NCBI GenBank assembly: GCA_020628165.1
Contig: JAHDFM010000008.1
Span: 2,247 to 66,246 of the forward strand
DNA: 64,000 bases
From: Bdellovibrionales bacterium
GTDB lineage: Bacteria > Bdellovibrionota > Bdellovibrionia > Bdellovibrionales > UBA1609
Direction: 5' to 3'
Part shown: positions 1-64,000 of the stretch, in pieces
Numbering within the stretch: the stretch's first letter is position 1
How the letters are laid out: each line of letters starts with the position of its first letter
Notes under the pieces: generated by a model
Databases searched by the model: none
The model's input: only the letters and a program-made list of their open reading frames with translations
What the model was told of the DNA's origin: nothing
Program-made: the position numbers and the translations under genes

Positions 1-210
1 GAATGTGTATTCTGAGTTTTCAGCTTCAACTGTTGTTTGTGCTTGGCATACTGTTGATGGAATTTCTGTGTTGCTTAGATCCGTAGTCTCATAAGTGACC
101 CAGTCTTTATCATCATTCTGGTAAATCACCTTTTTTTCAATGTTAGCACTGTCGGCGTAAGCTAAATTTAGGCCAAGTACAGTGGCAATGAGTATATAAA
201 ATTTTTTCAT
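1..210 (-). CDS. Hypothetical secreted protein, N-terminal 70 codons only (gene runs off left window edge)
   Basis: Reverse-strand ATG at 208-210 with GGGAG Shine-Dalgarno 8 nt upstream. My translation MKKFYILIATVLGLNLAYADSANIEKK... has a signal peptide and stays open to position 1. Absent from the ORF track because there is no stop in the window. Confidence 0.5.
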   Translation of the reverse strand, partial: MKKFYILIATVLGLNLAYADSANIEKKVIYQNDDKDWVTYETTDLSNTEIPSTVCQAQTTVEAENSEYTF

Positions 211-442
211 ATGTGAGGCTCCCTCTTTTATAAAATCTTCTCTTAAAAGGGTTTAGCCGCATTGTGACGTAAAGAGTAGGGCTTATCATTGGCCGAGTAA
301 ATTATACAGGTAAAATTGTAAATTGTTTGTCACTAAAATAAATTTTAAAACGTAAGACAATTTTCCTAGATATCAAAAAGCTATTAAAAAGAAAACTGCC
401 AGAGTGGGGGAGCTCTTGGTGACCTTAAGCTTGCAAAAAAAA

Positions 443-1318
443 CTAATTCAACTGAGTCGGGCTGCCAAGCTCTTTGAGGTTGTAGGACGACGGCGTATTT
501 TGAATTTTTTTAACCAATTGGTTCATCACATCGTGACCGGCTTTAAATAGAACTATGTGTCCCATCAACGGAAAGCCAAGAGTCGCTAAGTCACCGAGAG
601 CGTCGAGAACTTTATGGCGGACAAACTCATTGTCAAAGCGAAGACCTTCTGGGTTCATGATTTTTTTCTCATCGAGAATGATGGCGTTATCGAGACTTCC
701 ACCTCTAGCTAAGCCCTTAGAGCGCAAATACTCAACATCTTTTAAAAACCCAAAAGTTCGCGCACGGGCGATTTCATTTTTAAAAGTGTGCTCATCAATG
801 TCGAGGTCAATTTTTTGATAGCCAATCCTTGGGTGGTCAAAGTCGATAGTGCAGGTGATACGAAGGCCATTGTAGGGTGCCACGTAAGCATATTTTTCGT
901 CATCTCCAAGTTGTAAGTGTTGGTTGATAAAACCGTATTTCCTTGGGTAATCAAGGTCGACAAAGCCTGCTGATAAGAGTGCTTGCAAAAAAGGGTCAGC
1001 ACTGCCGTCTACAATGGGAACCTCTGGCCCGTTGACTTCAATTTGAATGTTGTCGATTCGGTTGGCCGTTAATGCAGATAAACAGTGTTCCACCGTAGAG
1101 ACGTGAAAGTCACTGCCCCCTAAGGTGGTCGCCATTTGAGTGGCTGTGACATTGTCAGCGGTGGTTTTTACAGACGGTTGGTTTTGGAGATCGTTTCGGA
1201 TAAAGAAAATGCCTGAGTTGGCAGGAGCTGGGTGGAATGTGAGGGTGGTTTCTTTGCCCGTATGGATGCCTACGCCTTTCACTTCTACTTTTTTACGAAT
1301 GGTTCTTTGCAGAAACAT
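443..1318 (-). CDS. lpxC: UDP-3-O-acyl-N-acetylglucosamine deacetylase (lipid A biosynthesis)
   Basis: MFLQRTIRKKVEVKGVGIHTGKETTLTFHPAP... matches the LpxC N-terminus and the protein has LpxC length and architecture. Start moved to the internal Met at 1318, which aligns with the canonical LpxC start. Confidence 0.95.
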   Translation of the reverse strand: MFLQRTIRKKVEVKGVGIHTGKETTLTFHPAPANSGIFFIRNDLQNQPSVKTTADNVTATQMATTLGGSDFHVSTVEHCLSALTANRIDNIQIEVNGPEVPIVDGSADPFLQALLSAGFVDLDYPRKYGFINQHLQLGDDEKYAYVAPYNGLRITCTIDFDHPRIGYQKIDLDIDEHTFKNEIARARTFGFLKDVEYLRSKGLARGGSLDNAIILDEKKIMNPEGLRFDNEFVRHKVLDALGDLATLGFPLMGHIVLFKAGHDVMNQLVKKIQNTPSSYNLKELGSPTQLN

Positions 1319-1523
1319 AAATAACCCTTTTTCTAACAATATCAATATTTTACGAAACTAGAATTGCCTAACAATGCAATCTTTGGTCGCACAATCAGCC
1401 TAGCTCCTGAGCAACACCTTGCTGGCCAAGATAACAAAATATTTGATGTTATAGCAAGGATTGCCAAAGTTAAAAATTAATATTATTTAAAGGTCACAAT
1501 TATAGCGATGGAGAAGTAAGCTT

Positions 1524-2630
1524 ATGATTATTGGGGTTCCAAAAGAAATTAAAATCAGTGAAAGCCGCGTCGGTTTGACCGAAGCGGGAGTTAAGCAACT
1601 TGTGTCTGAAGGTCATAAAGTTTTCGTTCAAGAAAACGCAGGGCTAGGATGTCAGATCAGCAATGAAGAGTACGTCAAAGCGGGAGCCGAAATTCTTCCT
1701 ACAGCTAAAGACGTTTACGAAAAATCGGAAATGATCATCAAAGTGAAAGAGCCTCTTCCTGATGAGTACGATCTCATGCAAGAGAATCAAATTCTTTACA
1801 CGTACTTGCATTTGGCGGCAGAGCCTAAATTAACCAAAGTCCTTTGCGAAAGAAAAGTTAAAGCAGTTGCTTATGAGACCATTCAAGATGCTGATGGAAG
1901 TTTGCCATTACTAACACCTATGAGTGAGGTTGCAGGGCGCATGGCCACTCAAGTGGGAGCATTTTATTTACAAAAAGATAAAGGCGGCAAAGGCATTTTA
2001 CTAGGTGGTGTCACCGGAGTTCATAAAGCTAAAGTCGCTGTGATCGGTGGTGGTGTCGTTGGAGTTAACGCTGCCAAAATGGCCGTCGGACTTGGAGCTG
2101 ATGTCACAATTCTTGATGTGAACAGAGGGCGTTTAGAATACTTGGATCATATCTTTGATGGTCGAATTAAGACTTTATATTCCAACTCACAAAACATTGA
2201 AACAGAAGTGATGCAATCTGATCTTTTGATTGGTGCTGTGTTGCTCACCGGACAAAAAGCTCCGACTTTGGTTTCCAAACAGTTGGTTGAATCTATGTCG
2301 GCAGGAAGTGTTGTTGTTGATGTGGCCGTAGATCAAGGTGGTTGCATTGAAACTTGCAAACCAACAAGTCACAAAGAACCAACCTTTGAAGTGGGCGGCG
2401 TTATTCATTACTGCGTTCCCAATATGCCAGGCGTTGTGGCGAGAACATCAACTTACGCTTTAACGAATGCCACCTTTAAATATGGCTCTATAATTGCGGC
2501 AATGGGAGTTGAAGATGCCATAGCTAAGTACCCAAGTCTTTACAAAGGCCTGAACGTTTACGGTGGATATGTCGCGTATGAGCCAGTCGCTAAAGATTTA
2601 AATCTTGAATACAAACCATACCAAGCTTAA
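1524..2630 (+). CDS. ald: Alanine dehydrogenase
   Basis: MIIGVPKEIKISESRVGLTEAGV... and the Rossmann motif VAVIGGGVVGVNAAKMA are typical of Ald (368 aa). GGAGAAG RBS upstream. Confidence 0.95.
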   Translation: MIIGVPKEIKISESRVGLTEAGVKQLVSEGHKVFVQENAGLGCQISNEEYVKAGAEILPTAKDVYEKSEMIIKVKEPLPDEYDLMQENQILYTYLHLAAEPKLTKVLCERKVKAVAYETIQDADGSLPLLTPMSEVAGRMATQVGAFYLQKDKGGKGILLGGVTGVHKAKVAVIGGGVVGVNAAKMAVGLGADVTILDVNRGRLEYLDHIFDGRIKTLYSNSQNIETEVMQSDLLIGAVLLTGQKAPTLVSKQLVESMSAGSVVVDVAVDQGGCIETCKPTSHKEPTFEVGGVIHYCVPNMPGVVARTSTYALTNATFKYGSIIAAMGVEDAIAKYPSLYKGLNVYGGYVAYEPVAKDLNLEYKPYQA

Positions 2631-2642
2631 TTAATATTTAAA

Positions 2643-3329
2643 CTACAATTCGATAACTAAAGAACCCCAATCATTCGTACTGATGACTGGGGTTTTGTTT
2701 TTTTGTAGGCGGATTTGAATGAGTCCGTGGGGATGACCGTATTTTGCTTTTCTTGCAGAAGCGATGGTGTATTTGAGTTGTCTCAATTTTTTGAGTAAGT
2801 AAGGCGATGTGCTGGTAAGGCTTCCGTGATGGCCAAGGATCAATACAGCAATGCGGTTTAGACTCTTTTTCTGTGCCCAGCGCATTTCTCTGCTTTTTGG
2901 GCTATCTCCAGGGTTAAGAATGGTTTCGTTGATAATAAAAACTTGGCTCGTGTCGTTGAGCGCTTTTTTTTGTTTTGTTGTCGGCACGTAGATGGCCGAG
3001 TTTGCAAGTTCTCGGCACTTTTTAAGATCTTTTTTTTTTAATTTGAAGTGCAGTTGTTGTGGAGAGTTGGCAAAGCAATGGTTTTTGACACTTTTAACGA
3101 AGGGCTTCACAAAATTAATGTGATCTTTGTCGGCATGGGTGATGTGAATGATGTTTTCACTGTGTTGACAGAGGTGAATGATTTCATTGAGGGGAGCGTA
3201 TTCGCCTCCCATATCATAGTGAACGCAACGTCCTTTTGAATAATGAGTGGTCCATAACCCTTGGCCCACATCCCAAACAAAGTAATAGTTTTTTTCAAAC
3301 AGATGGATTTGAGAGGGTTGACTGAGCAT
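2643..3329 (-). CDS. comEC: ComEC-type metallo-beta-lactamase domain protein (C-terminal ComEC module as a separate ORF)
   Basis: VWDVGQGLW start of the MBL fold, HITHADKDH metal motif and LGHHGS motif. Lies 22 nt downstream of, and in a different frame from, the ComEC competence-domain ORF. Confidence 0.8.
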   Translation of the reverse strand: MLSQPSQIHLFEKNYYFVWDVGQGLWTTHYSKGRCVHYDMGGEYAPLNEIIHLCQHSENIIHITHADKDHINFVKPFVKSVKNHCFANSPQQLHFKLKKKDLKKCRELANSAIYVPTTKQKKALNDTSQVFIINETILNPGDSPKSREMRWAQKKSLNRIAVLILGHHGSLTSTSPYLLKKLRQLKYTIASARKAKYGHPHGLIQIRLQKNKTPVISTNDWGSLVIEL

Positions 3330-3351
3330 GATGAGTTGAAAACTTAAAAGT

Positions 3352-4239
3352 TTATAGACGAATTTTTTTATGCTTTTTCTCCAGGTGCATGAAGTAATAA
3401 ATAAGAATGGCTATATATAACCAAATTAATAAAATCATCTTTTGAGAATCAAGTTTTTGGGACAATTCGAGAGTTTGAATTTCAACAGTTGTGACTTCCA
3501 GGACCCGGTACATCAAAGTGTAAAGGAGATCTGTGACAGTTTGTAATGGATTGTGAAATAAAGATGTGAGCAATGTCATTGGAAACAACAGAGAGGTAAT
3601 TAGCAAAGTTAACAAAAAACTTGGAATGGTGATCACAGGATTAGGAACAGTGAATAAAAGTAAGACTGGGCTTATGATGAAATAAAGTATAAAAGTTTTG
3701 ACCTTAAAATACTGAGTTCTCATCACCAATGTACAAATGAGGCTGAGCTGCAATGACAAAGACTGGCTGTATGCAGGCAAAAGTGCGATTGCTAAAATGC
3801 CCGACAAAAGAATTGTTTCATTGTCGATGAAGTTCAATTTAAAGTAATGATTGATGAGCTTTATAAAGTGTTCAGCTGTGGCTCTTAAGATTGGGGGTGA
3901 GTTGTTACATGTGAATGTAAAAAGTATTAAAAACAGGCTTAAAATATATTTTCCCCAACGAGCACCAAAAAGAAAAACAAAACATTTTTTATAAAAATTA
4001 AGATGCGCTCCAGAAACAACAAATATATGTATGAGGCCAGCTTGGGTGATCAAAGATTTTTCGAAGTGTTGATTGATCTTTTTACCACAAATCAGAGCGA
4101 GCTTTTCGTTCACAAAACGTTTATTGCTCTTAATAATTTGTCGCTGACAAACGGAGTGAAGCTGTCTAGCGATCTGAGTATTGTGAATGAGAAAAGCCCA
4201 AAGTAGAAACCCTATAGATATAAAGCAAAAACGACCCAT
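3352..4239 (-). CDS. comEC: ComEC/Rec2 competence (DNA channel) integral membrane domain protein
   Basis: Polytopic membrane protein. The GLIHIFVVSGAHL motif is typical of the ComEC competence domain. Immediately upstream of the MBL ORF. Confidence 0.75.
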   Translation of the reverse strand: MGRFCFISIGFLLWAFLIHNTQIARQLHSVCQRQIIKSNKRFVNEKLALICGKKINQHFEKSLITQAGLIHIFVVSGAHLNFYKKCFVFLFGARWGKYILSLFLILFTFTCNNSPPILRATAEHFIKLINHYFKLNFIDNETILLSGILAIALLPAYSQSLSLQLSLICTLVMRTQYFKVKTFILYFIISPVLLLFTVPNPVITIPSFLLTLLITSLLFPMTLLTSLFHNPLQTVTDLLYTLMYRVLEVTTVEIQTLELSQKLDSQKMILLIWLYIAILIYYFMHLEKKHKKIRL

Positions 4240-4671
4240 GCCCCTTTATTCAAGAGATGATCATAAGTCTGTAGAGTTTTAATTGAGACAAGCCAAGAGC
4301 TGTACGATTATTGCATACCTAAGGCCTCCTCTGTACAGACTTTTTTTAAATGGGGAGCATCATTTTCTGGCTTAATATATATTCCTAAAGTTTAATCAAT
4401 TTATGCAAACCCTTAACAGGACTAAGGTTTGAGGTTTTGAAACTCATCATATCCACACTTAGTGTTGATAACTTTTTTACATATTCACCTCATATTAAGC
4501 TCTCTTCAAACAAGGAGGAGTTGAACACATGCACTTGACTGTTAACGCTTTGCGCTGTAGAAAACTGTCAGGACTTAAGGAGGTTTGCTTTTGCAAAGCC
4601 AAGCCTTTTGGTTAATCATTATATATGTACTAAAGGTGGAGTGCCTAAAGTGTAGGTCAAGGAGTGCCAAG

Positions 4672-5277
4672 ATGAAGTTTTTTTTAATTTTGATATTATC
4701 TTTTGTTGTTAGCTCATGTGTATCCAGCTCTGAATCGGAGCAAGAAATTGCTCATAGAAAAATGCGCATGATGAGCACTAAAATTAAAAAACAAGAAAAA
4801 GTCATTGAACGTTTAAAAGCTAAGAACTTAGTTTTAGATGGTCGCGAAACAAAATTAAAAAGAAGATCAATCTCAGATAGAGCACGTGCTGATCTTTCAT
4901 CGATGACAGAAAAATCAGCTTTTAAAAAAGTGATGTCGTATTACAAGATGAACGACGAGAGAATGCTAAAGTCGTCCGCTAAGAACTTTCGTCAGAAATT
5001 TCCTAAAAGCACTTATTTAGATAATATTTTTTATATGATGGGGTCTTTAAAGTTAAAAAATAAAGACTATGTGAAATCAATTAGGTACTTTGATCAAGTT
5101 GCTAAAAAATATCCAACGCAGGACAAAGCCCCTTTTTCAATTTATGCAAAAGGGTTGGTTTATAAAAAGTTAGGGCTTAAGGATCAAGCCGTAACTGCTT
5201 TTGAAACTGTGGCTAAGAAGTATCCCTCTTCTAAAGCTGCAAAAAAAGCCATTAAAGAAATTAAAACTTTACAATAG
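4672..5277 (+). CDS. TPR-repeat lipoprotein (YbgF/CpoB- or BamD-like)
   Basis: Start placed at the ATG at 4672, after an AGGAG RBS. Lipobox LSFVVSSC. C-terminal TPR-like repeats (YMMGSLKLKNKDYVKSIRYFDQVAKKYP..., YAKGLVYKKLGLKDQAVTAFETVAKKYP). Confidence 0.7.
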   Translation: MKFFLILILSFVVSSCVSSSESEQEIAHRKMRMMSTKIKKQEKVIERLKAKNLVLDGRETKLKRRSISDRARADLSSMTEKSAFKKVMSYYKMNDERMLKSSAKNFRQKFPKSTYLDNIFYMMGSLKLKNKDYVKSIRYFDQVAKKYPTQDKAPFSIYAKGLVYKKLGLKDQAVTAFETVAKKYPSSKAAKKAIKEIKTLQ

Positions 5278-5319
5278 GTTTTACTAACAACTGAGATTTT
5301 AGAACAAGGATGTTCGCGC

Positions 5320-7338
5320 ATGATACCTAGATGGTGTTTTTTATTCTTTATTTTTATACAGTTTGCACTCATTGACACCTCAGTGGTGATCAATGCTCAA
5401 AGAGCTTACGCTCAAGATTTTGACGATGACTTTGACGACATTGAAGGCGAGTTAGCTGATGCTGATGACGACTTTGGCGGAGATGATTCAGATTTTGATG
5501 AAGACTTCGATGATGAGTCCTCAGACTTTGCTGATTTCGATGACGAAGATTTTTCTGATGATGGTGACAGTTTTAGTGATAATGAAAGTGATAGTGACGA
5601 AGGGTTTGATGACTTTGGTGAGTCTGAAGTTTCAGATGCCGACTTTGATGACTTTGGAAGTGATGAAGATGAAGCGGCCAACGAAGCTGTTTCTAATGAA
5701 GATAGCTTTACTGATGAAGAAGAGATTTTCAGTGAACCACCAATTGTAGAAGATGTTGCCAACACTCAAGTGCCTCAGCCTCAAAATATATCAACACCGA
5801 ACTCGTCCTATGAGCAAAACCTTTTCAATATCTATGAGAAATTCTATCGCTTTCCAGTGCCTAGCACAGACTGGGCTCAGCTCACAGGCGATAGATACAG
5901 TGAAGTTTATAACATACAATCTGGTGACACCTTGTGGGATATCAGTGCCACTTTTTTTGGTGACGGGAATTTTTGGCCAAAAATTTGGTCTGTTAACAAT
6001 AGAATCACAAACCCTCATATTATTTCGACAGGAAATAATATAGCATTCAACATAGGAACAGTGAACACTCCTCCACAGTTTGCAATTTCGCCTGAAAACA
6101 ACACCACTGCAGAAGGGGCTGTGAAGGTTGAAAGAGACTCAAAAGCAAAAGAAGTCATTAACAGAAATGCATTTCTTGCCGCTAATGGTGAGATAAAGAT
6201 TCCACCGCCACAAATCAAAAGACAAGGTGTTTTACAAGTTTTGCCAAACAGTGTGCCTTTATGGAACTACAACCCTCCTATGGTGACTGATATTCAGCAC
6301 TACGGAGCTAATGCCGGTGATACTTCTAAATACACTATGAGGTCTGCTGTTAAATATTTTGTTAGAGACACTGAAGCTGTCAGTAGTGGGCAGGTGACAG
6401 AGGCCGAAGCCACAGAAACCTTAGCTATTGCTGGACAGTATGTTTATTTGGATATTTTGCCAAACTCAGACGCTGATCGCTTTTTAGTGGTTGAAAGTTT
6501 AGGGAAAATCACACCGAACAAAGATTGGAGCACTGTTGAAGGGCCTTTTGGCTTTGCTTATAAAGTCTTAGGCGAAGTGACCGTTTCTGACAAAGTCAAA
6601 GCAGAAGACGATAAAAGTTTATATCGCGCTTACGTTGAAACTGCTTACAGTCCAATCAGTGCCGGAGCCATGTTAATTCCAGAAGACTTAGTGAAGTTTA
6701 ATGTGCCTAGACAGGGTGGTGATTTTAATTTCACCTCTGGACAAGTCATTGGCGGCTCCTTCACCAAGAGCTCTATGGTTTTGACTCAAGGGATGTTTGC
6801 TTTTGTGAATCGTGGTGCGGCTGATGGGTTAGAAGAGGGTGACAAAGTTATGTTTGTCTCTCAGAGAAAAACTTATAAGACCTCATCAAAAGTGATTGAT
6901 CGCTTGTTTAAAACAGGTGAAGGGCTTGTTGTCGACAGTGATGACAAGGTGGCAACTGTGTATATTTATAAGGCTAAGTCAGAGATCCTTGTAGGTGATT
7001 ATATTGGTGAGCCCGCCTTTTTAAATGGCTCACAAGGTGCTGCCAGTAGCAACTCGGACGATGCTTTTGGAGATGAAGACGAGGGTTTTGAAAGTGATGA
7101 AGGGTTTGGGGACTCGGATGACTTTGGGGGCGATGACAGCTCTATCGATGATGATTTTGGCTCCAAGGACGACGACGATTTTGGTGGTGATGAAGACTTT
7201 GACTCAGGTTCTGATGAGGGCTTCGGAGAGGGTGACTTTTCTGAGGGGGACGGAGAAGGTTTTGATGACGATGCGCAATTCAGTGAAGAAAATTTTGATG
7301 ATGAATCAGATGTCGATGCCGATTTCGGTGACTTTTAA
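5320..7338 (+). CDS. Secreted LysM-domain protein with hyper-acidic D/E/F/G/S-rich N- and C-terminal tails
   Basis: Signal peptide, then a LysM core YNIQSGDTLWDISATFFGDGNFWPKIWSVNNRITNPHIISTGNNIAF (about 5908-6048). Long DFDD-type acidic tracts at about 5413-5745 and 7040-7335. Confidence 0.8.
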   Translation: MIPRWCFLFFIFIQFALIDTSVVINAQRAYAQDFDDDFDDIEGELADADDDFGGDDSDFDEDFDDESSDFADFDDEDFSDDGDSFSDNESDSDEGFDDFGESEVSDADFDDFGSDEDEAANEAVSNEDSFTDEEEIFSEPPIVEDVANTQVPQPQNISTPNSSYEQNLFNIYEKFYRFPVPSTDWAQLTGDRYSEVYNIQSGDTLWDISATFFGDGNFWPKIWSVNNRITNPHIISTGNNIAFNIGTVNTPPQFAISPENNTTAEGAVKVERDSKAKEVINRNAFLAANGEIKIPPPQIKRQGVLQVLPNSVPLWNYNPPMVTDIQHYGANAGDTSKYTMRSAVKYFVRDTEAVSSGQVTEAEATETLAIAGQYVYLDILPNSDADRFLVVESLGKITPNKDWSTVEGPFGFAYKVLGEVTVSDKVKAEDDKSLYRAYVETAYSPISAGAMLIPEDLVKFNVPRQGGDFNFTSGQVIGGSFTKSSMVLTQGMFAFVNRGAADGLEEGDKVMFVSQRKTYKTSSKVIDRLFKTGEGLVVDSDDKVATVYIYKAKSEILVGDYIGEPAFLNGSQGAASSNSDDAFGDEDEGFESDEGFGDSDDFGGDDSSIDDDFGSKDDDDFGGDEDFDSGSDEGFGEGDFSEGDGEGFDDDAQFSEENFDDESDVDADFGDF

Positions 7339-7456
7339 TTTTAAGTTAGACTCTAAATTACAATTTGTAAGATGATGTTCGGGTGGTGTTTCCTATTGTT
7401 CGAAACTAAGATTTATAATTGACCTCTCGATAATCAGTTGTTTTAAAACTATTTTA

Positions 7457-8347
7457 TTGTTTGCAATTCCATTTTATATGGAACTTTTCAAAAAATATCC
7501 GAGCTTGCTAAATTGGATCTCTCCAGCTTTAAACTTAGATCAACTCTTAAAGATTCAGGCATCGAATCAGTCTATCGCTGAAATGGAATTAACCAAGATC
7601 AATTCAAATTTCACAGAAACAAATATAAAAGCCCTTGCGGTGCAAGTGAAGAAATCATTGCAGCAAGGTGCAGACCTCATCTGCCCGTTACATCAAAGTT
7701 ACCCTAAGAAAATGAAATTTGTATTTTTAAGTCCAACTCCTTTGCTAGTTCAAGGAGTTTGGCCGTTGAATGCACTCGCTTTTTCAGTGGTGGGGAGTCG
7801 AAAAATAACTACAGACACGAAATTTTGGATGAGAGGGGAGCTAGGTAGTTATTTAGGTAAGAATAAAAATTTAAAAATAGTTAGTGGCGGAGCCTATGGT
7901 GTCGATCAAGAAGCCCATAACGTTGCTCTGATTCACGGAGTGCCAACTGTTTGCATAGTTCCCGCTGGGATAAACAACATTTATCCATCTAACTTAAAAA
8001 GACTGGCTAATAAAATTCTGCTAGAGCAAGGCACTGTTATTTTTCCTTTTCCACCTGATTTTCCCATTTACCGCTCTAACTTTTATTACAGAAATAGAAT
8101 ACTTGTTTTATTGTCTGACTGTATTTTGGTTGCACAAGCTCAGAGACGAAGTGGAAGCATGATGACGGCCACTCTTGCCTCAGAGTATGGAGTGCCTTTG
8201 TACACGTTGCCACAGGCACCAAGAAAGGGAAATTTCGGGTGTCTTGATCTGATCGAAAAAGGGGTTCCCTTTTTAAAAGACCAATCTGATTTATCCAAGG
8301 TTTTAAATAGATCTTATCAAGAGTTCAATCAGCAATTATCACTTTAA
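7457..8347 (+). CDS. dprA: DNA processing protein DprA (Smf)
   Basis: Rossmann-like DprA core VVGSRKIT...IVSGGAYGVDQEAHNVAL...RRSGSMMTA. Start is ambiguous (TTG 7457 or ATG 7478). Confidence 0.9.
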   Translation: MFAIPFYMELFKKYPSLLNWISPALNLDQLLKIQASNQSIAEMELTKINSNFTETNIKALAVQVKKSLQQGADLICPLHQSYPKKMKFVFLSPTPLLVQGVWPLNALAFSVVGSRKITTDTKFWMRGELGSYLGKNKNLKIVSGGAYGVDQEAHNVALIHGVPTVCIVPAGINNIYPSNLKRLANKILLEQGTVIFPFPPDFPIYRSNFYYRNRILVLLSDCILVAQAQRRSGSMMTATLASEYGVPLYTLPQAPRKGNFGCLDLIEKGVPFLKDQSDLSKVLNRSYQEFNQQLSL

Positions 8348-9447
8348 ACTTGAGTGGACCTTTTGAAAAACCATAATCCGGTGATAGCAAAAAGAAAGTT
8401 TGGAAACCAAATAGAAGTAAGAACTGGTAGCTTTTCTGTTTTAGCTAGGTTTTCTGAACTGATAAATAGAACCCAATACAGCACGATAAGACCAACACAA
8501 ACAACGAGACCATTAGACTTTGATTGTCGTCGCTGTACGAGGGTGGCGACGCCAAAACCGATAAAAGCAAAGAAAATATTAGCAAAGCTAAGAGCCCATC
8601 TTTTACTGATTTCTATGTTCGCTTTGAGGAGATCTTTCTTTTTTGTATCTTTGTTTGTCAATTTTGATTTGAGGTCTGTTAAGGATAGGCTCATTATGTT
8701 TTTCTTGCCAAAAGTGGCTTGCACAGGGTCATACAGGTTCACTATGTTTTCTGCAAAAGACACTTTTGTATGGGCATTGTGATTGGATTGATGGATGTGT
8801 CCATCGGTCAATTTTATATGCCCATAGGATCCATCTTTATTTTTACTGGTCTCAATGCGCCCATTTTGAGCTGTGAGTGTGATGGGTTCATTTTTGATGG
8901 CTCGACTGTAAATAAAGAGTTGGCTGAGCTTTGTCGAGTCATTAGAGATTTTGTTGGCATAAATGACTATGTTTCTAAATTGGGTGGTGAAGATCCCTTC
9001 TTTGATGTTCAGTTTAATTCTATCTTGGGCGAGATTTTTAAATATCTCAGCTATTTTCTTTTGTCCCCAAGGGGCTATATGAAACGACAAGTTGGATGAT
9101 ACAAAAACACAGAAAATAGAAAATAGGAATGGTGCTAGAAATAAAAAAACATGACTAAGTCCTAAAGATTTTAAAGCAATGAGCTCAGATTCCATATTTA
9201 GGCGTGAAAATGTCATCAAAACAGCAAACAAAAAGCTCATAGGGATAATTATAGGTAAAAAACTTAACGAGATATAAAATAAGATTTGTAAAATTGTTTT
9301 TGTATCCGCCCCAAAATTAATAATATCTTCTGAAAGTGAGAATGTTTGTATCATTACGAGCAAAAGTAAAAAAACAATGAGTCCAAAAAAAAAGTTGATA
9401 GAAATATCAATTAAAATGTTAAGGAATGCTTTTTTTGAAAAGGACAT
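8344..9447 (-). CDS. LPS export ABC permease, LptF/LptG (YjgP/YjgQ) family
   Basis: 367 aa with a 3 TM + large periplasmic beta-jellyroll + 3 TM layout typical of LptF/LptG. No partner permease is adjacent. Confidence 0.85.
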   Translation of the reverse strand: MSFSKKAFLNILIDISINFFFGLIVFLLLLVMIQTFSLSEDIINFGADTKTILQILFYISLSFLPIIIPMSFLFAVLMTFSRLNMESELIALKSLGLSHVFLFLAPFLFSIFCVFVSSNLSFHIAPWGQKKIAEIFKNLAQDRIKLNIKEGIFTTQFRNIVIYANKISNDSTKLSQLFIYSRAIKNEPITLTAQNGRIETSKNKDGSYGHIKLTDGHIHQSNHNAHTKVSFAENIVNLYDPVQATFGKKNIMSLSLTDLKSKLTNKDTKKKDLLKANIEISKRWALSFANIFFAFIGFGVATLVQRRQSKSNGLVVCVGLIVLYWVLFISSENLAKTEKLPVLTSIWFPNFLFAITGLWFFKRSTQV

Positions 9448-9681
9448 AGTTTAATATATATCACTCTGATTGATTTAATAAGTATTTTATAGTGAAAGCA
9501 AATATTTCCAAAGGTGTGGAGTTTTGATAAATCCTAATTTTTTAGTCATTCAATATACTCACGCATTCATAATTGAATATTGTGAGTGCTTTATTAATTC
9601 TTAGGTTTCAGTTTGAGATACAATTTTGACATTTTTTTTGCTTGCTGAAAGGGGGAATTCCTTTAAAATATTAAAGTAATT

Positions 9682-10338
9682 ATGTTTAAGGTCTTAATAT
9701 ACTATAGTGCTTATGACAAACTCGTTGAGATGGTCACAAAGATGAAGAAGATTGGCATTGACGTAGGAAGTCATCAGTCAGCCAATCAAGTTTTATCTCA
9801 GACAATTGAGTTCAACGCAGACTTTATCATTTTTGAAACTGGCAAAGACCCCGATGAAACCTTTGCTATGTCTGAAAAACTACATCATTTATTATCACCT
9901 CCGACAATTATACTCATTAAAAATGAAGATGAAATTTTAAATTCGGGCAAGGTGATGGCATCAAACATCTCTAAAGTCTTTACGGAGCCAATAGAGCAAG
10001 ACCATTTGATTGCCTACATGTTAGAGGTTAAGGGGCTAGACCCACAAGAGTACTTTGATAAGTATTTAAAAACAGATTACATACCCAAGCACAATAAAAA
10101 AACAGCTTCTTTAGCTCAGCAAAACAGTAAAGTAGAACAAAAATTTTCCGAACGAGATTATCTCAATAGTTTCACGCAAATGTTAGAAGAAGTGGATGTA
10201 GATCCCAATCAGTCTTTAGCGAGTGACAAACTTGAAGAGTTCAAAAAAAATGCAGAACCTGTGGACTTAGACGCTTCTGAAGAGTCTGAGAGAGATCGCT
10301 TTATGAAAGCCCTGCTGACCGGAAAGCCTGGCGATTAA
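9682..10338 (+). CDS. Receiver-like (pseudo-receiver) domain protein with an acidic C-terminal half
   Basis: CheY-like alternating beta/alpha pattern (KVLIYYS..., DFIIFETG, TIILIKNE, SKVFTEP). The acidic pocket DD is replaced by YS and the phospho-acceptor Asp by Glu. Confidence 0.6.
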   Translation: MFKVLIYYSAYDKLVEMVTKMKKIGIDVGSHQSANQVLSQTIEFNADFIIFETGKDPDETFAMSEKLHHLLSPPTIILIKNEDEILNSGKVMASNISKVFTEPIEQDHLIAYMLEVKGLDPQEYFDKYLKTDYIPKHNKKTASLAQQNSKVEQKFSERDYLNSFTQMLEEVDVDPNQSLASDKLEEFKKNAEPVDLDASEESERDRFMKALLTGKPGD

Positions 10339-10474
10339 CTTCATTAAAATCAATATCTTAGGCGGGGCTGCTGCAGTGTCAAATGATGCTTGTATACAGA
10401 AATAACTTGCTTTTTTGGTGTTTTTAAGACAATTTTTTGTATAGATTTGAATCGATTATGAAAGGAGTATTGCT

Positions 10475-10792
10475 ATGTCAACAAGTCCAGTGACAGACAG
10501 TTCATTTGAGGAAGAAGTTTTAAATAGTGACAAATTAGTTCTAGTCGACTTTTGGGCTGAATGGTGTGGACCTTGTCGTGCATTAGCTCCAAAATTAGAA
10601 GAGCTCTCTAATGAAATGTCAGAAGTGAAGATTGTGAAAGTGAACACTGATGAAAATAAAGAATCGCCAGCTAAGTACGGTGTGCGCGGAATCCCTACAA
10701 TGATTCTATTTAAGAACGGCCAAGAGGTCGACCAAGTTGTAGGTAATCAGCCCATCGACAACATCAAAGCAATGATTGAGAAACACTCTTAA
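10475..10792 (+). CDS. trxA: Thioredoxin
   Basis: WAEWCGPCR active site, 105 aa, [11 protein letters not shown] motif. Confidence 0.96.
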
Positions 10793-10821
10793 GTCATTTG
10801 CTACGCAATTTAAAAAAATCA

Positions 10822-10875
10822 AACCTTCAGGCACTGATAGTTTTTAAGAACGTCAAAATGCTGAAGGTTTTTTTT
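10822..10875. terminator. Putative bidirectional terminator between convergent trxA and rodA
   Basis: AACCTTCAG (10822-10830) pairs with CTGAAGGTT (10861-10869). It is preceded by an A-run and followed by a T-run, but the loop is unusually long (30 nt). Confidence 0.45.
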
Positions 10876-10932
10876 GCTATGATTGCAGTCCTAGTCTTAT
10901 GAAACTGACCAACATTCAATTTTCCTCATTTC

Positions 10933-12051
10933 TTAAAAAAGATATCTATTGTAACCCACAGAAGATATGAGTCCTAAACCTAACATGACTGTCATCATGC
11001 TTGAGCCACCGTATGAAAGCAGTGGTAGGGGCATTCCCACAATTGGTAATATGCCAATGACCATTCCAATATTAATGACAGTGTGTAAAAATAAAAATGA
11101 AGTGATACCAACTACTAAGAGTGCCCCAAATTTATCTCTAGCTTCTTGGCTAATTCGTAAACAGCTAAAAAACAGAAGGGTGAATAGACCTAAGGTAAAA
11201 ATACTTCCTATGAAGCCATGCTCTTCACTCAGCACGCTGTAAATAAAGTCAGAATGGCGTTCTGGTATGAATTCAAGCTGTGACTGTGTCCCTTTTCGAA
11301 AACCTTTGCCAAGCAATCGTCCACTGCCCACAGCCACCTTTGATTGAATGCTATTGTAACCTTTTCCTCGAGGGTCACTGCCTGGGTCGAGAAAAGTTTC
11401 TACGCGATCTCTTTGATATGGCTTCAAACCAAAGTTCCAAACAAGGGGTGCTGCCAAAATACCAACGATGAGACAAAAAATAAGAATACTCAGCCGCACT
11501 CGAATGAAAACAATGATGGAAAGGGCAATTCCAATGATCAATAGGGAGGTTCCTAAATCAGGCTGTTTTAATGTTAGCATAAACGGGCATAAAGTTATGA
11601 TTGCAGGCATAATGAGGTCTTTAACACTAAGCCCATGAGGGTAGCTCCGTTCACTGAAGTGTTTGGCAAGAACTAAGGCCACGGCCACTTTCGCCGTTTC
11701 GGATGGCTGCCACATAAATACACCTAAATCGATCCAGCGTTGGGCTCCTAGAATTGTCACACCAAAAAGTTTAACACAGACGAGTGCTACGATATGAAAA
11801 AAGTAAAATGGGTAAGCCAGTCGTTTAAAAAAATTGTAATCTAAGAAAGTGGCAGTAAAAAAAATAAACCAACCCACACTGACCCAAAGCAATTGTTTCC
11901 AAAAAAGTTGGGTGTTGTGATTGAGGTGCAAACTGTGAGTGGCACTGTAAAGGTTGATCAAGCCGACAAACATTAAAGCAAAAATAATCAATGCCAATTT
12001 GTAATTGAATTTTGAAATAGAGAAATTAGTTTTGATATTAATTTGGCTCAA
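10933..12051 (-). CDS. rodA: Peptidoglycan glycosyltransferase RodA (SEDS family)
   Basis: FtsW/RodA/SpoVE family 10-TM protein (QPSETAKV, GLPLPLLSYGGSS motifs). ATGA overlap with the upstream PBP2 gene. Confidence 0.9.
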   Translation of the reverse strand: MSQINIKTNFSISKFNYKLALIIFALMFVGLINLYSATHSLHLNHNTQLFWKQLLWVSVGWFIFFTATFLDYNFFKRLAYPFYFFHIVALVCVKLFGVTILGAQRWIDLGVFMWQPSETAKVAVALVLAKHFSERSYPHGLSVKDLIMPAIITLCPFMLTLKQPDLGTSLLIIGIALSIIVFIRVRLSILIFCLIVGILAAPLVWNFGLKPYQRDRVETFLDPGSDPRGKGYNSIQSKVAVGSGRLLGKGFRKGTQSQLEFIPERHSDFIYSVLSEEHGFIGSIFTLGLFTLLFFSCLRISQEARDKFGALLVVGITSFLFLHTVINIGMVIGILPIVGMPLPLLSYGGSSMMTVMLGLGLISSVGYNRYLF

Positions 12052-14009
12052 TGATTGAGGGCTCCTATTTTTTTGCCTTGTGTTTGTAAAAAGACATCCG
12101 GTTTGTACTTTTCTAAATAAGCAAGAACAATGTCTTTGAAGACTCCTGCGCCCCCAAGAGCCCCTGAACAGCCATGCTCTGCCAGCACGGCTATGGTGAT
12201 TTCTGGGTTTTTGTAAGGTGCAAAGCCAGCAAACCAGCCATGATGACGAAACTTGCGCGGTCGGTTTTTACATTTTTTATATATGTTCTGGGCAGAGAAC
12301 CTTTTAACTTGAGATGTTCCCGTTTTACCAGCCATCTCAAAATTTCTGATTTGATACCACTTGGCTGTACCCTTATCACCATGAAAGACATCTTTCATTC
12401 CCATTTTAACAGCTTTAAAATGTTTGGCTTTGATATGGTACTTTCTACTTGAATTTTGTTGAGTCAAGTCATCGATGAGCTCGGGTTGGTGAGTCTCGAG
12501 CTCATTGTTGTTGTGATCGAGAACTTTTTTTATGAGGTAAGGTTTATATATTTTCCCATCTTGAGCGATAACATTGTAGGCCTTGGCAATTTGCAATGCC
12601 GTGGTTTCAACATAACTTTGACCAATAGCTGAAAGAATGGTTTCTCCCGGAGTCCACACTTCACCAAACGTTTTTTTCTTCCATTTTTTTGATGGCATAA
12701 TGCCTCTAGATTCATAGCCAATATTGAGGTTGGTTTTTTCGCCCAAACCAAAAAGTTTTGAGTAGTTGTGGATGCGATCAATTCCTAAGGTTTGTCCAAC
12801 TTTATAAAAAAAGACATTGCTGGAAGCTTCGATGGCTTGCTTAACGTTGATGTGACCGTGACCTTCTCGGTGGGAGTCATGATAAATTCCCTTGCCTAAT
12901 TTGAAGCTGCCAGGAGCGTGAAGCTTTGTGTATTCACTGATAATTTTTTCTTGCAGGGCTGCAAGTGCAATGATGGGTTTAAAGGTCGAGCCAGGTGGAA
13001 ACGGGTCTTGGATCACTCGATTGCGCAAAGGGCGGTCAGGGTTGTTGGTCAGGGCTGACCATTCTTTCACAGAAATTCCAGTGGTGAAGTTGTTGGGGTC
13101 AAAAGCTGGGGCACTGACCCACGCAAGGATTTCACCCGTGTTTTTTAACACAACGATACTGCCAACTCGGTCACCCAGCCAGTCCTCTCGTTGGAACGCT
13201 TTGTAGGCGGCTTCTTGAATGTCTTTATCTATTGTGAGCACAAGCGATTTGCCAGGTGTGGGTGGTTGAGGCTTAATGCTTAAGAACTTACTTGAGCTTT
13301 TGTATGTTTTGCGACCTCTGGCATCCACTTCGATGAACTCTGCACCATTGTAGCCTTTAAGGACAGGCTCAAGTGAAAGCTCAATACCTTTTTTGCCGAC
13401 AAGGTCTCCGCGTTCAAAATTGTGCTCAGGGTGTTTTTTAGAGAGCTTTATGATCTCTGACTTTGAGATAGGGCGCACAAAGCCAAACAGTTGCGCCCCA
13501 TTCGTTTTTAAATTGTATTTGCGCAATAATGTTTTTTCAATTTCAAGGCCCGTGTATTGCACACGCAATCGTTTTAATTTAAACACTTCTTCGCGTGACA
13601 AGTTCTTTTTTATAATAACTGGTAGGAAGGGACCATTACGACGTTTGCCTTTCACGACCTTTTCTTTGATCTGATAGGCGTCCATTTCTAAGATAGGAGC
13701 AATTGTTTCACTCAAGTGATCAAGTTTTTTAGTGTATTGGGGCGATATAGTGACAACATATCCAGGGTAATTGTTAACGAGTGTTCTGTTTTCAGTGTCA
13801 TAAATGACTCCTCGGGGAGCCAGTATTTTGGTTTTTTTAAGACTGTTTCTGTCAGAAAAAGTTTTGAGTTCATCACCTGTGGTGATTTGTAAATGCCAAA
13901 GTCGAAAGGCAATGAGGCTCATACTGAAGATGACAAGTAGGTAGACCAGCTTATAACTGACATTATTTTTTTTAGTGAAGTATTTGTCTTCGTTAAATGC
14001 GCCAGCCAT
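12048..14009 (-). CDS. mrdA: Penicillin-binding protein 2 (elongasome transpeptidase)
   Basis: N-terminal anchor + PBP dimerisation domain + transpeptidase motifs STFK, SSN and KTGT. Sits between mreD and rodA. Confidence 0.93.
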   Translation of the reverse strand: MAGAFNEDKYFTKKNNVSYKLVYLLVIFSMSLIAFRLWHLQITTGDELKTFSDRNSLKKTKILAPRGVIYDTENRTLVNNYPGYVVTISPQYTKKLDHLSETIAPILEMDAYQIKEKVVKGKRRNGPFLPVIIKKNLSREEVFKLKRLRVQYTGLEIEKTLLRKYNLKTNGAQLFGFVRPISKSEIIKLSKKHPEHNFERGDLVGKKGIELSLEPVLKGYNGAEFIEVDARGRKTYKSSSKFLSIKPQPPTPGKSLVLTIDKDIQEAAYKAFQREDWLGDRVGSIVVLKNTGEILAWVSAPAFDPNNFTTGISVKEWSALTNNPDRPLRNRVIQDPFPPGSTFKPIIALAALQEKIISEYTKLHAPGSFKLGKGIYHDSHREGHGHINVKQAIEASSNVFFYKVGQTLGIDRIHNYSKLFGLGEKTNLNIGYESRGIMPSKKWKKKTFGEVWTPGETILSAIGQSYVETTALQIAKAYNVIAQDGKIYKPYLIKKVLDHNNNELETHQPELIDDLTQQNSSRKYHIKAKHFKAVKMGMKDVFHGDKGTAKWYQIRNFEMAGKTGTSQVKRFSAQNIYKKCKNRPRKFRHHGWFAGFAPYKNPEITIAVLAEHGCSGALGGAGVFKDIVLAYLEKYKPDVFLQTQGKKIGALNH

Positions 14010-14012
14010 TAA

Positions 14013-14543
14013 TTAAACCCCCACTTCTCTTGGCCACTTTTTAGACATGACTTGGTCAAACCAAATATAAAAGTGGTAGAGTGAGATAGATAATAAAAAT
14101 GTGATCATACCACTGATAAACCAATTTAAATATTCAAATTGATGTATTGGGTTGAGTTCTATCAACTGTGATGCACAAAAGTGAATGATCGGAAATATCA
14201 GAGTCATAAAAAAAGTAACAAAAGCCAAATAAATAGGTCTTTGTATGATAAAGCGTGAGCGAATCAGCAGGAGCGCAAAAGCAAGGCTTGAGTTACATAA
14301 AATAAATAGGCCTAAAGGAATTGAAGTGAAAGGGGCAGCAATAAAACTAATAACGTAAACAGACAAAATAAATTCAAAGAGGTTGCGATAGAAGCAAGTA
14401 AAAACAATCAAGGTGATCCACAAGGATGGGTTTGGGGCTTGAGTAAAAAGCTGCATCCACACACTTCCCTGCAGAGACATCAGGCAAATGAAGGCTAAAA
14501 AAAATAAGATAAAATGCAAGCCATTGTTAATCAGTGATTTCAT
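14013..14543 (-). CDS. mreD: Rod shape-determining protein MreD
   Basis: Small polytopic membrane protein between mreC and mrdA. Start moved to Met at 14543 (MKSLINNGLHF...), which still overlaps the mreC stop by 17 nt. Confidence 0.75.
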   Translation of the reverse strand: MKSLINNGLHFILFFLAFICLMSLQGSVWMQLFTQAPNPSLWITLIVFTCFYRNLFEFILSVYVISFIAAPFTSIPLGLFILCNSSLAFALLLIRSRFIIQRPIYLAFVTFFMTLIFPIIHFCASQLIELNPIHQFEYLNWFISGMITFLLSISLYHFYIWFDQVMSKKWPREVGV

Positions 14544-15507
14544 TGTTATCGCCTGAGTCCTGGTTTTTAAGTTGTATGTATTTTTCTTGAATGGTTTTGA
14601 GAGCCTCTTCCTCTGTCGACTCAACAGGCTCTAAATCGGCATTATTTGTAGCCAGAATAATAAAAAGTTCTTCTGTGATGTAGGGGTTGATTGCAGGTTT
14701 AATCAGTAAATGATCGATAGAGTTTTGTGCGCCTTTTTTGATTTCAACAATCTTACCAACGGGAAAACCTTTTGGGAAAACGTTGTAAAGTCCACTGGTC
14801 ACGATGTTGTCATTGATTTTAATCTCACTGTCTTGGTCAATTTGATTGATGCGACTGAAGTTTTTTGAATGGCCTTCGAGCAGCCCTCTTGCTCGGGTTC
14901 TTTGTACGATCACATCTGCTACAAAGTAACGGTCTGTGATGAGTAAAATTTTAGCTGTTTTGGGCAGACTTTCAACAACATACCCTACAATCCCTCCAGG
15001 AGTGATTGCCGCCATGTTTTTTTCAATTCCGTGTTTGTAACCTTTATCAATCACTAAGGCACTTTGATCGGGAAGGACGGAGCTTGCGATCACTTTAGCG
15101 CCGAGCAGATCCATATTGGTGTTTTTCTTAAAACTTAGAAGCTTATTGAGTCTTTGATTTTCAAGCTTTAGCTCAGACAAAGCACCGAGCTGTGCTTTGA
15201 GCTCTTCATTTTTTTTAATTAAAAATTTATTTTCTTTTTTGGTTCCAATAAGGTTGAGATAAGTTTGAGTGGTTCCCCGAACTCCTGAACTGAGCTTGTA
15301 ATAAGAGCGTTGGATGCCTTGACTTATGATCATAAAGGGGAGAATGCTCCAATGCGACTCTTGAGGGTTATGTTCAATGTTAGCTGATATAAGTGGAACA
15401 ATCACAATAAAGACAAAGATAATAATTTTTTTATAATCAATGCTGAAATTGAACAAAATAGGGTCCTTGTTGACAGTGAGTTGAAGTGAACAGTGGGTGT
15501 TTCTCAA
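14527..15507 (-). CDS. mreC: Rod shape-determining protein MreC
   Basis: N-terminal TM, coiled coil (LKAQLGALSELKLENQRLNKLL), then MreC beta-barrel domains (VIASSVLPDQSALVIDKG..., VVTSGLYNVFPKGFPVGKIV). Confidence 0.88.
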   Translation of the reverse strand: MRNTHCSLQLTVNKDPILFNFSIDYKKIIIFVFIVIVPLISANIEHNPQESHWSILPFMIISQGIQRSYYKLSSGVRGTTQTYLNLIGTKKENKFLIKKNEELKAQLGALSELKLENQRLNKLLSFKKNTNMDLLGAKVIASSVLPDQSALVIDKGYKHGIEKNMAAITPGGIVGYVVESLPKTAKILLITDRYFVADVIVQRTRARGLLEGHSKNFSRINQIDQDSEIKINDNIVTSGLYNVFPKGFPVGKIVEIKKGAQNSIDHLLIKPAINPYITEELFIILATNNADLEPVESTEEEALKTIQEKYIQLKNQDSGDNNEITD

Positions 15508-15732
15508 TATTGCGAGGACACTCTTAAATTAATACAAACATCAAGCCGTAGAAAACCGTTGTCGTTGTAAAATTTTAAGTCCATGTTCGTCTGTTATGGT
15601 TTTAATTTAGAAATAAATAATATATGCGTCAAGTTACCGACGAAATTGAAATTATTTAAATTGACTCAGTAAATTGACCCATCATAAAACAGGGCTTAAC
15701 ATCATACTTTTAAAGAGTTATCGGGAGATAAA

Positions 15733-17256
15733 ATGTTAGATAAATTGAGAGATCCAACCAAAAATAAAAGCAGTGTAAAACGTTTTTTCTACTTGATTCT
15801 TTTTGCCGCGATCATACTCACTTTTGTATTCATGACTGGCACTGGGGCACCTGTTGGTGGAGCTGCTGGAGGGATTGCTGCTGTGGTTAACGGAGAGGTT
15901 ATCAGTTTTAGAGACTTTTCAACCACTTTTAGCCGCCAGGAAAGCCAAATGCAGCAAAGTATGAAGAACATTCCTGCTGCGATGCGTAGTATGTACGAGA
16001 GTCAATTTGGTACGCGCGAGCAAAGAGCTCAGAGAGTGCTTGAGCAAATGATTCAAAATAAATTGGCGACTCAACTTGCAGGTGATTCTGGTGTATTTGT
16101 AAGTGACAAAGAAGTGCTAACTGAAATTTCTAAAATGGATGTTTTTCAAGAGAATGGTCAATTCAAAGCCTCACGATACCATCAGTTATTGCAAGCGAAT
16201 CAGTTAAGTCCCGCAAAATTTGAAGATAACATTCGAGGGGACATTGCGTTTTCTCGTTTTCAACGCCTTTTCTTAAATTCAGTCAAAGCCACAAATGCCG
16301 ATGTTGAGTTAGACAAGTATGCGAATAGTCAAAAAGTCAGTGTTGATTTTATCGAGGTCTCTCAAGATGCGCTGAAAAAAGGCATGAAAGTAGATGCTGG
16401 TCAGCTTGGAGATTTTAAGTCGAAGCAAATGGATAAGATCAAAACCTACTACAACGACAATAAATCTCAATACACTCTGCCTGAAAAAGTGGCTGTAAGT
16501 CACATCCTTATAAAAACTAAGTCTCAAAGTGATGAAGATTACAAAGCTGCTTTAGATAAAATTACAGACATCAGAAAACAAATCACAGATTCCAATTTTG
16601 CCGATCTTGCTGAGAAGTATAGTGAGGACACTGGCAGTAAAGTTAAGGGCGGTTCTCTTGGTGAAGTCGATAAAAATGTCAGTTTTGTTGAGCCATTTAA
16701 AAAAGCTGTGTTTTCACTGAAAGTTGGAGAGCTTTCCCAACCGGTAAAAACTCGCTTCGGTTATCATGTGATCAAAGTCACTGGTAAGAAAGACGGACGT
16801 GTTAAGCCTCTTGCTGAAGTGACTGATGAAATTGCTAAAAAATTCATTATTGATGAAAATGTTAAAAAAGATATGGACGCACTAATGAAGGGTGAAGACT
16901 CATCCCTAACCAAACTTAAAAAGCTACAAGCTGATTACGGGTTAAAATGGAAAAACACTGGTGAATTCAGTTTGTCTCAAAATCAAGTTCCACAGTTGGG
17001 AGATGCCAGTAAGATTTGGGAAACAGTATCAAAAGCATTGACCACTCAAGCAACTGAGATGGTTGAAAGTGGTGGGAAGTACTATCTTATTAAGGTGAAA
17101 GATTCAAAATTTGAAGCCGCTAAAAAAGATGAAAAACTTGAAGATAAAATCGACCAGCTCAGTGCTGAAAGAACAAATTTAGCTGTACAAGCTTGGGTTG
17201 ATAGTCAAAAAGACTCTGCATCTATTAAAAGAAACTTAAAGGTTTTTAACTTTTAA
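15733..17256 (+). CDS. ppiD: Periplasmic chaperone / peptidyl-prolyl isomerase, PpiD-like (SurA_N + parvulin)
   Basis: N-terminal membrane anchor, SurA_N-like region and a parvulin domain (VSHILIK...FADLAEKYSED..GSKVKGGSLGEV...FGYHVIKV). Confidence 0.85.
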   Translation: MLDKLRDPTKNKSSVKRFFYLILFAAIILTFVFMTGTGAPVGGAAGGIAAVVNGEVISFRDFSTTFSRQESQMQQSMKNIPAAMRSMYESQFGTREQRAQRVLEQMIQNKLATQLAGDSGVFVSDKEVLTEISKMDVFQENGQFKASRYHQLLQANQLSPAKFEDNIRGDIAFSRFQRLFLNSVKATNADVELDKYANSQKVSVDFIEVSQDALKKGMKVDAGQLGDFKSKQMDKIKTYYNDNKSQYTLPEKVAVSHILIKTKSQSDEDYKAALDKITDIRKQITDSNFADLAEKYSEDTGSKVKGGSLGEVDKNVSFVEPFKKAVFSLKVGELSQPVKTRFGYHVIKVTGKKDGRVKPLAEVTDEIAKKFIIDENVKKDMDALMKGEDSSLTKLKKLQADYGLKWKNTGEFSLSQNQVPQLGDASKIWETVSKALTTQATEMVESGGKYYLIKVKDSKFEAAKKDEKLEDKIDQLSAERTNLAVQAWVDSQKDSASIKRNLKVFNF

Positions 17257-17582
17257 GTGAAACTGTTTGGGCCGACACTAAGGCCCAATCATTGATTATA
17301 GTAAGAGTTAATTAATAAATATTAACTCTATTAAGTGCTAATGTGTTCTTTTCGTGCCACTCAATTGTGTTGTTTCTTGTGTCTCAATTTAAAATAAAAA
17401 TTTGATATATCTATCAATAAAAAAGGCTTAATTTTAAAGACTTTTATGGATTTAATAAATCTTTCAGATGGTTTAAAGCCTTTGTTTCATGTTGAGAAAA
17501 TAAATAGTTTGTGTTTACGGATTTAAGGCTTAAGTTTTTAGTCTAGGCCCCGATAAGTTTCAAAAGCTTGAGAGGTCCGTAC

Positions 17583-19493
17583 GTGAGAACTATTTGTGTA
17601 TTGTTATTATTATTGTTGTCGCTCCCTGTGTATTCTTTAGAATACGTTCCCGGTGAAGTTATTGTTAAAATGAAGCCATCCTCTGGCCAGCAAAATTCTA
17701 TACAAAATTTTATAAGTAAAGTGAGCACTGATCGCAAGATGGAGTTAAAGCAAGCGTTCAAAGATATGAACATGTACCACTATAAAATTGACGATCAAGA
17801 TTCTGTCCACAACGCTATTAGTGATTTAGAAATGGACCCAGATGTAGAGTTTGTGGAACCAAACTATATTGTTAGAAAGGCGACCGTCTTTGATAATCAG
17901 TTGCAGTCAATGACGCCAGAAGAAGTGGCTTTAATGAAAGCAACGGCACTGAGCACACAAACATCTGACATTGGTTTACCGATCACACCTTCGGGACGGC
18001 AAAACTTAGGGGAGCAAGGTGAGAACTCAGTCTCTTCCAAGGTCACTGCACTTTCATTTGTGCCAGTGGTTGCCGTAGTGGATACCGGCTTAGATATCAA
18101 TCACGATGTGTTTGTTGATAGCGGAGCGATTTGGACAAACTCAGCAGAAATCCCAAGTAACGGCATAGATGATGACGGAAACGGTTACATTGATGATGTG
18201 AATGGGTGGAACTTTGTTTCTAAGAACGGAAATATGTTAGATGATGAAGGGCACGGCACTCACGTTTCTGGTACAGTTTTAAGTGCGGGTATGGATATTT
18301 TCACAACCCCCTATGAAGCTTCGCCGATGAAAATTATGCCACTAAAATTTTTAGATCACACAGGAAGTGGAAAAACATCTGACGCCATTTCTGCTATTTA
18401 TTATGCTGTTAATAATGGCGCGCACATTATCAATAACTCTTGGGGAGGGGCTGGTTACAGTGCATCCCTTCACGAAGCCATTGCTTACAGTTACTTTAAT
18501 GAAGTGTCTTTCACTGCAGCGGCAGGTAACTCTGGCTCGAACAATGACAGTTCACCTATGTACCCTGCAAGCTATGACGTCCCACATTTGATGGCCGTGG
18601 CAGCGACAACATCTCTAGATGATTTAGCCTCATTTTCAAATTATGGGTACGCATCTGTAGATTTAGGTAGTCCTGGAGTTTTCATTTTAAGTACAATCCC
18701 GTGTTCAGGTGGAACATGCGGGCATGGGACTTCTTCGGGAACCAGTATGGCAACGCCTTTTGTTTCTGGAATTGCTGCGATGATGTTAATAGAAGCTCCA
18801 ACTATGTTGCCATATCAGATTAAGGAAATTATTTTTGGTGAATCAGATTATATTGCTGACTTAGACAACTTGATCAATACCGAAAGTCGTATCAACGGAA
18901 CAGCATCAGTTACCAATGCTTCAACGGCATCGATTGATGCAACCCAACCAGATTACACTTTCACTCCTCTACGGACCCTAGCAAGTTCTAGCTCTGGTGG
19001 TGGTTGTGGATTGGTCAAAAATATGTATCAACAACAACAACCAAAAGCTGGTGGTGGCAACGGTGGTGCTAAGAGTACGAAAATCCCATGGTCAGTTTTT
19101 ATGATCTTAGGTTTGTTTGGTTTGCCATTTGCGATTGCCCAGTTTATGAAAAAGAAGTCTGTATCAACACAAGTTAACCGCAGAAAGCATGAGCGCTTTA
19201 AAATGGAGTCTACGGTGTCGATGGAAATTGGCGGTAAAAAAGTCAATGGACATGTCAACTGCATATCACAAGGTGGTGTGCGCATGAACACCCAAGAGCT
19301 CCTTGAAAAAGGCGGCGTTATCAAGATGGTGATTTCAAGTCCTGATGGGTCAGAGCAAATTGAAGTGAGTGGCCAGATTGTATGGGAGAGTGATAAACAA
19401 TCTTATGGTGTTCAGTTTAAAAATGTTGCTGATGAAGTAAGTGATCAAATTGAAAATTGGACCAAAGATTTATCTCCAGAACCTTATAAATAA
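17583..19493 (+). CDS. Subtilisin-family (S8) serine protease with I9 propeptide, one TM helix and a C-terminal PilZ domain
   Basis: Start set at GTG 17583, 7 nt after GAGAGG (the ORF track opens at TTG 17568). Triad motifs VAVVDTGLD, HGTHVSG and GTSMATPFVSG. TM at 19083-19148. PilZ RRKHER at 19179-19196 and NCISQGG at 19257-19277. Confidence 0.9.
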   Translation: MRTICVLLLLLLSLPVYSLEYVPGEVIVKMKPSSGQQNSIQNFISKVSTDRKMELKQAFKDMNMYHYKIDDQDSVHNAISDLEMDPDVEFVEPNYIVRKATVFDNQLQSMTPEEVALMKATALSTQTSDIGLPITPSGRQNLGEQGENSVSSKVTALSFVPVVAVVDTGLDINHDVFVDSGAIWTNSAEIPSNGIDDDGNGYIDDVNGWNFVSKNGNMLDDEGHGTHVSGTVLSAGMDIFTTPYEASPMKIMPLKFLDHTGSGKTSDAISAIYYAVNNGAHIINNSWGGAGYSASLHEAIAYSYFNEVSFTAAAGNSGSNNDSSPMYPASYDVPHLMAVAATTSLDDLASFSNYGYASVDLGSPGVFILSTIPCSGGTCGHGTSSGTSMATPFVSGIAAMMLIEAPTMLPYQIKEIIFGESDYIADLDNLINTESRINGTASVTNASTASIDATQPDYTFTPLRTLASSSSGGGCGLVKNMYQQQQPKAGGGNGGAKSTKIPWSVFMILGLFGLPFAIAQFMKKKSVSTQVNRRKHERFKMESTVSMEIGGKKVNGHVNCISQGGVRMNTQELLEKGGVIKMVISSPDGSEQIEVSGQIVWESDKQSYGVQFKNVADEVSDQIENWTKDLSPEPYK

Positions 19494-19714
19494 ATAATTT
19501 TTTACATATTAGAAAAATCAATTGTCGATGAGTGTGTTCAGCTCATCGATAAAACGTCTTGGCCCAGGAAACTCTTTCCTAGAGATAGATCTAAGTGTTG
19601 ACTTCACTTTTGTCGCAAATTAATTCATACTGCCCCTTATTACAGACTTAAGTTCAATAGCAATCAAATATTGCGTTTTAATATCAAGCCTTCTCTATTA
19701 CCATAGCTATAGTT

Positions 19715-22369
19715 ATGTCTACTCGAAAGATGAACTTAGTTATCTTAATTGCGAGTCTCTTTTTGTTTCATGTCAGTTGTGGTGGCGGTTTTAGCCCGAA
19801 AGGAACAGGCTCCGGCGGAGGTGGGTCGACAGCACCAGCGGTTTCTTTCCAGTGGGATTTTGATTTAGTATCTAACTACAACCTAACAGAAGGCGAAGTT
19901 GAAGTGAGCGGCGGACAGGCTCGTGTGCTTTTACAGAGTTTCGAAATTGACGATGCAGCAGACTTTGGCGGCGGTACATTGATAGGCGCAGTTTATGATG
20001 GTGTGACATCAAATTTAACTATCGACTCGGGCTCTGCCACTAACGAACTCACAGCCAACAATTCACCCCAGTTCAGCGAACTAGTAGGTTACTGGACTTT
20101 TGAAGGCAATTTTAACGATTCTTCTACTGAGCTGAACAATGGCACGGCGGTGGGCGATGCGGTCGGTGACACAGCTGTTTTTAAAGTGGGTGCTGAGAGC
20201 TTGTTGCTCGATGGGGCTGGTGATTACATTACGGTTCCTGATGATGACAGCCTTGATTTAGACATGGCTGACCAGTTGACTCTATCAACTTGGATTAAGT
20301 ATCCCACTGTCGGCTCAACAGATCGTATCCTTGCAAAAGGATGTTTTGACGGAACTAATTGGGTCGACTTGTCTTACATGCTTAATAAAAACAATGATGA
20401 GTCCGTGAGCTTTAGTATCTCAGCTGATGGTGTGACAATTGTTAATTTAAATTCTGGAATCACGCTCAGGCCCAATCTTTGGTACCACATAGCGAGCACT
20501 TATGACGGTGCTACAATGTCTATTTACATAAATGGGGAGTTAGTAAATACGGGAGCTCATACCGGCAATGTTTTTAACGGAGCTCAAGAACTCAATATTG
20601 GAACGCGTAGAGATGGTCCAGGCTGCGCTAGTTTCACTCAATATTTCGAAGGTAACATTGATGATGTTGCCATATGGAAGCAAAGTTTGACTGCCGATGA
20701 AGTGAGTCAGGTTTTTCATTTGCAAAAGCAAAGATACCACGCCATTTTCGAATCGGCTGTGATTGACTCAGGCTCGAGCCTATCGCCTTGGCCAAGACTG
20801 GCTTGGGAAACGCCGCGACCTTATTTTAAAGAATTCCCAGGAGACACCACGGGGGACGGCACTACAGAGAGTGAAAGCGTTGGCGGCAGGTATCCACTCG
20901 TAGCCGGTAGTGGTGGGGAAGGAATCAACAACAACAATATGAGCCAATTGATTATGTTGTTGCGACTTAATAATGAGGCTGGGCCATTTACAGGTGTTGC
21001 CGGTGAGATGGCCGATAGTTCTGGACAGACCAACGCTGCTAACGCCAGTGGTGGTTCAATCAACACAGAAAGCGCCATCTTTTATCAGGGAGTTTATGTC
21101 GATGGGTCCGCCATTCATATCGATGTGCCCGGATTTGTCTCGAATCCAGATTTTACTGATGCAAAAACCATTTCTTTTTGGCTTAAAATTGACCCAAACC
21201 AAGTAGACACAGTGGCAACAACCAATACCATTATTTTAGATGGTGACGGAACGAGAAGTTTAAAAATTGGTTACCACAACTCAACGGCATTGCCTGCTGA
21301 TATTGGTAAAGTGTTTTTAGAGGTTGACGACAGTGTGACCACACTCAGTTTAACTTCGACGTCACGAATTGATGACGGGAACTTTCATTTAGTGACGGCT
21401 GTGCACACGACCACTCCAGGTTTAGAATACATTCTTTACATTGACGGTGCTCCTGAAGCAAATATAGCCAACACCACCGTGGGAAGTTACGGCGGAGCTT
21501 ATACATTTAGTATTGGAGATGCGGTTGAGAATTTTTCAGGGGTCATTGATGAGGTAGCTGTGTGGGCTAGAGGTTTGCACGAAAAAGAAGTGGAGCAAGC
21601 GTATCGAAGAGGAGCTAACCGAGTGAAGTTCCTAGTGAAGAGTTGTGCAGATCCAGCCTGTATCTGCCAAGGTTTTGGTCCCGGTGGAAGTGCTACCGAT
21701 TGTGATGGGGATGGCAACTTAAATGGAGTCGACACCAGTGACGCTTTTTTTGCGACATGGTTAGGTGTTGATAATTCGAGCAGCAAACCATTTTCGGAAC
21801 TCGTGAACAACACAGCCATAAGCGCTAGTGGACAGGGGAGTGGCTTTGTCAATGTCGTTAGCCCTACTCTTGATTTTGCTGACTTTGCTGGAAGTGGTTT
21901 CACAGTTTCCAACAATCAGTACTTTCAATTTAAAATAGATTTAGAATCAGAAAATAATATTAGCTGTGACGGTGTCACATGCTTGCCTCAAGTCACAAAC
22001 GTTAGCATCGCAAGCAATAACTTTTTTGGTGGACCACAAGCTATCAGCGCAACAAACTCATTCTCATACGCAAGCACCGTGGTTGATATCAGTTTTAACG
22101 AAGTGGGTGGTGCTAACTGTAACTTTGAATATCAATTGTCTAATGACGATGGGGTTACCTGGTATTATTACAGCACCGGAAGTTCGTCTTGGATACTAGC
22201 GGCGGGACCAACAGACACATCTAATGAATCAGAAATTCGCTCAGGTATCAGTACATTTCACACAGTTCCCGGAACAAGAGATTTCACATTCAAAGCTTTT
22301 ATTGAATCTGTGGATACAACAACGAGTTGCACTCTTGATCAAGTCAGTGCCTCATTCACAGCTATATAA
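19715..22369 (+). CDS. Large lipoprotein with two LamG / concanavalin-A-like (Laminin_G_3) domains
   Basis: Lipobox FHVSCGG. Two copies of the LamG_3 pattern (LDGAGDYITVPDDDSLDL...LTLSTWIK...WYHIASTYDG...IYINGE...IDDVAIWKQSLTADEV, and a second ending IDEVAVWARGLHEKEV). Confidence 0.85.
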   Translation: MSTRKMNLVILIASLFLFHVSCGGGFSPKGTGSGGGGSTAPAVSFQWDFDLVSNYNLTEGEVEVSGGQARVLLQSFEIDDAADFGGGTLIGAVYDGVTSNLTIDSGSATNELTANNSPQFSELVGYWTFEGNFNDSSTELNNGTAVGDAVGDTAVFKVGAESLLLDGAGDYITVPDDDSLDLDMADQLTLSTWIKYPTVGSTDRILAKGCFDGTNWVDLSYMLNKNNDESVSFSISADGVTIVNLNSGITLRPNLWYHIASTYDGATMSIYINGELVNTGAHTGNVFNGAQELNIGTRRDGPGCASFTQYFEGNIDDVAIWKQSLTADEVSQVFHLQKQRYHAIFESAVIDSGSSLSPWPRLAWETPRPYFKEFPGDTTGDGTTESESVGGRYPLVAGSGGEGINNNNMSQLIMLLRLNNEAGPFTGVAGEMADSSGQTNAANASGGSINTESAIFYQGVYVDGSAIHIDVPGFVSNPDFTDAKTISFWLKIDPNQVDTVATTNTIILDGDGTRSLKIGYHNSTALPADIGKVFLEVDDSVTTLSLTSTSRIDDGNFHLVTAVHTTTPGLEYILYIDGAPEANIANTTVGSYGGAYTFSIGDAVENFSGVIDEVAVWARGLHEKEVEQAYRRGANRVKFLVKSCADPACICQGFGPGGSATDCDGDGNLNGVDTSDAFFATWLGVDNSSSKPFSELVNNTAISASGQGSGFVNVVSPTLDFADFAGSGFTVSNNQYFQFKIDLESENNISCDGVTCLPQVTNVSIASNNFFGGPQAISATNSFSYASTVVDISFNEVGGANCNFEYQLSNDDGVTWYYYSTGSSSWILAAGPTDTSNESEIRSGISTFHTVPGTRDFTFKAFIESVDTTTSCTLDQVSASFTAI

Positions 22370-22434
22370 AATAAGATTTTAAAGTATTATGAGAATAATT
22401 GCTCAGCTAAAATTGAATTAATTTATGAGTGCTA

Positions 22435-22548
22435 AAAGAGGTGGAACACTTGCATCCCGCACGCAGTTCCATGGGTGCGCTGCCCGTCGCAGGCGTGCAG
22501 TGCTGCCCATGGCTGTTTGAGTACGGGAAGTAAGTGTTCCACCTCTTT
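22435..22548. repeat. GC-rich 114-nt extended hairpin / palindromic element (candidate structured RNA or terminator)
   Basis: AAAGAGGTGGAACACTT (22435-22451) is the perfect reverse complement of AAGTGTTCCACCTCTTT (22532-22548). Inner pairings TCCCG/CGGGA and CCATGGG/CCCATGG continue the stem. The element is markedly more GC-rich than its flanks. Confidence 0.7.
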
Positions 22549-22629
22549 GGGTCTTATAAATATCTTACATTTTACTTGCGTGATTGTTCGAAGCGAGAAG
22601 GTTAGTTTCTAGATAAATACTATTTTACA

Positions 22630-23247
22630 TCAAAGCTGTGGGCTTAGGTTCATTTCCTCTTGCTTAGTTTCAGTTTGTTTTGAAAGGTTGGGGTTGAAGT
22701 GTTCGCGACATCTGGCTTCGTATAAGTCGAAAGAGCCAACAAGGATGTCGTCAGTGTTTTTGACTAAGCGCTGAGTTTTGGTGGCAGCCTCGCCGCAAAC
22801 CATACAAACAGCATATTGTTTGCGAATGATGTCACTGATAGCTAAGAGGTGAGGCATGGGGCCGAAGGGGAGTCCTTGCCAGTCGGTGTCGAGACCAGCA
22901 AAGATCACACGACGACCATGGTTCGCCAACTTTTGAGCCACTTCAATGATTGAGTTGTCAAAAAACTGGGCTTCATCAATCCCGACAACTTGTGTGTTGT
23001 GTTTTAAATTTTGATAGATTTCTTCTGGTTTTTCAATCACTATGGCTGGCACTTTCATTTGGTCGTGGGTGCTCACTTCGGTATCAGAGTACCTACGGTC
23101 AATGTGTGGTTTAAAGACTTGGTAGTTTTGTTTGGCGTACTCACACCTTTTGAGTTGTCTTAAAAGCTCTTCTGTTTTTCCGCTGTACATGCAGCCACAG
23201 ATAGTTTCAATAATTCCAGAAAAGTTTTTTTTAAGTGGGTGGTTCAT
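22630..23247 (-). CDS. tdk: Thymidine kinase
   Basis: P-loop GCMYSGKTEEL, DEAQFF motif and C-terminal zinc ribbon CMVCGEAATKTQR...YEARCREH. Confidence 0.95.
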   Translation of the reverse strand: MNHPLKKNFSGIIETICGCMYSGKTEELLRQLKRCEYAKQNYQVFKPHIDRRYSDTEVSTHDQMKVPAIVIEKPEEIYQNLKHNTQVVGIDEAQFFDNSIIEVAQKLANHGRRVIFAGLDTDWQGLPFGPMPHLLAISDIIRKQYAVCMVCGEAATKTQRLVKNTDDILVGSFDLYEARCREHFNPNLSKQTETKQEEMNLSPQL

Positions 23248-23555
23248 AGGGTGCTGTCTTTGTTAAAGTTAAGTTAGAGAAAGATGTTTGCAGGCCTCGG
23301 CAAAGGATTCAATTTATTTTTGTAACCTGCTTAAAAATTAATGATTGCCTTTGGTTGAGCGGGTTTTAATCGCTTTTGCTGTCTGACTTATTGACAGTTC
23401 AAACAGGAAGTCAAAGTGTTGAGAAAGATTCAGCTTTCTCAAACTGAGTCATCATACTTTAGACAAGGCAGCAGTCTCAATTCAATCCATTTGCTAATAT
23501 ATTCTACAATTTATGACAAAAGTTGTTATAATTTTAACAAGTGTACGGGGGATTC

Positions 23556-24878
23556 ATGACGAACAATAGAAGGCCAATTATTGTTGCAATGTTATTAATG
23601 TTAATGGTGGGCACTGGAGTTGCTTTCCAAAATTGTGCTCAGCCTTTAGATCCATCGTTGCTTGAGCAAAGTTCAACGCAAAGAAACCCAGATACAAATC
23701 CAAATTCTTCGCAAAATCCAAATCAGTTAGATGTCACCTTCACTATGTTTCCAAATCCAGCAACGGAAGGCAGTGTCGTTGGAATCTATCCAGATATAAA
23801 TACGGATAGTAAAGAACAACATATTTATGAATATCGTTTGAATGGCCAAACGGTAGGGCGTGATCCAACTTTATCAACTCGTTTAAAGAAAACAGATGTG
23901 TTAACTTTTACAATTACCATTGGTTCAACCGTGAAGGAATATACAGTTCCTGTGATTGTTGAAGCTGCTGATAATAACCCTGCAGATGACAACAACCCGA
24001 TTGATACAAGTGTGAAAGGTAAACTTTATATCAAGGGAGCTTCGGGCTCTCCAGAGTTAAAACCACAATATTTAAATCATGCCGAAGAAAGAACATTTAT
24101 AGTGCAATTAGATTATGCCAAAATGGGCAATGGCGCTGCCATGGAAAACTCGATTCGCTTTAGGTGGGAGACTTATTCGCTAAATCAAGTGACTCCAACC
24201 TTAAGAGCTCCATGGGCTTTAACTAATGGGGATAGAACCTCTATCTCTACTAAAGCGGACTACAAAGAAATTGTTAGATATTACCGAGTGCAAGCTTATG
24301 ACTTGCTCGACGAGAGTAGAAAGAGTGACTGGTCCTACTTTTCTGTTGTTACAAAGAATTATAAACAGTCAACACAAAGAGTGACCACTGGAAATCGAGT
24401 GTCATCAGATATGAATGGCTGGATTTGTGCGACACCATATGTGATGACTGGAATTTATTTAAAACAAGGATTGAATAATTTTTCTGGAATCAGGTGTAGT
24501 TTACCGATGAAAGCTAGCAAAACAAGTTGGTTTGGCACTGGCGCATTGACCAACTACTATGCCTATAAGTCAGGTCATAAATACTGCAATGATGTACAAG
24601 CGGCATCAGACCAATTAGTCATCGGTATACCTAAGACTTACAAAGAGGTCTATACAACACTTTCAACTCGTTTTTACTTTCAATGTGCAAAGGTTTCTGG
24701 AGCCGCTTATGATCGACGTGGAGAGGTTAAAATGTTGTATCCAACAGACGCTCAAGAAAAGTTTTATAGTTGTCCAACAGATCAATACGTAATGGGCTTA
24801 AAGCGTGACTATTACAACTCACAATACAACAAGCGTCGCCTACTCAATACACTGATCTGTGGAAGATTAAGTCCCTAG
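23556..24878 (+). CDS. Hypothetical lipoprotein with a C-terminal Cys-paired triple-repeat domain
   Basis: Start at ATG 23556 after GGGGGA (the ORF track opens at GTG 23541). Signal and lipobox ...GVAFQNC. The C-terminal third carries three Cys-bracketed repeats. Confidence 0.75.
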   Translation: MTNNRRPIIVAMLLMLMVGTGVAFQNCAQPLDPSLLEQSSTQRNPDTNPNSSQNPNQLDVTFTMFPNPATEGSVVGIYPDINTDSKEQHIYEYRLNGQTVGRDPTLSTRLKKTDVLTFTITIGSTVKEYTVPVIVEAADNNPADDNNPIDTSVKGKLYIKGASGSPELKPQYLNHAEERTFIVQLDYAKMGNGAAMENSIRFRWETYSLNQVTPTLRAPWALTNGDRTSISTKADYKEIVRYYRVQAYDLLDESRKSDWSYFSVVTKNYKQSTQRVTTGNRVSSDMNGWICATPYVMTGIYLKQGLNNFSGIRCSLPMKASKTSWFGTGALTNYYAYKSGHKYCNDVQAASDQLVIGIPKTYKEVYTTLSTRFYFQCAKVSGAAYDRRGEVKMLYPTDAQEKFYSCPTDQYVMGLKRDYYNSQYNKRRLLNTLICGRLSP

Positions 24879-24926
24879 ACTGCACTCATAATTTAAGCAA
24901 AGCACGATTTAGATAAGAAAAAAGTT

Positions 24927-24948
24927 ATCCTGAGCAGAGCGAAGGATC
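24927..24948 (+). repeat. Copy of the ATCCTGAGCAnAGCnGAAGG dispersed repeat
   Basis: ATCCTGAGCAGAGCGAAGGATC. Related copies at 25038-25062 (inverted) and 26710-26774. Confidence 0.7.
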
Positions 24949-25037
24949 TCAACAAACAATTCAATAAAAATAAAAAACGAATCTCAATATGAGATAAGTT
25001 AAAGGAAATCACTTCGTGCATGTATGGCATCCTCTAA

Positions 25038-25062
25038 GGCCTTCTGCTGTGCTCAGGATGAC
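25038..25062 (-). repeat. Inverted copy of the same repeat
   Basis: The reverse complement reads GTCATCCTGAGCACAGCAGAAGGCC. It forms an inverted pair with 24927-24948 around about 89 bp of AT-rich DNA. Confidence 0.7.
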
Positions 25063-25246
25063 TGGTCTTAGCTAGAAATGGTGATGTTGGGTCAATAGAA
25101 CAGAACTACAATCAACCTTAACGCTATTGTATTCTATATGATAATTTCTTTTCATAGAAAGTGTCTCACGACATTTATGTCAGTATCAGGTTAACTGCCT
25201 TTATTTTATTCTAAGTATATAACAAGGGAAAAAAGAGGGGGAAATT

Positions 25247-26605
25247 ATGAATAAATTAGTAAAGGCATTATGTGGGGTCAGTCTTTGTTTAGGATTGGTG
25301 GCTTGTAAAACAGAAGTTGATTTGTTGGAAAACACTGACCAAGCCAATCAAAAAGTACAATCATCACAAATTCCAAAAGAAAAAGAAATCATAGAAAGAC
25401 CAGAGATTGAAAAAACTGAGTTACCAGTTTCACTACTCGAGGCAAAGTTAACAAAAGATAAACACATTTCAATGACCATACAACATAGCGATTTAAAAGG
25501 GGTCCAGTATCGATTAGACGTTGGGGTTTGTCGCGAAATTTATCCAATGTCTTGTGATGCAAAGTTAAAGGCTGAAGTTATTGGTTATGTTGTTCAAAAC
25601 AACTTAACAGTTGAAAAAGATGTGTTGTTCACAGCTAGGGAGTACATTCAGCGAGGGATCGGCGAACTTGTCATAACAGATGATTTTGGTCGTTCGGAAA
25701 TAATAACTTTGCAGGAAAGAGAAGTTTATCTTGAAAGGGACATTCACGTTTCAAATGTTCAGGTCAATTCAAAAAACAAAACTTTCACCGTACGAGCAAA
25801 CCTTGGTTGCAACGGGTCTGGGCGCATTGAGTTGAGAAACTATGTATCTAAAGATGAGTTAGACTATCCACAAATACAGAGTGCAGCTGATGAGGCTTAC
25901 CTTAAAAGACCTGCCAAGGTTTTTAAGAAGATGAAAGCAGTGCTGGTTTATAAGGCGAATCACCATGTATTAAAGTCTGAGCCTCTTCCTGTTTTTCAAG
26001 ATGAAGAAAGAGCGCAGGAAGTTGATGAGATAAAAGCTGATGAGCCGATCTTTTGTCATGGCCTAACTTTGAAGTCTCAAACTTTTAAGTTTTCTCAGTT
26101 TGGTATTACAGCAACGAGTGGTCTAAAGATTGTGAATGCTTTTTCTCAAAAAGAATTTGAAATCATCGATACTGGCTCTAAGAATTCATTGTTAGCTGAC
26201 GTTCTAAAAGCTTATTTGAGTAAAGATAAAAGTAAGGTGATCATTCAGGTGTATGGAAACGGCAGAGCTCCTGTCATCAGAAACAGAGACTGTGCGTATC
26301 CGACGACGTTCACTAATTGGAGACGTCCTTTGCCACCAACTTTTTGCAGTGCAGATCTAGTTTTAGACATAAGACATATTTTAAGACCCATTGATCAGCG
26401 TTTTCAAGAAACTCAGAATGATGAGCAAGTAGATAATGCTTTGATTGCTCCTGATGAAATTTTTTATTCAACCAGCAGCTTCTCAGCAAAGTCATTAGGA
26501 TTAACAGAGGTCGGAATGAGACTCAACTTAAGACATAGCACAGGGCACTTAACGATTATTTTAAAAGCCAACAATGAATTAGAACTTTTCCAAGCTATGG
26601 AATAA
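25247..26605 (+). CDS. Hypothetical lipoprotein
   Basis: 452-aa ORF with an AGAGGGGG RBS and lipobox LGLVAC. No recognisable catalytic motif. Confidence 0.75.
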   Translation: MNKLVKALCGVSLCLGLVACKTEVDLLENTDQANQKVQSSQIPKEKEIIERPEIEKTELPVSLLEAKLTKDKHISMTIQHSDLKGVQYRLDVGVCREIYPMSCDAKLKAEVIGYVVQNNLTVEKDVLFTAREYIQRGIGELVITDDFGRSEIITLQEREVYLERDIHVSNVQVNSKNKTFTVRANLGCNGSGRIELRNYVSKDELDYPQIQSAADEAYLKRPAKVFKKMKAVLVYKANHHVLKSEPLPVFQDEERAQEVDEIKADEPIFCHGLTLKSQTFKFSQFGITATSGLKIVNAFSQKEFEIIDTGSKNSLLADVLKAYLSKDKSKVIIQVYGNGRAPVIRNRDCAYPTTFTNWRRPLPPTFCSADLVLDIRHILRPIDQRFQETQNDEQVDNALIAPDEIFYSTSSFSAKSLGLTEVGMRLNLRHSTGHLTIILKANNELELFQAME

Positions 26606-26620
26606 TTTAATAAGTTAAAT

Positions 26621-26654
26621 AAAAAAACCACCCTCTTGGGGGTGGTTTTTTTTA
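26621..26654 (+). terminator. Rho-independent terminator
   Basis: A-run, ACCACCC (26627-26633) / GGGTGGT (26640-26646) stem, then a T-run of 9. Confidence 0.85.
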
Positions 26655-26709
26655 CCCAAAACAATAACCTATAATACAAGTAAGACTCCGCCATTATGAA
26701 AAAGGATAT

Positions 26710-26774
26710 GTCATCCTGAGTAAAACTCCGTGACCTAAAGTAAAATACCACCATCCAGAGCAAAGCGAAGGGCC
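26710..26774 (+). repeat. Split or degenerate copies of the TCATCCTGAG...GCGAAGG repeat
   Basis: GTCATCCTGAG at 26710-26720 and CATCCAGAGCAAAGCGAAGGGCC at 26752-26774. Also a TCCGTGAC(C/T)T(A/T)AAG direct repeat at about 26726 and about 26804. Confidence 0.6.
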
Positions 26775-26951
26775 TAAGTACAGCAAAGTTCCGCAAACCA
26801 AAATCCGTGACTTTAAGCAAATTTAAGAGCCTTGGCCAAGTCACAGCGCACTCCTATATAAAAAAGAATACATCATAAGTAAATAGAATCACTTGGTTAT
26901 TTAGCAATTCAAAGCTTTTGCTAGTACAACACTTCGCCTCAAAATGAAAAA

Positions 26952-26967
26952 TAAAACAAACGTTTGA
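26952..26967. promoter_or_regulatory. Candidate TetR operator 1 (perfect palindrome CAAACGTTTG)
   Basis: TAAAACAAACGTTTGA. The 10-bp perfect palindrome is at 26957-26966, and an identical 16-mer repeats at 27004-27019. Confidence 0.5.
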
Positions 26968-26975
26968 TTTTTATG

Positions 26976-27003
26976 TAGACAGTCCGATATATCATTGTAT
27001 AAT
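26976..27003 (+). promoter_or_regulatory. Putative sigma-70 promoter of the efflux operon
   Basis: TAGACA (26976-26981), 16-nt spacer, TATAAT (26998-27003). It is bracketed by the two palindromes, and an AGGAG RBS at 27023 precedes ATG 27033. Confidence 0.5.
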
Positions 27004-27019
27004 TAAAACAAACGTTTGA
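27004..27019. promoter_or_regulatory. Candidate TetR operator 2 (perfect palindrome CAAACGTTTG)
   Basis: Identical 16-mer TAAAACAAACGTTTGA with the palindrome at 27009-27018, directly abutting the -10 box. Confidence 0.5.
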
Positions 27020-27032
27020 ATTAGGAGATATT

Positions 27033-28493
27033 ATGCCTTTAAAAATTCTAATTTTACTGAGTATTTTGGTTTTTAGTAGTTACGGAGTCGCTGATCAAGT
27101 TTTATTGACTGAAAAAAAACTAATGACTTTAGCTAGTGATAACACACCCAGCTTAATGGCTCTTGATGCTCAGCAAGCAGGAGCACAAGCTGCTCTTGAT
27201 GGTGAAAATGTAAAGTATGACTCTGTAGTTAGTATGAGCTTTAACTACGATTCATCACGAGAAAATGCCATCATGCCATTTGCTTTGGTTTTTCAGCCAC
27301 AAACTTTAGCGCAAGCCATGGTGCAAAAGAAGTTAACCCATGGAATAGCTGTGCAGGCAGGAGTGTTTGGGCAACAAATGTCCACTGCCGATCGGTTCAT
27401 TGATAACGCCACCCAAGTGGGCACGCGAGTCGGTGTAGAGTTTGATTTATGGAAGAACTTTTTGGGTCGTATTGATCGCAGTGAGTATCAATCAACAGCT
27501 TTGCAGAAAGAAATCACTGAATTACAAACAAACGTTAGTAGAAAAAACTACTTTATTGAAATTAGGAAGGCTTATTGGTCTCTTGTTGCCAACGAACTAT
27601 CGTCAGAACTTTCGCAAGAATTAATTAAGACTGCTGAGCGCCAATACCGTCAAGCACGTAAGCAGGTACAAGAAGGTGTTGGCGACCGTGGAGACGTGCA
27701 AAGAAGTTTTGCTCAAGTTCAGGCACGGAAGACATCACTTTTACAGTTTGAGTATCAAAAAGAAAACTTACTTACGTATTTACGAGCTATGATCCCCAAA
27801 TTACCTAAATCAACCATAACAGTTGATGCTAAAAACATTGTTAAAACCGAAGAGGCCACACTTATGTGTTTAACGAGCATTTTATCGCTAGAGAAGGTGA
27901 ACGACCAACACTCAAGTCTTGGCACTATTATTTCAAAACTTGGTGACCAAAAAAAATGGGAGCTTAAAAAAACAGAGGCCGTTGATGATATTGATGTTAA
28001 ATTAGTGGCTGAATATCAGGCCAGTGGTGTCGATAACAAATATTCAAAAGCTGTAGAGAACTACTCTGATGATTACCGTGATGGCTATAAAGTGGGTTTG
28101 CAAGTTCAAATCCCTTTAGGGTCACAACGATCTAATTTAAAAAAATCACAATTGCGAGCCACTCAAGCTCGTTTAGACGCTGAAAGCTATAGTTTACGTT
28201 TACAGTTAGATGCTGAACATAAAAAAATACGTGAAGGCATTCGCCTTTTAAAACTTGCACTGGATTCACAGAGTAAAACGGTTCAAAGTTTAAATTTAAG
28301 TTTGAATTCAACCAAAAGAAAATACCAACAAGCTCGTGTTCCTCTGAACACATATATTTTAGAACAAGATAATTTATTTAACACAAAACTCCTCGTTATA
28401 AACACTCGCTTACAGATTCTGCACTTGTTGCTCGATTATTTTAAAGTTTTTACCAACCACCCTTGTCCACTCAACCAAATGAGCGAGGTCTAA
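27033..28493 (+). CDS. TolC-family outer membrane efflux protein
   Basis: Signal peptide plus two OEP-type repeats with long coiled-coil helices. 486 aa. Sits 1 nt upstream of the RND pump gene. Confidence 0.88.
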   Translation: MPLKILILLSILVFSSYGVADQVLLTEKKLMTLASDNTPSLMALDAQQAGAQAALDGENVKYDSVVSMSFNYDSSRENAIMPFALVFQPQTLAQAMVQKKLTHGIAVQAGVFGQQMSTADRFIDNATQVGTRVGVEFDLWKNFLGRIDRSEYQSTALQKEITELQTNVSRKNYFIEIRKAYWSLVANELSSELSQELIKTAERQYRQARKQVQEGVGDRGDVQRSFAQVQARKTSLLQFEYQKENLLTYLRAMIPKLPKSTITVDAKNIVKTEEATLMCLTSILSLEKVNDQHSSLGTIISKLGDQKKWELKKTEAVDDIDVKLVAEYQASGVDNKYSKAVENYSDDYRDGYKVGLQVQIPLGSQRSNLKKSQLRATQARLDAESYSLRLQLDAEHKKIREGIRLLKLALDSQSKTVQSLNLSLNSTKRKYQQARVPLNTYILEQDNLFNTKLLVINTRLQILHLLLDYFKVFTNHPCPLNQMSEV

Positions 28494-28494
28494 C

Positions 28495-31400
28495 ATGACT
28501 AAAATTTCACGCTTTTTCTTAGAAAACTATAAGTTCACTACAGTTTTAACACTCTTTTTTATATTTTTTGGCTACAGAGGACTTTCAAGTTTAAGTTCAG
28601 AATCATTTCCAACTGTGAATATGGGACAAGTGATCATCGTCACAGCTTACAACGGTGCTACAGCTGAAGACATTGAAGCAAAAATAACTAAGCCCATAGA
28701 AGATGAAGTGCGCTCAATAACAGGCATCAAAGAGGTGAAGTCGGTCAGTCAACCCGGGCTCAGTCAAATCATATCAGTTGTTGATGTCGACAATTATCCT
28801 GTTGAAGAAGTTATAGCTGATTTGCAGAGAGCGGTGGACCGTGTGCCGGACTTGCCAACAGATTTATTACAGCCACCGGAGTTTATCGAGGTAAAAACCG
28901 AAGAGATGCCAGTTGTGGAAATAGCCATCGTAGGGGAGAATACGGATCGCATTCGTGACCGTGTTGCTCTGGAGTTAAAAGAAGATGTAGAGGATATAAA
29001 AAGCATCAGTGACATCAACATCATAGGGTTCCGCGAGAGACAGTTTAAAATTATCATTGATAATGAAAAGCTTAAGAAAAATTATGTCGGACTAAATGAG
29101 GTGACTTCTGCTTTAAGTTCACAAAATATCATAATTCCTGGTGGGTCTCTTGAAAGCAATGGAAATCAACAACTGATAAAAATAGATGAGAAGACAAGAT
29201 CAGTTGAAGAGATTGAAAATATTGTGGTGAGGTCCAATTTTTCTGGAAGTCGAGTGTCTCTCAATGATTTAGGTCAGGTGATTGATTCAGAGGAAGAGCC
29301 AACCGAGCTTGTTCGTCACTTTGGACAGCCAGCCACCTTTTTGATTGTTAGTCAAAAAGGGGGAACAGACACCATAGACTTAGCCACTGCTGTTAAAGAA
29401 AAACTAGCTCGTTTTTCAAAAAAATATCAAGGGCAGCTAGAGTTCAATGTCTACAATGATGAGGGGGTGCGAGTTCAAAATCGCATTGATGTTTTAAAGT
29501 CAAACGGACTTGCTGGATTAGCTTTAGTTTTTATTTTTCTTTTACTTTTTTTACCAGGTCGTGCTGGTTTCATGACGTCATTGTCTTTGCCTTTAGCGGT
29601 ATTGACAACTTTTGGTTACATTCAAGCCTCGGGTATGAGTCTAAACACGATCACCATCTTAGCTATGGTGATTTCCATTGGTATGTTGGTGGATAATGCC
29701 GTTGTGATTGCAGAGAACTTCGTTCGTTTGCGCTCTGAAGGAAAACCAGACAAAGAGGCCATCTTAACTTCTATACAAACCTTATGGCTCCCTATCACAG
29801 CAACAGCAATGACCACTATCGCAGCCTTTTTGCCGATGCTCGTGACCAAAGGAATTTTAGGGCAGTTTATCAAAGGCATACCATTAGTGATTACTGCATC
29901 GTTAGTGATCAGTTTGTTTGAATGTTTTATTTTATTACCCATTCGCTTAGTTCGCAAAAAACAAAAAGAATCAAAGACTCACTCAAACACAGAACCAAAA
30001 AAAGACTGGTTCATAAAATGGGTGGCTCCAGGCTTTAAGGCCTTAGTGCGCAAGCTTGTAAGGTTTCGTTATTTAACCGCAGTGTTTTTTGTTGGTCTTA
30101 TTAGTTTCTCTATTTTCATGATGACCTCGGCTAATAAGTTCGTACTGTTTCCAGCCGATCAAACAGAAATTTATTTGGTGCGTGTCGAAATGCCAAGAGG
30201 CACGGTGATTGAAAAGACAGATGAATCGTTGGCTGAAGTTGCCCAACTTGTAAAAGAAAAGTTAGGAGATTCAGTGAAGCATGTGACCTCAACAGCAGGA
30301 ATTTCCGAACAAGATCCGGCAGATCCAAAGAGTATGCGTGGCGATAATGTCGGATTGCTCAAAGTGTTTATGACTGAAGATGGAAAAAATAACCTAATCA
30401 CTAATGATGTTTTAAAGCGATTGCGCACTATTGTATATGAACCAGCTGAGAATTTAGTGTATGAAGCCATGATCAACGGGCCTCCTGTCGGGGCTCCTGT
30501 CACTGCAATTTTAAGGTCGAACGACTCAAAACAGCTCAAAGAAGCGTCAGAAAAATTGGCCAGTCAATTAAAAGGCGTTGATGGAGTGTTTGATGTCAAA
30601 GTGGATGATGTTTTTGGGCCTAATGAGTTAACTATAAAAATAGATCCAGTCAAAGCTAAAAGGTTGGGCTTGAGCGCTGAACAAGTGGGGCAGACGGTGC
30701 GAGTTGCGATGGCAGGTCTTCCCGTGACGAGCGTTAATATCAATAACCGCGAAGTGGACTACTTTGTCCGTTTGAAGTCTGATAACAGAAAGAACATTGC
30801 TGATTTAAAAAATCTTAAAGTAATGAACCAGAGTGGAGATTTAATTCCTCTCACTCGATTTGCTGTGATTCAGTCAGCGGATGGAGCTTCTTTCATTAAG
30901 CGTTTTGATTATAAGCAGGCAAAAACTGTGACGGCAAATATCAATGATGATGTCATCACCTCTATGGTGGCCAATAAAGAAGTTGAAAAGTTTTTTGATG
31001 CCATGAAATCAGACTACAAAGAGGTGACTCTGAAGTTTGGTGGTGAGGCGGAGCGAACACAGGAGTCGTTTGAGTCACTCATGCAGGCTTTGATTCTTTC
31101 CCTGATTGGTATTTTTGCACTTTTAGTGTTTTTATTTAAGTCCTATATAAAACCTTTGATCATTTTAACGACAATTCCACTAGGTTTGTTTGGTGTTGCT
31201 GTGGCATTTTTTGTTCATCAAAGACCGATCAGCTTTTTGGCTCTCATTGGGGTCGTTGGTTTGGGGGGAATTATCGTGAATTCAGGGATCGTGCTCATAA
31301 GCTTTGTGGAGACCTTAATCAAGGAAAATCCAGAAAGACCCCTTATTGATGCTTTAGTTGATGCCACTGGTTTGCGTTTGCGAGCAGTTATAGTAACCTC

Positions 31401-31626
31401 ATTAACAACAGTGAGTGGTTTGCTCCCTACCGCCTATGGTATAGGCGGTTCTGATGAATTCATCATTCCCATGACTCTTGCTATGGCTTGGGGTTTGGTG
31501 AGCGGAACGTTGCTTGCACTTTTATGGGTGCCTGCAGCCTATGCAATCACTGAAGATTTTGCGAGTCTTGTTAGCAATACTACTTGCAAGGTAAAATCTA
31601 TATTTAGGAGAGGGCATGACGTCTGA
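28495..31626 (+). CDS. RND-family efflux permease (AcrB/AcrD/AcrF-like)
   Basis: 1043 aa with 12-TM, two-large-loop architecture and typical N-terminus MTKISRFFLENYKFTTVLTLFFIFFG. The conserved TM4 region contains GMLVDNAVVIAEN. Confidence 0.93.
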   Translation: MTKISRFFLENYKFTTVLTLFFIFFGYRGLSSLSSESFPTVNMGQVIIVTAYNGATAEDIEAKITKPIEDEVRSITGIKEVKSVSQPGLSQIISVVDVDNYPVEEVIADLQRAVDRVPDLPTDLLQPPEFIEVKTEEMPVVEIAIVGENTDRIRDRVALELKEDVEDIKSISDINIIGFRERQFKIIIDNEKLKKNYVGLNEVTSALSSQNIIIPGGSLESNGNQQLIKIDEKTRSVEEIENIVVRSNFSGSRVSLNDLGQVIDSEEEPTELVRHFGQPATFLIVSQKGGTDTIDLATAVKEKLARFSKKYQGQLEFNVYNDEGVRVQNRIDVLKSNGLAGLALVFIFLLLFLPGRAGFMTSLSLPLAVLTTFGYIQASGMSLNTITILAMVISIGMLVDNAVVIAENFVRLRSEGKPDKEAILTSIQTLWLPITATAMTTIAAFLPMLVTKGILGQFIKGIPLVITASLVISLFECFILLPIRLVRKKQKESKTHSNTEPKKDWFIKWVAPGFKALVRKLVRFRYLTAVFFVGLISFSIFMMTSANKFVLFPADQTEIYLVRVEMPRGTVIEKTDESLAEVAQLVKEKLGDSVKHVTSTAGISEQDPADPKSMRGDNVGLLKVFMTEDGKNNLITNDVLKRLRTIVYEPAENLVYEAMINGPPVGAPVTAILRSNDSKQLKEASEKLASQLKGVDGVFDVKVDDVFGPNELTIKIDPVKAKRLGLSAEQVGQTVRVAMAGLPVTSVNINNREVDYFVRLKSDNRKNIADLKNLKVMNQSGDLIPLTRFAVIQSADGASFIKRFDYKQAKTVTANINDDVITSMVANKEVEKFFDAMKSDYKEVTLKFGGEAERTQESFESLMQALILSLIGIFALLVFLFKSYIKPLIILTTIPLGLFGVAVAFFVHQRPISFLALIGVVGLGGIIVNSGIVLISFVETLIKENPERPLIDALVDATGLRLRAVIVTSLTTVSGLLPTAYGIGGSDEFIIPMTLAMAWGLVSGTLLALLWVPAAYAITEDFASLVSNTTCKVKSIFRRGHDV

Positions 31627-32281
31627 AGAAAAATTAAAAACAAAAGAAAGGATTCTTTCAGAAGCGAGGAAGCTTTTCTCTGTGCATGGATACAAAGGAA
31701 CTTCCATTCGAAAGATAGCTGAAATGTCAGAGGTGAATTTATCGGCCGTGAGTTATCACTTTGGTGGCAAAACAGAATTGTTTTGGTCTGTTATGAATGA
31801 GACTTACGAGTGGATTGAAAGTGGTGTTAAAAGAATTTGTGAAGAGAGCACTGATATTGAAGGTCTTGCTCGCAATACTTACTTGTACTTAATATCGGAT
31901 GCCAATTACATAGTCTCAGCGATGAGGGCTATGTTATCTGACTTGGTTCCACCTCCAGCCAGCGATCACAGTTATTCACAAAAAATGAACAAGAGTTACT
32001 TTGGCCCTCCTGGTGGTGAGCACATGGTTGAGTTCATTGCAAAGAAATATGGCCTTAAAGAATCAGATGAGTCTGTGCAGTGGGCAGTGATGTCCATATT
32101 TTCAAGTATCTTTCATTTCACCACCTTTGAATGTGCCGAAAATTTTCAAGAGCATAAAAAGTGCAACCTAAATCCTAAAATATTTGAAAACACAGTGACT
32201 CATATGTCGACTGCAGTGATTGAGTACATGCTCAAACACAAAGACCAATCACCAGATTTTTTTCTAGCAAAAGGTACCTGA
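31616..32281 (+). CDS. TetR/AcrR-family transcriptional regulator
   Basis: N-terminal HTH ILSEARKLFSVHGYKGTSIRKIAEMSEVNLSAVSYHFGGK. Overlaps the RND stop by 11 nt. Confidence 0.9.
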   Translation: MTSEEKLKTKERILSEARKLFSVHGYKGTSIRKIAEMSEVNLSAVSYHFGGKTELFWSVMNETYEWIESGVKRICEESTDIEGLARNTYLYLISDANYIVSAMRAMLSDLVPPPASDHSYSQKMNKSYFGPPGGEHMVEFIAKKYGLKESDESVQWAVMSIFSSIFHFTTFECAENFQEHKKCNLNPKIFENTVTHMSTAVIEYMLKHKDQSPDFFLAKGT

Positions 32282-32370
32282 TTCTCATTGGTAGCAATAG
32301 TGCGTCAGCAAGAGGCACCTGCTTTTTTTTGAAGCGCACCTGCGAAACGATAAGGAAACAGGTACCTTTT
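32269..32370. repeat. Palindromic intergenic element (12-bp perfect terminal inverted repeat AAAAGGTACCTG / CAGGTACCTTTT)
   Basis: Left arm 32269-32280 overlaps the tetR stop codon. Right arm is 32359-32370. The interior contains GCACCTGC(T)8 and GCGCACCTGCGAAACG. Confidence 0.7.
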
Positions 32371-32493
32371 ATGAGCATATAGATTTTTCCATGCATACAA
32401 TTTATTGTGCAGTGTTATTTACAAATCAGTGTTCGTTTCACATGGAGCCTCTCAGGTGTGTTAATTCTCACATTATTAACATATGGGGGGAGC

Positions 32494-32991
32494 ATGAAAT
32501 TTTTAATCATAATTACAGTATTATTGTCGTCTTTATCAGCTTTGGCAGAAAATGGTTTTGAGGAAATGCAGCAGTTAGTTAGTATTCAACAAAGCACATA
32601 TTTAGGGCAGAAAGCTGCTGAAGCTGGATTTGAATTCACTGAAATCAAAACTCCATACATCAAAAGTGAATATGTAGAGTTTAGAGAGTTTTTAAAAGTG
32701 AATGAGCAAAAACAACAAGAACTGTTCAATCAAGTCGTAGACTCTGGTGAGCTGGATTATACAAACACTGATAGAGAGCAACTTAAAAAAGAAGCTAAGA
32801 AGTATTTTGGAGTTCCATTTTTATTTGAAATTGAAACTACTTACTTAGTCACAAAAAATGGCAAATTTGTTGGCTATATTTTTTCAATCATTGAGCATGG
32901 CCAATCTGAGATATATCAAGACGGAGCTTGGTCAGAAGTTTACGTAGATAAAAACTTTCAAATAGTTCTAAGAGATCAGCAAGCCGCCTAA
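32494..32991 (+). CDS. Hypothetical secreted protein (paralog family A/B)
   Basis: Start at ATG 32494 after a G-rich RBS. Signal peptide MKFLIIITVLLSSLSALA. The C-terminal VGYIFSI..E...S....DG.....Y.D motif is shared with the next gene. Confidence 0.7.
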   Translation: MKFLIIITVLLSSLSALAENGFEEMQQLVSIQQSTYLGQKAAEAGFEFTEIKTPYIKSEYVEFREFLKVNEQKQQELFNQVVDSGELDYTNTDREQLKKEAKKYFGVPFLFEIETTYLVTKNGKFVGYIFSIIEHGQSEIYQDGAWSEVYVDKNFQIVLRDQQAA

Positions 32992-33012
32992 AAGGAGCTT
33001 GCAGTCTTAAAT

Positions 33013-33070
33013 AAAAGGTAGGTTCTCAATGTCATTTTCAGCACTGCCATTGGGGGCCTGGAATCTTTTT
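33013..33070. repeat. Nested-palindrome repeat, copy A
   Basis: AAAAGGTAGGTTCTCAATGTCATTTTCAGCACTGCCATTGGGGGCCTGGAATCTTTTT, with the shared core AATGNCATTTTCA ... CCATTG ... CCTGGAA. Confidence 0.65.
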
Positions 33071-33137
33071 GTTTGCAAATTAATAACTCAAAAAGAAAAA
33101 ACAATTCTGCTCAAAAAACCATAATAAGGAATTAACT

Positions 33138-33827
33138 ATGAGAAATTTATTACTAATCATTTTAACAGTGTGTTCACATCAGATATTCGCCTCCGTTTGC
33201 GGGGAAGCTATCGATTTTTCAACAGATCATGACGGGTTTATTACAGGGTTCACAGTTAACAATGAAAGCCAACAATATCGTATTACTCCTAAAAACAGTC
33301 CTGAGCTTCACAACTCTATTGATTTAAGCAAAGGGTACTTTGTTTGTCTGGATAAGTTTGAAACCTACACTCGTAAAGTTCGCAACAAAGATGAAGTGAG
33401 ATCTTATGCGAAAACTACAGAATGGCGTTTATGGCTCAAGGGAAGATTAATAGCAGCTTTGCCCTTAAAAAGTGAAAGCAAGGTTAAACTCATTGAAGAG
33501 GCTGCTGATATCTTTGGTGAGTACCTTGATGTTCCTCAGTTTGGAAAATTTGAACTTAAATATCTATCTAAAAAAGAAAACCCGCATGAGCTTTCAAAAT
33601 TAGGTTCTCAAATTATCAACCGTGAAAATGAACTTATGGGAGAAAGAGGCTCTGTTTACAGAGTTGCGTACTACGCTATTCTACTTAGAAAAACTCAAGA
33701 AATTGTGGGCTATGTTATTTCAACAGATGAAGTTTGGGAGAGCAACAGTCTGCACGATGGAAGTGGTACTCACTTTTATATCGATATAGACTACAATCAA
33801 CTTTTTGATATCAGTTGGGCAGGATAG
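33138..33827 (+). CDS. Hypothetical secreted protein (paralog family A/B)
   Basis: Signal peptide MRNLLLIILTVCSHQIFA. C-terminal VGYVISTDEVWESNSLHDGSGTHFYID aligns without gaps to the upstream protein (10 of 27 identities by eye). Confidence 0.7.
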   Translation: MRNLLLIILTVCSHQIFASVCGEAIDFSTDHDGFITGFTVNNESQQYRITPKNSPELHNSIDLSKGYFVCLDKFETYTRKVRNKDEVRSYAKTTEWRLWLKGRLIAALPLKSESKVKLIEEAADIFGEYLDVPQFGKFELKYLSKKENPHELSKLGSQIINRENELMGERGSVYRVAYYAILLRKTQEIVGYVISTDEVWESNSLHDGSGTHFYIDIDYNQLFDISWAG

Positions 33828-33940
33828 TTTTTAACGCCAAACTAGCTTGAAAATTCCATTGGTGGTGTGCCTGCGCAACTAATGGGAGCCTAGAGACTAT
33901 AGTGACTTTTAGATTTTTAATTTTTTTCTAAGGAGCGTTT

Positions 33941-34315
33941 ATGACTTATGTGGATGGATTTGTTGCGGCAGTTCCTAAACAGAATCAACAAAAGTTTATA
34001 GAACATTCAAAACTATTCACTGAGATTGTCATGGAGAATGGTGCACTCAATGTTGTAGACTGTTGGGAGGATGATGTTCCAGATGGAAAAATCACTTCTA
34101 TGCCGAAGGCTGTAATGAAAAGAGAAGATGAAGTTATAGTCTTTTCGTGGATAGTTTGGCCGTCCAAAGAAGTGAGAGACAGTGGAATGGAAAAATTAAT
34201 GAAAGACCCAAGGGCAAGTGAAGAGCAAAACCCAATGCCCTTCGATGGTAAAAGACTCATTTATGGTGGTTTCAAAGTTATTCACTCAGCAGAAGGTCAG
34301 TTGAGGACTATATAA
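33941..34315 (+). CDS. DUF1428-family protein (YbaA-like)
   Basis: MTYVDGFVAAVPKQNQQKFIEHSK...VFSWIVWPSKEVRD...MPFDGKRLIYGGF matches my recollection of the DUF1428 family pattern. 124 aa. Confidence 0.8.
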   Translation: MTYVDGFVAAVPKQNQQKFIEHSKLFTEIVMENGALNVVDCWEDDVPDGKITSMPKAVMKREDEVIVFSWIVWPSKEVRDSGMEKLMKDPRASEEQNPMPFDGKRLIYGGFKVIHSAEGQLRTI

Positions 34316-34323
34316 GGTGAAAG

Positions 34324-34382
34324 AAAAAAAGTTCCCGGCTTAAAATGACATTTTTAACTATACCATTTGAAACCTGGAACCC
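34324..34382. repeat. Nested-palindrome repeat, copy B (degenerate)
   Basis: AAAAAAAGTTCCCGGCTTAAAATGACATTTTTAACTATACCATTTGAAACCTGGAACCC. Confidence 0.6.
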
Positions 34383-34398
34383 ATTAAAATTTATTCAT

Positions 34399-34941
34399 TT
34401 ATTTAGAAAATAATTTTGATTTTAAATTTTTAAACTTAGCTGCAAGGTTATCCCTATCTGTGCATTCCATTATATTCTCCTGATCCGGAGTGCTGATATA
34501 TTCTGTTTTCTTTAAATAAGTATCTTCTGCATTGTTTCTAACATAAGTATAGTATTGGTTCATGCGACAAATTTCAGTACTTGATCTAAATGAAAGATTG
34601 TAAAACTCACCGTTAATACGAGTATAATAATTATAGCCAACTTGCTCAATTGTCATATTCAACTCAGTTTCGTAATCATCAATATTTCGTGAACTTTTAA
34701 GAAAATGCTCTTCAGCCAACTCTAGTAAAGTATCTGTTATTCGCTCTTCAAGCTCTGATTGTTGAGTCGCTTGCGCTTGCTGTCTTTTTTGGATTTCCTC
34801 AATATAGCGTTGTTGATTTAATTGATCTATTTCATCAGAAATACTGTCTTGTGCAAATGTTTGAGTAACATTTAACATTGATAACATGATTGCAAAAAGC
34901 ATAAATAAATTAGACGTTTTATATAAAAATTTCATTAACAT
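34399..34941 (-). CDS. Hypothetical secreted protein
   Basis: 180-aa ORF with a signal peptide ...MLSMLNVTQTFAQD and a Gln/Glu-rich helical stretch. No known motif. Confidence 0.65.
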   Translation of the reverse strand: MLMKFLYKTSNLFMLFAIMLSMLNVTQTFAQDSISDEIDQLNQQRYIEEIQKRQQAQATQQSELEERITDTLLELAEEHFLKSSRNIDDYETELNMTIEQVGYNYYTRINGEFYNLSFRSSTEICRMNQYYTYVRNNAEDTYLKKTEYISTPDQENIMECTDRDNLAAKFKNLKSKLFSK

Positions 34942-34994
34942 ACCTCAAAAGTTAGTGTTTATTATTGCTTGATACAAAATTTAGACCAACTTTT

Positions 34995-35059
34995 AAAAAA
35001 GGTTCCAGGTTCCAGGTTCCAAATGGCATTTTCAAATATGCCATTTGGAAATTAATTCC
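34995..35059. repeat. Nested-palindrome repeat, copy C (best preserved)
   Basis: GGTTCCAGGTTCCAGGTTCC followed by a perfect 13-bp stem TTCCAAATGGCAT (35017-35029) / ATGCCATTTGGAA (35038-35050) with an 8-nt loop. Confidence 0.75.
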
Positions 35060-35065
35060 TTATAT

Positions 35066-35554
35066 TTATATTTCGTATACGTATGAACAGTTCACATAAA
35101 TTTTAGGAGATTGAGCACCGTTTTTGCTTTCTCTAGGGTCAACTCCAATGACAGTAGCTCTGAAAGTCTTCTGCTTGCCAAATTGAGTCTTAATTGTCTT
35201 AAAGCCCTTTTTTAATGATTTTAATTCAAAAAATATCTCAGGATTCTCATTTTCAGAAATTTCAAGAACTGAGACCCCTAGGGAATTACTATAGTCTTTG
35301 ATAGAGAACTCACTGTTAGCAGTCAACGATTCGTCATATTGTAAGTCTTCACTGTATTGATCTCTATATACAATAGGCTCACCATCAATCACAAAAGTTA
35401 ATTTTGAACCTAGAATGTCACCCGGAAATGTTGATGAAACTTGAGTTCTTCCAGAATCAGAAACGCACTCTAAACTGACCGGAGCTCCTCCAGCAAACAC
35501 AGTCTGGGAAATAAGAAATAATAAAATAGATAATAATGATGGTATAATGTTCAT
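35066..35554 (-). CDS. Hypothetical secreted protein
   Basis: Start moved to ATG at 35554, preceded by an AGGAGG RBS. Signal peptide MNIIPSLLSILLFLISQTVFAGG. Confidence 0.7.
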   Translation of the reverse strand: MNIIPSLLSILLFLISQTVFAGGAPVSLECVSDSGRTQVSSTFPGDILGSKLTFVIDGEPIVYRDQYSEDLQYDESLTANSEFSIKDYSNSLGVSVLEISENENPEIFFELKSLKKGFKTIKTQFGKQKTFRATVIGVDPRESKNGAQSPKIYVNCSYVYEI

Positions 35555-35675
35555 ATAACCTCCTAAGTTATAATGTGCCTGTAACAAAACCAAACTTGCT
35601 AAGCAAGATATGAGAATTGGTTTGTTATTAATAAAGGTAGTACTTGTAAATAATTTAATTAGGCGAACAATCGCT

Positions 35676-35739
35676 AAAGAAAGGTTCAAGGTTTCAAATG
35701 GTATTTTCAAAGTTACTTTTGAGAGCCTGGAATATTTTT
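35676..35739. repeat. Nested-palindrome repeat, copy D (degenerate)
   Basis: AAAGAAAGGTTCAAGGTTTCAAATGGTATTTTCAAAGTTACTTTTGAGAGCCTGGAATATTTTT. Confidence 0.6.
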
Positions 35740-35751
35740 AGATTCTTTTTA

Positions 35752-35863
35752 CTCGGCTTTGCCTCGGACAATTCACTTTTGTGAATTGGCAAATTAAGCC
35801 ACTGGCTCTCGGCTTTGCCTCGGACAATTCACTTTCGTGAATTCCCAAATTAAGCCACTGGCT
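35752..35863. repeat. Two tandem 56-bp direct repeats abutting the 3' end of tRNA-Leu
   Basis: CTCGGCTTTGCCTCGGACAATTCACTTT(T/C)GTGAATT(GG/CC)CAAATTAAGCCACTGG occurs at 35752-35807 and 35808-35863. Each unit has an internal hairpin CAATTCAC/GTGAATTG. The second unit also forms CCAAATTAAGCC/GGCTTAATTTGG. Confidence 0.85.
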
Positions 35864-35868
35864 TAATT

Positions 35869-35955
35869 TGGTACCTCGGAGGAGACTTGAACTCCTATGA
35901 CCTTGCGGTCGGTGGATTTTGAATCCACTGCGTCTACCAATTCCGCCACCGAGGC
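35869..35955 (-). tRNA. tRNA-Leu (anticodon CAA), CCA encoded
   Basis: The reverse complement reads GCCTCGGTGGCGGAATTGGTAGACGCAGTGGATTCAAAATCCACCGACCGCAAGGTCATAGGAGTTCAAGTCTCCTCCGAGGTACCA. It has a D-loop GGAATTGGTAGAC, anticodon stem-loop GTGGA-TTCAAAA-TCCAC, long variable arm and T-arm GGAGTTCAAGTCTCC. Confidence 0.92.
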
Positions 35956-36291
35956 ACATTTTTTTGGATCTCAATTAGTACTAAAATAATCAGACTTTGT
36001 CATAAAAAATATTCAGGGTCTGACTGATAGTTTAACACCTCATAAATAATTACGATCTGAAGTGGCTTTTTGCTAAGAAAATGCCTGTAATATGGTCTTT
36101 TTCATTTAAATTTAATAACTTAAGCCGTTTTTCTAAGCTTGGCATAACTTTTATTTTTAATAAGAGTTTATGCCACTCATTTAAACTAAAGCTTATGATC
36201 TTATGTACTTATAAGTTTTTCTCAAAACGACAATTTTTGGCATTGTCTTTGCTCAAGCATTTAGCATTACAAGTGATCAGGAGGTTTTGTA

Positions 36292-37494
36292 ATGAAGCTC
36301 TTATACTATATATTGAGTGTGAGTTTATTTAATTGTGTTGTGGCCAATGCGGAAACCACTTGGGTGGATGAAACCATTCAAGCCGAGATCCAGCAAGAAA
36401 CTGGTAAAGCTAAAGCTCAAAAGGGCTCACAGAACATTTATATACTGAACAAAAATGACAGTGAAGCAAAAGCTAAAAACTTAAACAACGCTGAGTTAAC
36501 GGCTCAACAAAAAGCTGAAGCGCTTGCCGCAGCTGAGGCTCAAAATCAACCAGAGACAATTGTTGAGGCGAGCCCACTTGTTGAATCTTATGCAACTAAC
36601 CTTAGAAAAATGAGGCAAAATGCTGAGATAGAAACTGAGCAAAAAATTGTTGAAAAGTTAGAATCTGCTAGATTAGAAGATGAGCGCAGACGAGCTCAAC
36701 GACTTTTTGGTGATAGAAAGTTTGAAACACCTGCTGCAAAAAAGAACCCGAACAGTGATGTAGTCACCTGTGATGGTGGTAATGGCTGTTGGACTCCAGT
36801 TGAGCAAGCTCCTGTTCAAATCATTGAGCACGCTCCTGTGAAGACTGTTGAAATTGTCCGCGAAAAAACGGTTGCCCCTGAGACTGTAGTTGTTCCGACG
36901 GTTAAATACGAAAATAAAGTTCCCGCTAAAAAAGATCTAACGTCTAAGTCTTATGTGTCTGCAGCTATTGGAGCCATGGACTACAAAGCAGTTAATGTGG
37001 AAAGTAAGTATGCTCTTCAGTTAGGTGCAGGAATAGACTTAAGCTCAAAAACTTCAGTCGAGGCCTTTTTTGCATACTCACAGCACAGAATTGATTACTT
37101 CGGTTACACAGATTTAAATCAGTACAATTGGGGTGTTGAAGGTCGCTATAATTTAGTTTCTCATGCAAAATTCAATGTCAACGCTGGAGCTCATTTGGGG
37201 CTTGTTTTCAGAAATTATTTAGGTCTCAACAAAAGTAGTAGAAGCTTTAACAATAAAAGCAGTAACTCAGATGAGAGCACGCGTTCTGTGAATGTTGCCC
37301 CAGTTGTAGGTGCTGAGTTCAAAGTGACAAAGAACTTTTCTTTAGGCCTTGATTACAAGTACATGATCAATGTTGCACAGAGCTTTAGCTCTGATGAAAT
37401 GGGTGACTCATACTCTGATGGACGTTTCACCTACGAGCCTCTTGAAGACATTAATTACAGTGTGTTTTCAGTGAAGGCAAAAGTTAGATTTTAG
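36292..37494 (+). CDS. Outer-membrane beta-barrel protein with an Ala/Glu/Gln-rich N-terminal region
   Basis: Signal peptide ...VVANAETTW. The C-terminal half has alternating amphipathic beta-strands and a terminal ...VKAKVRF OMP signature (C-terminal Phe). Confidence 0.8.
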   Translation: MKLLYYILSVSLFNCVVANAETTWVDETIQAEIQQETGKAKAQKGSQNIYILNKNDSEAKAKNLNNAELTAQQKAEALAAAEAQNQPETIVEASPLVESYATNLRKMRQNAEIETEQKIVEKLESARLEDERRRAQRLFGDRKFETPAAKKNPNSDVVTCDGGNGCWTPVEQAPVQIIEHAPVKTVEIVREKTVAPETVVVPTVKYENKVPAKKDLTSKSYVSAAIGAMDYKAVNVESKYALQLGAGIDLSSKTSVEAFFAYSQHRIDYFGYTDLNQYNWGVEGRYNLVSHAKFNVNAGAHLGLVFRNYLGLNKSSRSFNNKSSNSDESTRSVNVAPVVGAEFKVTKNFSLGLDYKYMINVAQSFSSDEMGDSYSDGRFTYEPLEDINYSVFSVKAKVRF

Positions 37495-37547
37495 TTTTTT
37501 TAAAAGAGCGTATCATAGTTTAATATAAACTCCTCTTTTTTTGTTGT

Positions 37548-37578
37548 CCGGCCCTTAGTTTAAGGGCCGGTTTTTTTT
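37548..37578 (+). terminator. Rho-independent terminator
   Basis: CCGGCCCTTA (37548-37557) / TAAGGGCCGG (37561-37570) perfect 10-bp stem, 3-nt loop, T8. Confidence 0.88.
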
Positions 37579-37672
37579 GCATTAAATATCCTGTTTTGCG
37601 CTCTTAGAAGTCATTTATTAAAAAGGCTTTAAATATTTATTTACAGGCCAAGGACACTTACTATACTCTTTA

Positions 37673-38293
37673 ATGAGAGCTATAGGAGGGCCCTTGTTAG
37701 CTTTTTTATTTTCTTTTTTATTCCTTTGCCACTCACAAGAGTTGATTTCAAGAACTGTTGCTGAAATAAACAACGACTTTTTGACCAGTCGAGAGGTGGT
37801 ATTGTCTGCTTTGATCTCGTCCTGCATGGACGGGAATTGCGATCGTTTAAACTTAACAACTGTAAAAATTAAAACTGACACCTTTGCAACTCTTCTTTCA
37901 AAAACAATTTTTGAGCGTCTTGCTTACCTAGAGTCGAAAGGTATTTTTAAATCAAAAAAAACAATGCCAGCAAAATTACTTGCACAGGTGTTGCAAGCAG
38001 CACCTACAAAAAAATATAGGTTTTCAGCCAATGAAATTAAAAAAATCTACAGTTTAAAGATGTTAGCTAAAGATTACGTGAGCTTTAAAGACAAAAACTT
38101 AAGCGTTTACATCACAGACTCTGAGGCTTTAAATGAATTTAAGGTGAATGCCAGTAAATACAAAAACAAAACCTTCGCGGATGTGAAAAAAAAGATCAAA
38201 TCTGAACTGGTGCAGGTGAGAAAACGCAAGCGTGTTGAAGACTGGGTGACTTCAATGCAACTGAAGTATCGAGTGAGACAAATTATAAATTAA
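37673..38293 (+). CDS. Hypothetical periplasmic protein (possibly SurA N-terminal-like chaperone fold)
   Basis: Signal peptide LLAFLFSFLFLCHS and helical Lys-rich content. The ISRTVAEINNDFLTSREV start resembles SurA_N-type proteins, but only weakly. Confidence 0.6.
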   Translation: MRAIGGPLLAFLFSFLFLCHSQELISRTVAEINNDFLTSREVVLSALISSCMDGNCDRLNLTTVKIKTDTFATLLSKTIFERLAYLESKGIFKSKKTMPAKLLAQVLQAAPTKKYRFSANEIKKIYSLKMLAKDYVSFKDKNLSVYITDSEALNEFKVNASKYKNKTFADVKKKIKSELVQVRKRKRVEDWVTSMQLKYRVRQIIN

Positions 38294-38301
38294 GGACATA
38301 G

Positions 38302-38742
38302 ATGGTTCTATTAAAGCCTAAGGATTGGGCAAGAGTCGTACAAATTTGCAATGTGGAAGCTGTGCTGTCGAGAAGTGAAGTCTGGCCATTAAAACAACTG
38401 TGGTCCTCATTACTTAGAGGCGAGCTTTTTTCTGACACCTCTAGAAAAGTTCAATCTGTACTGAGCTTACGAGAGACTCCAGACACCTATGAGATTGATT
38501 ACTTGATCACCGATAGATTGGCTCGTGGCGAGGGGGTAATGACGGGTAATTTTAAGCACTTAAAAGAAAAAGCTCATAGTTTATCGAAGTCAATTTGGCT
38601 CGAGGTGAGTGAAATAAATGTGAGTGCTTGCGCTTTTTATGAGAAAAATGGCTTTCGATTACAAAGAGTGCGAAAAAATTATTATAAAAATAGTGAAAAT
38701 GCTCGTATTTACAGTTATTTTCCACATTTTGATAGACTTTAA
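38302..38742 (+). CDS. GNAT-family N-acetyltransferase (RimI-like)
   Basis: C-terminal GNAT motif WLEVSEINVSACAFYEKNGFRLQRVRKNYY. 146 aa. Confidence 0.78.
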   Translation: MVLLKPKDWARVVQICNVEAVLSRSEVWPLKQLWSSLLRGELFSDTSRKVQSVLSLRETPDTYEIDYLITDRLARGEGVMTGNFKHLKEKAHSLSKSIWLEVSEINVSACAFYEKNGFRLQRVRKNYYKNSENARIYSYFPHFDRL

Positions 38743-38772
38743 ACAGATTCATTGTTACTTTTTTAAATGACG

Positions 38773-38800
38773 AGAGGACCTCAAAAGGGTCCTCTTTTTT
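38773..38800 (+). terminator. Rho-independent terminator
   Basis: AGAGGACC (38773-38780) / GGTCCTCT (38788-38795) stem, then T6. Confidence 0.85.
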
Positions 38801-38825
38801 ATTATTAAGCAAGGCGACTTTATAA

Positions 38826-39341
38826 ATGACAAACGCATGGATAGAAAAGGTGAAAGAGCTCGTAGCTCCTATTTGTGAAAGAGAAGGTTGCAAGCTTTAT
38901 GATGTTGAAAGCTCAGGGTCTAAGTCTTCAAAAGTTGTTAAGGTTTACATCGAAGGGCTGGACTCATCTGTGACCATTGATCAATGTGCCAACGTCTCAA
39001 ACTCATTGAGTTTACTGTTAGATGTTGAAGACATCGTTCCTGGTGGAAAATACAACTTGGAAGTTTCGAGTCCAGGTCTTGAGAGAAACCTAAAAGAAGT
39101 TTGGCACTATCAATCGGCGATCAATAAAACGGTTAAAGTCAAAACTTCTACTGCTTATATGCCAATTGAAGGTCCTGAGACTAAAAAGGGTGTTAAGCTC
39201 ATTCAGGGGCAGTTGTCGCAGGTGAATGATGACAGTTTTGTTGTCGAAGATAATAAAAAGAGGCTTTATAAAATTGATTACACAAATGTAAATAAAGCCA
39301 ACGTAGTTTTTGAATTTAATAATACTAAAAAAGCGAAGTGA
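38826..39341 (+). CDS. rimP: Ribosome maturation factor RimP
   Basis: Typical RimP pattern (...LYDVE...VKVYI.....VTIDQCANVSNSLSLLLD...Y.LEVSSPGLERNLK), located directly upstream of nusA. Confidence 0.92.
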   Translation: MTNAWIEKVKELVAPICEREGCKLYDVESSGSKSSKVVKVYIEGLDSSVTIDQCANVSNSLSLLLDVEDIVPGGKYNLEVSSPGLERNLKEVWHYQSAINKTVKVKTSTAYMPIEGPETKKGVKLIQGQLSQVNDDSFVVEDNKKRLYKIDYTNVNKANVVFEFNNTKKAK

Positions 39342-39365
39342 TTTTTTAGGACTAAGGAGAGTTAA

Positions 39366-40916
39366 ATGTCAGTAGAAAATGTTTTTTCAAACTTAAGTCG
39401 AATGATCGAAATGGTTGGGAAAGATAAGGGGATTGATAAGCAGATCGTTGTTGATGCTGTCGTTCAGGGGATGCTTGTTGCTGCCAGAAAAAAATATGGA
39501 ACTTACCGCGAAATTGAAGCTTCTTATAACGAAGATAGCGGTGAAGTTGAGTTGTTTGAGTTTAAAGAAGTTGTTAAAGACGAAGATTTTATTGATGAAG
39601 AAGTAGAAATTAAACATTCAGAAGCTCTTGAGCTTGACCCTGAGGCGCAGTTGGATGACTCCATAGGTGTTCGTTTAGAAACGGGTGATTTGGGCCGCAT
39701 TGCTGCACAAACGGCAAAACAAATCATCACTCAAAAAGTGCGTGATGCGGAAAGAGAAATCATTTTTGCGGAGTTTGACCAAAGAAAGGGTGAGGTTGTG
39801 TCTGGGATCGCTCGTCGAGTAGAGCGTGGAGCCATCGTGGTTGATATGGGTCGCACAGAGGCCTACCTACCACCTAGAGAGCAAATCCCAGGAGAAGTTT
39901 TCAAGCCGGGTGACCGCATTCAAGGTTACATCGCCGATGTTAGACAAACCACTCGTGGTCCTCAAATCATTATGTCCCGTGCTGACAGCAGATATTTGAT
40001 TAAGCTTTTTGAAGGTGAAGTTCCCGAAGTTTATGATGGAATCGTTGAAATTATCAATGCTGCCAGAGAGCCAGGCCAGAGAGCAAAAGTGGCCGTGCGC
40101 AGTAAGGATCCGACGGTTGATCCCGTGGGCGCTTGTGTTGGTATGAAAGGGTCACGCGTACAAAACATTGTGCAAGAGTTGCGCGGTGAAAAAATTGACA
40201 TTATCACTTTTGAAGAAGATCCAACTCGCTTTGTTTCCAATGCACTGGCTCCAGCTGAAATTTCAAAAATCTTTGTGGACGATGAAAGTGGTGAAATGGA
40301 AGTGGTTGTTCCCGACAGTCAACTTAGCCTTGCCATCGGTAAGCGTGGGCAAAATGTTCGTTTAGCAGCAAGGCTTTGTCAGTGGAAACTCGATATTGTT
40401 TCTGAAAGTGATTCTGCCACCAAAACAGCCGAAGCTATTTTTAACTTAATGTTAATCCCAAATATGACAGAAACGATGGCACAAAATATTTTCCAATCGG
40501 GCTTTGCTTCGTTCTCTGAAATTGCTGAGTCAGCTCCAAGTGAAATTATGTTGATTCCAGGTTATGACGATGAAGTTAAGGCACGCGATTTAATTGATCA
40601 AAGTCAGAACTTGGTAGACCAATACGAAAAAGAAGGTGTTGAAGTGCCAACTATGGCTGAAAAGCTCATCAAAGAAGGCAAAGCACCAACTGTGACAGCG
40701 TCTAATGTTGATTCGAGCAGCAAAGCTCAAGCTGAAGAAAGATTAAAAGAAGAGTTAGAGTTATTAAAAAATGCTGAGGATGCAGGTGACAGCGAAACAA
40801 CAGAGGCCGTTGCTGCTGCTGAGTCAGAAACTGCTGAAGAAGTTACAACTGAGGAAAGTGCAGTCGTTGCTGCTGCTGAGACGGAGTCTCCAAGTGAAGG
40901 TGCTGACAACGCCTAA
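39366..40916 (+). CDS. nusA: Transcription termination/antitermination factor NusA
   Basis: NusA N-terminal domain, S1 domain (GEVVSGIARRVERGAIVVDMG) and KH domains (DPVGACVGMKGSRVQNIVQELRGEKIDI, LSLAIGKRGQNVRLAARL). Confidence 0.97.
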   Translation: MSVENVFSNLSRMIEMVGKDKGIDKQIVVDAVVQGMLVAARKKYGTYREIEASYNEDSGEVELFEFKEVVKDEDFIDEEVEIKHSEALELDPEAQLDDSIGVRLETGDLGRIAAQTAKQIITQKVRDAEREIIFAEFDQRKGEVVSGIARRVERGAIVVDMGRTEAYLPPREQIPGEVFKPGDRIQGYIADVRQTTRGPQIIMSRADSRYLIKLFEGEVPEVYDGIVEIINAAREPGQRAKVAVRSKDPTVDPVGACVGMKGSRVQNIVQELRGEKIDIITFEEDPTRFVSNALAPAEISKIFVDDESGEMEVVVPDSQLSLAIGKRGQNVRLAARLCQWKLDIVSESDSATKTAEAIFNLMLIPNMTETMAQNIFQSGFASFSEIAESAPSEIMLIPGYDDEVKARDLIDQSQNLVDQYEKEGVEVPTMAEKLIKEGKAPTVTASNVDSSSKAQAEERLKEELELLKNAEDAGDSETTEAVAAAESETAEEVTTEESAVVAAAETESPSEGADNA

Positions 40917-40960
40917 AATAATTATCATATCATTCAAAATTGCTTTTAAAGGAGCTTAAT

Positions 40961-43705
40961 TTGAGTCAACCGAAAGTTTATGAGTATGCAAAAGAGCTAG
41001 GTATGGAAACCATAGCTTTAATGGACAAAATAAAGAAGTGGAAACTTCCTGTGAAGAGCCATATGGCGGCTTTGTCTGATGATTTGATTGACCAAATTCA
41101 AGCTCAGCTAAAAGCGGAGATGGAAAAGTCGACAACAACGACGAAAAAGAAGACCAAAAAGAAGGTCGCGAAGAAAAAAACGGCCAAAAAGAAAGTTGCC
41201 AAAAAGAAAGTGAGTAAAATTGCAAAGCCAGTGACTCGCACTTCAGCACCTGAGAAAGAGGCTGCTAAAAAAACAGTGACTAAAAAACGTCGAGTGATTC
41301 GTCGTAAAGCTGGAGAAGCTGAAGCTCTGGCTGAAGCCAAGGCAAAAGAAGAGGCTGCAAAATTAGAAGCAGCTGCTGCGGCACAAGCTTTAGCGCAAGA
41401 ACAAGCCGAAGCTGTCAGTGAGCAAGAAGAAACTTCTAGTGAAGCGACAGTCGCTACTCCACAGGCTGCACAAGAAGCCTCCGCAGAGCCAGCTAAAGCA
41501 AAAGGGGCCGTCTTAAAACCGACAGGTAAAATCATTGGTCGTATGGATTTGTCGACAGTGACAAAGAAGCAAGGTTCTAGCGACAGTCGAGGCCCTGCAC
41601 GAACAGGAGCTCAACGAAACATACGAACAGGTTTTGTAGCTTCAGCACCCACTTTGTCTGATGTAACTTCGGCACAAGATAAGTTCAAAGAAAAAGAAAA
41701 GGCTAAGAAAAAAGCTCCAGGAAGCACAGGTAAGCAAGAGGGGCCAGGTCAGTTTACAGCCACTGAATTTAGAAAAAGAGAAGTTATATTTCAGCCAAAG
41801 AAAAAACGTGTTCAAACTGGTGATGCTAAGAAAACACAAATAACGACTCCAAAGGCACATAAACGCGTTATCAAGATACATGGTGAAATGTCTGTAAGTG
41901 AACTTGCAAGTAGCATGGGAATGAAGTCTCCAGCTCTTATCAAAAAATTAATGGCAGAAGGTGTAATGGCCAAAATGAGCACAGTTCTCGATTTTGAGAC
42001 CATTTCTTTGGTTGCGCCTGAGTTTGGTTTCGAAGTTTTGAATGAAACAAAGTCTATTGAAGAGATTTATGAAACTTTAGCTTTTGGTGAGGTTGATGCT
42101 GAGCCTGTTAAGCGCCCACCTGTTGTGACAGTTATGGGGCATGTTGATCACGGTAAAACCACTTTATTAGATGCCATTAGAAAAGCGGATGTTGTCAGCG
42201 GAGAAGCGGGCGGCATCACCCAGCACATCGGTGCATATAAAGTTAAATTAGAAGAAGGAAAGGTGGCAACATTTATCGATACTCCTGGTCACGCCGCTTT
42301 TACAGCTATGCGTGCACGCGGAGCGAACGTCACAGATATAGTGATCATTGTTGTGGCAGCTGATGACGGCGTGATGCCACAAACTCAAGAAGCTATCAAT
42401 CATGCAAAGGCTGCAGAGGTTCCAATCATTGTAGCGATTAATAAGATTGACCGCCCGGGAGCAAATATTGACAAGATCAAGCAACAACTGACTGAGTTTC
42501 AATTGATCCCAGAAGAGTGGGGTGGCGACACGATCTTTTGTGAAGTTTCCGCTCTTAAAAAAGAAGGGATTGATAACTTACTTGAACAAATCCATTTAAT
42601 AGCTGATGTCTCTGACTTCAAGGCTAACAATAAGTGCTCTGCAAGTGGTGTTGTCATCGAGAGTCGAGTTGAAAAAGGAAAAGGGAATGTGGCGACTTTG
42701 CTCGTGCAAAAAGGTCTGCTTAAAAAGGGTGATTTGATTGTTGCTGGTAAAGTCATTGGTAAGGTTAGGCGCATGAGCAATGAACGCGGCGAGATCATGA
42801 AAGTAGCTATGCCGAGTGACCCAATAGAAGTGACCGGCTTGCCGGAAACGCCGTCTGCTGGACAGCGCTTTGATGTTTGCGAAAAAGAGACTCAAGCAGA
42901 ACAAGTGATCGAGCATTTCACTAAGCTAGAAAAAGAAGCTAACGCCGGCGGTGCCAAAGACTTAAATGATGTTTTCTCGAGAGTGTTGAACCCAAATATT
43001 AAAGATATGCCAATCATTCTTAAGTCGGATGTTGCTGGTACTAACGAAGCTATTAAAGGTATGATTGCTAAGTTAGACAATGCTGAGGTTAAAATTAAGA
43101 TTGCTCACTCAGGTGTTGGTTTAATCACAGAATCTGATGTTTTACTGGCAAGTACAACCGGAGGTGTGATATTTGGCTTTAATGTGAAGGCCGACAACAA
43201 TGCCCAACGAGTGGCAAAAGAAAAGTCTGTCATAGTAAAAAACTACACCATCATTTATGAGTTGATGGATGAAATTAAAAAGATGATGAGTGGTTTACTG
43301 ACTCCAGACTTTGAAGAAAAACCAATGGGGACTGCTGAAGTCAAAGACACATTCAGTGTTCCAAGAATTGGTACCATAGCAGGTTGTTTAGTGACAGACG
43401 GAAAGGTCATGCGCAACGCTCTGGCAAGACTCGTCAGAAACGGGAAAACAATGCACGAAGGCAGTATGTCTAGCTTGAAACGTTTCAAAGATGATGTGAA
43501 AGAAGTTAAATCAGGTATAGAGTGTGGTATAGGGCTGGAAAATTACAATGACATAAAAGTTGGTGATGTGATTGAAGCCTACGAAAAGAAAGAAGTGGCA
43601 AGAGACATCGAAGTTCTCATCGAGGAAAAGCAAAAGAAAGACAAAGCAGCAGCAGAAGCCAAAGAACTAGCTGAGTTAGAAGCTCAGATGAACGCCGAAG
43701 GGTGA
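40961..43705 (+). CDS. infB: Translation initiation factor IF-2
   Basis: Start placed at TTG 40961, 6 nt after AAAGGAG, giving the canonical (M)SQPKVYEYAKELG N-terminus. G-domain motifs GHVDHGKTTLLD, DTPGH and NKID. Confidence 0.97.
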   Translation: MSQPKVYEYAKELGMETIALMDKIKKWKLPVKSHMAALSDDLIDQIQAQLKAEMEKSTTTTKKKTKKKVAKKKTAKKKVAKKKVSKIAKPVTRTSAPEKEAAKKTVTKKRRVIRRKAGEAEALAEAKAKEEAAKLEAAAAAQALAQEQAEAVSEQEETSSEATVATPQAAQEASAEPAKAKGAVLKPTGKIIGRMDLSTVTKKQGSSDSRGPARTGAQRNIRTGFVASAPTLSDVTSAQDKFKEKEKAKKKAPGSTGKQEGPGQFTATEFRKREVIFQPKKKRVQTGDAKKTQITTPKAHKRVIKIHGEMSVSELASSMGMKSPALIKKLMAEGVMAKMSTVLDFETISLVAPEFGFEVLNETKSIEEIYETLAFGEVDAEPVKRPPVVTVMGHVDHGKTTLLDAIRKADVVSGEAGGITQHIGAYKVKLEEGKVATFIDTPGHAAFTAMRARGANVTDIVIIVVAADDGVMPQTQEAINHAKAAEVPIIVAINKIDRPGANIDKIKQQLTEFQLIPEEWGGDTIFCEVSALKKEGIDNLLEQIHLIADVSDFKANNKCSASGVVIESRVEKGKGNVATLLVQKGLLKKGDLIVAGKVIGKVRRMSNERGEIMKVAMPSDPIEVTGLPETPSAGQRFDVCEKETQAEQVIEHFTKLEKEANAGGAKDLNDVFSRVLNPNIKDMPIILKSDVAGTNEAIKGMIAKLDNAEVKIKIAHSGVGLITESDVLLASTTGGVIFGFNVKADNNAQRVAKEKSVIVKNYTIIYELMDEIKKMMSGLLTPDFEEKPMGTAEVKDTFSVPRIGTIAGCLVTDGKVMRNALARLVRNGKTMHEGSMSSLKRFKDDVKEVKSGIECGIGLENYNDIKVGDVIEAYEKKEVARDIEVLIEEKQKKDKAAAEAKELAELEAQMNAEG

Positions 43706-43720
43706 TTTGGAGAAAAGTGC

Positions 43721-44077
43721 ATGTCTGACAGTCGACGTTTGCAAAGAGTAGAAAAAGAAATCCGCCAAATTGTAAGCCAGTACATGATCACTGGTTTAAA
43801 AGTTCCATTAAAGGGAATGGTGTCTATATCTCGCGTAAAAGTGAGTCCTGATTTTAAATCGGGAAAAATTTTTGTAACTGAAGTTCTTGAAAACGAAGAT
43901 ATGCAAGAGAACGTAGAAACTCTTAACGAGTTTGCTCCATACTTTCAAAAAGAAATCAGTGGTAAATTGCGCATGAAGTACATACCAAAACTAAAGTTTT
44001 ACAACGACGAAGGGTTCAAAAACACCAAAGTGGTCGAATCGATTCTTTCCGACCTTAAAGATGATAGCGAGTCTTGA
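43721..44077 (+). CDS. rbfA: Ribosome-binding factor A
   Basis: RRLQRVEKEIRQIVSQYM... RbfA signature. Conserved position after infB. Confidence 0.93.
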   Translation: MSDSRRLQRVEKEIRQIVSQYMITGLKVPLKGMVSISRVKVSPDFKSGKIFVTEVLENEDMQENVETLNEFAPYFQKEISGKLRMKYIPKLKFYNDEGFKNTKVVESILSDLKDDSES

Positions 44078-44089
44078 GATAACTTCAAC

Positions 44090-45040
44090 ATGAACAAAGA
44101 AAAACCATCACCTAAATTTAATGGGGCCTTGTTAATAGATAAGCCAAGTGGGATTACAAGCCATGATGTTGTTTGGCGAGTGCGAAAAATAACCGGCCAA
44201 AAAGAAGTTGGACATGCTGGCACTTTGGATCCTTTAGCGAGTGGCTTATTGGTTGTGCTTTTAGGCGAAGGAACTAAGCTCTCCAATATCATTTTAAATA
44301 AAGAAAAAAGCTATGCAGTTAAAGCACGGCTTGGCTTCACCTCCGACACTTGGGATGTTGATGGGCAGGTCACAAAAGTGCCCTTTGAAAGCCAGGATGA
44401 AAACAGCGTAAAAAATGCTTTGTTGTCATTATTAAACCAAACAACTTACCCTCTTCCAATTTATTCAGCTGTGAAAGTTAAGGGTAAAAAACTATATGAA
44501 TACGCTCGAGAAAATATTGAAGTGAAGGTTCCCAATAGAGACATGAATTTTTTCAATATGAATTCATTGCAGCAGATAAAGGATAATGAATTTTCTTTCA
44601 ACGTGTCGTGCAGTAAAGGAAGTTTTATTCGTTCCTTGGTGCATTGTCTCGGTCTAAAGTTGGGAACAAAAGCGATAGTTTCAGGCTTGAGGCGAACAGG
44701 TTCTACGCCATTTAAATTAGAAGAGGCCATCACCTTAACGGATTTAGAAAAGTTAGATATCAACAAGCTAGATCAGATACCGTGTTACAAAAGTATTGAG
44801 AGCATTCTTAGCAAGTTTAAGTCTTTCACCATAAGCGGTCGCGACGAGCGCTTAATGAAAAACGGTGCCATACCTAACGACTTAGTCAAAAGATTGGTTT
44901 ACGATCAAAAACAAGTGAACCGCCAAGACATGGAAACTTATATAAAAATTTATGGCGCTGATGAAAGAAAACTCATCACGCTTTTGCATTTACAGCCTAG
45001 AAACAAAGCAAAAGTTTTCCGCCGCTTCAAAAACTCCTAA
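44090..45040 (+). CDS. truB: tRNA pseudouridine-55 synthase TruB
   Basis: GALLIDKPSGITSHDVV..VRK......VGHAGTLDPLASGLLVVLLG catalytic Asp motif. Confidence 0.95.
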   Translation: MNKEKPSPKFNGALLIDKPSGITSHDVVWRVRKITGQKEVGHAGTLDPLASGLLVVLLGEGTKLSNIILNKEKSYAVKARLGFTSDTWDVDGQVTKVPFESQDENSVKNALLSLLNQTTYPLPIYSAVKVKGKKLYEYARENIEVKVPNRDMNFFNMNSLQQIKDNEFSFNVSCSKGSFIRSLVHCLGLKLGTKAIVSGLRRTGSTPFKLEEAITLTDLEKLDINKLDQIPCYKSIESILSKFKSFTISGRDERLMKNGAIPNDLVKRLVYDQKQVNRQDMETYIKIYGADERKLITLLHLQPRNKAKVFRRFKNS

Positions 45041-45044
45041 AAAA

Positions 45045-45191
45045 GGTGGTCCGCACTTTTCTGCGAAACGCTGCATTAAGGTGGTCCGCACCTTTTTGCG
45101 AAACGTTGCATTAAGTGATTGAACTTAGGAAGCGGTAAGATGTTGTTAATGAGTTTTTGATGCAGAGTTTCGCAAAAAAGTGCGGACCACC
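45045..45191. repeat. 35-bp unit present as two tandem direct copies plus one inverted copy
   Basis: GGTGGTCCGCACTTTTCTGCGAAACGCTGCATTAA (45045-45079) and GGTGGTCCGCACCTTTTTGCGAAACGTTGCATTAA (45080-45114). An inverted copy at 45157-45191 has the reverse complement GGTGGTCCGCACTTTTTTGCGAAACTCTGCATCAA. An A-run lies upstream and TTTT downstream. Confidence 0.85.
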
Positions 45192-45439
45192 TTTTGGGGA
45201 GGGATTGGTTTTTTGTTTGTTGGTGTTATTTTTCTATTAAAATCAATGGTTTATGAGAGTTTGTTGTGAATTTGGTTAATGTTGTAGTTGCTTGATTGTT
45301 TTCTTGACCCGGTTGGTTAAATGAGGGTAAATAGTTGAAATCATTTATTCTCATATATTTATGAGAGCTAAAAGCTCGGCTTATCCGATTCGTGCCAGAC
45401 GGTTTGCTGGGTGAACCTTTACACCTTTTGGAGGTAACT

Positions 45440-45709
45440 ATGGCATTATTAAAAGAAGAAAAAGAAGCAATTATTAACAAATTTAAAAGAGCAGAACTTG
45501 ATACGGGAAGTTCAGAAGTTCAGATTGCGCTTTTAACCGTAAGAATCAAACAACTCACAGAGCACTTTAAAGTGAATAAAAAAGATCACCACAGTCGTCG
45601 TGGCTTGATCCGTCTTGTGAACCGTCGACGTAAACTTCTTGATTACCTCAAGAAGAATGACACCCAAAAGTACAGCAGCGTGATTCAAGAATTAGGCATT
45701 AGAAAGTAA
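45440..45709 (+). CDS. rpsO: 30S ribosomal protein S15
   Basis: Start at ATG 45440 after a [25 protein letters not shown]...[31 protein letters not shown] is canonical S15. Confidence 0.97.
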
Positions 45710-45734
45710 TCGTCATCACCATTTTGGAGACAAC

Positions 45735-47843
45735 ATGAAACAAACAGTAAATTTTGAATTGGGTGGCCAAGAAGTCACCCTTGAAACAGGTCGTATTGCA
45801 AGACAAGCTGACGGCTCTGTCTTAGTTAGTTGTGGTAATAACATCGTACTTGTAACTGCTGTTACAAGTAAGAATGAGGGCACCGCTGATTTTTTTCCCC
45901 TCACTGTTGAATTCAGTGAAAAGTTTTATGCCACAGGAAGAATCCCAGGTGGATACTTTAAAAGAGAAGGTCGTCCAGGCGCAGAAGCTATTCTCAACTG
46001 CCGTTTGATCGACAGACCCATTCGCCCTACATTCCCAGAAGGTTATAACAGAGAAACTCAAATCGTTGCTACAGTATTAAGTTACGATGGAAAGTACTCG
46101 GCCAACAGTTTGGCGAGCATTGGAGCGAGCACAGCTCTTCATATTAGCCAAGCTCCTTTTGGCGGGCCAACAGCTGCATTGCAGGTAGCTGAAGTGGATG
46201 GCAAGCTCTGCATCAACCCAAGTTACGAAGATCTTTGTCGTGCTGATTTAGCTCTATTTATGGCGGGCACACGCAAAGGCATTTTGATGGTTGAAGGAGA
46301 AGCTAAGTTCAAAACAGAAGCTGAAATTCTTGAAGCCGTTTCGTTTGGACATAAAGCAATGGCTCCGATCTTCGACGCTCAAGATGAGTTGCGTGAAAAA
46401 ACCGGCAACAAACCTAAGCTTGAGTTCACTGCTGAGCAAATTGACCCTGACTTTACAAAAGTTGTCAGTGACTTTGTTCAAAGTAAAGTGGCAGCTGCTT
46501 TAACTATTAAAGATAAGTTAGAAAGATACTCAACATTAGATGCTATTAAAACAGAAGCTAAAGAAGCTCTTCTCGAAACTGTCGAAGACAGCATGAAAGA
46601 TCAAAGGTCTGGAGAGGTTTCCAAAATCTTTGGCGACATTAAATACAACACAGCTAGAGCTATGATCCTTAAAGAAGGCAAGCGCATCGATGGTCGTGAT
46701 ACCACAACTGTGCGTCCGATCACCAACGAAGTGGCCTTACTGCCAAGAGCTCACGGCTCTGCCTTGTTCACACGTGGTGAAACACAAGTTTTAGGCACAG
46801 TGACCTTGGGAACTCCTGACGATGTTCAACACATTGATGCTTTAGATGGTCATCTTAAAAAAGACTTTATGCTCCACTATAACTTTCCACCATATTGTGT
46901 TGGTGAGACGGGTCGTATGGGAGGAACTTCTCGACGTGAAACTGGACACGGTTTCTTGGCTGAAAAGGCTCTGCATGCAGTGATTCCAGAGCAAGAGAAG
47001 TTTCCATATGTATTAAGAATAGTTGGTGAAGTGATGGAGTCCAATGGCTCAAGTTCTATGGGAACAGTTTGTGCCGGAACAATGGCATTACTTGATGCGG
47101 GCGTTCCGATCAAAGGAAACGTTTCAGGTATTGCCATGGGCTTGATCAAAGAAGGCGACGATGTTGCCATTCTTACAGATATCTTAGGAGATGAAGACCA
47201 CTTAGGTGATATGGACTTTAAAGTGGCTGGTACTCGTGAAGGGATCACAGCTTTTCAAATGGACATTAAAATTGATAGCATCAGTTTTGACATTTTTGAA
47301 AAAGCCTTATCGCAAGCAAAGACGGGTCGTAATCACATATTAGATGAAATGGAAAAAGTGATTTCAACTCCTCGCGGTCAGGTGTCTCAGTACGCTCCGC
47401 GCATTGAAAAGATCAAGGTGAAGCCAGAAAAGGTCAGAGAAGTGATCGGTGCTGGTGGAAAAACTATCAAAGGCATCGTCGAAGAGACGGGCGTCAAAAT
47501 TAACATTGAGGACGATGGAACCATTCAAATATCAGCGACAGACCCTGAGCAATCTGCTAAGGCGATCAAGATGATTGAAGACATTGTTGCAGAGCCAGAA
47601 GTGGGTCAAACTTACAACGGTAAGGTTGTTAAAGTGACTGACTTTGGTGCTTTCGTAGAAATTCTACCGAACACTTCAGGATTGTTACACATTTCAGAAC
47701 TAGCTCACGAGAGAGTTCGCAATGTGACTGACGTGGTGAATGAAGGCGATATGGTCGATGTTAAGGTTCTCGATGTTGACCGCGCTGGTCGCATGAAATT
47801 AAGCCGCAAAGCTTTATTACCTAAAGAAACTGCAGACGCTTAA
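45735..47843 (+). CDS. pnp: Polyribonucleotide nucleotidyltransferase (PNPase)
   Basis: Two RNase PH domains, a KH domain and an S1 domain (GQTYNGKVVKVTDFGAFVEILPNTSGLLHISELAHERV). 702 aa, directly after rpsO. Confidence 0.98.
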   Translation: MKQTVNFELGGQEVTLETGRIARQADGSVLVSCGNNIVLVTAVTSKNEGTADFFPLTVEFSEKFYATGRIPGGYFKREGRPGAEAILNCRLIDRPIRPTFPEGYNRETQIVATVLSYDGKYSANSLASIGASTALHISQAPFGGPTAALQVAEVDGKLCINPSYEDLCRADLALFMAGTRKGILMVEGEAKFKTEAEILEAVSFGHKAMAPIFDAQDELREKTGNKPKLEFTAEQIDPDFTKVVSDFVQSKVAAALTIKDKLERYSTLDAIKTEAKEALLETVEDSMKDQRSGEVSKIFGDIKYNTARAMILKEGKRIDGRDTTTVRPITNEVALLPRAHGSALFTRGETQVLGTVTLGTPDDVQHIDALDGHLKKDFMLHYNFPPYCVGETGRMGGTSRRETGHGFLAEKALHAVIPEQEKFPYVLRIVGEVMESNGSSSMGTVCAGTMALLDAGVPIKGNVSGIAMGLIKEGDDVAILTDILGDEDHLGDMDFKVAGTREGITAFQMDIKIDSISFDIFEKALSQAKTGRNHILDEMEKVISTPRGQVSQYAPRIEKIKVKPEKVREVIGAGGKTIKGIVEETGVKINIEDDGTIQISATDPEQSAKAIKMIEDIVAEPEVGQTYNGKVVKVTDFGAFVEILPNTSGLLHISELAHERVRNVTDVVNEGDMVDVKVLDVDRAGRMKLSRKALLPKETADA

Positions 47844-47848
47844 TTTAA

Positions 47849-49135
47849 ATGTCAAAAGCATTTGAATACGAGCCAAAATTTAATAAAACAGTTTTATCGA
47901 ACGGCACAAGGGTGGTGACTGAACACCACCCTTATTCCAGAGCCACGAGTGTTGGTCTCTATGTTGATCTTGGGTCGCGTGACGAGCCGGCCCACCTCAA
48001 CGGAGCTGCACACTTTATTGAACACCTCGCCTTTAAAGGCACAAACAAACGTTCAGCTTACGAAATTGTCAAAGAAATAGAAGCTGTGGGCGGAGATTTA
48101 AACGCCTATACTGCCAGAGAATATACCTGCTTTCACGCTTGCACTTTAAAAGAACATGTTGGCTTGTCTATGGATGTATTGTCAGATCTAGTTTCCGATG
48201 CTTTATTCTTAGATGAAGAGTTTCAAAAAGAACGGCAAGTGATCATGCAAGAGATTTTAATGTCTGCTGATGAACTTGAAGAGTATATTTTTGACCTCTA
48301 TTTTGAAAAGGCCTATCCTGGCAATAGTCTCAGCAACCCTATCTTAGGTACCGAAGCCAGTTTAAACTCAATTTCTAGAGATGATTTGTTTCAGTTTTAT
48401 AAAAACCGCTATAAGGCAGAGCATTTGGTTGTGAGTGTGGCAGGCGCTGTCGATCACGAACAGGTGGTCAAGCTTGCCGAGCAAAACTTACTTTTCAATA
48501 GTGAACAAAAAATCATGGAGAATAGAACGTCTCCAGATATGGATGTGTTTCAACAGTACTATAAAAAAGATACAGAGCAGGTTCATTACTTGCTAGGGCT
48601 CCCGAGCTCATCTTTTAAAAGCAAAAATCGCTTTGATTCATATATTGTAAACGCATTCTTGGGCGGAGGAATGACCTCTCAGCTCTACCAAAAAATTCGA
48701 GAAGAAAAAGCACTGGCATACTCAGTTTACAGTTATCTGCAGTCGTTTACGGACTCTGGTTTGATGATGTTTTATGTGGGAACTTCTGAAGAACACATTG
48801 CTGAAGTTTCAGAAATGGTTTTACAGGAAATTAAGTTGATTCAAAAAACGGGCATTTCAGCGGATCAGTTAGATTTTTACAAACGACAGGTCAAAGGCCA
48901 AATCATGTTGGGTGCTGATGATGTTGAAAATAGAATGAATTCACTGGCAGTGAATGAAATGGTGTTTGGCGAGTATCGCCCTGTTGATTTTGTAGTGAAT
49001 GAGATCGAGAAAGTCACTGCTCAGTCCGTACAAGAGTTTATCGAAGGACATTTTGATTTTTCAAAAGCAGGCTGTTTACTGCTGGGCAAATGTGAGCCGA
49101 GCCTACAAGAGCAGGTTTTTTCTAAAGTTCGTTAA
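47849..49135 (+). CDS. M16-family zinc peptidase (insulinase/pitrilysin-like)
   Basis: Inverted zinc motif HFIEHLAFKGT (HxxEH). 428 aa. Confidence 0.9.
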   Translation: MSKAFEYEPKFNKTVLSNGTRVVTEHHPYSRATSVGLYVDLGSRDEPAHLNGAAHFIEHLAFKGTNKRSAYEIVKEIEAVGGDLNAYTAREYTCFHACTLKEHVGLSMDVLSDLVSDALFLDEEFQKERQVIMQEILMSADELEEYIFDLYFEKAYPGNSLSNPILGTEASLNSISRDDLFQFYKNRYKAEHLVVSVAGAVDHEQVVKLAEQNLLFNSEQKIMENRTSPDMDVFQQYYKKDTEQVHYLLGLPSSSFKSKNRFDSYIVNAFLGGGMTSQLYQKIREEKALAYSVYSYLQSFTDSGLMMFYVGTSEEHIAEVSEMVLQEIKLIQKTGISADQLDFYKRQVKGQIMLGADDVENRMNSLAVNEMVFGEYRPVDFVVNEIEKVTAQSVQEFIEGHFDFSKAGCLLLGKCEPSLQEQVFSKVR

Positions 49136-49141
49136 GCTATT

Positions 49142-49528
49142 ATGAAATTTATTAAATGTATACTTTTTGTACTCCTTTTATCTGCTTGCCAAAGTGAAAA
49201 GAAAAAAGAAGAAACTCCGTCGCTTTATTCTGAAGTGGATATAGTCATTGAAGCGCACAAGAGTGAGCTTTACGGCTGTTACAAAAAATATCTTTTGAGG
49301 AATCAACAGCCAAAAAATGGTCAGTTAGGCATTCAGTGGAAGGTGTACGGAGCTAAAGCTCGAGATGTGTATGTGACCAAGAGCTTTTCGTCAGACATTG
49401 AACCTTGTCTGGAACGACAAATTAGAAAAATGAACTTTGTCGACTTACATTTGGGTGAGAGAATTCGAATCTTTAGATATCAATTTTCTTTTGAAGATGG
49501 CCGTTTTACTTACCAACACAACAATTAA
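49142..49528 (+). CDS. Small lipoprotein (AgmX/PglI C-terminal-like domain?)
   Basis: Lipobox LLLSAC. The LYGCYKKYLLRNQQPKNGQLGIQWKV...CLERQIRKMNF pattern resembles the Cys-paired TonB_C-like domain common in Myxococcota and Bdellovibrionota. This is from recollection only. Confidence 0.65.
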   Translation: MKFIKCILFVLLLSACQSEKKKEETPSLYSEVDIVIEAHKSELYGCYKKYLLRNQQPKNGQLGIQWKVYGAKARDVYVTKSFSSDIEPCLERQIRKMNFVDLHLGERIRIFRYQFSFEDGRFTYQHNN

Positions 49529-50020
49529 TTAGATATTAGACGTTGCTTCTGATTCATCTTATTTATTAGAAGTTTATCTCTATTTATTCTCTGCTGTGAG
49601 TTCAAATCAGAATTTACGAAGTGGCCATACAGCGGACTTGATTTCTAATATTTAACTTATTTTAAGCACAAGACAGTTAAGTCTTATAACTCAACTGTCA
49701 CTATAATTAACAATTCCAAGCAAGTCTGAATAAATATGTCCAGTTTTGAGACGTTCATTTAGTTGACGATGTTTAGCTCCTGGACAGATGTATAAGCCAG
49801 ATGAGGCTGTTTAAACAAAATAAGTTGGTACAAACTTTGAACACTATATTCCCAATACAAAGGGGAAGGGGAGTTTTAGTTAAAACTTTAGTCTTATAAG
49901 ATAACCATTCAAACGTCTTGAAAGTTATCTATATTATTAAATTAATTTATTTTAACTAAAAACAAACCGAAAAAGTAAAAGTTAAAAGAAAAGAACTAAA
50001 ACTCTTGTGGAGGGAGTGAC

Positions 50021-53000
50021 ATGTCTAATAAGTTTCAAAACAGCGCAGCATTGCCAATTATATTAATAGCCTTAGGGTGCCTTGGCTTAGCCATAGGTTT
50101 TACAAACTGTGGAAAGTTTGAAGCCAACTCTAGCTTAGAGCAAAGCTTTTTAGATTCACTCGGTCTTAACAAAGTTTCAAACCATGTCGTTACAACTTAT
50201 GTTGATGCCGACGGGACTTCTCGAGAAAGACAGATCCCATACACAGTCGTCGATGGGCGTGTTTTATTAAATGGTGAAGAGGACATTGGTTCTATTTATG
50301 AAATTCAGCCAGGCAGTTATATTAAAACTCCACAAATTGAATCGAGTTCAAGAATGGCGGCACTTAATTTACAACGTAAGCTCAAAATTCAAAGTTCTGG
50401 AAATGTTAGCCAAGCCGTTTTAAAAGATCAAGAGGCTCAATCAAGTATTATAACTCATCAAGGTAAGAGATTGCTAGCTTATGTTTGGCGTGGTGGTTCA
50501 CGTGTGAGTGGTAATGCAACTTTACTTCGTGCTAATAACGAATTGAGAGCTCGTATTCAAAGAGAGATTGATGAAATCAACCAAACCATGAAAGACAACA
50601 ATATCAACTTTCAATTGGCTCAGTCTGGAAATAATAGAAACAACCCATCTGCTAATAGGAAAGTCCTTATTTTATCTGAGTTAAGAAGTGACAAGTTTGA
50701 AATATATTGGACGCGCGAACCACATGGTGGCCAACCCTATCACAACAATCCTGATATTGCCTTTCGTAATGATGTCAGTGACCAAAGCATTGCACATTTT
50801 TTAAGACGCAAAGTGATGATTGAGTTGGGTTTTGTAGAGCCATTACAGACAAATTCAAAAAATAATTTATTCAACATACGCAGACACAATATGAGCGCTG
50901 AAGGGCAACAGTATATTGATAGAAATAATTTTGATCCCGGTAGTGATGTACACTTCTTAAGCGCAGACACTGTGATGAACAGACACAGCTGTCTACATTC
51001 TAGATTTAACGATTGTAAAGTGGCTACATCAGATGTTTCTGAGTTGTCCTATACAGTTAAAGACGGAGATAAAAAAATCTTTAACAAACAAACATTTAGT
51101 TCTTCAGATCTTCGTTCTATTGGTTCCGTTTATGGTGTGACTAATGATAATGGTGAGGCTGTTGATATTATTGCAGCATTGACGGGAATCCATGTTGATA
51201 GAAACGGAAATTTAAGAGCGGTTGGATATGCCTGTAAGCCATTCAGTAATGAAACTGTTCAAGTCAGAATTGGTAGGAGCACCAACGGTGATAGATTGGG
51301 CAATGTCAGTGATTCAGTGTTTAATGCTGATCAAAGTTTCATTCCTAGTGATGAGATTCCAGATATTTGTACTGATACTAACGGAAATAAGAAAACTAAT
51401 GTTGCGTTTAGTATCAGCGCAACGATCACTGCTTTAGGCTTGGATGAGAATAATAGACCTTATGATTATGGTATTTTTTCAGCGGCAATCGATAAAGGAA
51501 GTCTTGGTGCTGCAAACCATAGACGTATGGGGGGACGTATCCTTTATAGTGATACAAACAGGCCTGCTCAGTTTTTAAACGGATTTTACCATATAGGTAC
51601 AGACACTTATGCTAAATATGTTTGGCAAATTTCATGGGGTGGAGCTCGTAAAGCTTGTGTGTTAAACTCTGCAGAGTTTAATATGAACACAGGCACTAAT
51701 AATCAAGTTAGAAGATTAGACGGTACCTTAGAGTCAAACAGAATCCAATCAATTGGTAACTGTCAAAGATACATCGTTCAGAGACTCTTTGATACTGGCT
51801 TAAGCAATGACAACTCAAATCCATCGCAACAAGATGATAACAACGAAAGCGGACAAGAAATATTTGAATTCAACGATAGTCATATTGGCAAACACTTTGC
51901 TATGCACTCGACTGTTGCACCAGGCTTTTCAGGCGACCACTTTAGGTACTTAGGTGACAATAACTTTTGTCAGGTGCCTTCAAATGAGTATAGTGCCAGC
52001 AACACAATCACTTTAACAGCAGATAACTATTCACAAAACCATGAGCAGTTTTTTGCAGGATCTCCGAGCTGTAACAATGTTAATGACAGCGGTCAGCCAA
52101 CTCAAGACAATAACTCTGACAACTACAGTGGTTTATTGGCTGACCTTGGCCTGAACGGATCAAGTCGTTATCAAATCGCATTGCGTGATAACAATGACCC
52201 CAACAGATTCCAAGGGCAAGTGTTTCAGTGGATTCGTGGTGAAGGTGTGTGTCGCCCATCTGTGATCACAGATGTTAAAAAGGCGAGTCGTGATCAGTTA
52301 AACATCTTTTTCAGAAACTTTTCGATCAATCCAGACCAGACTCATTTAATTGAAAGGTGTGATGCTGGAAATAATAACGATAATAACAATAATGATGACA
52401 ATAACAATAACGACGATAACAACAACGATGACAGTGCCGACAGCAATGAGGTTCAAGCACCAAGAAACCTTAGAATTGCAAGTTCGACGAATTCATCGCT
52501 AACTTTGTCATGGGATGCTGTGAGTAATGCCTTAGGTTACAATGTTTATAAAAACGGCAATTACATTGATACAGTTCTCAATGTTACAACTTATCAAGAT
52601 AATGGTTTAGCCAGTGGCTCTTCACAATCTTACTATTTAGTTGCTTTCGGTGACCCAAATCAAGGTAACGACAGATACTCGCCAAAGTCAGATGAAGTGA
52701 CTGGCCGAGTTGGTAATGGTAACAACGATAACAATAATGATGATAACAACAACAATGACGACGACGATAATAACAACGATGATAGCTCAAACAACGGTCG
52801 CATTCAGCCACCACAAAATGTGAGAGTTGCTAATACGACCAACTCGTCAGTGAGAATCGCTTGGGATGCAGTCAGTCGCGCTTTAGGCTACAACATCTAC
52901 AGAGATGGCAATTACATTAAAACAGTGTTGAACACGACGTCTTTTGAGGACACAGGTCGTTCTTCTGGAGCAACTCACAGGTACAGCATTGTTTCTTTCA

Positions 53001-53392
53001 CTGATCCTAATTCAGGTGATCAGCAGTACTCATCACAGTCACAAGAAGTGTCAGCAACTGTTGGTGGAAGCTCTGGTGGTAGTAACACAGACAATGACGA
53101 TGATAGCAGTTCTAATGGAACTGTGGGAACACCACAAAACGTTCGCTTCACAGCCCGCAGTGGCTCAGCAATGACATTCACTTGGGATGCTGTTGATCAA
53201 GCAACTGGTTACAACGTTTATAAAAATGGCAACTACTTTAAAACCATTAAGGAAGTTGGTTACACGGACACTGAAGTGTCTGCTGGCCAAGAGTACTCTT
53301 ACTATGTGGTTGCGTTTGGAAAGCCAAATGGTGATGATGCTGAGACTGTGTATTCGTCAAAATCTGATGAGATCACAGGTAAGGCTGAATAA
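50021..53392 (+). CDS. Giant secreted/lipoprotein: about 780-aa unknown N-terminal region + three FN3 modules separated by Asn/Asp-rich linkers
   Basis: Signal and lipobox ...IGFTNCG. There are three about 88-aa repeats (starts about 52451, 52802 and 53122), each with P(R/Q)N(L/V)R...WDAV..A(L/T)GYN(V/I)Y(K/R)(N/D)GNY. The linkers are NNNDNNNNDDNNNNDDNNNDD-type. Confidence 0.85.
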   Translation: MSNKFQNSAALPIILIALGCLGLAIGFTNCGKFEANSSLEQSFLDSLGLNKVSNHVVTTYVDADGTSRERQIPYTVVDGRVLLNGEEDIGSIYEIQPGSYIKTPQIESSSRMAALNLQRKLKIQSSGNVSQAVLKDQEAQSSIITHQGKRLLAYVWRGGSRVSGNATLLRANNELRARIQREIDEINQTMKDNNINFQLAQSGNNRNNPSANRKVLILSELRSDKFEIYWTREPHGGQPYHNNPDIAFRNDVSDQSIAHFLRRKVMIELGFVEPLQTNSKNNLFNIRRHNMSAEGQQYIDRNNFDPGSDVHFLSADTVMNRHSCLHSRFNDCKVATSDVSELSYTVKDGDKKIFNKQTFSSSDLRSIGSVYGVTNDNGEAVDIIAALTGIHVDRNGNLRAVGYACKPFSNETVQVRIGRSTNGDRLGNVSDSVFNADQSFIPSDEIPDICTDTNGNKKTNVAFSISATITALGLDENNRPYDYGIFSAAIDKGSLGAANHRRMGGRILYSDTNRPAQFLNGFYHIGTDTYAKYVWQISWGGARKACVLNSAEFNMNTGTNNQVRRLDGTLESNRIQSIGNCQRYIVQRLFDTGLSNDNSNPSQQDDNNESGQEIFEFNDSHIGKHFAMHSTVAPGFSGDHFRYLGDNNFCQVPSNEYSASNTITLTADNYSQNHEQFFAGSPSCNNVNDSGQPTQDNNSDNYSGLLADLGLNGSSRYQIALRDNNDPNRFQGQVFQWIRGEGVCRPSVITDVKKASRDQLNIFFRNFSINPDQTHLIERCDAGNNNDNNNNDDNNNNDDNNNDDSADSNEVQAPRNLRIASSTNSSLTLSWDAVSNALGYNVYKNGNYIDTVLNVTTYQDNGLASGSSQSYYLVAFGDPNQGNDRYSPKSDEVTGRVGNGNNDNNNDDNNNNDDDDNNNDDSSNNGRIQPPQNVRVANTTNSSVRIAWDAVSRALGYNIYRDGNYIKTVLNTTSFEDTGRSSGATHRYSIVSFTDPNSGDQQYSSQSQEVSATVGGSSGGSNTDNDDDSSSNGTVGTPQNVRFTARSGSAMTFTWDAVDQATGYNVYKNGNYFKTIKEVGYTDTEVSAGQEYSYYVVAFGKPNGDDAETVYSSKSDEITGKAE

Positions 53393-53539
53393 TATAAAGA
53401 AATGAAGAAAAGAACCATGGCTTTGGTCGTGGTTCTTACTGTAAAGCCTTAAGATCTTCATAGTTAAATTTACCAAGACTCCCTACTTTGAGATAATGCT
53501 AGAGCTTAATGCTTTTAAAGAATCAAAAGAGGGTCCGTT

Positions 53540-56347
53540 ATGTTGAAAAACCGTCAAAACTCATTTGTACCTACAATCACCTTAATTATGGGGCTATTGC
53601 TTATCAGTCTTTCTTACACAAACTGTGGCGAAGGTTTTGAAGCACATTCTTTTAAAGTGATTGACCAAAGTAGCGTCATTGATGATCAAGAAATCACTAT
53701 AGATGATGGTAACAATAATCCTCCCACAGTCATAGTTCCCCCGGTGGTTATTGAGCCAATGCCAGAACCAGTTGTTCTTCCTCCCGACGAGCAAGACAAT
53801 ATGATTGTTAACCCAATCCCGGCTAATTACGACATCAAGGTGATTTATACCGGAACAGGTTTTAACGAAGGGCCTTTATACTATAAAGCAACCAATACTA
53901 TTATATTTACGGATTTCAATTTTTCAGATCATCTTAAAAATAAAATTGTATCCTATGATTTAAATACTCTAGAACTCAGCGAAGTTTCAAATCCATTAGG
54001 TTTGAACGGGAAAGCCTTAACAACTGATGGTGTCACTATCTCTGCAGGCGCTTTAACTGGTCGCACTATCTACAAAAAAGAAAATAACAGTGATGAGCAC
54101 CGTCCACTCGATTTGAGTTTTGAAGGCAAGAAGCTCAATGCTCCCAATGATGTTTATTTAGATTCCGATCAAAATATATTTTTTACAGATCCAACGTACA
54201 ACCGTAAGGCAACGACCGACGGCGAGCAGTTCTTAAGTTTCCAAGGTGTTTATTACATCGACCGTGATAATAACTTACACAATTTGGTGCGTTCAGGTTT
54301 TGCTCAGCCCAACGGGATTCTTTTGTCTCCCGATCAATCTACTTTGTATGTCTCTGACTCTGATGCGAACCTCATTAAGTCATTCGAATTGGTGCGAGAC
54401 GATGGGCAGCCAATCAAGGCCATCAATGAAAAAGTGTTTTATCAAGCGCCAGCTTTGGCGCAGGGTGTGGAAGGAAAGATTGATGGCATGGCCATCGATC
54501 GCCGTGGAAATGTTTATGCATCTGGCTCTCATAAGATCACGGTGTTATCACCAACCGGAGAAGTTTTTGGACAACTTGATTTTGGTGAGCAAACCACGAA
54601 TGCTGCTTTCGGCGGCACGGACAATAAAACTCTTTTTGTAACTGGTGCTAAAAAAGTTTACTCGGTGAACATGGACGTTCCCGGTTTGATAGTGACAGTG
54701 AATGCCAGTGATAACTCAAACCCTGGCAACCCCAACGACATGGACAATACAGATGTGCAAGCGGCAGGAGCGCCAAGTGCTCCAGTCGGGGTGAGTTCTT
54801 ATTTAACAGCCAACAATTGGACGGTTCTTAATTGGCAACCGTCACAAGATCAAGATGGGCAAGTGGTTGCTTATAAAATTTACCGCAATGGTGAGCACAT
54901 CGATACGGTCAAGGGTGGTGAGTCAAATAGCTTTAGGCAGCTGTATCATGCCACTAACACATTCATCGACTGTAATTACATTGAGTCTTCCAAGTGTGGA
55001 GCCAGCGGCCCAAAACCAGGTGAAACTTACAGTTACCAGATTGCAGCTGTGGATAATGATAATAAAGAGTCGGCAAAGTCTCAAAGTTTACAAGTGCAAA
55101 TGAAACCTCTTACAGCCAATTCTATAAGAGATAATGTGAAGTCAAACTCTCAATACAAACTTGTGTTTGAAGAAAACTTTTCTAATGTAAGCAAGCAAGA
55201 GTTGAGTCAAAAGTGGGAGTTTCGCCGTGTTTGGGACCTTCAAGGCAAGTACAGTTCAAACCCACAGAAGAAAGCCCATTATGATAACGACAGCAAACAT
55301 CAGCAAGTCATTAATGGAGAGGCCGGCTATATGATTGATCTCAATAATGACAGCCTCACTCAAATTTTTAATCCTTATCAGTCATCGCAAAATGGCAGTG
55401 CTTTAAAAATTTCCGCTCAACCGAAACCTGCAGGCATGTCAACTCCTGCTTTTGCTGATAGCGGTACTGAGATCAGTGCCAGTCAACAACTCCCTTATGT
55501 ATCTGGGTTATTGCGATCTAAACAAAAATTTAAAAAGGGCTTCTTTGAAGCGAGAATGAAGTTATCAGGACATCACGGCATGCTGTCGACATTTTACTTG
55601 TTTCATTCGACCTTTGGAGTTGGCAGTGGTCAAAAGTTTGGAGCCAGTGAAATTGACATTCTCGAGTACTTAGGTGGCAGTGAGTCTCTGTACGGACAAC
55701 CCAATCGTGGCCGTTTGATTTATCAAACGTATCACTTTAAATCGCGACAGGGTGATGGGGACTACCCATTGCATAGGACTCCGACAATGAGTTTTGAACA
55801 ACCTGATAAAAAGCATTTTTCTGACGACTTTCACACCTACTCTGTCTTTTGGGATACAGGAATAGTTATTTGGTACATAGATGACAAAGAAGTTCGTCGA
55901 GTGGAAGGCCCTGCTGTCGTCAATGACCCTAAAGAAATCATTTTAAGTTTAGTTGTAGGTGGTGAGTGGGCTGGCGCTCCTAATGATGGTACAACCAGCT
56001 CTATTGAAATTGACTACGTCAGAGTTTATCAAAAAGATGAGAGTAGTGATAACAACGGAGCTTCTACAAACACTCAAGTCAACCCTCCAAAAACAATTAA
56101 TTTACAACAAGCAGGTTCGGGCACAGTGAATATTTCTTGGGACAGTGTTGAAGGTGCTCTTGGCTATAATGTTTACCGTGACAACCAATACATTCAAACT
56201 GTAATAAATAAAACATCAACTCAAGACAAAGGATTGAATGCTGGAGCTTCGCACACATACTACATTGTTGCTTTCGGAGATCCAGCCAAAGGAAATAATT
56301 CATACTCACCAAAATCAGAGGAAAAAAAGATAACCATCAACCCTTAA
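53540..56347 (+). CDS. Secreted mosaic protein: SMP-30/gluconolactonase/LRE-like beta-propeller + FN3 + GH16 glycoside hydrolase + FN3
   Basis: Lipobox SYTNCG. Propeller motifs LNAPNDVYLDSDQNIFFTDPTY, FAQPNGILLSPDQSTLYVSDS and IDGMAIDRRGNVYASG. GH16 catalytic motif EIDILE at 55649-55666, plus FHTYSVFWDTGIVIWYIDD and IEIDYVRVYQ. The C-terminal FN3 is homologous to those of the upstream gene. Confidence 0.9.
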   Translation: MLKNRQNSFVPTITLIMGLLLISLSYTNCGEGFEAHSFKVIDQSSVIDDQEITIDDGNNNPPTVIVPPVVIEPMPEPVVLPPDEQDNMIVNPIPANYDIKVIYTGTGFNEGPLYYKATNTIIFTDFNFSDHLKNKIVSYDLNTLELSEVSNPLGLNGKALTTDGVTISAGALTGRTIYKKENNSDEHRPLDLSFEGKKLNAPNDVYLDSDQNIFFTDPTYNRKATTDGEQFLSFQGVYYIDRDNNLHNLVRSGFAQPNGILLSPDQSTLYVSDSDANLIKSFELVRDDGQPIKAINEKVFYQAPALAQGVEGKIDGMAIDRRGNVYASGSHKITVLSPTGEVFGQLDFGEQTTNAAFGGTDNKTLFVTGAKKVYSVNMDVPGLIVTVNASDNSNPGNPNDMDNTDVQAAGAPSAPVGVSSYLTANNWTVLNWQPSQDQDGQVVAYKIYRNGEHIDTVKGGESNSFRQLYHATNTFIDCNYIESSKCGASGPKPGETYSYQIAAVDNDNKESAKSQSLQVQMKPLTANSIRDNVKSNSQYKLVFEENFSNVSKQELSQKWEFRRVWDLQGKYSSNPQKKAHYDNDSKHQQVINGEAGYMIDLNNDSLTQIFNPYQSSQNGSALKISAQPKPAGMSTPAFADSGTEISASQQLPYVSGLLRSKQKFKKGFFEARMKLSGHHGMLSTFYLFHSTFGVGSGQKFGASEIDILEYLGGSESLYGQPNRGRLIYQTYHFKSRQGDGDYPLHRTPTMSFEQPDKKHFSDDFHTYSVFWDTGIVIWYIDDKEVRRVEGPAVVNDPKEIILSLVVGGEWAGAPNDGTTSSIEIDYVRVYQKDESSDNNGASTNTQVNPPKTINLQQAGSGTVNISWDSVEGALGYNVYRDNQYIQTVINKTSTQDKGLNAGASHTYYIVAFGDPAKGNNSYSPKSEEKKITINP

Positions 56348-56401
56348 AGAATGAGCACTTTTAAAGCCAATGACTCAATAGTACGAACATAAAGGTTAGG
56401 T

Positions 56402-57004
56402 TTAATCAGCTAACTCTTTTTGCAAGATTTTTTTACTTTCAGAGTCGATGATTTTTTTCGCTTTTTTATTCGAGCCAAAATTCATATAACTTAATGTGAG
56501 TAAGAGAACAATAAATAAGTAAGTGCAACCCATACTGATCCATACAAACTTTTTAGTGAGTTGAAAGCGATGTATAAGACCAAAAGCTAAAAGTGCAAAG
56601 CTAAATGTGCACCCAATTAAAAAAACAGCAGGGTGTATTAATGACAATGCATACATTGTGATGGTGGGAATAGAGGCCACAAATGTTAAAGTGGTTAAGC
56701 GTTTAAAGTTTAAGTTTCTATTTTGAAAAACTACGATTAAAAAATAAAAAAAACAAGATAGCATGAATACAAGCAACAAAGCCGTTATCGGTAAAAATAA
56801 AAAACCGATCAGTGCTTGCAAACCACTGCCTGCAATCAGCCCTCTTAAAACTCCAGTGATGGATGAGAATAGGCCTATAAGTATAATTAAGCTAAGCCAG
56901 CTCCAGGCGGGCACTTTTTTAACATTGAGAAAAGGGTTCTTGTAAAAAGCGAGGATGTATTTATTGATTTCTGTGATTTCAAGCTGAATGTTTTTTAAAC
57001 TCAT
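56402..57004 (-). CDS. Hypothetical polytopic membrane protein (about 5 TM, Yip1-like layout)
   Basis: 200-aa ORF with five hydrophobic helices after a short cytoplasmic N-terminus. No catalytic motifs. Confidence 0.65.
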   Translation of the reverse strand: MSLKNIQLEITEINKYILAFYKNPFLNVKKVPAWSWLSLIILIGLFSSITGVLRGLIAGSGLQALIGFLFLPITALLLVFMLSCFFYFLIVVFQNRNLNFKRLTTLTFVASIPTITMYALSLIHPAVFLIGCTFSFALLAFGLIHRFQLTKKFVWISMGCTYLFIVLLLTLSYMNFGSNKKAKKIIDSESKKILQKELAD

Positions 57005-57022
57005 AAAGAGAGAACCTTTTGT

Positions 57023-57652
57023 TTAAATCCAATCCTGTTCGGCGACTTTAGCAAAACTTTGCAGGTAATGAGGTTCGATAGTCAAGTTGTCTTTTGTACT
57101 TTGGCCACCAAGCAGAGAAAGAGAAATGAAGTAAGGAGACTGCGTGAATAAGTCGTGTGCACATTTAATGTATTTGTGAAAGGCATTGATCGGTGCCGTC
57201 TTTAAGGTCAATTGATGAAAGTGTATTTTATGAGAATGAGTGCGCTCTATTGACTTATGTTCGCTAAAGATGTGAATGGCTTGAATTTCATCAAAGTTTT
57301 TTTGGTCGATCGAGTAGGCCTCTTTCATTTGACTGTGGTCAAAAACAAGGTGAACTTTTTTATGACGTTGAGATAGAGTTTTAATTGTTTTTATGAGGTG
57401 TTTTTTTCGAAAGAATGTAGTTAGCGGATTAAATTTGATTTCATAGACTTCATAGCCGTGTTCTTTTAAGTAATGAGGGATTGAGTTCCAGTACTTCAAA
57501 AAGTAAAAAAACGAAGTTTTCCCTGGTACAAAAATAATAGGGTATTTGGTCAGTAAGCAATTGGGTGTTAACTCAAAATGAGGCTTGCGACTGATGCGCT
57601 TTAAGTTGATAGCAAATAAGCCAAGAAAAAATCCAATACCGAGATAATACAT
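57023..57652 (-). CDS. Hypothetical membrane-anchored protein
   Basis: 209-aa ORF with an N-terminal hydrophobic segment MYYLGIGFFLGLFAINL. It lies 18 nt upstream of the next minus-strand gene. Confidence 0.55.
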   Translation of the reverse strand: MYYLGIGFFLGLFAINLKRISRKPHFELTPNCLLTKYPIIFVPGKTSFFYFLKYWNSIPHYLKEHGYEVYEIKFNPLTTFFRKKHLIKTIKTLSQRHKKVHLVFDHSQMKEAYSIDQKNFDEIQAIHIFSEHKSIERTHSHKIHFHQLTLKTAPINAFHKYIKCAHDLFTQSPYFISLSLLGGQSTKDNLTIEPHYLQSFAKVAEQDWI

Positions 57653-57655
57653 ACT

Positions 57656-58240
57656 TTAAAAATAACTAATGATATTGACTGAAGGGTTGAAGTGGCTGTT
57701 CACACGACTGCTACTGTGAAAAAGATAAGCAATATTTAGGCTCACATCAAAACTTCTGTGCACTTGATAAAGGCCTTCAATGGATGGGCTGATGAACAGG
57801 CTTGAAAAGTCATAGTCATCACCAGTGAAGGCAGCAAATCCAGATGCTAGACCCACTTTTAAATCAAAGAAGTTATACTTGTAAAAAGAGTGATCGGTTT
57901 TGACTCGCGCCATGATCTCGGTCATGTCATCGCCTGTTGAGTAAAGAAGTGCAACTTTAAGCGGGACAATTAAAAAGTTATAAATGCCAACTTCAGCGGA
58001 AAGACCGAGTCCAAGATTAGCGTCATCATTCACTTCGTGAATTTGTGAGTTGAGACCTACTCCCAAACTGTACGAACTGTTTTTAAGTTGGGTAATGGTG
58101 GTGTCGTCGCGTTTGGTTTTTAGTTGGTTTTGCAAGTCAGAAACTATATTGTTGTAGTTTCTGTAACTTGCTTCACTTGCCCAAAGGCTTGCCGTTGTAA
58201 AAAAAGATATTAGTATTGTACTGAAGTTTAAAATTTTCAT
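57656..58240 (-). CDS. Small outer-membrane beta-barrel protein
   Basis: Signal peptide ...TTASLWASE, alternating beta-strand pattern and a C-terminal ...NIISYF aromatic terminus. Confidence 0.65.
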   Translation of the reverse strand: MKILNFSTILISFFTTASLWASEASYRNYNNIVSDLQNQLKTKRDDTTITQLKNSSYSLGVGLNSQIHEVNDDANLGLGLSAEVGIYNFLIVPLKVALLYSTGDDMTEIMARVKTDHSFYKYNFFDLKVGLASGFAAFTGDDYDFSSLFISPSIEGLYQVHRSFDVSLNIAYLFHSSSRVNSHFNPSVNIISYF

Positions 58241-58302
58241 ACTTATATTATCACCCTAAAAGGCCTAACTTTGCAAAACTTACCTTTTAAAATACTTTAA
58301 AT

Positions 58303-58686
58303 ATGTATAAACTAGTTTCTAGGATGGAATATATTTTTTGTGCTTTTTGCAAACATGGACGTAAGGCTTATACCAAAAAACGCATGAGCTTTGTCGATTA
58401 TATTTACGTTTCTATTCTTTCATTATTATTGATGTTCATATTGTTTCAAGACTTACATCCAGCTTTCTTTTTTATTTTTTTTGCATTGGTTTTTGTTATG
58501 GAACTTTTTATTAGCTTTCGTAGGCGGGTATCTATTCAGTGCCAAGTTTGTGGTTTTGATCCCGTCTTATATAAAAAAGACCCAGAGCTTGCAGAAGAAA
58601 AAATCAAAACAGTCCTTGGTGAGAAAAAAGAATCTTTGGATTACCTATTGAAATCAAAAAATCCTTTTGAAAACTTAGAACGGTAG
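58303..58686 (+). CDS. Hypothetical membrane protein with two CxxC pairs (zinc-ribbon-like)
   Basis: CAFCKHG and CQVCGFD flank two TM helices. Start is ambiguous (58303 or 58324). Confidence 0.55.
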   Translation: MYKLVSRMEYIFCAFCKHGRKAYTKKRMSFVDYIYVSILSLLLMFILFQDLHPAFFFIFFALVFVMELFISFRRRVSIQCQVCGFDPVLYKKDPELAEEKIKTVLGEKKESLDYLLKSKNPFENLER

Positions 58687-58828
58687 ATAAAAACTACTCA
58701 AATTAAATTTTTAAATTCCAAGAAGCTAGCCCTAAGTAAAGGGTCTCTTTATCCATCGGTCAAATAACAATCCCGACCAAAGAGTACACTCTCTAGACAA
58801 AGTTGATTCCTAAGAGGATAATAACACT

Positions 58829-59728
58829 ATGAAATATCTTCTGAGCTTGGCACTTATTTTTACCATTTCACTTCCTGCATTCGCCAAAAAAAAACGAAGA
58901 TCAAAAAAGTCCCAAGTGGCCATCGTACAAGTGGATGGAGCTGCGGTTTACAAAGTTCCCAATTTTGATTCTCCCATAATTGCATACCTAAATAAGGGAA
59001 AAAAAATACGCGCTTCAAAAAAAAAATACCCTGGAATTGGTGGCTTAGGTAGTTTTTATAAAGTGAGGCTCAAAAAGAAAAAGTATGGCTACGTCACAGA
59101 TGTTGATTTGTTTCCATCGAATAAGAAAAACACAGATCAAAATGGCGGAGGCAACATCTTTGTACCAACAGGTGGCGATGATCACTCCGGTCAAGCTATG
59201 GGTGGTTCAGGGCGTGCTATATTTTTAAAACGTTACATTGGTCTTTCTTATAACTTGGTGAATTATAAAGAAGAGATTGCAAAAACAGAGTACACTGAAA
59301 GTATTGGCTTTTTTGGTTTAAAAGTTTCAGGGCCGGGGGCTTTGTTTGTCGACTTGCCTTTAGAGCTTAACATACTTGGTTTTTTTGGCTCTCCTACTTA
59401 CTACACAGATTTATTTAATGAGGCTTCTGGTTTTATCATTATTGCCGATGTGCTTTACACTCTGCCACTCATAGCTAAAGAGAACTATATGCTTTATGTC
59501 GGTGTGGGGCCATCAATTAGGTACTCAAGTCAACAAGTAGAAGCCACCAAATTATCCAATTCAACCTCAACACCTTTTGATATTCAATTTGCCAATCTGG
59601 GGGGGGCTCTCGCTGCAGGTTTTGCCTTTCAGTTGGGAGAAAGCTTCGCTATCAAGGCTGAAGGTAAATACATGATGGATGAGCAGAGCCAAATCATTTA
59701 TGGTGGCGCCTTACAGTTTGCCTTTTGA
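58829..59728 (+). CDS. SH3b-domain + C-terminal beta-barrel outer-membrane protein
   Basis: Signal peptide ...SLPAFA. The SH3-like segment is VAIVQVDGAAVYKVPNFDSPIIAYLNKGKKIRA...FYKVRLKKKKYGYVTDVDL. Beta-strand-rich C-terminus ends in ...GGALQFAF. Confidence 0.72.
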   Translation: MKYLLSLALIFTISLPAFAKKKRRSKKSQVAIVQVDGAAVYKVPNFDSPIIAYLNKGKKIRASKKKYPGIGGLGSFYKVRLKKKKYGYVTDVDLFPSNKKNTDQNGGGNIFVPTGGDDHSGQAMGGSGRAIFLKRYIGLSYNLVNYKEEIAKTEYTESIGFFGLKVSGPGALFVDLPLELNILGFFGSPTYYTDLFNEASGFIIIADVLYTLPLIAKENYMLYVGVGPSIRYSSQQVEATKLSNSTSTPFDIQFANLGGALAAGFAFQLGESFAIKAEGKYMMDEQSQIIYGGALQFAF

Positions 59729-59790
59729 CACCCTGTTTCTAGGGACTTTAAGTAGGTTATATTCTATTTTGTGTGATAAATATTCGGATT

Positions 59791-61698
59791 ATGGATATCC
59801 GAATTCTGCCACAAGATTTAGTCAACCAAATTGCCGCCGGCGAGGTGGTTGAAAGACCATCTCATATGGTCAAAGAGCTTGTTGAAAATTCAATAGATGC
59901 TGGTGCTACTGAACTTGAAATTGATTTTGCCCAAGGAGGCAAATATTTAAGCATCAAAGACAATGGGCACGGTATAAAAAAAGATCAGTTGGCCGTAGCA
60001 CTCGCTAGGCACGCAACCAGTAAAATCAATAAGATTGATGATCTTTGGCAGTTGTCGAGTTTTGGCTTTCGCGGTGAGGCTCTGGCAAGTATTTCTGCTG
60101 TGAGTGATTTCACAATGAATTCAAAAAATGCAGGCGAAGAAGACTCTTATGAACTTCGCTGTGAGTTTGGAAAAATTCTCCCTTTGAAAAAATCGCACAA
60201 AGAGCAAGGAACTCACATCATTATTAAAGACTTGTTTAAAAATGTTCCTGCTCGTCTTAAGTTTTTAAAGACTGATGGCTATGAAGGCACGCAAATTAAA
60301 AATGTTTTAAAGGCGATGGCGATGTCTCATCCACAAGTGAGCTTTCGGGTGAAGTTGGCCGGTGAGCTTATTTTTTATTGGCCATCTACAGACAGTCGCA
60401 AGAAACGAGTGGAAGACATTCTCGGCATTCAAGACATGCACCACATCAGTGGTGAGCTAGATGGTGCCAAAGTAGAATTGATTTACTCAAGCCCAAATAA
60501 AACAGCTAAAAGCCGTCGTCAGATTTGGAGTTTTGTGCAAGAGCGCTGGGTGCAAGACTCAACTGTCTCTTCGGCCATTGTTGACGCTTATAGAACTTTA
60601 CTCATGCATGGGGAGTACCCTTATGCTGTTTGTTATGTGCATATGGACCCAGAAGATCTCGACGTCAATATTCACCCAACTAAATCGCAGGTTAAGTTTC
60701 GCAATTCGTCTCATGTTTATAAACTAGTTTATCGTCACTTAAGAGCTGATCTAGAAAAGGCTCCTTGGTTAAAACACCTCTTGCCTGATAATAACGAAAA
60801 TGCAGAAAATGAAGAGCTCACTCTAAAGATGAAGCCGCTAAAAGCACCTAAAGAAACCAACATTGCTTTTTCAGATAGTAGTTTTTTGAAGACACACTTT
60901 AAGAAAAAAGACATGCTCGATAAGCAAACATCAGCTCCAACAGTGGCTGATCTCAAAACCTTAGCCATGGACAATGTGCGTGAAAATCTAACAAATGCTG
61001 TTGTTGAAGAATCAAAAGTTGAGTCACAAAAAATGATGACGAAACTTTCTCAAAATATAAATTCAGATCATTTGAACACAACGAATCACCAGGGTGTGGT
61101 CACAAGCAATCAAAAGTGGTCTCAACTGCAGGTTCTTGGTCAATTAAACCTTACTTATATCGTTACACAAAATGAAAAGTCTTTAATATTAGTGGACCAG
61201 CACGCCGCTCACGAACGCGTTGTATTTGAGCGTTTGATGTTGCAGTTCGAGCAGCAAAATTTTGAAGTGCAAAATTTGTTGATACCACACGTAGTGAAGT
61301 TGCGTGAGGATCTCGTACAAGTGTTGTTAACAAATCAAGATGAAGTGGCAAAGTTGGGCATTGAAATGGACGCTCTCGGAGAGGATGCCATTGCCGTAAG
61401 GGCGCATCCAAGCTTTATTAAAGAAAAGTCTATCGGGCAGGCTTTAGAAAAGATGGCGCTTCAAATTGAAAAAAGTGGTGGCAGTGTTGAGCTAAAAAAT
61501 AGAATCGCCGATGTATTTGCAACCATGGCTTGTCACTCAGTTGTTCGAGCCGGGCAAAGTTTGAGCCAAGAAGAGATGGAAAATTTATTAGTACAGATGG
61601 ATGAGTTCCCACTGTCAAGTTTTTGCCCACATGGGCGCCCAGTGTTTGTCGAGCGACCTTTCTCTCAGATTGAAAAAGATTTTGGTCGTCTAGTATAG
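59791..61698 (+). CDS. mutL: DNA mismatch repair protein MutL
   Basis: Start at ATG 59791, giving MDIRILPQDLVNQIAAGEVVERPSHMVKELVENSIDAG (canonical GHKL N-terminus). The C-terminal endonuclease-type region contains DQHAAHERV and CPHGRP. Confidence 0.95.
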   Translation: MDIRILPQDLVNQIAAGEVVERPSHMVKELVENSIDAGATELEIDFAQGGKYLSIKDNGHGIKKDQLAVALARHATSKINKIDDLWQLSSFGFRGEALASISAVSDFTMNSKNAGEEDSYELRCEFGKILPLKKSHKEQGTHIIIKDLFKNVPARLKFLKTDGYEGTQIKNVLKAMAMSHPQVSFRVKLAGELIFYWPSTDSRKKRVEDILGIQDMHHISGELDGAKVELIYSSPNKTAKSRRQIWSFVQERWVQDSTVSSAIVDAYRTLLMHGEYPYAVCYVHMDPEDLDVNIHPTKSQVKFRNSSHVYKLVYRHLRADLEKAPWLKHLLPDNNENAENEELTLKMKPLKAPKETNIAFSDSSFLKTHFKKKDMLDKQTSAPTVADLKTLAMDNVRENLTNAVVEESKVESQKMMTKLSQNINSDHLNTTNHQGVVTSNQKWSQLQVLGQLNLTYIVTQNEKSLILVDQHAAHERVVFERLMLQFEQQNFEVQNLLIPHVVKLREDLVQVLLTNQDEVAKLGIEMDALGEDAIAVRAHPSFIKEKSIGQALEKMALQIEKSGGSVELKNRIADVFATMACHSVVRAGQSLSQEEMENLLVQMDEFPLSSFCPHGRPVFVERPFSQIEKDFGRLV

Positions 61699-61706
61699 AG
61701 TGACGT

Positions 61707-62621
61707 ATGAAAAATAAAAAAATTGTTTTTGTAGTGGGCCCGACAGCTAGTGGCAAATCTGACTTGGCCTTCGCTCTTGCCGATAAGTTTGGTTCCGCCA
61801 TTGTTAATTGTGACAGTTTGCAAGTTTATAAAAAGCTAGATATAGGCACTGCCAAACCTACTGAAAAAGAGCTCAAAGGTTATGACTCTTACCTTTTTGA
61901 TTGTGTAAACATTGATGAGGACTTCACTGCTGGTATCTTTCGTCGCAAAGCTCTCGAAATTTTAGAGACAACAGATCACAAGTCTTATGTTTTTGTCGGT
62001 GGCAGTGGTTTTTATATAAAAGCACTTCTTAAAGGAATGTTTGAAGAAGTCCCATTGAAGCAAGAAGCACAACTACAAGTGCAAAACTTAAAAGAGACTT
62101 TAAGTAAAGAAGAGCTATTTGCCAAGTTACAAAGTTTAGACCCAGAGTACGCCACTAAGATTCATCAAAATGATCAGTACCGGGTAGGTAGGGCTTTGGA
62201 GTTGATATTATCTCTTGGCAAAAGCATGGCGCAAATTCAACAAGAGTTTGCCAAAACGGCAACATCCTTTCCTTATCCCTATAAAGTTTATGGCTTACAA
62301 GTGGATAAACCAATATTAAGAACAAGAGTGGAAGAACGCCTTAGTAAAATGTTACATAATGGTTTTAAGGAGGAGGTTTTAAATCTTTTAAAATATAGGG
62401 AGTGTAAAGCTTTGAGCTCTGTTGGGTACAAAGAGATGCTCAGCCTAATTGATGGGCAGATAACTGAGGGTGAATTTAAAGAAGAAGTGATCAAAAACAC
62501 TCTTCGCCTTGCAAAAAGACAAATGACTTGGTTTCGAGGGCAAGACGAGGTGGAGTGGTTCACCTATGAAAACCTAGACCTCATCGTTGCTCAATGTCAG
62601 GTTTTTTTGAATGAAGCTTAG
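61707..62621 (+). CDS. miaA: tRNA dimethylallyltransferase
   Basis: P-loop VVGPTASGKSDLA, plus NCDSLQVYKKLDIGTAKP and RQMTWFR motifs. Confidence 0.95.
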   Translation: MKNKKIVFVVGPTASGKSDLAFALADKFGSAIVNCDSLQVYKKLDIGTAKPTEKELKGYDSYLFDCVNIDEDFTAGIFRRKALEILETTDHKSYVFVGGSGFYIKALLKGMFEEVPLKQEAQLQVQNLKETLSKEELFAKLQSLDPEYATKIHQNDQYRVGRALELILSLGKSMAQIQQEFAKTATSFPYPYKVYGLQVDKPILRTRVEERLSKMLHNGFKEEVLNLLKYRECKALSSVGYKEMLSLIDGQITEGEFKEEVIKNTLRLAKRQMTWFRGQDEVEWFTYENLDLIVAQCQVFLNEA

Positions 62622-62677
62622 CAGGGTGTTACAATTTTAAATGCAGTTCGCACCTAAAGATGTTATGAGGACATTCT

Positions 62678-63559
62678 ATGTTAAGTATGACCGGATTTGG
62701 TATTGCTAAAATTTCACTGCCTGAGAGCGAGCTTGTTATACAAGTTAAGTCTGTGAACTCGCGCTTTTTAGATATTAAAATCAACTTACCACGAGACTAT
62801 CAATTTTTTGAAAAAGACGTGCGAGAGCTTATTAAAAAGAATTTGTCCCGCGGCAACGTTGAAGTTTATTGTTCTAAAAGAAACTCCGCTAAAAAAAGTA
62901 AAACCGAAATTAAAGTCGATAAAGAGCTCGCGAAAAAATGGCTCACAGGGTTTAACAAACTCAAAAAAGAGCTCAATTTAAAAGATGAAAAGCCATTATT
63001 ATTAGATGTGATCAAGTCAGTTCCTGTGTTGTCTTTACATGAAGACAAAAGTGTTTCAGCCAGTGAAAAGAAACAATTTTTAAAAACCATGAAAGATGCG
63101 GTGACAGCTTGTTTAGCCGAGCGCAAGCGCGAGGGCGCAGCTCTTAAAACAAGTATCAAAGCTCAGTTACAAGTGTTGTTTAAAGAAACTCAGAGCATTG
63201 AAAAAAACAGGGAAAAAGCCAACAAAGAGATCGCCCAAAGAATTTTAGATAAGTTTAAAAAAATCAACAGTGATTTGAGTTTAGATACGGCACGAATCGC
63301 GCAAGAAACTTCGCTCTTGGTTGAAAAATCAGATATCAACGAAGAGTTGGTTCGCTTGCAAGAGCATATTTCAGAGTGCAAAAAACTGCTCAATAAAACA
63401 GGGCGCGTCGGTAAAAAGTTAGATTTTTACTCGCAAGAGATGCTACGCGAGGTGAATACCATAGGTTCAAAGTCACAAGTGAAGCAGCTCACCCATTCAG
63501 TGGTGAACTGCAAAAGTGTGATCGAACAAATTAGAGAACAGGTGCAAAACGTAGAATGA
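62678..63559 (+). CDS. yicC: YicC-family stress-induced protein (endoribonuclease)
   Basis: MLSMTGFG N-terminus, C-terminal DINEELVRLQEHI and LDFYSQEMLREVNTIGSKS motifs. Confidence 0.9.
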   Translation: MLSMTGFGIAKISLPESELVIQVKSVNSRFLDIKINLPRDYQFFEKDVRELIKKNLSRGNVEVYCSKRNSAKKSKTEIKVDKELAKKWLTGFNKLKKELNLKDEKPLLLDVIKSVPVLSLHEDKSVSASEKKQFLKTMKDAVTACLAERKREGAALKTSIKAQLQVLFKETQSIEKNREKANKEIAQRILDKFKKINSDLSLDTARIAQETSLLVEKSDINEELVRLQEHISECKKLLNKTGRVGKKLDFYSQEMLREVNTIGSKSQVKQLTHSVVNCKSVIEQIREQVQNVE

Positions 63560-64000
63560 GTGACAGCAAAAGTTATATCTTTATTGTTGTTGGGCCGAGT
63601 GGGGCAGGAAAATCAAGTTTTCTTGAGAGAATTATCGTAGACCGTCCTGAGATCATTGATACGGTCACCAACACGACGCGGTCCATGCGTCCTGGTGAGC
63701 AACAAGGTCAGCCCTATGATTTTATTTCTAAACAAGAGTTTGAGTCGCGCATCAAGCAAGACCTTTATATTGAGTGGGCCAAAGTGCACGACAATTACTA
63801 CGGCACCCCAAAAAGTGAAATCAAACGCATTCAAAGTATTGGAAAGTCCATTATCATGGATGTCGATATCCAAGGAGCGCGCAGCTTTAAAGAGTATGCC
63901 CCTGAATCAATCAGCTTTTTTATTCTACCGCCATCAATAGATGTTTTGCGTCAAAGAGTGAAGTCCCGTGACGGAGCCTCTTTGAGCGAAGAGCAACTGG
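63556..64000 (+). CDS. gmk: Guanylate kinase (3' end beyond window)
   Basis: ATGA overlap with the yicC stop. My translation is MSDSKSYIFIVVGPSGAGKSSFLERII...TTRSMRPGEQQGQPYDFISKQEF...EWAKVHDNYYGTPK. It stays open to the window end and is not in the ORF track. Confidence 0.9.
   Translation, partial: MSDSKSYIFIVVGPSGAGKSSFLERIIVDRPEIIDTVTNTTRSMRPGEQQGQPYDFISKQEFESRIKQDLYIEWAKVHDNYYGTPKSEIKRIQSIGKSIIMDVDIQGARSFKEYAPESISFFILPPSIDVLRQRVKSRDGASLSEEQL

Follow-up and report, generated by a model that had tools for sequence, protein, structure and literature searches.

The window, a stretch of 64,000 nucleotides of Bdellovibrionales DNA, carries a gene in which an exported subtilase is joined through one transmembrane (TM) helix to a PilZ domain. 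The explanation that best accounts for our data, and that we consider probable, is that this S8-TM-PilZ protein is the ortholog of Bd2545 and that its PilZ tail senses c-di-GMP to control the tethered protease. Among receptors of c-di-GMP, PilZ domains are the most widespread, and c-di-GMP is known to decide prey invasion in predatory bacteria. To our knowledge, the characterized outputs of PilZ domains do not include extracytoplasmic proteases; they comprise glycosyltransferases, motors, chemoreceptors, transcription factors, and chaperones. In Bdellovibrio bacteriovorus, 15 to 18 PilZ genes are predicted, and our literature search returned no functional study for any of these genes. The gene described here would offer a genetically simple, one-gene system for how a cytoplasmic nucleotide signal crosses a membrane through a single helix, and its protein probably belongs to the attack-phase programme, in which c-di-GMP acts.

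A continuous reading frame restricted to Bdellovibrionales

The ORF listing gave a single unbroken ORF at 17568 to 19493 (+), which encodes 641 aa from a TTG codon. It bears out the one uninterrupted frame, 17583 to 19493 (+), described in an earlier reading of the letters alone (the sequence-only reading). Two starts are available, TTG at 17568 (641 aa) and GTG at 17583 (636 aa). The GTG is the better start, because GAGAGG lies 7 nt upstream of it and because a sigma28-type promoter would start transcription near the TTG. Residue numbers throughout follow the 641-aa frame. The features are as follows.

17530 to 17556, +, putative sigma28/FliA-type promoter: TTAAG (17530-17534), N15, CCGATAA (17550-17556); from sequence reading and a regex
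17570 to 17575, +, ribosome-binding site GAGAGG, 7 nt 5' of the GTG; direct sequence reading
17583 to 19493, +, S8-TM-PilZ coding sequence: GTG start, 636 aa, stop TAA at 19491-19493
17583 to 17636, +, putative Sec signal peptide RTICVLLLLLLSLPVYS, cleavage predicted before LEYVPGE
17637 to 17879, +, prodomain (fervidolysin N-pro/I9-like), residues 24-104, PF22148
18048 to 18932, +, S8 catalytic domain, residues ~161-455, PF00082, with D172, H229, N321, and S393
18933 to 19022, +, conserved periplasmic juxtamembrane element QPxY...RxLASS..GGGC480G(L/T/M)V
19023 to 19082, +, Gly/Gln-rich, low-complexity, variable tether; pLDDT <50 at residues 494-502, pairwise identity 0.27
19083 to 19148, +, single TM helix IPWSVFMILGLFGLPFAIAQFM, residues 506-527, then basic KKK at 19149-19157
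19176 to 19463, +, cytoplasmic PilZ domain, residues 537-632, PF07238
19182 to 19196, +, RxxxR motif, R539-R543, within the PilZ domain
19260 to 19277, +, variant second PilZ motif C565-I-S567-Q-G569-G570, within the PilZ domain

To evaluate the spread of this architecture, we used 120 homologs, each from an independent protein cluster, drawn from the assemblies of NCBI, ENA, JGI, and Logan. PF22148, PF00082, and PF07238 occurred together in all of these best 120 database matches, at 45 to 67% identity. A full-length alignment search returned matches in ~50 species genomes, all of them Bdellovibrionales, and relatives outside the order end after the protease. The survey of domain architecture that the sequence-only reading had proposed gave a family restricted to Bdellovibrionales; that reading had envisaged a predatory or surface-associated bacterium, and the host is a member of this predatory order. 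The family was found in every sampled lineage of Bdellovibrionales, where the S8-TM-PilZ gene belongs to the core and is present in single copy. In an exhaustive profile search, the linker, TM helix, and PilZ unit was confined to S8-PilZ proteins of ~600 to 680 aa or fragments.

The sequence-only reading had also raised the possibility that the fusion is spurious, a protease gene and a distinct pilZ gene having been run together by faulty assembly or a frameshift. We found nothing in favour of this reading and give it practically no credence. It is refuted because the fusion is conserved across relatives: the same continuous ORF recurs in the 120 independent clusters and ~50 genomes, the fusion is seen in the complete genomes of B. 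bacteriovorus Bd16, Bdellovibrio sp. HCB337, and Pseudobdellovibrio sp. HCB154, and the linker and TM segment between both domains is itself conserved.

A zymogen-type subtilase anchored in the inner membrane

Pfam scans placed an N-terminal prodomain (PF22148), Peptidase_S8, and PilZ above threshold, in the order claimed beforehand. At the N terminus, a hydrophobic stretch (residues 9-27; Kyte-Doolittle 2.14) supports the putative signal peptide, and the family consensus around the putative cleavage site is A-x-A followed by Q-x-YVPGE. The next segment had been called an I9-type propeptide. A prodomain is indeed present, matching Fervidolysin_NPro-like (PF22148) at residues 24-99 (E=1.2e-9, 38.8 bits versus a cut-off of 21), whereas the Inhibitor_I9 profile itself stayed below threshold (14.5 versus 21.2 bits). 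The AF2 model of this region had a pLDDT of 86 to 97, and its Foldseek matches were pro-subtilisin structures.

The catalytic domain matched Peptidase_S8 (PF00082) at residues 166-423 (E=2.7e-41, 142.2 bits versus a cut-off of 21.8). The complete triad that had been proposed was read directly from the codons for D172 (18081-18083), H229 (18252-18254), and S393 (18744-18746), with N321 as the oxyanion residue. Across the 120 homologs, the triad in D/H/S order (DTG, HGTH, GTSMA) and the oxyanion Asn are invariant; an acidic loop in the domain, DDDGNGYIDD, is also invariant. Among solved structures, the best Foldseek match was deseasin MCP-01 (3vv3; 41% identity, E=1.1e-28). Judged from its sequence, the protein has an intact S8 subtilase with prodomain and secretion signal, and proteolysis is predicted.

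A single hydrophobic helix at 19083-19148 followed by KKK had been described, and these coordinates are right. The full-length AF2 model (pLDDT 84.9) showed a helix at residues 508-533 with the PilZ barrel separate from the rest, and the Kyte-Doolittle value of the TM segment was 1.96. The helix is poorly conserved (pairwise identity 0.32), and its Pro520 is near-invariant (115/120). Averaged over the 120 sequences, K+R numbered 1.4 before and 6.3 after the helix, a bias that places the PilZ domain in the cytoplasm and agrees with the positive-inside topology proposed earlier. The protein is thus predicted to be a type-I (N-out, C-in) inner-membrane protein, composed of a prodomain and S8 zymogen exported into the periplasm, a TM helix, and a cytoplasmic PilZ barrel of ~100 residues. 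The protease would be held at the inner membrane by this single helix and a linker of ~50 residues.

An invariant cysteine in the juxtamembrane element

Between the catalytic domain and the variable tether lies an element that gave no Pfam or NCBIfam match, with a mean pairwise identity (0.54) equal to that of the prodomain. C480 and G481 are present in 120/120 sequences and R469 in 118/120, and C480 is the sole invariant Cys of the family in these 120 sequences. A TM helix and a basic cluster come after the GGGCG motif, and together these traits would fit the derivation of the whole segment from a Cys-type sorting tag of the MYXO-CTERM/JDVT-CTERM class, with processing at or near Cys480. An S8 relative from a Nitrospirae MAG has a similar C terminus (...SGGGGGCS, 16 aa, a TM helix, and RRKK), and its tail matched JDVT-CTERM weakly (13.8 to 15.4 bits versus a cut-off of 27). 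We nonetheless regard this derivation as quite improbable. The segment in this protein and four homologous segments had no NCBIfam or Pfam match even at E<=10, the Cys is separated from the helix by 25 to 30 residues instead of lying next to it, and a further 114 residues follow the helix, so that the tag would not stand at the extreme C terminus. Other proteins with a GGGCG-TM-basic tail were absent from the window and from ten long related loci, and we know of no sorting tag that is followed by a folded domain. What the segment shares with sorting tags is the formal pattern only, in which a Gly-Cys motif precedes a TM helix and a basic cluster. Under a sorting-tag origin, cleavage or lipid modification at or near Cys480 would release or re-anchor the protease, and it is this processing step, not catalysis, that would be controlled by the remaining TM-PilZ part or by the occupancy of PilZ.

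A canonical PilZ fold with a variant second motif

The C-terminal domain matched Pfam PilZ (PF07238) at residues 537-632 (E=1e-16, 61.6 bits versus a cut-off of 22.5); scored in isolation, the tail reached 66.3 bits, and the match spanned profile positions 1-100 of 102. No second PilZ domain was found within the 64-kb window, where the family HMM finds only this ORF. A PilZ-only AF2 model (pLDDT 85.5) formed a six-strand barrel with a C-terminal helix at 95-105. In Foldseek, its top matches were c-di-GMP-bound Alg44 (4rt0), MotI, YcgR, MapZ, PlzD, and BcsA, with TM-scores of 0.68 to 0.74 to Alg44, MapZ, YcgR, and MotI. Hence the structural comparison with PilZ barrels suggested by the sequence-only reading returned a canonical PilZ fold, at TM-scores of ~0.7. 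The conservation of the barrel matches that of the protease domain (mean identity, 0.60 versus 0.63).

Both PilZ signatures had been located correctly, RRKHER at 19179-19196 and NCISQGG at 19257-19277, the latter with Cys at the D/N position. R539 and R543 are present in 120/120 homologs, and 108/120 have R or K just before the motif. In the hSxxG part, I566 is conserved in 112, S567 in 118, and G569 and G570 each in all 120 sequences. The D/N position of [D/N]hSxxG is occupied by Ser in 70, Thr in 43, and Cys, as in this protein, in 7 of the 120; a canonical D or N at this first position of the motif was found in 0/120.

Lack of the D/N residue in all 120 homologs would also fit a PilZ tail that is a ligand-independent interaction or anchoring module, like the eponymous PilZ proteins PA2960 and XC1028, and that positions the protease without sensing c-di-GMP. 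The sites envisaged would be, for example, the pole or a place beside a machine such as pili or flagella. Consistent with such a module, by sequence alone, two Xanthomonas PilZ proteins of the non-binding kind, 3dsg and 3cnr, are the closest solved relatives (E ~0.003-0.01), a match confined to the region after RxxxR; the nearest NCBIfam model to the PilZ domain is TIGR02266, below its cut-off; and PilZ proteins are known to interact through their C-terminal helix (bioRxiv 10.1101/814665). On the other hand, RxxxR is invariant across sequences that are only ~45% identical, whereas non-binding PilZ proteins have lost RxxxR (bioRxiv 10.1101/814665). Furthermore, the fold is nearer to ligand-bound canonical PilZ domains than to the truncated Xanthomonas type, and PA2989, a PilZ protein with Ser at the D/N position, was reported to bind c-di-GMP (bioRxiv 10.1101/814665). 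Taken together, we consider an anchoring role without ligand unlikely.

Relationship to Bd2545 and probable expression in the attack phase

By architecture, this gene is assigned as the ortholog of B. bacteriovorus HD100 Bd2545. The copy in strain Bd16 encodes 628 aa with the same prodomain-S8-GGGCG-TM-PilZ layout and ~41% identity to the protein described here, and the Bd2545 gene has the same length as the Bd16 copy (1887 bp). The second motif of the Bd16/Bd2545 type reads N-T-I-S-E-G-G, with Thr at the D/N position where this protein has Cys. The neighbours also differ. In Bdellovibrio and Pseudobdellovibrio, PepA, a 471-aa ORF, and DUF502 lie upstream and MgtE and ABC transporters downstream, while this locus and MAGs of the same type carry rodA-mrdA-mreD-mreC/ppiD upstream. 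These two synteny types share nothing, and no neighbour gene is conserved across the order. No GGDEF, EAL, or CPBP gene is adjacent to the locus.

Bd2545 has been listed before. A "Subt-PilZ" protein of B. bacteriovorus, NP_969350.1, was tabulated in 2008 (Tripathi & Sowdhamini; PMC2605481) and is very probably Bd2545. In 2010 the gene was included in a count of pilZ genes (PMC2797640); it has also been labelled a subtilisin-like protease (PMC3627812), and a PrsW-PilZ protease fusion in Leptospira has been predicted bioinformatically (PMC12943098). For characterized S8-PilZ or protease-PilZ proteins, the literature yielded only catalogue or prediction mentions. The earlier statement that no protease-PilZ fusion has been characterized thus stands, whereas the architecture is not new, having been tabulated in 2008 (PMC2605481). 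For Bd2545 itself, the literature search found expression and Tn-seq data and no functional or biochemical study.

The putative promoter upstream of the gene resembles the Bdellovibrio attack-phase consensus TTAAG-N16-CCGATA (PMC3627812), and a FliA-type promoter is common to Bd2545 and this gene. Of 34 family loci, 27 had a CCGA[T/A]A box 5' of the ORF, versus 16% of background windows, and in loci having the box it lay mostly ~10 to 40 nt from the ORF start. A scan for sigma70 promoters and terminators over 17200-19800 gave nothing beyond shuffled expectation. Bd2545 is flagged with a FliA promoter in the attack-phase promoter table (Table S2; PMC3627812) and is one of three pilZ genes down-regulated upon exit from the attack phase (PMC2797640). 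Transcription of the gene from a FliA (sigma28)-type attack-phase promoter is accordingly putative in this organism, the attack-phase-specific expression data being those published for Bd2545.

In B. bacteriovorus 109J, the likely ortholog is EP01_RS08730. Tn-seq insertions in this locus, in a host-independent background, were neutral with either E. coli or V. cholerae as prey (W, 0.96 to 1.46, on a scale where ~1 is neutral and <0.1 a defect), which shows that predation in the laboratory does not require the likely ortholog.

Proposed mechanism

We infer c-di-GMP binding and c-di-GMP gating of proteolysis as follows. The PilZ tail would bind c-di-GMP via the invariant RxxxR and the hSxxG turn, and binding would alter the oligomeric state of the protein, its membrane location, or the conformation of the tether. 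During hunting and attachment to prey, the intracellular second-messenger level would then set where or whether the tethered periplasmic protease acts on envelope substrates. As another possibility, c-di-GMP binding may control shedding of the protease by cleavage of the linker.

Several observations stand against this mechanism. Conformational signalling through one poorly conserved TM helix is mechanistically hard, the D/N residue is lacking in 120/120 homologs, there is no conserved partner gene, and Tn-seq insertions in 109J are neutral. In addition, the sequence-nearest solved PilZ proteins, 3dsg and 3cnr, are non-binding.

A more specific version, which we put forward only tentatively, is an inside-out switch in which c-di-GMP on the (S/T/C)hSxxG PilZ domain would cause dimerization or processing at GGGCG, so that the otherwise tethered subtilase is activated or released during hunting and invasion; in the same doubtful proposal, the substrates would be those of the predator or prey envelope, and the ligand could conceivably be 3',3'-cGAMP, which Bdellovibrio also makes, in place of c-di-GMP. 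If true, it would be the first single-polypeptide link from a cyclic dinucleotide to extracytoplasmic proteolysis and the first C-terminal sorting-tag-like element under second-messenger control. Since the family occurs in all sampled lineages and Bd2545 is a tractable model ortholog, the c-di-GMP hypothesis is directly testable.

Comparison with known systems

The proposed protein would be a one-polypeptide functional analogue of LapD/LapG and of the PilZ-TM-periplasmic protein Alg44. Alg44, the Pseudomonas aeruginosa alginate co-polymerase and the paradigm of PilZ-mediated inside-out control, likewise combines a cytoplasmic PilZ domain, a single TM helix, and a periplasmic domain, and Alg44 (4rt0) is the top Foldseek match of our PilZ model (TM-score ~0.7, identity only ~17%). 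However, the order is reversed, with PilZ N-terminal in Alg44 and C-terminal here; the periplasmic part of Alg44 is MFP/HlyD-like and not a protease; and Alg44 has a canonical DxSxxG, whereas this family is without D/N.

In LapD/LapG of Pseudomonas fluorescens and relatives, cytoplasmic c-di-GMP occupancy governs the action of a periplasmic protease on envelope proteins (PMC10333796). That system consists of two proteins, whereas here there is one polypeptide. LapD, the receptor, is not a PilZ protein but combines a degenerate GGDEF-EAL module with a domain for periplasmic capture, and LapG is a soluble cysteine protease rather than a tethered S8 serine protease. Pfam and NCBIfam scans found no LapD/LapG-type domains in this protein, and the resemblance would be functional only, at the level of concept.

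The predicted PrsW-PilZ protein LIC_20173 of Leptospira interrogans also carries a PilZ domain at the C-terminal end of a membrane protease. As PrsW is an intramembrane metalloprotease of polytopic topology, its catalytic site lies in the membrane, not in the periplasm; moreover, the PilZ domain of LIC_20173 is non-canonical and its lineage unrelated. Finally, deseasin MCP-01 shares the prodomain and catalytic domain organization seen here. Deseasin and other secreted S8 proteases are released and have extracellular extensions such as PPC, PKD, or FN3, whereas this protein has what deseasin-type enzymes are without, both a TM helix and a cytoplasmic signalling domain.

Domain content of the S8-PilZ reading frame

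The protease and PilZ domains lie in a single uninterrupted ORF (17568..19493, forward strand; 641 aa counted from a TTG), and residue numbering throughout follows this 641-aa frame. The start in the sequence-only reading, 17583, is a GTG that yields a 636-aa product, which we favor because GAGAGG (17570-17575) and a σ28-type promoter (17530-17556) precede it. The ORF read bore out the uninterrupted frame of that reading (17583-19493), its motif coordinates all agree with the sequence, and both the S8 and PilZ domains score above the Pfam threshold on one product. The propeptide described as I9-type also scores above threshold, as Fervidolysin_NPro-like; Inhibitor_I9 itself is subthreshold.

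Pfam domains of the product
Residues 24-99, forward strand: Fervidolysin_NPro-like (PF22148), E=1.2e-9
Residues 166-423, forward strand: Peptidase_S8 (PF00082), E=2.7e-41
Residues 537-632, forward strand: PilZ (PF07238), E=1e-16; 61.6 bits (gathering score, 22.5)

The stop codon is followed after 32 nt by an 8-bp inverted repeat at 19525-19549 (TCGATGAG ... CTCATCGA); it lacks a T-run and is possibly a terminator-like hairpin, yet it was unflagged in a terminator scan.

Genuineness and spread of the fusion

The S8-PilZ fusion is genuine. We searched a 5.8-billion-protein collection and kept the best 120 matches for alignment; these share 45-67% identity across ~98% of the length, and PF22148, PF00082, and PF07238 occur together in 120/120. 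Sampling each species by a single genome, we found full-length matches in ~50 genomes, all Bdellovibrionales (Bdellovibrionaceae or Pseudobdellovibrionaceae), including the complete genomes of Bdellovibrio bacteriovorus Bd16, Bdellovibrio sp. HCB337, and Pseudobdellovibrio sp. HCB154; in every other phylum and one Bacteriovoracaceae MAG, the match ends at residues ~443-476 and covers the protease only. An assembly or frameshift artefact is refuted, as the 120 best matches and ~50 species genomes share the fusion. The phyletic survey suggested earlier thus places it order-wide in Bdellovibrionales, with protease-only matches elsewhere.

When 1.84 billion representatives were searched exhaustively with an HMM of the linker, TM, and PilZ segments, the complete unit turned up only in ~600-680-aa proteins or fragments, and the two matches that were domain-scanned both had the S8-PilZ architecture. 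The next-best PilZ relatives (P0198, P0200, P0202, and P0207; 720-1064 aa) combine a TonB_C domain at the C terminus with two or three copies of PilZ, apparently a second case of a cytoplasmic PilZ paired with a periplasmic domain. One MAG locus (L008) encodes, on the opposite strand and ~8 kb beyond its S8-PilZ gene in the downstream direction, another protein of this BLAST family, which may be an S8 paralog.

Protease and membrane topology

The catalytic triad D172/H229/S393 and the oxyanion residue N321 are invariant across the 120 aligned homologs. The full-length AF2 model (pLDDT 84.9) is confident for the prodomain and subtilase, whose nearest structures are deseasin MCP-01 (3vv3, 41% identity) and pro-subtilisins, followed by disorder (470-502), a helix (508-533), a separate beta-barrel (544-617), and a terminal helix (622-632). 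Because the protein has a cleaved N-terminal signal peptide and one further helix, protease and PilZ must lie on opposite sides of the membrane. The orientation proposed earlier, protease outside and PilZ inside, is supported by the charge bias: across the 120 proteins, K+R averages 1.4 over the 15 residues that precede the helix and 6.3 over the 15 that follow. These sequence features show a predicted exported, zymogen-type subtilase with complete catalytic residues, tethered N-out, C-in.

The S8 domain also contains an acidic loop, DDDGNGY(I/V)DD (18168-18197, residues 201-210), in which D201-D203, G206, D209, and D210 are invariant and N205 is conserved at 90% or more. The loop resembles a Ca2+-binding insertion, and its matches to metal-binding and acidic repeat models are weak.

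Ligand motifs of the PilZ domain

The modeled PilZ domain (pLDDT 85.5 alone) shows a canonical fold and a predicted cytoplasmic location. Its first structure matches are c-di-GMP-bound (Alg44 [4rt0/4rt1], 4xrn, MotI, YcgR, MapZ, PlzD, and BcsA), with TM-scores of ~0.6-0.74. Both PilZ signatures had been claimed. RxxxR is present in 120/120 homologs, and conservation in the second motif extends over h-S-x-x-G (I in 112/120, S in 118/120, G in 120/120); its D/N position, however, is S in 70, T in 43, and C in 7, with D or N in 0/120 and Cys in the window and close relatives. The variant genuinely deviates from the canonical sequence, but it is compatible with c-di-GMP binding, because PA2989, with Ser at this position, is reported to bind the ligand (Galperin and Chou, bioRxiv 10.1101/814665). 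That the domain is instead a ligand-independent interaction module is unlikely: the sequence-nearest solved PilZ proteins are non-binding Xanthomonas proteins, but these lack RxxxR and the match is confined to the region downstream of it. Binding of c-di-GMP by the tail is the probable reading. The barrel is about as conserved as the protease (mean pairwise identity, 0.60 versus 0.63), which argues for selection on the tail.

A conserved juxtamembrane GGGCG element

Between protease and helix, the homologs share QPxY...RxLASS..GGGC480G(L/T/M)V (18933-19022, residues 456-485; predicted periplasmic), an element that neither Pfam nor NCBIfam models match. Its C480 and G481 do not vary among the 120 homologs, in which no other cysteine is invariant; a variable Gly-rich tether follows, then the helix with a near-invariant Pro520. 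The pattern formally resembles Cys-type C-terminal sorting tags (Gly-Cys motif, helix, basic cluster), and we treat it as a lead rather than a classification. An S8 relative without PilZ in a Nitrospirae MAG (L067:1608-2864 and downstream; JAKAGF010000201.1) has an FN3-like extension and closes, at the extreme C terminus, with a tail of just this type: SGGGGGCS, then 16 aa, a TM helix, and RRKK. This tail, which matched JDVT-CTERM only below threshold, may represent the ancestral state onto which PilZ was added. A sorting-tag-like processing site whose use is governed by PilZ would be an alternative, which we consider improbable.

Gene neighborhood, promoter, and Bdellovibrio orthologs

Features around the S8-PilZ gene
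10475-10792: thioredoxin gene
Within 10933-17256, reverse strand: divergent rodA-mrdA(PBP2)-mreD-mreC cluster, upstream
15733-17256, forward strand: PpiD/SurA-like parvulin gene, directly upstream
17530-17556, forward strand: σ28/FliA-type promoter, TTAAG-N15-CCGATAA, with its 3' end 27 nt upstream of the GTG
19715-22369, forward strand: 884-aa protein with a lipoprotein-like N terminus (…LFHVSCGGG) and Laminin_G_3/pentaxin-like domains, directly downstream

The parvulin and mreC-mreD-mrdA-rodA arrangement recurs in ~15-23 related MAG loci and is replaced by another neighborhood in Bdellovibrio and Pseudobdellovibrio; the closest MAG (L001) alone has a homolog of the 884-aa protein beside its S8-PilZ gene. 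No conserved partner gene was found among the related-locus neighborhoods, no c-di-GMP-metabolizing gene is adjacent, and the 64-kb window holds no further PilZ domains.

The HD100 ortholog is Bd2545, listed as 'subtilisin like serine protease' (2454661-2456547, 1887 bp; Karunker et al., PMC3627812), equal in length to the Bd16 ortholog (L030:7920-9806). Bd2545 appears in the attack-phase-specific promoter table as monocistronic with FliA motif 'yes' (PMC3627812), and is one of three pilZ genes significantly downregulated on exit from attack phase (Lambert et al., PMC2797640). The window promoter agrees with the published attack-phase promoter of Bd2545 and resembles the attack-phase consensus TTAAG-N16-CCGATA (PMC3627812). 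Of 34 family loci, 27 have a CCGA[T/A]A box ahead of the ORF, mostly within ~10-40 nt of its start and with conserved flanks, against a background of 16% of 340-nt windows. Together with the Bd2545 data, these results indicate that the gene appears to belong to an attack-phase, σ28-type program across the order. In strain 109J, EP01_RS08730 ('subtilisin-like serine protease') is a likely ortholog by annotation and synteny: as in Bd16, its neighbors are MgtE and a pair of ABC transporters. It was scored neutral in Tn-seq for predation on E. coli and V. cholerae (W 0.96-1.46), where defects were defined as W<0.1.

Proposed mechanism and relation to known systems

We propose that the PilZ tail would bind c-di-GMP and, more tentatively, that occupancy could change protease oligomerization, placement, tether conformation, or shedding, coupling second-messenger state to periplasmic proteolysis. 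The earlier suggestion of novelty holds in part. Our literature search found no biochemical or genetic characterization of an S8-PilZ protein, and the sole other protease-PilZ fusion found was a predicted PrsW-PilZ in Leptospira (PMC12943098); the architecture itself, however, was tabulated in 2008 as 'Subt-PilZ' NP_969350.1 (PMC2605481), Bd2545 was counted among pilZ genes (PMC2797640), and JGI already annotates homologs as 'subtilisin family serine protease/Tfp pilus assembly protein PilZ'. New here are the order-wide conservation and Bdellovibrionales restriction of the fusion, the systematic replacement of D/N by S/T/C in the second PilZ motif, the invariant GGGCG element, and the conserved σ28-type promoter. 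The protein would be a PilZ-fused effector with a new output, an extracytoplasmic protease, and a tractable model organism makes the hypothesis testable. The nearest working analogies are Alg44, which combines PilZ, a TM helix, and a periplasmic domain, and LapD/LapG, in which a periplasmic protease is under c-di-GMP control, although S8-PilZ belongs to neither family.
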